A DNA stretch of 64,000 nt from Salpingoeca rosetta (Eukaryota; Protista; Choanoflagellata), in assembly GCA_033442325.1 (NCBI GenBank), contig JAWQFM010000031.1, positions 271,393 through 335,392 on the forward strand, in the 5' to 3' direction. Both the position numbers and the translations under genes were made by a program. The notes below the pieces were generated by a model, which saw nothing but the letters and a program-made list of their open reading frames with translations, had not been told where the DNA came from and did no database searches. Shown piece by piece: positions 1 to 64,000 of the stretch (positions are counted from its first letter, which is position 1; each line of letters starts with the position of its first letter).

Positions 1-27072: not shown

Positions 27073-27265
27073 ACAGGCGCGGGCGTGCGAACCATTCAGG
27101 ACAGGCTCGTTGGGATGTCTGTTTGAAGGCTTGGTCTGCCTTCGGCTAGTGCGTGGTTCTGGTTTTGTTCTTACTCTCACACAGCCAGTCGCAACAGTAA
27201 ATGTCGCGAAACAACACTGTCGTGGGACTGACGCGGGCTCGTTTGAGGCCTTCATCAACTGACAA

Positions 27266-27371
<106 letters not shown>

Positions 27372-27731
27372 TTCATCACACACACACACACAATCTTCAT
27401 CACACACACACACACAATCTTCATCACGCACACACACACACACACATTCAAAAATTCCCGGCAGACCGGCGAATCATATTGTGCGTGTATCCACCGGCTT
27501 CACCTGGAAAAATTATCGTGCGCATTGGCTAGCCTCTCTTTGTTTGTGCGTGAGTGGAGTGTGAGGCCACTCGCACTGACACGCAGTGCACAAGCAGGCC
27601 ACGCACACAAGAAGCACAACAGCCGCATTCACCAGACCGCCTCGCTGTCCGCAACAAAGAACAAACACAAACAAACGCACACGATCGGCTAGTCAGCTGT
27701 CGCCTTGCCTCCCTCCCTGTCCCAGCCAGCC

Positions 27732-28242
27732 ATGCCACGCACTCATGCGGATAAGGTTCGATCGCTGCCTCCTTTTGTGTGTGTGTGTGCTGCCAAGGCC
27801 ATGATGAAGTGGCCGGTTGTGCGATCGAGCTTGCTTGATGAGCTTGGGTTATCTGTCTATCACACATCCTTTGCCTAGTGCACCCCATCTCACCCGATTT
27901 CTCGATATCACGACATGTTCGTTTTGCAGGCTGCCTTCTGCAAGTTCAAGACAAAGTCGGCGTGCCACAAGGCTGCTTGTGGGTTCATACACCATGATGA
28001 GGTGAGTGCTTTGTCTGTCTCTCTGTGTGTGTGTGTGTATGTGTGTGTGTAGGTGCTTGTGTTTGTCTATGAGTATTTGTGTGCCCTCCCTCTCGCCACA
28101 CACACACACACTTCTCTCTATCTGTCTCTCTGTCTCTGTCTGTCTATCTCTGTCTGTGTGTCTCTGTCTCTGTCTGTCTGTGTCTGTCTCTTTCTCTCTC
28201 TCTGTCACTCTTTCTCTCTCTGTCACTCTCTCTCTCTCTCTG

Positions 28243-28296
<54 letters not shown>

Positions 28297-31200
28297 ACAT
28301 CCTCACCAAGCACCAACTATTTGTCCCATCCAACCAAAACATCACGCCGAAGGTTGATGAAGACTGTGACCTCGGCCACTTGTGCAAGCGGAGGTATTGT
28401 AAGCGTCGGCACCCACCACCGGTAAGTGTGGTCTTTCTCCTTCAGAAGCGTGAACAAAACGATGCTTGAGCGAGAAACTGACATCCTCCCACACGCACGC
28501 ATACACACACGCTCATGCACACGTACGCTCACACGCGCACGCACGCACACGCGCATGCACACACACACACACACACACGCACGCAGATCTGCAAGCTCAG
28601 GCACATGTGCGAAAAGCGGGGTTGTTTTTTCTTGCATCCGATGGTCGACCTTCGGGACAGACCCAAGTGCTGGTTCTTGCAACAGGCTGGCGCACCATTA
28701 TTGCAAGCAATCATTACGAACTTGACCGGAAACAACAGTATCACTACAGTTGCTGATGCACGCAGGCAGCAAGTTCATATTCGCGGCGGTACGGCGGAAG
28801 AGCGCGTCAAGGCTGCTGACTTGTGCAAAACAGTTTTCAACCTCGTATCATGCGTAAGATTTCCATTCCCTGGCCGCTCAAAGGAGGACCTCAAACGCAA
28901 TCAGGCACCACTCCAGCTCGCAAAGCAGAATGACATCGCACTCTTCTACAGTGATGAGGAGGTCGTCATGGTGTACTGGGATGCAGTGCGGCGCCCACCT
29001 GAGGAGGTGCTGGCTGAAGTGAAGGAGCTGCTCATCGCGTCATCAGCCGAACAGCGCGACCGTGAACACGTCCAAATCCGAGATGCACCCAAGAGCTTGT
29101 TTTTGCGCGACGCCGGTGCTTCTTGGCTTAGAGTGACCGTTGCAGCCGCTGCTCCCGACGTGGCTGTGTCCGTTGACCCACGAACTCAGCGTGTATTCAT
29201 CAACGGAGGTACAGCTGCTGCTCGGAAACGCGCTGCTCAGGCTTGCAAAACATTCGTCCGGCAGCTGGTCAAGTCTGAAGATGTGTTGCTGCCTGGCCTC
29301 TCCAAGGCCGACATCAAGCGCAATCAAGCTGCCAATGACTGTGCGAAGCAGTATGACGTGACGCTGTTCGTCGGTGAGGCCAAGGCAACGCTCGTGTATT
29401 GCTCCACAAATCAGCGGTCTCTGGGTGCCCTGCCACGCATCAAGGAACTGCTGCAAACCCCAACTCAGCACCCGCCTCAGCACCCAGCAATTGTGACCCA
29501 AACTGTTACAGTCCCGAACGAACGCGCCCTTATCCCCGTGATTAAGGCTGTGCGACCCGCTCTCCCTGAGTATGTCTCCACGCAATTTCCCCAGACCAAG
29601 CTCAACATTGAGTTTCGGCACAGCGACCTCCCAGTTATGACGTTGAGCGGGCCCAGCACGCAAGTGGGCAGAGCTGCGGCAGCAATCACGGCGTTTTTAA
29701 AGGGTGTGGTCGTTCACAAGACGAGCGCCCCACACCCAGGTCCCACGGCGCAAGCTGCTCTGGAGAGGTTGCTGAAGGCAAAAGTCTCTCAGCTCAACAC
29801 CAGATTCAAGCAAGGCAATCACAAGTCTGTGCAGCACAAGGGGTCGCCAGGCAAGAGCAAGAAGTCGCCACGTGTCTTGATTGCGTTCAACGTCGCTGAA
29901 ACGAGAGTCATGCATTCGCTTCTGCGCGTGCACTTGACGGGCCCAACCGAAGCAAGCAAGGACCTCGAGCGGCTTTCCAAGACCGTGCAAGACTTTATTC
30001 ATGACTTCACCTCCCAAACGATCTCAGCACCCAGCAAAGAACTGTATAACGCGCTCAAACCCGTCTTTCTCAAGCACAGCGTGGCCGCGCAATGGGTCGG
30101 CGACGACTGCAGCATTGTGCTGTCAGGAGCCAAGCAAAGCGTGAATACGGCCAGGCAACTCCTTCAACGTGACAATGGCAGCACTGGAACGCCTGGCGGA
30201 CAGGCAAGTTGTGCTACGTCCCTTCCACCCACTCTTGGCAGCGGCGTATCTTCAAGCCCAACAACACGCAAACTCCTTGCGTCTACTAGCATCGTTGCCA
30301 GTGCTCTTCTGCTTCCCAAGAATGTTGGCCGCCTGAAGAGTTTGCTCGAGGATGCGATTGGGGCCAATGCTGGAGTGCGGGCGGAGCCGTGCTTGCAGAA
30401 TCAAGAGCCTTCGCGCGAGGTGGCCAGGCTGGTTGGCACAAAGGATGTGGTGGTGCCAGCACACAAGATGGCCGAGCAGAAGCTGCTGCAGCTGGAGCAA
30501 GACATGCTCACGGAGAACATCGAGCTCGACACGGCCGAGCTTGGCGTGTTCAAACGCCAGGAGGGGCGTGGCCTGATGAGGAGCGCACGTGACATGGGCG
30601 TCGTTGTGCTGAGCCCACGTGCCGCGCACAAGATGCTCGAGGCAGATATTCACCAAGCATTATCACAGTGCACGGCAAAGGCAACCCGACCAGTCCACGT
30701 GCTGACAGCGAATATCTCCAGCTCTTCAAGGCCGGCTCAAGTTGACGTGGTGTGCGGGGATTTCAAGGGCATGCGCGTTGATGTCATTGTCAACGCCGCA
30801 AACGAGGATCTGATGCATGGTGGTGGCATTGCTTTGGCCATCGCCGAGGCCGCGGGTCTCCAGTTCTCGGACGAGTGCCAGAAGTCTGTGGCCGCGCACG
30901 GCCGCGTGCGTGCAGGCACAGCACGCCACACCTCGTCGGGTGACTTGGCCAAGTCGACGCAGATCAAGCACGTGCTGCACGCCGTGGCGCCAATTTACAG
31001 TGGTGACGGCGGCAGTGGTGGTGGCAAATCATTCTTGACGTCTGCCCTGGCTTCGCTGCCCAAGCTCGGGTTTGGCGGAGATACTCAGGCGCAACTGAGT
31101 GCGTCGCTGCGCGCGTGTGTGCAAGAGGCGATCCGGCTTGCTGGGCGCCTCCCTGATGTGAGCTCCATTGGCATCCCAGCGATTGGGTCTGGCGTGTTTG

Positions 31201-33313
31201 GATGGCCAGAAGCAGAGGCAACGCGGGAGATTGTCAAGGCGGTGGTGGCGTCGGTGAACAGCGGCAGCCTGGGCAACATCAAGCGCGTTGTGCTGTTTGA
31301 CGCAATGCAAGCCAAGGCAAGCGCGTTTGCAGCGGCTGTGGGAACCTCTATGGCGCTTTGCGGACGCCGCGATGCGCAGATCAAGCACGTGCTGCACGCC
31401 GTGGCGCAATTTACAGTGGTGACGGCGGCAGTGGTGGTGGCAAATCATTCTTGACGTCTGCCCTGGCTTCGCTGCCCAAGCTCGGGTTTGGCGGAGATAC
31501 TCAGGCGCAACTGAGTGCGTCGCTGCGCGCGTGTGTGCAAGAGGCGATCCGGCTTGCTGGGCGCCTCCCTGATGTGAGCTCCATTGGCATCCCAGCGATT
31601 GGGTCTGGCGTGTTTGGATGGCCAGAAGCAGAGGCAACGCGGGAGATTGTCAAGGCGGTGGTGGCGTCGGTGAACAGCGGCAGCCTGGGCAACATCAAGC
31701 GCGTTGTGCTGTTTGACGCAATGCAAGCCAAGGCAAGCGCGTTTGCAGCGGCTGTGAAGGCGCTTGCTGAGCGCGACGGTGCTGGCAGCAAGAGCAGCAG
31801 CAGCACGACCAGCAGCACGAGCACGACCAGCAGCAGTGCTTCGTACCATGTCCCACGTGTGCTGGAGAAGCCAGAGTACGTGTGGATGTGGCGGTTCCAT
31901 GAGCGCGACCGGTGGGTGATGTATGACTGGGACCAGCAGGTGCAGATTGAGCAGGCACACGGGGCGGGTCGTCAAGATGACTTCCGCATCAGCGGTGACC
32001 GTGGCGGCGTTCGCTCTGATTCCAAGCACATTCCTGAGGGGGAGAAGTATCCCGTGTACTTTGTGAACCTGGCGAAGATGACACAGCGCAACGCCAAGTC
32101 CAACTTCGAGCGACGCATCCAACGTGTTCGCTGGACAGAAGGCATGCCGCTTCCGCCGCTGTTTGAGGAGCGGCGACAGGAGGCGCTTGCGCTCGCACAG
32201 GCGCAGCGCCGTGCACATCATTCGTCCTGGTTCTCCTTTGCCTCGACCACTTCATCGTCAGCGGCGCGACCGATGCCATCGAGTGGTATCAGCAACAGCG
32301 GCGGCAGCAACAACAGCGCGCGCATTGTGAATGTGCGCAAGCCAGAAATGGGAACACCGTACGTCACTGGCAAGGCGCCCAAGCCGTCGTCCATCACATC
32401 CACGGCAGCCCTGCCGAAGAAAGGCTTCGTGCTGTGTGGACCCAGGGCAAAGGTGCAGGCAGTGAAGGACAAGTGGACGAGCGAACTGCACGACATGTGG
32501 CAACAGTCGGAAATCAAGTTGTTTGAGAACGACCGCGAGCACAACGAGCGCCTTCTTGACCACAAGGATGTGCGTGCTGCCATTGCCAAGCACGGTGCCA
32601 AGATCCGCGTGAACCCTGCTGGCAACATTGTCCTCGAGTACGTGACTGAGTCTGCCTTCTATGAGATCAACAGCACGATGGTGAAGCTGGTCGAGGAGAT
32701 CAAGGTGCCACGCACGTGGACGACGATGAAGGATCCTCGCAGCGTGGAGGTGGTGCCGGTGCCTGCAGGCACGCAGGAGTATCAGGACGTGGTGGAGATT
32801 TTCTTACGAGGCGGCTTCACGAAAACTGTGCTCAAGGTGGAGCGCGTGCAGAACAAGTTCTTGTGGGATGCTTATTTCGACAAGCGCAGATGGCTGAATC
32901 GCCACAGTGGCGGCGCCAACGAGAAGCACATGTTCCACGGCACCCGTAGTGTTGAGCCGAACAAAATTGTCAAGGACAGCTTCGACTTTCGCCACGCGCG
33001 CGCGGGCATGTTTGGTCGCGGTGCCTATTTCGCCGAGTACATGTCTTACAGCGACAGCTATGCCTTTCCCGTGCAGCCCCCCACCATGAACCACTTCTCC
33101 TCGCGCTATGGCACCGGAGCAGGCGTGCGGCAGGTGTTCATTGCACGTGTGGCGGCCGGAAAAGTGGAAGAGCGATCGTCAGACAGCTCCATTGTTCGCC
33201 CTTCTGATGGGTACGATTCTGTTACAGGCACGGTGTCGGCCAATCACAAGGCCATCATCATCTACGACTTGCAGCAGGCCTACCCAGAGTACCTGATCAC
33301 GTACAGCGCCTGA
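27732..33313 (+). CDS. CCCH(x3)-KH-like-macrodomain-WWE-PARP (mono-ADP-ribosyltransferase), paralog A; frame broken in this assembly by an internal duplication at ~31341-31756
   Basis: Exons 27732-27755 (MPRTHADK), 27930-28001 (CKFKTKSACHKAACGFIH), 28353-28421 (CDLGHLCKRRYCKRRH), then 28587 onward (CKLRHMCEKRGCFFLH). Macro: IVNAANEDLMHGGGIA...PAIGSGVFGWP. WWE: WMW..W..YD..QIE..YFVNLAKMTQRN..RRIQR. ART: VERVQN, MFHGT, FGRGAYFA, QAYPEYLITY. Confidence 0.88.
30958..31756 (+). repeat. Direct tandem duplication of the C-terminal half of the macrodomain (~383 bp units at ~30958-31340 and ~31375-31756)
   Basis: The copies are near-identical except gtggcgccaattt vs gtggcgcaattt (1-nt deletion). They are separated by a ~34-nt unrelated spacer, and the 416-nt offset is not a multiple of 3. 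Confidence 0.92.
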
Positions 33314-33663
33314 GGACACGTGTGAGAGGGGGGGGAGGCTTTCTTGGTGTGTGCGTGTGTGTACTTGGTGTGCGTGTGTGTGAATGCTTGAATGGAAAGG
33401 GTTTGATGTTTGCTTTGTTTTGCATGTGGTATCGTGTGACTTCCTACATTTCTTCATACGCTTGGTGTTTGCGTGGAGTTTTTGCCTTTGTTTTGAAAGC
33501 CTCGTGTTCCATTCGCTCCTTGTTTGTTTGGTGCTTGTGTGTGTGTGTGTGTGTGTGCGTGTCTTCTCATCTCGTTTTGCGTTTCGTTTCTCTTCTTGCT
33601 TGCATTGACATGGCCTGTCATCTGCGCCTGTCCTCCTTGTTGTTCTGTGGCTTGTGCCTGTTT

Positions 33664-33747
<84 letters not shown>

Positions 33748-34046
33748 TGCTGTGGGCGCGCGTCATTTGTCGTTGTTTACCTACCCAATACAACTGCCGT
33801 TGAATGTAATTTGAAGTGACTTGGCTTGTGTGGTGCTGCAAATGGAGCCCCAACCGTGTGGGTATGCTGTGTGACGGTAATAGCGTACGTGACTTGTGTG
33901 TGTCTGTGAGTTTGTGTGTCTGTGTGTGCCTCTTTTTGTGTGTGTGATGTGTGTCTCTGTGTGTCCGTCTGTCCGTCCGTCCGTCTGTCTGTCTGTCTCA
34001 CTCACTCACTCACTCACTCACTCACACACACACACACTCTCTCTCA

Positions 34047-34161
<115 letters not shown>

Positions 34162-34499
34162 CATTTCACCCCAGCGCAGGCAGGCGTTCAAATTGTTCCC
34201 GGCACAATGTTCGTATCCACCACAATCTACGACCAGCGCTGAGTCATCATTTCGTTGGTTGTGTCACTGATTTGCTTTGCTGGCTTTGCTTCTTGTTGTT
34301 TTGCGCCTCACCCACCCACAAACAACCACAAGCCTCACTTTCTCCTTGTCTGTGTTTTCTTGGTCCTGTTGTTCGCGTCGCACTGCACAACAAGCACAAC
34401 AAGCACAACAAGCACAACAAGCACAACACCTGCACGCTCTGCCCACACTGCGATCAATCGCGTGTCCTTTCCCTTCTTCTCCCTTCGAGGACTGGAAGC

Positions 34500-35449
34500 A
34501 TGCCTCCCCACCGAAAGGTAGGCAGATGCACATATGGTCCTCTGACTCTGGTTAGGATGCACGGCATCGTTTTGGTTTCGTGCCTCTCTTGAGCTGGCTT
34601 GTGGGGTGTCCGGACAACAGTTGTGTGTGTGTGTGTTGTCACATCAGGACATCAGGACATCAGGACATCAGGACACATTGGACGTGCTACTGCTCATGCA
34701 GCCTTCTGACACGATGTTTGCTTTTTCTCTTCGTGTCTACGTGTCTGCGTGTCTGCGTGCAGGGTCAGCGTTGCCCACACGGCTCCAAGGCGGTCTGTCG
34801 GACAAGCGCGTGCTACTATGTCCACACAGATGAGGCAAGTCCCATCATGTGTGTATGCGTGTATGTGTGTGTGTGTGTTGCGTTGTGCAACAGGATGCGT
34901 GCGCAGAATGCGCATGGACTCTCCCGCATGTTTGTGAACGGCTCACCTGCCTGTCCCACTCATCTATTCATGCAATGCCGACATTCTGGTTCACAGAAGA
35001 ACGTGGAGTGTGATTTTGGTTCAGGCTGCACGAATGCGTCCTGCCCCCGAGTGCACCCTGCGCCGGTGAGTGTTTCGTAGTGGCTTCCACACGATGGTGC
35101 ATCTGTGTACGCCTTGGCTTGTCGCCAACAAAACATACCACCCTCTCTGCTTTGAGCCACACACAAGGACATACTCGGCTGTGAGGTTTTGGTGTGTCCT
35201 TGAGCGTTTTCATGTGTCGGCCGTTGTCACCGCCGCTTTGTTCTCATTTGCTTCTGACACCCGATGTGACACAGCTTAAGTTCCAGTGCCAGCGTGGACG
35301 GCACTGCTCGAGCTCCACCTGCGATCGCATCCACCCTGCGGCGAAAAAGGTTTGTTTACCTCTGCTCCCTGGCAGCGCCTGCGCACGAAACAAGACAGGC
35401 AGGGTTGTGCTCTGTGTGTGTGTGTGTGTGCGTGCGCGCGCGCGCACGC

Positions 35450-35513
<64 letters not shown>

Positions 35514-36243
35514 ATGTGAAGTGTTGAGCGTGCCAACACGTGCGTGAAACGCAGGTACGAAGCGTTCTTCTCACGCAGCCTCAAACCGCACCGACATCCA
35601 CCCTTACCAGTCTCAAACGCTGTGCATCCATGACGAGAAATGCACCAACGCCTCCTGCCAGCGGCAGCATCCCAAGCGGGTACGCATGCGTGTATGTGTG
35701 TATGTGTGTGTGTGTGCATGTGCATGCGTGTATGTGTGTGCAGGCGTGCTTGTGCATGCGTGTGTGTGTGCGTGTGCGTTCGTTACCTTTGCGCCTTCGT
35801 GCATACGTGCTTGCCTGCTCCTGTGTAAACGTTGCGCAACCTGCTTCTTCATTCTCAATTGTCTCTTGGTCACGCATGACACATGCGACGGTCTTGCTGT
35901 GACAACTTTCAGGATGCCATGCGCGCACAGCAACGGCCTCAGTCCATGTTTCCCCAGACCTCCACGTTTCCCAAAAGCCCGACCACACTTCCCAAGAGCC
36001 CCTCCATGTTTGGCAAAAGTCCTTCCAAGAGTCCCAGTTTTGGTCAGCATGCAACTCAGCCCTCTTTCTCTGTGCAGAATCAGCAGCAGCAACAGCACAT
36101 GCTGCAGCCGCAGGTTCGTTTGCCTTTGCTTCCACGCACCAATAGCACGTTATCTTAAGCTCTACGTCGCGAGAGAGAGTGTGTGTGTTCGTTCGTGGGT
36201 CTATTTCTGTGTGTGTGTGAGTTTGGGAGGAGCGCCCTCATGC

Positions 36244-36296
<53 letters not shown>

Positions 36297-36575
36297 GCAC
36301 AAGGCGGCGCTCACGATTGTTCTGCGTGCCATGCTTGACAGAGCACCCCAGTGTGCTTCCAAGACCCCAACTGCACCAAGAAATTCTGTCCACGGCTTCA
36401 TCCTCAGCGGGTATGTATGTGTGTGTGTGTGATATGGCTGGGGTGTGCGTTTGTACTGTGTATGTGTTGTTCGTGTGTGTGTGTGTGTGCGTGTGTGTGT
36501 GTGTGTGTGTGCCTGTATCCCTCTCTCTCACGCACCATGGGAATCCCAACACATCACCTCTCACCCCTCACCCAC

Positions 36576-36612
<37 letters not shown>

Positions 36613-39600
36613 TGTTGTTGCATTCACTTTCATAGGATGCCATGCGCGCACAGCCACAGCCTCAGCCCATGTTTCCCAAGAGCCCCTCCATGTTTGGCAA
36701 AAGTCCTTCCAAGAGCCCCAGTTTTGGTCAGCATGCAACTCAGCCCCCTTTCCCTGCGCAGCCGCCCAGGTTCTTCGGGGCACCTAGTGCCCCGACGCCT
36801 GACGGTGGTGTCACGAACGTCCCCACGCCCATACCTGGGAAGATGTACTATGTCAACACCTTTGGCAACGCCAAGCTGAGGGAAATTGCCGACGCCGTCA
36901 GCCAGGACATGTCCTGGACCATCGACAGGAAAAACCGGGCAATTGTGATCACGGGCGCAACAATGGCTGAGCGCGAAGTGGTGAAGAACCAGTTCAAAAG
37001 CTTTCTCAAGCACAACCTCACTTGCGACCGCGTGGAAGTTGAGGGGTGCACGTTCGCTGAGCTCAAGGAAAACACGCAGGCACTCAACCTGGCCAAGCGC
37101 AGCAACATCATCATCTCCTACCATGATGGCGCCGTCGATCTCACGTACCAGGGCGACGATGGCGACGCTGTTGCCGTGCTGCCTCGGCTTGAGGCCGTGC
37201 TGCGTGCACAGGCCGTGACCACGCAGGTCGTGCCGCTGCCAAACAACGAGCGCGCCCTCATCTCTGTTGTTCGCGCCGCCACAACCGCGCTGGCCGACAT
37301 GATTGCCAACCAGTTTCCCAACACCAAGTTCACTGTCGAGTTTCCTGGCCCGGTGATGACGGTGAGAGGCCCGGCGTCCAGCGTGCAAAGGGCGGCCAAA
37401 CGCATCACAGCATACCTGCAGGACATCAAGGTGCTCAAGCGGAAGGCGAAGAAACCATCACGGCAGCTGGCACATGCGCTGTGTCATTTCCTGCGCCGTG
37501 CGGTTCGACAGATCAACGCAGACGCCACTGGCAACATGGACGGCGACACTGAGGCCCACGGCGAGGACGACGACGCCAGCGACGACAACGACGACGACCT
37601 TGGCGTCGGGCCTCCAAAGCCCACCAAGCCCAAGAAGCACGCGGCTGCGTCCGAGTCAGATGTGGAGTTCCCCTACATCCTCTTCAAGGTGTTCTCCAGC
37701 TTCTTCACCCACCCAACAGGCAAAGGCAAGGCAAGGGGCAAGGGCAAAGGGCCCGCGGGCGGCTCGAACAAGAACAGCGGCGGTGACAACGCTGACTTTG
37801 TCCGCGTCCAGCTGACAGGCCCTTCTGATGCGCGGAAGGACCTCGAGCGCCTGGCCCAGCGCGTCGACGCATTCATACAAACGTTTGTCAGCGCGTCTGT
37901 GCGCGTCAAGAAGGAGACGTTCAACACGATGAGGGCGTCGCTGCTCGAGCTCGACGTGAATGAGCACTATCGCGCGCACGACAAGACGCTTCTCCTGTCT
38001 GGGGCAGAGGCAGCGGTGGAGGAGGCAAAGAAGCGGCTGGACCAAGCTGAGCAGCGGCTTCGACCGCTCACGTACAAGCTGCATGCTTCGTCCAGCATCA
38101 TGAGGATGGCCCTCCTCCTGCGGTGCAACTCCACAGCCCTCACACAGCTTCGCGATCAAGTGGCGCGTGCCTTTCCTGACGTGAACATCAGCATCCACAG
38201 TGGCGCGCAGGACGCCAAGAACCCTGGGTCGCGCGAGGTGGCCCGGTTGGTTGGCACAAAGGATGTGGTGGTGCCAGCACACAAGATGGCCGAGCAGAAG
38301 CTGCAGCAGCTGGAGCAAGACATGCTCACGGAGAACATCGAGCTCGACACGGCCGAGCTTGGCGTGTTCCAACGCCAGGAGGGGCGTGGCCTGATGAGGA
38401 ACGCACGTGACATGGGCGTGGTCGTGCTGAGCCCACGTGACGCGCACAAGATGCTTGAGGCAGACAGCAAGCAGGCTTCCAAGCACGCCGCCGCCTCAAC
38501 TCCATCGACACCTGCCAAGGTCTCAACCCCTGCTGCAACCCCAGTTCTTATGGCCCACGTTGCTGGTGGGACCGACACTGCTATCGGGCTCAAAGTCCTG
38601 TGCGGGGATTTCAAGGGCATGCACGTTGATGCCATTGTCAACGCTGCAAACGAGGATCTGATGCATTGCGGTGGCATTGCTTTCGCCATCGCCAAGGCCG
38701 CGGGTCTCCAGTTCTCGGACGAGTGCCAGAAGTCTGTGGCCGCGCACGGCCGCGTGCGTGCAGGCACAGCACGCCACACCTCGTCGGGTGACTTGGCCAA
38801 GTCGACGCAGATCAAGCACGTGCTGCACGCCGTGGCGCCAATTTACAGTGGTGACGGCGGCAGTGGTGGTGGCAAATCAATGTTGTCGTCTTTCCTGGCT
38901 TCGCTGCCCAAGCTCGGGTTTGGCGGAGATACTCAGGCGCAACTGAGTGCGTCGCTGCGCGCGTGTGTGCAAGAGGCGATCCGGCTTGCTGGGCGCCTCC
39001 CTGATGTGAGCTCCATTGGCATCCCAGCGATTGGGTCTGGCGTGTTTGGATGGCCAGAAGCAGAGGCAACGCGGGAGATTGTCAAGGCGGTGGTGGCGTC
39101 GGTGAACAGCGGCAGCCTGGGCAACATCAAGCGCGTTGTGCTGTTTGACGCAATGCAAGCCAAGGCAAGCGCGTTTGCAGCGGCTGTGAAGGCGCTTGCT
39201 GAGCGCGACGGTGCTGGCGGCAAGAGCAGCAGCAGCACGACCAGCAGCACGAGCACGACCAGCAGCAGTGCTTCGTACCATGTCCCACGTGTGCTGGAGA
39301 AGCCAGAGTACGTGTGGATGTGGCGGTTCCATGAGCGCGACCAGTGGGTGATGTACGACTGGGACCAGCAGGTGCAGATTGAGCAGGCACACGGGGCGGG
39401 TCGTCAAGATGACTTCCGCATCAGCGGTGACCGTGGCGGCGTTCGCTCTGATTCCAAGCACATTCCTGAGGGGGAGAAGTATCCCGTGTACTTTGTGAAC
39501 CTTGGCAAGATGACGCAGCGCAACGCCAAGTCCAACTTTGAGCGACGAATCCAACGCGTTCGCTGGACAGAAGCCATGCCGCTTCCGCCGCTGTTTGAGG

Positions 39601-40703
39601 ATCGGCGACAGGAGGCATTGGCGCTCGCACAGGCGCAGCAGCGTGCACAGCGCTCGCAGTCTTCATCATCGACGCACATGTCATCAGCCAAGGGCCAATC
39701 TGCATCGAGCAGCAGCAGCAGCAGCAGCAGCGCGCGCATTGTGAATGTGCGCGAACCCAAGGCTGTGAAGGAGGCGGAGACTGGCGGGAGCGTGCCCAAG
39801 CCGTCATCCATCACATCCACGGCAGCCCTGCCGAAGAAAGGCTTCGTGCTGTGTGGACCCAGGGCAAAGGTGCAGGCAGTGAAGGACAAGTGGACGAGCG
39901 AACTGCACGACATGTGGCAACAGTCGGAAATCAAGTTGTTTGAGAACGACCGCGAGCACAACGAGCGCCTTCTTGACCACAAGGATGTGCGTGCTGCCAT
40001 TGCCAAGCACGGTGCCAAGATCCGCGTGAACCCTGCTGGCAACATTGTCCTCGAGTACGTGACTGAGTCTGCCTTCCATGAGATCAACAGCACGATGGTG
40101 AAGCTGGTCGAGGAGATCAAGGTGCCACGCACGTGGACGACGATGAAGGATCCTCGCAGCGTGGAGGTGGTACCGGTGCCTGCAGGCACGCAGGAGTATC
40201 AGGACGTGGTGGAGATCTTCTCACGAGGCGGCTTCACGAAAACTGTGCTCAAGGTGGAGCGCGTGCAGAACAAGTACTTGTGGGACTGCTACTTTCACAA
40301 GCGTGACGTGCTGAATCGTCACAGCATTGGCGCGAACGAAAAGCACATGTTCCACGGTACTGGCGCCGTTGATCCCGCCATCATCGCCGACACCAACTTT
40401 GACTTCCGCTATGCATCTGCCGGTTTGTTTGGCCGCGGTGCCTATTTCGCCGAGCTCATGGAATACAGCGACCGTGGCTACGCCTACGTGTGCCCTGACG
40501 ACCCGACGAAACGACAGGTGTTCATTGCACGCGTGGCGGCTGGGAAGGTTGAGGAGCGCGGAAGCAACTGCGACCAGTCCATCAAGCACCAGTCTCCAGG
40601 GTTCGATTCTGTTGGGGGCATGGTCACGGCCACTCACAAGGCCATCATCATCTACGACTTGCAGCAGGCCTACCCAGAGTACCTGATCACGTACAGCGCC
40701 TGA
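34500..40703 (+). CDS. CCCH(x5)-KH-like-macrodomain-WWE-PARP (mono-ADP-ribosyltransferase), paralog B; intact, 8 exons
   Basis: Exons 34500-34517, 34763-34834, 34997-35065, 35275-35349, 35611-35679, 35913-36113, 36342-36410 and 36636-40703, all phase 0. Five encode one C-x5/7-C-x4-C-x3-H finger each. The final 4-kb exon carries KH-like repeats, macro (NAANEDLMHCGGIA, GSGVFG), WWE and ART (MFHGT, GAYFA, QAYPEYLITYSA*). Confidence 0.9.
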
Positions 40704-41026
40704 GGACACGTGTGAGAGGGGGGGGGAGGCTTTCTTGGTGTGTGTGTGTGTGTGTGTGTGTTATACATTGTGCCTACGCTATGATCAGTGTGCTTTTTGT
40801 GGATCCAACTTGAACTGTTTCCTTGTATTTTGCGTGCGTGCGCGCGTGTGTGTGGTCGAGGGTCATGTTCCTACGCTGAAGAACTCGCTTGTCATGAATG
40901 TGTGTGTGTGTGTATGTATGCGGTGTGCGAGTTGAAATAAAGATCGAAAGTCCCACAGCATGCAAGCTAGCCTCGACGGGCTGATTGGAGGAGGTTGTGT
41001 GTGAGAAGAGTCCCCTCGGGTGCACG

Positions 41027-41588
41027 CTACACGATGCTGGTTACTGTGGGGGTGTCGTGAATGGCGATGGAGTGGTGCCGCTTTGCTGCGTTGACCAGGG
41101 CGGCGTGGCTGTCGGCCTCCACACTCGCCACCAGCCGCGACAAGTGGCTGTTGCTTCTCTGCAGCAGCGCATACGGCTGGTCATACTCCACCAACCTGGG
41201 GCGAGAGGGGGGGGGGGATGTGAAAGTAGATGAAGGGAAGCGGGGGTGAGTTTTATGTGTGTGAGTGTGTGTGTGTGTGTGTGCGTGTGTGTATCAACGT
41301 GTGTGAGTATAAACTTAGGTCTTCGCGCTTGATTGTGTGCACATGCGTGTGTCTTGCAACGGCTTGTTGTCAACAGCAGGGCAGCGCCAAGCAAGCACCC
41401 TGATGCCCTCACCTTCCTGCGTCCATGACGGCAATCATGTCGGAATCCATAATGGTGTGCAGGCGATGTGCAATTGTCAGCACCTGGCGAGAGCAAGGCA
41501 GGGGCGTGGGAATTTGAGCTGAGCTGTTGCACGTTGCTAGCGTGATGAAGAAAGCAAGGTCACGCACACAGAAGCAAGCCACCAATCC

Positions 41589-41658
<70 letters not shown>

Positions 41659-41874
41659 ACGCACAACACTGACGGTGCAATCCTTGAATTCGCGGCGGGA
41701 GTGTGTTGGATCAGGCGATCGGGCGGATCCTCCACGTGGGGCCGCGCCTCATCAATCACAAGAATCTTGGTCCGCCTTGGTGGTGGTGGTGGTGGAAGGA
41801 GGAGAAGATTGCCAAGTGAGTTGGCCTGTGGATTGCGGGACTGAACGTGAACCCTTCTTGATACTTCGGTGCAC

Positions 41875-41907
<33 letters not shown>

Positions 41908-42331
41908 GTGCACGTGTCGTGCGACTGACTGAGGAGAGCGCGCGCGAGACAGATGAGCTGCTTCTGGCCGACGCTAAAGTTGGAGCCTTGCTCCTGTGTA
42001 CGCGTGTGTATGTTGTTAAGAGTGCAAGCGATGGCGGGTGAGACGCCACAACAAGGCAACAGATCACGGCGGTAGATATGTCAACGGCACGTGCACATCT
42101 GTATATCCACACCGCCCCATGACCACACCACCGTGCACCGCTGGGAGCTGAGCGGCTGACCTGCACGTGTCCCTCCAGACCGCCATCCATCTGCTGCACT
42201 TTTTCCTTCAATTGCACCTGTTGTGACAAACAATTCGTGATGGAGAAGAGAAAAGACGTGTCATAGGGTCATGGCATGAGTGATGGCAGCATGACCTTTG
42301 TGGCGTCATGCCACCTACCCAAACACATAAA

Positions 42332-42424
<93 letters not shown>

Positions 42425-42652
42425 GCAAGAAAGCTGGTGTGCTGTTAACTGACTGTCTCAAGCGCTGCCCAGAGGTCGGCGTCGCTGTACTGCTCAAAGG
42501 GATCCAGGTTGTACCGCACCGTCCCGCTGAACAGCGTTGGATCCTGACACACAAGCAATACAGATTGGTGGCGGCAACGGTGATGGGGTTATGCCGTGGT
42601 GTGACACTCCGCGCAAGCGACGTAATACACATGCTTGCACACACACATACAC

Positions 42653-42717
<65 letters not shown>

Positions 42718-43639
42718 CACACACACGCACACACACACACAACACACGTATGCACGCACACACACACACACACACACANNNNNNNNNNNNNNNNNNNNNN
42801 NNNNNNNNNNNNNNNNNNNNNNNNNNNNNNNNNNNNNNNNNNNNNNNNNNNNNNNNNNNNNNNNNNNNNNNNNNNNNNAATCGTGCCTGCAATGGTGATT
42901 TGGCCATAGCCAGCAGGCACACACATACACACACACATGGGGAAGAAGCAGTGACTGTAAGGCCTCTTGACAAAACCACGAACACACGAGCAAACATTCA
43001 CACGATCACACGCCACCCTAACACTACATGTCACTCCCAACCTTCGACGATGCTGAGGCGGAAGAGGGCTGCCAGGATGCTGCTCTTGCCAGCGCCAGTC
43101 CGCCCAACAATGCCAACCTGCAACGCGCGCAAACATCAGCAGCAGCAGAGTGAAAAAAGAGCGAAGAGCACATTGGGCGGGGTGAGATGAGACGTGTGCA
43201 CGATGGAACGCTTGGGTGGGGTGTTCTCACACAGTTAATCGCGCTTGTGCATGTACATTCACACAACCATACACACACACACACGCACACACACACGCAT
43301 GCATGCACACACACACGCACAACCACACACACACACACGCATTCAGTACACCTTGGCGCCTGGGGCAATGCTGAGCGTGACGTCCTTCAATGCGTACGGA
43401 AGATTCTTGTCGTACTTGAGACTCATGTGCTGGTAGTGTTGTGTGAGCATGTGAAACTTACAGGGTGAGTTTTGGGGTAGGGTGTTGCGTTCTCAAAGCA
43501 CATGTGCACATCACATGCAGTGAAACACCGTATGCACAAGAGAACTACATGCTGCATCTGCCATGCCACATGAAACAAGGAATCAACTCACATTCACTCG
43601 TGCATCCACACACATTCTTCGAAGCTTGTACTGTCTCAC

Positions 43640-43706
<67 letters not shown>

Positions 43707-44027
43707 CTCACTCACACTATCTCACTCTGAGTCTTTCCCTCACGCGTCTTCTCATTCAGAGAAGTGCAACTCACAAGAAACGAGAGCCCACCGCCCTCTG
43801 GCCACGACGGCGGCAACATCTTATTTGCCATCCGCGCCGCCACCGACTCGTCGATGTCGAAATCTGGCTGTTGCTCAACACGCACGTGCGTGTATTCGAT
43901 AATCCGCTCCACGCTCGTCATTTCGTTCTCCACGGCTGCAGACTCCAGCGTCGCCCTGTTGGTGATTGTGTGTGTGTGTGTGCGCGGAAGAAAGAACAGC
44001 TTGAACAACACTCCGAAGGCGTCATGC

Positions 44028-44110
<83 letters not shown>

Positions 44111-45405
44111 TGTCGTGCCTCACATGTGCAGCACATGAAATCAGCAACACAAAGCGCTACCCACCACTGAATGACGCCGGGAAGCCGAAGTGCATACGAG
44201 ATGGCAAGCGCAGCCAACCCGGCCTCCAATTCGTGTCGAATCCCAGCAGTCACAAACACGGCGCACGTTGCAAAGGCAACGCCAAGCATGTCAAGTCTGT
44301 CAGGGGTGAAGGGATCAGGGGAGGGGGGACGGTGAGAAGGGGGGGCATCAGAGCAGGCATACGGACGCCAAACCATGGAGAGCGGATGAACAGGCATCGG
44401 CAACGCTTTATCCATGGTGTGTGTGCGTGTGTTTGGGGTAACACCAGCATGTGCGAGCTGAAGCAACTGACCTGAATGCAACCCATCGACGCAGACCAAC
44501 GAACATGTAGACCGCACGGCTGTGCTCATCTTGGTAGTAGCGGAACGTCTGCAGTGCTAGATCATACGCGTCAAACACGCGAATCGTCGCAAGCCCAGTC
44601 AGGCTTTCGCTATGTGTTGTGTGTTGGGGGGGGGGGGGGAGGAAGATGGGGGTGGGGGATGACGTGTAAGGATGCAGCTGTCTGTAACAGGCACACGAAC
44701 GCCTGCACATCAAATCAACCAACTTCTACAAGCAATTGCGAACGAACATGCAGGTACACAACTGCACGCACACAAATGCACACACACACACACACAACCA
44801 CTCACGCACGTACACACACACACACACACGCACACACACACACACATGCAACCACAGGCAGAGCTCACTTGAAGTGGGTGTAGATTGGCGATCTGGACAC
44901 GGATTCCAGGCGTTGGACTTCGCGTGCACTCCAGAGATAGCGGCGGCGAAGCAGATAGAAGAGGATGAAGAGTGGCACCACAATTACGAGCAGCCATGGC
45001 AGAATGCCAGCAGCTGGTGACCGTGGTTTGGCGTTGTTGCATTTGTGTGTAGGTGTGGTCAGGGCGAATGTATGTCACAGCACTGATGTCGGCGTGGTGG
45101 CGTGCAGGTCTGGCACGATGGAGGCGTGTGTTGTCAGGGATGCATGCAAGCGTGCCTGCAGGCAAGCAAAAGCAGCGTACCAAGAAAGATAATGACGAGC
45201 GTGGCGGAAGCAACGGTGACAAAGTCAGCAAATGTGAAAGCGAGCTGATCATCCGTTCTTCCCAGGTCCTGGCAATTCATGAATTTGTGCGCGCGTGTGT
45301 GTGTGTGTGCGTGCGCAGAGCTGTAAGTCATAAACATTCGTGCAATATGAGGCATATCGAGTGGCGCGCGTATGCTGACACAAACACCCCCACGGAATAG
45401 CGTAC

Positions 45406-45455
<50 letters not shown>

Positions 45456-45478
45456 GCAAACACACACACACACGCGCG

Positions 45479-45523
<45 letters not shown>

Positions 45524-48071
45524 CAAATACACACACACACACACACACACACAAAACAACACACACACACACGCCCTCACCGCACGCACCGCTACCAGCG
45601 CACCTTGCTGAACCGGTTGAGGATGCGACCAATGGGGTTGGTGTCGAAGAATCGGATGGGTGCAAAGAGAATGTGCTTGAACATGTCGTCGTGTAGCCAG
45701 CAAGACGCATTGACGAACCCGTGCAGCAGAAACAGCACCGGAACAAGGCTCACAGCGACCACCACCCCAAGCAGTATGACGTAACTGTGATGGGAAGAGC
45801 ATCGTCATGAATCAACAGGGTGAGCCGCCCGAGATACGGAACGCAAAGGACAGCTATCACAGCGGGAGCAACCTTGACGTATTGTGCTGACTGCACACGC
45901 TTGTTGACATCCCTCATACACATATACAAATGCACGTACATGGTTAAGAGTCGGGTGTCGCTGGTTCCCTCGGTCTGGGCTTCATCCACCCAAAACGCGA
46001 GCACTATGTCTGCACCCACAAATAGGGACTGTGTCCCTAGCACGGTCAATGCAGTCACTGCAGATGTGCTCGTGCGTGAATATGCGAGTTCTTGGTGAGT
46101 GAGCAGTCTTGCCGACAAGATTGGGGGGGGGGCTTCAGCAACATCTGCACACAAAGAGATAAAGCAGAATCGCAGTCCCAAACAGAGAATGTGTGTGTGT
46201 GGCGCACATCACAAAGAGGGGTACAAGCGCCGACGAAAGGTCGCACACACCGATACACAGCCATATATGCACATGCGCACATCGCTCACCAAGCAGCATA
46301 ATCTTTGGGCCGGTGTGCAGGATGTACTCCTTGTAAACGGCGAGAGTCACATCGCCTGCCTGTCGACTCTCATCACCAGCGAGGGTCTGCCGCCGGGCAT
46401 ACCTCGAAGCTACCATGGACTTGTCAACAAGCGCAGTCGTTGACGTTGACACGGGGTCGCAATCTTGGTGATGTGTTGGGTCATCGCTCACCACAGAGTT
46501 GCTGCTGTCACTTGTGCGTTTTGTTGCGTGTTGAAACTGGTCATAATGATCACGATGAGCCCCATTGCCGCTGTTGTCATTGGTGTAGTTGTCGTTGTTG
46601 CCACTGTTGTCGTTATCGTTGTTGTCATTGTTCCTGGTGGTACTGCTGTCGCTGTCTTCATGTTGCGCACGTGTATCACGAGCGAATGTTTCCTGCGGCA
46701 GTGCATACCGGGAGTTGTGCTTATCGCTGTCCGCTGCATCAGCATCGAAAAAGCCCTACGCATGTGACAGGTGACATGGACAGGCGTGAAGGAAAAAAGG
46801 TGGTTCCTGGGGGCGTGTGTACGTGTTTGTGTTTGTGTTGGTGCAGTGCAGCAACGTGACATGACACTGCCACACGAACCTGCAGGGCAGACGGGTGCTT
46901 GGCGGCAATCTCCTTGTATGGGCCTTGGGGAGGTAAAGCGATTGGGCGAGTGAGTGTGAGTGGGTGAGTGAGTGTGTGTGTGTGTGTATGTGTGTGTGTG
47001 TGTATGTGTGTGTGTGTGAGTGAATGGTAGGGAGGACGGGGTTGAGATCGTTGTGGAAACAACGAACGGGAAGATGGGAAATACCGATCGCAGCTGAGTG
47101 TTCGTTGACAAGCAGCACACACACAACACACACCTTGCGCGGCGACGCGTCCGTTTGCGTCGAGGACGACGACGAGGTCCGCCTTGGCGAGGTGGTGCAC
47201 CTGATGCGTCGCCAGCACGCGCGTCTTGCCTGCAAGCAACCCGCAGATGCACTCCTCAAACAGCACCCGCCCGACCTGCAACGTGGGTTTGTGTTGTGTT
47301 TGCATGTGTGTGCATGTGCGTGTGTGCATGTGTGTGAGCGAGTGCGCGTGTGCATGTGTGTGCGTGTGAGTGAGCGTGTGTGTGTGAGTGTGAAAGAGGC
47401 AAACAGTCAATCATCCAATGTCAACTGTCTGTTTCTGTTTTCTATTTACCAGCACCCCAACCAAGACCCCAACCAACACCCCTCCCTCCTCATCCCTCAT
47501 TCCCCCATCCTCTCCCTTCCACCACTCCGCACCTTCGCGTCGACGGCGCTGAGCGGGTCGTCGAGCAAGTACACGTCTGCCTGGCGGTACACGGCGCGGG
47601 CAAGCGAGACGCGGGCCTTCTGCCCGCCAGAGAGCGTGACACCGCGCTCCCCAATGAGCGCCTGTTCCCCGCCGGGCAGCAGCTGCAGGTCGCGTTCTAG
47701 CGCACACGCGCGAATGACGGCTGCGCGGCGGGCCGGGTCGTCGGCGGCGCCAAAGAGGATGTTCTCACGCACGGTGGTGGCCAGGATCCAGGGCTCCTGC
47801 GACGCATAGCTCACGCGCCCGCGCACACCGGCACTGCCTTTGCTCGGCAGCAGCTCCCTGGGGGTGGTGTGGTGGGGAAGTGGTAGTTGGTGTGGTGGGG
47901 GGTGTTGGGGAAGATGGGTGGGAGGATAGCGAGGTAAGGAGGTGTGTGGTGGGAGCGAATTGAGGGGAGGTCAGAAGGTGTGTGGAGTGGTGCGCAGTGG
48001 TGCGCAGTGGTGTAACACACTCACACACACACACACACTCACGCACACACTCACGAACGTACACTCACACT

Positions 48072-48156
<85 letters not shown>

Positions 48157-48985
48157 GCAATCACGTCTCACCTGAGCATGCCCATGAGGAGGGTGGTCTT
48201 GCCTGAACCAACGGGACCAACAACACCAACCAGCATCCCAGGCTTGATGTCCAGTGTCACATCTGTCAGCGTGTTGTTGCCTGCAGGCACGGGCTTGTCT
48301 CCATTCATCGCCTGCTTCTTCTTGTTGTTGTTGCTGTTCTTCTTCTTCTGTTGCTCGTCTTGCTGTGCATGCAACACATCCACCTTGCCGTTGCTGCTGT
48401 TGCCTCCAGTACCCGTCCCCTTCTCGTCGTCATCATCATCACCATCATCACGACTGCCGCCCATGTTGCCGTCGTTCCAGGAGAATGTTGCGTGCTGGAG
48501 GCGGATGGATCCGACTGGCAGCGCGGCAGTGGACGCGTCGTCCGGTGGCACGTGCTCCGGCAGCCGCAGAAACCGCTCAATCCGCGCACACGACACGCGC
48601 ATCTCGCTGAAGTACTGGATGCCGATTGGAAACTGATACATGGCCATGAGACGGACGATGTTCAGCAGGGCCAGGCTGGTGAACACGGTGTAGGCTGTGA
48701 GCTCGTGACCAGTCAGTGCGTACGGCACAAATGTGAGGCACGTCATGACTGGGGTGCCGAGGTACACGAGCGTGATGTTGATGCCTCGCAGTGTCTGCGT
48801 CTTTCGCACAGACACCAGCTCTTTCTTTCGGATGGCCGCGATGAGGCGGGCAAACGGCTTCTCCCACACGTACATCTTGATCACGCGCATCCCGCCCAGA
48901 ATCTGTTGCGTGGTCGTTGAGAGGAGGAGCAAGGGGAGAGGGGGGGTAATGTAATGTAGTGTTGAGCGAGTGAGTGAGTGAGTGA

Positions 48986-49022
<37 letters not shown>

Positions 49023-49481
49023 AGCGAGTGAGTGAGTTTGTATGTTGTGACGGTCAATCCTCCAAGGTGTCACTACGTGCTTCCCAATTCAACCTGGTTC
49101 ATGATGCTGACGCGGTGGTCGCGGTGTTGGGCGGTGGCGATGCGGTACTGAGCAAAGAGCTTTGCGGAGATGCCCTGCACGGGAAACATCAGGACAGGGA
49201 TGCACAGCCCAAGCAAGCAGAACGGCCCGACTGCGCGTGCATGCAGATAAGGGAACAGTCGACGGTGAGAAGAGTGTGCACGTGTAATGTGGGGGGGGGG
49301 GGTGAGGTGCGCGAGAATGGTGTGCACACAAATTGGGACGTACTAATGTGCCAGAGATAGATGGCTGCCACGATGGTTTGAAGCGGTGCGATCCAGATGT
49401 AGTTGATGGCCACAGGGGCAACGTATAGTCTAGGGGGAGAAGGTGTGTGTGTGTGTTGTGTTGTGTGCGTGTTGTGTTGTG

Positions 49482-49524
<43 letters not shown>

Positions 49525-49526
49525 CG

Positions 49527-49615
<89 letters not shown>

Positions 49616-50945
49616 TGCTGCCGAGTATATGTATTGACTTCAAGCGTGCATGTGTGAGCTCGCCCCCACCCTCGTCCATGTTGTCGTGGTCACAGCCCAA
49701 AAGTGTTCGATCATGTCACATCACATCACCACGAAAACTCAATGGCACCTTTCCACGTCGTTGCTGATGATATTAGTGATTTTGCCCACGGTTGTGTCCA
49801 TCATGTCCTGAGCGTCATGGTGAAGAAGAGGGGCGACGAGGTGTTATCAGCACAGTGCTAAAGATGGTGATGCACGCAAAGGAGGTGGACATGCATGCAG
49901 GCACGCGAATTACCGCACATACACACACATACGCACACACGCAAACACGAACAAAGTTGCTCGGAGACATGCACGCACACACACACACACACACACTCGT
50001 TTGCTCGGAGACATGCACGCACTTTGTGGTGCAGCCGAAAAGCCTTTCGGAACACAAGGTCGATGGTGCCTGCACGCAAGCTATTGCCAACGCGCCTTGC
50101 CAAGAAGATGGCGAGATGGTTCAATGACCCTTGCCTGGTATGGTGTGGTGTGATATGGGTGTGTGTGTGTGCTGTGTGTGAATAGCTGCGAGATGGAAGA
50201 ACACAGTGTGCATTGCATGTCTAATGTGTGCGCAGCAATAGGAGTACCGACATTTAAACCACACACACAGGCACACATACACTCACTCACTCACACACAC
50301 ACTCACTCGCTCGCTCACTCACACACTCACTCACTCGCTCGCTCACTCACACACTCACTCACTCGCTCACTCACTCACTCACTCACTCACACACACACAC
50401 ACACACACACTCTCTCTCTCTCTGACTGACAGGAGCGCGAGGAGAGCGATGGCAAGCGCGTAGTAGTAGAGGACGCTGCCATCTGATCTGCCGCCACCGT
50501 GACTGTCAAGGTCTTCATAACCAGCAGTGTTGTTGGTTGTCGTGTTGGCTGTGAGGGTGGTGTTGCTGACGTTGTCGTCGTCATTGTCCTGGGCCTCCAG
50601 TCGCTCCAGGACACGGGTGATCTCGCCCAGGAAGTACGCCAGGACGGTCTCCACAGCAACTTGGATGCACCAGAAGAAGCCTGCCAGCAGCAGCGCCCTG
50701 TGCTCAGCAGCGAGGCAGGCGCGGAAGAAAGATGTGCGGTTGCTGGGCTGCTGTTCGTCTGCCTTGCTGTGCCACGCATGCCACAGGCGCTCAGTGCACG
50801 CGCTGGCTCCCGCAAACGATGGCAAGGCCAGGAGATCGTCCGCGCCCAGCTGCCGTTGCGCACCCGCCTTCACCGCCCCCGTCATCCATCCAAACGTCCA
50901 CAGCGAGAACAGCTGTGGCAGCCATGGCCGATCCAGTGGGTGCAT
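41027..50945 (-). CDS. ABCC/MRP-subfamily transporter (ABCC4-like), copy 2, inverted relative to copy 1; apparent indels near 41690-41935; start codon approximate
   Basis: [21 protein letters not shown]; [17 protein letters not shown]; [15 protein letters not shown] (Walker A); [16 protein letters not shown]; [12 protein letters not shown]; [15 protein letters not shown]; [13 protein letters not shown]; NFSVGQKQL; ends ...DTPTVTSIV* at 41027. Confidence 0.9.
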
Positions 50946-51376
50946 GCCACCTCGTGTGCTGCTGATGCTGGTGGTGGTGGTGCTGTGGTGTGTCTGTATG
51001 TGTCCGTGGGGTGTGTTGTATTGCATGGGGTGGGGAAGCACACTCGCACTCGAGCACACGCACAACAGAGAAGTGGATGACGACGCTGGTCACAAACCAA
51101 GCGCGGTAAGGGTAGGACCACCGAGGGCAGTGGCGAATATTACTAGTTCGACAGCACAAAGTGTAGTGCTGACGCAAGCAGCAGCGGAAACGAGCGAGGG
51201 GAATCAAATCATCTAATCATCGCCCAAAAGCCTGCAAGCAACCCATATCCGAACAGCCAACAGTCCATATCCAACAACAACAACAACAACAGGACATCCA
51301 CAACAACGACGAACACACCACACCAGCACAACAAAACCAACGCCTCCTCCCTCCTTTTGTTGTCTCTTTGCCAGCC

Positions 51377-51826
51377 ATGGCGCTGCGGAGCTTCTGGTAT
51401 GCGGAGTGGTGCCTTGCGTGCGACTGCATGGGCCGGTACATGTGCGGGTGCTGGCTGCGATGGATGCTGGGGCTGCGGCCAACGTATCCGACGGATCCGT
51501 GGTACAGCACGTCGACCATCACCTTCCAAGTGCCGCAGATCAAGCGCGACTACGAGGGGCCGGACCGCCGCCTGTCGCCGGAGTTTGTGAAGGACCGCAT
51601 CGTGGAGGAAGGCGGCCAGCTGTACGCGTGCTGCCCCGGGATGATCGACGTGTGCGCGACATACAACATTGTGCGTGAGGTGGACGCCATGACGCACACG
51701 GGCGTCGTTGCTGTCACCGTCATTGCCGGGCAAGAGGAGAAGGTGCGAGAAGCCATTCGCGGCCTCACAGACCGAACCGGAAACCCCATTCACGCTTACG
51801 AGGACCTCTCTGCAGCACACAAATAA
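51377..51826 (+). CDS. Small intronless protein of unknown function (149 aa), Cys/Trp-rich N-terminus
   Basis: Non-repetitive ORF with strong GC3 codon bias and gccATGG start context, flanked by low-complexity intergenic DNA. Confidence 0.7.
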   Translation: MALRSFWYAEWCLACDCMGRYMCGCWLRWMLGLRPTYPTDPWYSTSTITFQVPQIKRDYEGPDRRLSPEFVKDRIVEEGGQLYACCPGMIDVCATYNIVREVDAMTHTGVVAVTVIAGQEEKVREAIRGLTDRTGNPIHAYEDLSAAHK

Positions 51827-52285
51827 TGTAACATAACATAACGAGACGAAGGTGTTGAAAAAACAGAGAGCGGGGGAGGGTGGAGGAGACTGAGGTGAGT
51901 GTGTGAGTGAGTGTGTGAGTGAGTGTGTGTGTGTGTGCGTGTGTGCGTGTGTGGTGACGGTGTAATGTGTAACATGTAAAGGGTGAAGTATTAGACGCTA
52001 CACGATGTATTTGTGGCGCCACAACATGCTGTGTTCAAGGTGTATACAAGCTTTCCCTTGCCCATTTGGTGGTTTACTTGCTGTGTGCTCATTGGTCGGT
52101 ATCACACGGCATACGCTGGTCGTACGAGAATACACACCACGTGCAAGCCCAAGCAAGCACAAGCACACACGGCAAGTGTTGGAGGGATGAGGATGGGTGC
52201 AAGTAGGAGGAAAGTGGTGACACAGTGAGCGTGCACGCACGCATGTGTGCGTGTGGGGGGGGGAGGGGAAAGGGGCTACAACATC

Positions 52286-53173
52286 TCAAACGAGGAGCAC
52301 AGCGGCGATGGCGGCGGCAACGAAGGCGACCACGCCAGACACGGCGGAGGCTGTCATGGGTGGGTGGTTTGGAGACAGGTTGAGTGTGAGAGGAGAGAGA
52401 GAGAGAGAGAGAGAGAGGCGAAGTGGGAGGTTGTGGTGGAGGGTGGATGGGGAAGGGCAGGTGGGGGAGGGTGTGGAAAGAGTGGGATGGGAAGGAAGGT
52501 GGGGATAGGGACAGAAGGATGCAGAACAGCCCCAGGCATACAGTTCACACACACACACACACACACACACACCTGCGCTGGATGAGATGTTGGAGGGGCT
52601 TTCAGTGCCCTCTGCAGACTCTGAGACGCCGGTGACGCCCATCTGCGCGCACGACGTGTTGAGGTTGCTCACAAATAACTCCGCATCAATCTGGACGCCA
52701 AACAGGTTCGGGTGTGCCTGTAGAAGTAGTCGTTTTGTTTGGGGGGCGGGGAAGAAGGTGAGGAGTGAGGGATGCGTTGGAGAAGGGCGAGAAGGAAAGT
52801 GGGTGTTACTTGCGAGCAGCGATGATAAGTGCACACACACAGACGCAGGCACAGACACAGACACAGACACAGACACAGACACACACACCGACCTCGAGGG
52901 TGGCACGGATGCTGCCGAGGCAGTTGCCGTAGTTGACAATCTGCATGCACTGAGCAGCGCCAAAGTCGCCAGGGCTCTCCTCAAACGCCTGCAGAACCGG
53001 GATGAGCTGGCCGCAGTACTCGCCGTTCTCGCTCGACTTGGTGCACACGAGGCCCAGCAGCGCCTGGTAGCCGGAGATGGCGCCAAAGGAGCCGAAGAAG
53101 TCGTCATCGGTTGGGTCGTCGTCGCCCGTGAGCGGCGTGTCGTCGTCCGGACCGGCAGGCAGGCACTCTGTCA

Positions 53174-53243
<70 letters not shown>

Positions 53244-53588
53244 GGGTGTGTGTGTGTGTGTGTGTTGGGTGTGTGTTGTGTGTGTGTTGGGTGGTGAGAT
53301 GCGTGGTGAGCGATGGAGTCGATTGGATGCGAATACAGCATCAAAAAAAAGTTGACGCGGGCGCAAGCACAGATCTGCACTTGCAGATCTGCAAGCAACG
53401 CACCAGAGTCGACGAGGATGTTGATGGCCCTGAAGAGCTTGATGATGCACGTGTTGTCGCAGACCTCTGCCAGCTGTTTCCGAGGAGGGAGAGACGTGAG
53501 AGGCGTGGGCGTGAGAAGGTGAGTGCGTTATTTGGGGATGGTGCAACAAGTGAAATCGCCGCATTCGTGGATGCAGACACGGACAAAT

Positions 53589-53657
<69 letters not shown>

Positions 53658-54213
53658 CACTCACACACACTCACACGCAGACGCATGATAGCCGCCCCAT
53701 CATCATCTCCGCTCCCATGGCCAGAACAAACACACTCTGTCTGGCTGGTAAAAGTCGTCGTCGTCGCCCATGCTGTCATCAAAACCGTCATCGTCGTCGA
53801 AGAAGGAGAAGGTCTCGTTGGCGTTGAGGATGCAATCCACCACGTCCTGGTTGATGGCCTTCTTGACGGGGCCCTGGCAGCGGTCTGGGAGCAGGGCGAT
53901 CAGGTACTGGCGAACCTGGTCGGCGCTGGGAACGAAGTTGTTGCTGTCAAAGTCGCTGCACTCAAACACGGTGGCAGAGGTCTGCGTATCCGTGCACGAG
54001 CACACGTACAAGTCGTTGGAGCTGACAAACGAGCAGGCGCAGTTGTTGTCGCACTGCGCGTTGCACTGCGTGCTGGTCGTCACCTGCACTTCAGCACACG
54101 ACTGCTGCTCAGCCGCTGCCGTCCCCGCGCTGAACGGTAAGTCGAGGGCAGAGCGTTGGGAAAGGGGGGGGGAAGGGCAAAGTGAGGTCGGAGAGGGAGG
54201 TGAGTGTAAGCAC

Positions 54214-54287
<74 letters not shown>

Positions 54288-54444
54288 CATGTTTGTGTGC
54301 AGACGTGTGTGTGTGCGTGTATGCGTGTGCGTGTTGTGTGTGCGGGAGAGCTCGAGCTCACAACAAGTCGAGAAGCAAAGGCTCAGGCCAGGAAGCGCAG
54401 ACTCACAGGGCAACAAGGGCGGCGACGAGGAACGCGAGCTTCAT
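52286..54444 (-). CDS. Secreted, probably GPI-anchored, Cys- and Asp-rich surface protein; ~6 exons
   Basis: Signal peptide MKLAFLVAALVALAGTAAA across the first intron; Cys-rich exons (CNAQCDNNCAC, LAEVCDNTC, VCTKSSENGEYCG); acidic tracts; C-terminus ...NISSSAASAVSGVVAFVAAAIAAVLLV* with no cytoplasmic tail. Confidence 0.8.
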
Positions 54445-54846
54445 GGCGGTCATTGTCGTCGTTGGTGGGTCGGTCTTGGTGGTTTGTGTTGGTGTTCAGA
54501 GAGAGACAAAAGTGAAAATGCAGCACAGCGGGTCGCCTGATGTTGTGTGCAGTGTGTGTGTTGATTTGGAGCCACGACCAACGACAATCACGAGGTCATG
54601 TCAAAGTAACGTCGAGAAGCCACTTCGCATGCCTGCGTGCGTGTGTGTACTTGTGTGTGTAGAGCTGCCCAATCCCATCGTTGCTTCTGTCTCATCAGAG
54701 TGCAGCACAAGCTAAGAATGGATGGCTTGCGCCTGCTCGTGATTGTGTGAAATGCACCAGTGCGTTGGTCGCGTTTGCAGTGCCACAAAAAAAACCGAAA
54801 ACGGGCGGCGGCGAACGCAAGAATTGTCGCTTCACGACAGGACAAA

Positions 54847-57063
<2,217 letters not shown>

Positions 57064-57116
57064 AGAAAAAGCGGAGGGGGGAGGAGGTGTGGAGTGGGGT
57101 GGAGCACGAGGAATCG

Positions 57117-57896
57117 ATGGCATTCCTTGAGGAACTGGGTGGCGAGCGCAAGGCTTAAGTGGTGAAGGCGCTTGAGAAGTGGAACTACACGCGCGAGGTG
57201 GCGTCCAAGGTCACGCGTACATTCTACGCGCTCGATTGCACTTGCTCCATGAGCACCAGCTTGAAGAAGACCACGCAAGTCATTGGCACCGTCTTTGAGC
57301 GCACCGAGAAGATTCTTGACGACGCCGGTTTGCTTGGCAACAGCGATGTCGCCATGCAGCTGGCGGCATACCGCAACTACAACGTGGATGCGGACCAGCT
57401 ACTGCAGGTGTCGGGCTGGGAGCAGAACCCGCTTGCACTGCGGCAGTTCCTGTTTGGCCTGAAGGTGAATGGTGGCTGGGGCAACGAAGCGATTGAGGTT
57501 GCGCTTCACCGCGCCAACACGGAGAAGGACGTGTCGCAGGTGATTTTGATTGGCGACGCACCAGCCAACTCCCCAGATGAGGTGGCATCCAAGCGAAACA
57601 GCAAAGGTGAGCGTTACTGGTCCAAGTTTCCCGAGTTTGCCAAATCCACGACCGCGGCGGCCGAGCTACAGAAGCTGAAAGAGAAGGGCATTCCAGTTCA
57701 CGCCTTCTTCATTGATCCTCGCGCCAAGAACTTCTTCAGGCACGCTGCTCAGATGACTGGTGGGCGCTGCGAGTTCCTGGACATTGAGAAGGCGTCTCGC
57801 GCCGACCAGCTCACGAATCTTGTCTCCGAAGAGCTGCTGCGGCGTGTGGGTGGCGATGACCTCGTCAACACCTACCGAGCCACTTTCTGCAAGTGA
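57117..57896 (+). pseudogene. von Willebrand factor A (vWA) domain ORF, intronless, with in-frame TAA at 57156-57158; possible pseudogene or 5'-truncated fragment
   Basis: MIDAS-like ALDCTCSM, AYRNY, GGWGNEAIEVAL, VILIGDAP, IPVHAFFI and A..TGG. The frame reads MAFLEELGGERKA*VVKALEKW. Confidence 0.65.
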
Positions 57897-57899
57897 TGT

Positions 57900-57970
<71 letters not shown>

Positions 57971-58729
57971 AATGTCAGTGTGTGCATGCGAGTTCATTGT
58001 GCTGTTTTGAATGATGTGATTGTTGCACTGCGTGACTTGGCTGCATTCGCCTTTCGTGCACCTCGCGCACTGGGCGTGTTGACTGTTGTGTGTACAGGGG
58101 TTCGTTCATTTTCACGTTCACTCCACCCTGCGTTGCCTCTCCTTTCCTATTTCACACTGTTGTCGACTGTGTTTGGTCTTGATGAGTTGAGTCTTGTGGT
58201 GTTGCTTGCGGTGTTGTTGTGCTTCCAGCATTCATGTCACTCATGCAAGCGAGCTGACCGTCTTCTGTTGTTTTTGCACGTCGTCCTGTGTCTTGTTTGT
58301 CAACATGGCTGTTTTGTTGTTGAACGAAGTAAACTTGTTGATGAATCCTACCACTCATCATGTCAAGACGTAAGAATCACATGCGTCAGCAAAGAAGAGG
58401 TGTTTGGTGACATCACGTCAGAATTCCTTCCCCATTCCTTTCCGTTCACCCCCTCCCCACCCCACCCCACCCCTCACGATTCTTCCACCCACCCGTCCCT
58501 CCATTAAACCCACGTTCTCACGTTGCAACAACGGCTTTATTCCCTCCAACACTCCAACACGTTGATGAAACACAGTTCCCAACACCAACAGCACCAAACA
58601 CCAAACGAAACAAGAAAGAAAGCAAATAACCATCCCAAAAAGAAAAGTCGTTGTAACTGTAACAACTGAAAAGAACACGCACGCGATGGTAACAGCAATG
58701 CGCATGTGTGCATGTGTTTGTGTACGGCT

Positions 58730-58964
58730 TCACCACGAGGTGGGCGGGGATTGCGGCGTGTGCTCGCTGTGCGACTTGTTGCGGGCGCGCATGTTCTGAA
58801 AGTAGATGTTGAGCTGCTTGAGCGACAGCATGGGAAACTGGCGCAGCAGGGCCTCCTTGTCGCTCCTGCGCCGTGATGTTGTGCGGCGGTACGGGTGAGT
58901 GCAAACCAGTGGTGAACGCAACAATGCACAGTCGTGAACACAGCAACACACAGCAACACACAGC

Positions 58965-59001
<37 letters not shown>

Positions 59002-59648
59002 ATACACACACCGCCACCAGCCTGACCGGGTTGGCCGGCGGTTGACGCGGAAGAAGTATTCCCTCAGCTGCTTTGAGACATCGGGCGGCATCTTGCGCGG
59101 GCGCTTGGGCTTTGTCGCAACGTTATCGCTGGCAGTTGTTGGCGCGTGCTGCGGGCATGCGACAGTGTCCGTTGACATGTTGGCGGCAAAGTGCGGGTGG
59201 ATGTGGAGCAAGTTGGGCACAGCTGCAGGCGGGAAGGGCGATGCCATGTTCGGCTGCCCGCTCGACGCACGTCTCTGCGCATGTGTGTGTGTGTGTGTGT
59301 GGTTGTGTGTGTGCGTGTGCGTGTTTGTGTGAGCAGTTGTGGCGCAGCACATGTACATGTGAAATTCTCTCCCTCTTCCCCCCGACACGAGTAAACACCT
59401 CTTCACCCCCCCCCCCTGTCACCAACAACAACCCCCCTTCTCTCCAACACAACTCACCCCTCCGCTGCTGCTGCTGCTGCTGCTGCGCCGCCGTCGCATC
59501 TCTGTCTGCATCTCAGCGACCTGTGCAGCCACCCTCACGCGCTCCTCCTGCGCATGTGCATGTGCATGTGTGCATGTGTGCGAGCACGTCAGTTACATGC
59601 AATCAACGCAAAACACCACCCTTGCACCATCCTTCCCTCAACGCAACC

Positions 59649-59688
<40 letters not shown>

Positions 59689-60546
59689 ACCACCACCATC
59701 ACACACACTCTCTCTCACCACCAACTACCTTTCCCCCCTCCCTCACCTCGGTGATGTCGAAGACGGCGGCGTGCATGCGGATGACCTTGTGCGAGGCCTT
59801 TGGCCCGCCAAACCACCGGTTCGTCTGCGTACTGGAGAGAATAGACGAGTAGTGCTGCTGCGAGATGACCACGCCCAGCTGGGTGAGGAACGCCGCCTTC
59901 TGCTTCTGGCTGCGCAGCCCAAACAGCGACAGCCTGCGGTCCACCTCGCACATGAGCTCGCGCGCCTCCTTTACGTTGAGGACGGGCCCGCACTCTGCCT
60001 CTTCCTTGACGGCCATGCTGCAGCTCACGCTCTTGCTCCTCTTGCTGTTGTTGTTGTTGGTGCTGGTGTTTGTGGTGGTGTGGTGGTTGCTGCTGGTTCG
60101 GTCGGTGTGGTTGGTGTTGTTGATTGCGCTGGGCGTATCGGCACTGCAGCTTGCTGTTCTCCGCGCGCTTGCACGGCGTTGCTGCGTGGCCTTTGCGCCG
60201 CGCTTGTGGGTGTTGGTACCTGGAGAATATGAGGCGGATATGATGTGTGTATGAGGCGGGTATGATGTTCGTGTGAGTCAAACACTGGTCGCGCGCACGT
60301 CGTGCATAAATGCATGCACGCATGGACACACACACACGCCCTTGAATGCACGCTGCTTTGTACCACTCCATGACTCACCAGTTGCTCGCTGGGGGACGCG
60401 GGACTTGTTGCGGCGAGCGTCTGCGCAATGACGACAGGCGGCACAAACGAACAACAGGTTCACGGTGAGCGAGGAAGGCCTCAAGACACGAAAGGCACAG
60501 CGGGTGAGCGAGGAAGGCCTCAAGACACGAATGGCACAACGTTCAA

Positions 60547-60606
<60 letters not shown>

Positions 60607-62545
60607 CGCACAGCAACGTACGCTTGCGGCGCGCGGATGGGTGCGTCGTGGCGGTCTCGTCAGCGTCGCTGCCGCTGTCGTCAACGTCGCCCTCATCTCC
60701 GCTGTCATCCGTATCGGGGACGCCCTCGCTCTCCTTCCTGCCGCCAGTCATCGCGCTCGCTGAGGGCAGGTCCACGGCAGGCACGTGCTGCATGTGCGTG
60801 TCGAGCGGCAGGGCGTGGTCGTGGGCAGGGTGCATGCCGGTGGAGCCTGGCAGCGCAATAGGGTCATCGGCACGCGCAAACCCAAGCGCATCTGTAACAG
60901 ACAGCGTGTGGTGGCGGTGGTGGTGGTGCAGGAGCGATTGATCGCACATTGGATGCTGCAGCTCAAACGGGTGCATGCGGGGCATGGCTGACCACGTTGG
61001 GGCGGCGGCGGCGGCGGTGACGCCAAAGGGGAGGCCCATGCTGGACAGGCTGGACGGCGGCATGCCCGGGGCAGGGTGGCCGTCGAGATAGTGCGGGTGG
61101 TGCGTGTTGAAGTCTGGCAAGCGATCGCCCGGCATGGCGGCTGTGGTGGCGACGGGGAACAACACGCTGTTGCCCTGGTGGTGGGGCTGGTGCTGGTGCT
61201 GTTGGTGGTGTTGATGCTGGTGCTGGTGCTGCTGTTGGTGGTCACGCACGTCGTCAGGCACCTCCGCAAACGGCTGGTGCTGTTGTGCCTGGACCATGTG
61301 GTGGTGGTGGATGTGGTGGTGCTGGTGGCGATAGACTTGGGAGGCGAGGCGATCGCAGTGCTGTCTGCCAAAGGACGTCGGGATGGCCGCCGTGCCCACA
61401 AACGGGTGCTGTCCGATGGGCACACGCGCGAGGGCTGGGCGGTCCTGCAGCGGCATGTGCGGCTGCATGGGCGCCTGATGGTAGATGTGACCCCGAAATG
61501 CGTGGGCTTCCACCACCGGCGGCGGTTGTGGGGACTGGTGGAGTGCGTTGGACGTGTCGGACGTGGTCGCGGCCGTGGCAGTTGTGGTGGTCGCAGTTGT
61601 GGTGGTCTCAGTGTGGGATGCCGCGGGCTGTTGCGCGTGCTGTTGTCGTTGCTGCTGTGCAGGTCCTTGCTCCTGTTCCCCAGCTGCAAATAACGGAGAG
61701 CCGGAGATGGGGGGGGGGGGGTTGGTGACGTTACAGCGAGCATGTACGGTTGATGGTGAAGTGTACGCAAGGGCACGCACAAACACAGACACAGAAACAC
61801 AGACACAGACACAGACACAGACACAGACACAGACACATGTGCATTCATACACAGACACACAAAGGAACAACTTACGTGGTCGTCGCTGACGATGCAGAAA
61901 AGTTGAGGAGGAGCGGGAGATGGATGTCGGGGATGGCAGCATGGAGGATGCTGCAGACGAGTTTGAAGAGTTTGACGAGGATGAGGGTGATGATCCCGAG
62001 GTGTACGCGGAGGAAAGCGAGCTGTCGTGGGCGCCATCACTCGCCTCCGCGACCTGCGCGTCCTCCTGCCATGCCGGCAACGCACGCGTGTCGGTGTGCA
62101 AGGCAGGATGCCGGAGGTTCTGGTGGTGCTGGTGCTGCTGGTGGTGGTGGTGCGGGGAAGGCTTTGGCCGCCCGTTTTGGTCGGTGAAACTTGGGGTAGG
62201 TGAGGGTGTCTTTGTCGCCGCAGGGGTGGTGGTGGATGTGAGTGTTGTTGTGTGCGGTGGATCGGCCATCGTCACAATGCACGAGGGCGGCGAGAGCGGT
62301 GGCGACGCAGGCACCAGCGGTTGCACGACGCGACGAGGAGGCGCACCCGTGTCAGCGGCCCGACAGCCTTGCTGGTGCAGGTGAGCACTGTCCGGGTGTT
62401 GGAGTTGTTGTTGCTGTAGTGGATGTGAAGATTGCGGGAGAGGTGACAACGGAGCGATGGTGATGCTGTTGCCAGAGCACTGCCGATGGATGTGTGTGGA
62501 CAGCTCTTGCGGTGCAACCGCCTGTAGAATGGGGTCAACGTCCAT
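58730..62545 (-). CDS. Putative homeodomain transcription factor: long His/Gln/Pro/Ser-rich N-terminus, CUT/POU-like helical domain, C-terminal atypical homeodomain; ~7 exons, 5' end uncertain
   Basis: Splicing 59027/58865 gives KPKRPRKMPPDVSKQLREYFFRVNRRPTRSDKEALLRQFPMLSLKQLNIYFQNMRARNK, with L16, F20, P26, L40, F49, N51 and R53 of the homeodomain. Upstream exons at ~62545-61876, ~61684-60622, ~60420-60378, 60219-59747, 59520-59458 and 59274-59027 join in frame. Confidence 0.78.
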
Positions 62546-63416
62546 TTCACCGAGAAGAAGAAGAACAAGGAAGGAGGAGAACAAGGGAGGAGAACAAGAA
62601 CAAAGGGGGGGGGGTGCGAAACGAGGAGCACCGCAGGCAACCAAGGAGGGGTCGTCGCTTTCCAACGCGTGGTGTCGCCGAGGTGGTGCGTGGTGAAGGT
62701 GCTTTTGTTCTGGCCGTTGCCCGTGTGTGGTTGCAGGGAACAGAAGGGGTTGTCGTGCAGATGGCGAGGATCACTTGGCAAAGCGCACAGGAGTGCAGGG
62801 CATATAAGGTGGGCGAGAAGGAAGGGGAACAAGTGGAGACAGCCACGTTTGCCAGACAACAAGCAAGAAGCAAGAGAAAGACAAGAGAAGAAGGAGAGAA
62901 GAGGGAGAAGGAGAAGGAGAAGAGGGAGAGAAAAGGCAAAGACACACGCACACAGCAACACAACCGCAGCAACACAGTGAACGTGCATGCAAGCAAGCAA
63001 CAAGCAACAAGCCACAAGCCACAAGCAAGGAGGGAAAACTTACGCTGTGTTGTGTGCGTCATGTGTGTGTGGAAAGAAACTTGTTTGTGCGGTGGTTGCT
63101 TGCAGGCAAAGGTTGCTGGGCGACGGGGCGTTTCGAACCGCTCTTTCGAAAATCGACACCAAGCATTTCGCGTCTCTTCGAGGCATCGTTGTGCATGGGT
63201 AGAAAGCGTTTAATAGTGCATCAAATCAGAAGAGAAGGCGGTGTGTGGCGGCATCATGCGGGTGTGCAGGATTCCATGTTCAATTAAAACAAAATGTGAA
63301 CGACGAAGCGTCACGATGAAACGGGGTGGGCCTACACACAAAGTGCAACGGCGCGCCAGCATGAGAAATCAAAGCAACAACGTTAAAAGCGCATGAAAGT
63401 AAGATGAATTTTTCAT

Positions 63417-63565
<149 letters not shown>

Positions 63566-63912
63566 GTGTGTGTGTGGTGGAACGAACGCGCCATCACTTA
63601 CATTGTGCAAACACACACGACCTCACACACACATGCAAACACACACGACCTCACACAAACATACACGCATCAACCTACCCATTGCAGCGCGAGCTGTGCC
63701 TGCTCCAATGCATCCACGTGGGTCTGAAGAACAGCAAAAAGGGTGTGAGCGCATTGGATGATTGGGAGGGGGGTGTTGGTGTTGGGCGGGGACGTTGGCG
63801 CGTGGTGTGGGCAGGCGGAAAGAAAGGCAAGGCAGCAAGGCAGACAGCTGGAAAGATAAACGGGAGGGGGGAAACGTAGACGGGAGGAAGCCAGACGCAC
63901 ACAGGCACACAC

Positions 63913-64000
<88 letters not shown>

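What the first reader, a model, noticed from the sequence alone, without database searches (positions are those of the whole stretch)
58730..59980. CUT/POU-like domain coupled to an atypical non-TALE homeodomain in a probable choanoflagellate
Seen: about 75 aa upstream of the homeodomain lies the only other globular-looking segment, LNVKEARELMCEVDRRLSLFGLRSQKQKAAFLTQLGVVISQQHYSSILSSTQTNRWFGGPKASHKVIRMHAAV (~59750-59980). The first half echoes the POU-specific pattern (RR..LG.TQ......L..L.G.VFSQ). The second half echoes CUT (SQ...S.LL....W........RM). The homeodomain has an aromatic non-Trp residue at 48 (YFQN), like ONECUT (FFMN) and SATB (FFQN), has NRRPT resembling ONECUT NKRPS, and lacks the TALE three-residue insert. 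Known: CUT- and POU-class bipartite homeobox genes are largely animal-type. Inference: a divergent pre-metazoan member of this architecture that standard HMMs could miss.
Basis: partly seen in the sequence, partly recalled or inferred. Interest (0 to 1): 0.8.

Follow-up and report, generated by a model that had tools for sequence, protein, structure and literature searches.

The report
Choanoflagellate CUT/POU-like domain plus homeodomain
A spliced, expressed gene of the choanoflagellate Salpingoeca rosetta joins a previously unrecognised helical domain, confidently predicted to fold like the animal CUT and POU-specific DNA-binding domains, to a divergent homeodomain, so this two-part "animal-style" design also exists outside animals in a form that standard domain models miss.

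Summary
The window is Salpingoeca rosetta. The gene is PTSG_09736 (906 aa, minus strand, 7 GT-AG exons), and transcript contigs from two studies carry all exons in one mRNA. Residues 668-772 ("X") have no Pfam match and no PDB sequence match. X is 49% identical to a Choanoeca flexa protein while the flanks do not align. It defines a small family: Choanoeca flexa and C. perplexa, Monosiga, Tara Oceans contigs and two uncultured eukaryotes.

AlphaFold2 models X at pLDDT 93.9 as five helices. In an exhaustive structural search of 48,161 PDB chains, the nine best matches are all CUT or POU-specific domains. The best is SATB1 CUT1 (Z 9.2, 83 of 84 residues). Bacterial XRE regulators score lower.

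The invariant residues sit at the N-termini of helices 2 and 3, where this fold contacts DNA. The C-terminal homeodomain is real, non-TALE and Q50, but cannot be assigned to a class. Y48 is not conserved in the family.

Sequence-level kinship to CUT is only marginal (hhalign P about 0.02) and absent for POU. I therefore read X as a new lambda-repressor-like domain family that works like CUT/POU, without proven membership of either class. The scan had not reported this gene before.

The parts
58730..62545 (-). Coding region of PTSG_09736 (906 aa). The seven exons are 62545-61876, 61683-60622, 60420-60379, 60219-59747, 59547-59458, 59274-59027 and 58865-58730.
   Evidence: The spliced translation equals P0001 exactly and all introns are GT-AG. 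Transcript contigs of runs X4 and X5 join the same exons.
59747..59992 (-). Domain X, helices 1-4 (residues 668-749): a CUT/POU-specific-like, lambda-repressor-like domain.
   Evidence: AF2 pLDDT 93.9. VIA-align top matches are SATB1 CUT1 at Z 9.2 and Oct4 / Oct-1 POU-specific at Z 7.6-8.4. It is conserved in 6 other proteins.
59879..59908 (-). Helix 2 of X (residues 696-705). The invariant S695-Q696 N-cap sits just before and at its start. It is the first helix of the helix-turn-helix.
   Evidence: Helix limits come and the invariant columns.
59825..59860 (-). Helix 3 of X (residues 712-723), the putative recognition helix. It opens with the invariant motif SQQHYS (711-716).
   Evidence: hhalign places this motif on the SQGTLS start of the aligned CUT segment.
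59458..59547 (-). A 30-codon exon (residues 750-779) holding helix 5 of X, a basic/Ser-rich tail and the start of the linker.
   Evidence: AF2 helix 82-104. A 93-letter gap in the transcript contig corresponds to this exon. An equivalent small exon is present in the Tara contigs L007-L010.
59110..59274 (-). Disordered linker (residues 780-834).
   Evidence: pLDDT is 42-52 in the X-plus-homeodomain model, and this stretch does not align between family members.
59027..59109 (-). Homeodomain, first part (positions 1-28): N-terminal arm with R5, helix 1 and the NRRPT motif.
58766..58865 (-). Homeodomain, second part (positions 28-60): helix 2, a one-residue longer turn, and helix 3 with Y48 F49 Q50 N51 R53.
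   Evidence: Pfam PF00046 scores 23.9 bits against a cutoff of 22.9 on the excised region. PDB hits are LMX1A at 25 bits and HNF6 at 20.5 bits. AF2 gives three helices at pLDDT about 90.
58531..58729 (-). 3' untranslated region.
   Evidence: Transcript contigs reach 58525-58531.

Best explanation
PTSG_09736 encodes a bipartite sequence-specific transcription factor. A long, low-complexity N-terminal region rich in Q, H, S and T is followed by domain X. X is a five-helix lambda-repressor-like domain of the CUT/POU-specific structural subtype (residues 668-772). A disordered linker of about 60 aa connects X to a divergent non-TALE Q50 homeodomain (residues 835-895). By analogy with POU, CUT and HNF1 factors, X most likely places helix 3 in the major groove. 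Helix 3 carries the invariant SQQHYS motif, and the invariant Ser-Gln cap of helix 2 sits beside it. The tethered homeodomain (R5, Q50, N51, R53) would read an adjacent TAAT-like site, so the protein would recognise a composite site. X is a lineage-restricted sequence family, known from choanoflagellates and a few uncultured eukaryotes, that no curated model covers. It is used both with a homeodomain and without one. Shown here: the gene model, transcription of all exons in one mRNA, conservation of X, the predicted fold and its structural neighbours. Inferred: DNA binding by X, cooperation with the homeodomain, and any evolutionary link to the animal CUT or POU classes.
For: Gene and transcript. 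Conservation: the exhaustive phmmer search found X in P0002, P0003, P0004, P0005, P0008 and P0011. X is 49% identical to the Choanoeca flexa protein over 84 aa, and no other part of the two proteins aligns significantly. P0002 and P0008 carry X and a homeodomain in single uninterrupted ORFs. Fold: AF2 gives pLDDT 93.9 and pTM 0.83 with five helices, and X reaches about 95 again in the longer model. The ESM Atlas's own independent model of the protein matches a POU domain protein and HTH_3 proteins over residues 670-775. Structural neighbours: in the exhaustive VIA-align search the top 9 of 48,161 chains are all CUT or POU-specific domains. These are SATB1 CUT1 (Z 9.2, rmsd 2.8, 83 of 84 residues), Oct4 8.2 and 7.7, Oct-1 7.6, CUX2 7.5, SATB2 7.5, SATB1 7.3, Brn-5 7.2 and HNF6 7.2. 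In the second look, 14 CUT/POU chains score Z 6.4-9.2, and then the scores drop to 5.3 or less for bacterial XRE-type proteins. The invariant residues lie at the N-termini of helices 2 and 3. From textbook knowledge of lambda and 434 repressors and POU-specific domains, these are the Gln positions that contact DNA. The X domains are basic, with pI 8.9-11.4. Homeodomain.
Against: No sequence method links X to any known family at accepted thresholds. Pfam gives nothing for any member. The X profile against PDB sequences finds only ArgR at E 0.38. hhalign probability is 3% or less. All Foldseek E-values are 1.7 or higher. Z-scores of 7-9 are within the range that helical models can reach without kinship, as the tool's own note says. 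The alignment behind the model has only 6 sequences. In Choanoeca and Monosiga, X occurs without a homeodomain, so the pairing is not obligatory. No binding data exist. Two raw-read RNA runs gave essentially no coverage of the real exons.
Confidence: 0.75

Rival explanations
1. X is a true, highly diverged homologue of the animal CUT domain. The CUT-plus-homeodomain design (ONECUT/CUX/SATB type) would then predate animals and have been lost or overlooked in early-branching animals.
For: The best structural match is SATB1 CUT1, covering 83 of 84 residues and including helix 5, which POU-specific domains lack. hhalign aligns X helices 3-4 with the SQGTLS...PW...RM stretch of ONECUT CUT, a placement consistent with the modelled helix positions of X. 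Scores are about 18.2-18.4, with P 0.023, 0.014 and 0.012 in three runs, and 5 of 300 column-shuffled controls score as high. ESM features list CUT clusters among the top three hits, but the score of 0.79 is a lead only. HNF6 is the second-best PDB hit of the S. rosetta homeodomain.
Against: hhalign probability is only 2-3%. X against SATB1 CUT1 is not significant (P 0.64). Pfam CUT is not matched. The family homeodomain profile does not favour ONECUT. The CUT class is scored absent from the sponge, ctenophore, cnidarian and placozoan sets in Ryan et al. 2010 (PMC2959044), so orthology would need several losses.
Confidence: 0.15
2. X is a degenerate POU-specific domain, and the gene descends from the choanoflagellate POU gene described by Gao et al. 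2024. S. rosetta would then keep a cryptic POU rather than lacking one.
For: POU factors with Q50 homeodomains exist in two choanoflagellates and were reported absent from the other species (PMC11564870). POU-specific domains score Z 7.2-8.4 with almost full coverage. The spacing between the Gln caps of helix 2 and helix 3 is 16 residues in most X domains, against 17 in Oct-1 and 12 in ONECUT (read from the sequences). The Atlas structure search puts a POU domain protein first (TM 0.54) and gives it the highest query TM (row 2, TM 0.61).
Against: hhalign of X against Oct-1 POU-specific scores 9.0 with P 0.53 over 10 columns. Pfam Pou is not matched. The exhaustive phmmer search listed only 12 proteins at E 0.001 or better; six carry X and five are multi-homeodomain proteins, and the ten of the 12 scanned with Pfam have no Pou domain. 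The homeodomain lacks POU-type helix 3 residues and best matches LIM and PRD-like homeodomains. X has a fifth helix.
Confidence: 0.12
3. X arose independently of the CUT and POU-specific domains. It could derive from a generic lambda/XRE-type helix-turn-helix or arise de novo within choanoflagellates, and it was joined to a homeodomain by exon or domain shuffling. The resemblance to animal bipartite factors would be convergent.
For: There is no significant sequence link to any animal family. X is mobile, occurring both with and without a homeodomain. XRE-family chains also match at Z up to 7.0, and HTH_3 families fill most of the Atlas structure lists. X of S. rosetta is closer to the homeodomain-less Choanoeca X (49%) than to the X of homeodomain-bearing P0002 (36%).
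Against: CUT and POU chains rank above the bacterial XRE-type proteins: 14 chains at Z 6.4-9.2, then a drop to 5.3. X shares their longer helices and their helix 3-4 loop with a conserved Trp.
Confidence: 0.4
4. X is not a DNA-binding domain. It would be a protein-interaction or dimerisation helical bundle, with the homeodomain as the only DNA reader.
For: No binding data exist. Helical bundles can give spurious structural matches (note). A long amphipathic, charged helix 5 follows X.
Against: The invariant residues cluster at the two helix N-termini that contact DNA in this fold, not on one hydrophobic face. The domains are basic. In Choanoeca proteins X is the only recognisable nucleic-acid-binding candidate.
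Confidence: 0.1

Closest known systems
CUT domain of CUT-class homeobox proteins (SATB1/2, CUX1/2, ONECUT/HNF6; Pfam PF02376)
   Same: Both are five-helix lambda-repressor-like domains placed N-terminal to a homeodomain through a flexible linker. The best superposition is SATB1 CUT1 (Z 9.2, rmsd 2.8, 83 of 84 residues). Both share Ser/Thr-Gln at the start of helix 3, a Trp in the helix 3-4 loop, Arg-Met in helix 4 thirteen residues after the Trp, and a PE..R-like start of helix 5.
   Different: X does not match the Pfam model. hhalign probability is 2-3%. The Trp lies two residues later than in CUT. The helix 2-3 connection is 4-5 residues longer in most members. The partner homeodomain does not group with CUT-class homeodomains in profile searches. 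The CUT class is reported missing from non-bilaterian animals (PMC2959044).
POU-specific domain of POU-class factors, including the choanoflagellate POU of Gao et al. 2024 (PMC11564870)
   Same: The core fold is the same (Z 7.2-8.4). Both have an extended helix 2-3 connection, Gln caps on helices 2 and 3, and a tether to a homeodomain. In choanoflagellate POU that homeodomain is also Q50. Both occur in choanoflagellates.
   Different: There is no detectable sequence similarity (hhalign P 0.53, no Pfam Pou hit). X has an extra fifth helix. The POU signature residues T45 and R49 are not conserved. The homeodomain is not POU-like. Gao et al. report POU absent from the choanoflagellates they sampled other than S. 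helianthica and M. fluctuans; S. rosetta is part of their data set.
HNF1 (POU-specific-like domain in HNF-1_N plus an atypical homeodomain)
   Same: Both pair a divergent lambda-like domain that POU models miss with an atypical homeodomain. An ESM feature search listed an HNF-1_N cluster first (score 0.79, a lead only).
   Different: The structural match to HNF1A is weak (Z 4.9). The HNF1 homeodomain has a long insert between helices 2 and 3, whereas this one has one extra residue there.
Bacterial/phage XRE (HTH_3) lambda-repressor-like regulators
   Same: They share the basic helix-turn-helix core, with Gln at the start of the recognition helix (Z 4-7).
   Different: They are shorter (57-68 residues aligned against 68-92 for CUT/POU), score lower, lack helix 5 and are not linked to homeodomains.

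Membership tests
Homeodomain (PF00046), non-TALE | Match to the homeodomain profile and a three-helix fold | tested here: met
   The excised region scores 23.9 bits against a cutoff of 22.9, though only 19.3 bits in the full protein. PDB homeodomains match at E 2e-4. AF2 gives three helices at pLDDT about 90.
Homeodomain (PF00046), non-TALE | Conserved R5, F49, N51 and R53, and no 3-residue insert between helices 1 and 2 | tested here: met
   Alignment to LMX1A and HNF6 shows no gap between helices 1 and 2. The only difference is one extra residue before helix 3. R5, F49, Q50, N51 and R53 are present, and position 48 is Y.
CUT class (CUT domain + homeodomain) | CUT domain recognised by PF02376 | tested here: not met
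   No CUT hit for P0001 or any of the 6 family members, even at E up to 10.
CUT class (CUT domain + homeodomain) | Five-helix CUT fold | tested here: met
   SATB1 CUT1 Z 9.2, rmsd 2.8, 83 of 84 residues. CUX2 and SATB2 score Z 7.5-7.8, and HNF6 7.2.
CUT class (CUT domain + homeodomain) | Profile-level sequence kinship to CUT domains | tested here: inconclusive
   Against a 22-sequence ONECUT profile hhalign gives score 18.3, P 0.023, probability 2%. A trimmed local rerun gives P 0.012, and 5 of 300 column shuffles score as high. Against SATB1 CUT1 alone P is 0.64. CUX and SATB profiles were not available.
CUT class (CUT domain + homeodomain) | Homeodomain groups with CUT-class homeodomains | tested here: inconclusive
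   HNF6 is the second-best PDB hit for the S. rosetta homeodomain (20.5 bits, against LMX1A at 25.2). It is not among the 60 rows shown for the three-sequence family profile. No phylogeny was run.
POU class | POU-specific domain recognised by PF00157, with signature helix 3 (SQTTISRFE) | tested here: not met
   No Pfam hit. hhalign against Oct-1 POU-specific gives P 0.53 over 10 columns. Only the S-Q of the motif is shared.
POU class | Four-helix POU-specific fold | tested here: met
   Oct4, Oct-1, Brn2, POU2F3 and Brn-5 score Z 7.2-8.4 with 68-92 residues aligned.
POU class | POU-type homeodomain | tested here: not met
   No POU homeodomain appears among the listed PDB hits of either the single sequence or the family profile.
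HNF class | HNF-1_N domain and a long insert between homeodomain helices 2 and 3 | tested here: not met
   No Pfam HNF-1_N hit. HNF1A scores Z 4.9. There is only one extra residue in the helix 2-3 turn.
Lambda repressor-like DNA-binding fold | Helix-turn-helix core with 4-5 helices; DNA binding through helix 3 | tested here: met
   The fold is met by prediction. DNA binding itself cannot be tested with these tools.

The most novel reading that the evidence does not exclude
X is the surviving choanoflagellate sister of the animal CUT domain, or of the common ancestor of CUT and POU-specific domains. [quoted passage not shown] The homeodomain-less Choanoeca and Monosiga proteins pair X with an upstream module that looks like a ubiquitin-like oligomerisation domain (ESM lead only). 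On this reading they would be a SATB/COMPASS-like design (ULD plus CUT) outside animals.
Probability: 0.2. Interest if true: 0.85.

Novelty: new variant of a known kind. Interest (0 to 1): 0.66.

Why it matters
Homeobox classes that pair a lambda-repressor-like domain with a homeodomain (POU, CUT, HNF) have been listed as animal innovations (Grau-Bove et al. 2017, PMC5560861; Ryan et al. 2010, PMC2959044). POU was pushed back to two choanoflagellates only in 2024 (PMC11564870), and that study reported it absent from the rest. This report shows that S. rosetta, the genetically tractable model choanoflagellate, has a transcribed gene with the same two-part design. Its upstream domain is invisible to Pfam and to sequence searches against solved structures. 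The domain also defines a small conserved family across distant choanoflagellates. This makes one question directly testable in a tractable organism: was bipartite DNA recognition by tethered helix-turn-helix modules invented before animals, or several times? SELEX, knockouts and binding-site mapping could address it. It also warns that domain-count surveys based on Pfam thresholds under-report such factors in unicellular relatives of animals.

Tried and rejected
- Pfam scans of each exon, the full protein and all family members gave no CUT, Pou, HNF-1_N or HTH hit.
- PDB sequence searches with X alone found nothing at E up to 10. The X profile found only ArgR at E 0.38. I rejected an ArgR-like winged helix because the model has no beta wing.
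- The word-index homologue search with the C-terminal 252 aa returned only the protein itself. The exhaustive search was therefore justified.
- The JGI metagenome scan with the X alignment only re-found the P0002 contigs.
- Foldseek against PDB gave no significant E-value, although CUT and Oct4 were at the top of the list.
- hhalign of X against Oct-1 POU-specific and against SATB1 CUT1 as single sequences was not significant.
- I rejected the TALE class (no insert between helices 1 and 2) and the HNF class (no long insert between helices 2 and 3).
- The idea that Y48 marks a CUT-like homeodomain is weakened, because P0002 has F48 and P0008 has W48.
- Raw-read RNA runs X21 and X22 covered only low-complexity stretches, and their odd joints there are cross-mapping, so I did not use them.
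- Literature searches for the locus tag, and for structure-based reports on this gene, found nothing. The supplements of Gao et al. were not held, so I could not see where that paper places the S. rosetta homeodomain.
- Three short reference sequences were typed: the HNF6 CUT core, Oct-1 POU-specific and SATB1 CUT1. Each was first verified as 100% identical to a PDB chain.
It served only to retrieve database proteins.
- From the CUT search I used only invertebrate or otherwise divergent fragments. I left out the 93-99% identical hits, which may come from vertebrate or human DNA, and fetched none of their contigs.
Full report
**What is there**

The window is eukaryotic DNA whose introns are full of GT/CA repeats. 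On the minus strand, the region 58730-62545 holds a seven-exon gene. A 795-aa open frame from its 5' part retrieved one database protein at 100% identity: hypothetical protein PTSG_09736 of Salpingoeca rosetta, 906 aa, called "Homeobox domain-containing protein" by UniRef. My hand-made splice model of the last four exons equals the annotated C-terminus.

A boundary search reproduced the whole protein. The exons are 62545-61876, 61683-60622, 60420-60379, 60219-59747, 59547-59458, 59274-59027 and 58865-58730, and all introns are GT-AG. Assembled transcript contigs from two separate studies (runs X4 and X5) join these exons in single records. One 2,916-nt contig spans from the 3' UTR to exon 1. 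Its 93 letters that lie on none of the listed pieces correspond to the 90-nt exon 5. X and the homeodomain are on one mRNA, and the organism is a choanoflagellate, not an animal.

**The homeodomain**

Residues 835-895 reach the Pfam homeodomain threshold only when excised (23.9 bits against a cutoff of 22.9; 19.3 bits in the full protein). Their best matches among solved structures are LMX1A (25 bits, E 2e-4) and HNF6/ONECUT1 (20.5 bits).

- The alignment shows no insert between helices 1 and 2, so this is not a TALE homeodomain.
- It has one extra residue before helix 3.
- R5, F49, Q50, N51 and R53 are present, and position 48 is Y.
- A phase-2 intron splits the codon of position 28.
- AlphaFold2 models three helices at pLDDT about 90.

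A profile of the three X-linked homeodomains (P0001, P0002, P0008) best matches LIM, DUX/PRD-like and HOX13 homeodomains. HNF6 is not among the 60 rows shown. Position 48 is Y, F and W in the three proteins. The homeodomain is therefore real, atypical and Q50, which suggests a TAAT-like specificity. Its ONECUT/SATB-like look is specific to S. rosetta, and its class is unresolved.

**The upstream domain X: sequence level**

Residues 668-772 have no Pfam hit at E up to 10 and no PDB sequence hit. The word-index search with the C-terminal 252 aa found only the protein itself. That left the protein open, so I ran the exhaustive phmmer search. It found 12 proteins in 1.84 billion at E 0.001 or better, six of which carry X. 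Their sources are:

| Protein | Source | Architecture |
|---|---|---|
| P0003 | Choanoeca flexa | X, no homeodomain |
| P0004 | Choanoeca perplexa | X, no homeodomain |
| P0011 | Monosiga brevicollis XP_001744512 | X, no homeodomain |
| P0005 | 28 marine assemblies, including Tara Oceans | X exon only (fragment) |
| P0002 | three JGI metagenome contigs | X and a homeodomain in one uninterrupted 478-aa ORF |
| P0008 | one Logan contig | X and a homeodomain in one 265-aa ORF |

S. rosetta X is 49% identical to Choanoeca flexa X over 84 aa (E 1e-24), while no other part of the two proteins aligns significantly. The invariant columns are D685, L688, S695, Q696, K699, A701, L703, the block SQQHYS (711-716), W727, G729 and A733. 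The Tara contigs show the same exon end after helix 4 and an equivalent small exon after a GT-repeat intron. X is thus a constrained module in a lineage-restricted family.

**The upstream domain X: fold**

With only six sequences, AlphaFold2 gives mean pLDDT 93.9 and pTM 0.83. It predicts five helices at residues 7-23, 29-38, 45-56, 64-78 and 82-104 of the model. X is modelled the same way in the longer construct. The ESM Atlas's own model of the protein matches a POU domain protein and many HTH_3 proteins over residues 670-775.

Foldseek against PDB gave no significant E-value, but listed SATB2 CUT2, Oct4 and SATB1 CUT repeat 1 at the top. The exhaustive VIA-align search of 48,161 representative chains is clearer. 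Ranks 1-9 are all CUT or POU-specific domains:

| Rank | Chain | Z |
|---|---|---|
| 1 | SATB1 CUT1 (rmsd 2.8, 83 of 84 residues, 20% identity) | 9.2 |
| 2 | Oct4 | 8.2 |
| 3 | Oct4 | 7.7 |
| 4 | Oct-1 POU-specific | 7.6 |
| 5 | CUX2 CUT | 7.5 |
| 6 | SATB2 CUT2 | 7.5 |
| 7 | SATB1 | 7.3 |
| 8 | Brn-5 | 7.2 |
| 9 | HNF6 | 7.2 |

An XRE regulator follows at Z 7.0, and HNF1A scores 4.9. In the second look at Foldseek's candidates, fourteen CUT/POU chains score Z 6.4-9.2, and then the scores drop to 5.3 or less for bacterial controller, HipB and XRE proteins.

These Z values are moderate for a helical domain, as the tool warns. Even so, eukaryotic homeodomain-partner domains take every one of the top nine ranks with near-complete coverage. 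I take that as evidence that X belongs to the CUT/POU-specific structural subtype of the lambda-repressor-like fold.

**CUT or POU?**

X has a fifth helix that superposes on CUT helix 5; POU-specific domains lack it. On the other hand, the spacing between the Gln caps of helices 2 and 3 is 16 residues in most X domains, against 17 in Oct-1 and 12 in ONECUT. P0008, which lacks five residues there, has a spacing of 11 (sequences).

For profile comparison I built a 22-sequence ONECUT-type CUT alignment from database fragments. The hhalign results are:

| X profile compared with | Score | P | Notes |
|---|---|---|---|
| ONECUT CUT profile (22 sequences) | 18.3 | 0.023 | probability 2%; X helices 3-4 aligned with SQGTLS...PW...RM |
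| ONECUT CUT profile, trimmed, local rerun | 18.2 | 0.012 | 5 of 300 column-shuffled controls score as high |
| Single ONECUT sequence (P0058) | 18.4 | 0.014 | 39 columns |
| Oct-1 POU-specific (single sequence) | 9.0 | 0.53 | 10 columns |
| SATB1 CUT1 (single sequence) | 8.5 | 0.64 | 42 columns |

There is a faint ONECUT-like sequence signal, and its placement is consistent with the modelled helix positions of X. It is far from proof of homology. Distribution argues the other way. CUT-class genes were scored absent from the sponge, ctenophore, cnidarian and placozoan sets (PMC2959044). POU exists in all animals and in two choanoflagellates (PMC11564870). The origin of X stays open.

**How it most likely works**

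In lambda and 434 repressors and in POU-specific and CUT domains, the residues at the N-termini of helices 2 and 3 contact the phosphate backbone and the bases in the major groove. In several of these proteins those residues are glutamines. This is established structural knowledge, recalled and not computed here.

X keeps exactly these positions invariant (S695-Q696 and S711-Q712-Q713). Its conserved core is basic, with pI 8.9-11.4. I therefore infer that X is a DNA-binding helix-turn-helix. Tethered by a disordered linker of about 60 aa to a Q50 homeodomain, the protein would read a composite site as POU, ONECUT and HNF1 factors do. The linker is about 25 aa in P0002 and about 10 aa in P0008. 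The long Q/H/S/T-rich N-terminus is a plausible regulatory region. None of the binding steps has been shown.

**Novelty**

Surveys based on Pfam architectures list the CUT, Pou and HNF homeobox families as animal novelties (PMC5560861). Gao et al. found canonical POU only in S. helianthica and Mylnosiga fluctuans and reported it absent from the remaining available choanoflagellates. I found no paper that mentions this locus tag or a CUT-like domain in choanoflagellates. The finding is best filed as a new variant of a known kind: a new sequence family with a known fold, in a known type of two-domain arrangement, in an unexpected lineage.

**Limits**

- The X alignment is shallow (six sequences).
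- No homeodomain phylogeny was run.
- The second module of the homeodomain-less family members could not be folded.
- The organisms behind P0002 and P0008 are unknown.

Noticed in passing
P0003:224-290, P0004:228-294, P0011:478-545 (not in the window): The homeodomain-less X proteins of Choanoeca and Monosiga share a second conserved module of about 70 aa, lying 140-200 residues upstream of X. An ESM feature search (scores 0.80-0.87, a lead only) points to ubiquitin-like oligomerisation domains: GRHL1_C, TDP-43_N, CIDE-N, PB1 and the Par3 N-terminus. A ubiquitin-like module plus a CUT-like domain recalls the SATB proteins. PTSG_09736 lacks this module.
   Followed up: partly
P0011 (Monosiga brevicollis XP_001744512), around residues 685-712: The Monosiga gene model carries a 28-residue insertion inside X, between helices 2 and 3, that no other member has. 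The model also runs on into a JmjC region (1470 aa in total). This looks like a retained intron plus a fusion of two neighbouring genes in the annotation.
   Followed up: no
L007, L008, L010 (Tara Oceans and other marine metagenome contigs): A marine relative, seen in 28 assemblies, has the X exon ending at the same place as in S. rosetta. A GT/CA-repeat intron and a small charged exon follow, as in S. rosetta. The contigs end before any homeodomain exon.
   Followed up: partly
window 63420-63620, minus strand: A long trinucleotide repeat, about 200 nt, lies upstream of the gene's 5' end. It reads as poly-T, poly-Q or poly-N in the three frames.
   Followed up: no
window 57159-57896, plus strand: A 245-aa ORF converges on the 3' end of the homeobox gene. 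It carries a D-x-T-x-S-like motif and looks like a von Willebrand A / metal-site domain protein. I did not analyse it.
   Followed up: no
window 58955-59021, 59271-59335, 59650-59700, 60560-60610, 61760-61830: Almost every intron of this gene contains a (GT)n/(CA)n microsatellite. Several introns stay open in frame, so that a 795-aa ORF reads straight through two of them.
   Followed up: no
window 60040-60070, 60920-60930, 61190-61240, 62397-62548: Raw RNA reads and contigs show many odd joints and loose ends at the CAG/CAA-rich coding repeats. I take these for cross-mapping from other low-complexity transcripts, not real rearrangements.
   Followed up: no
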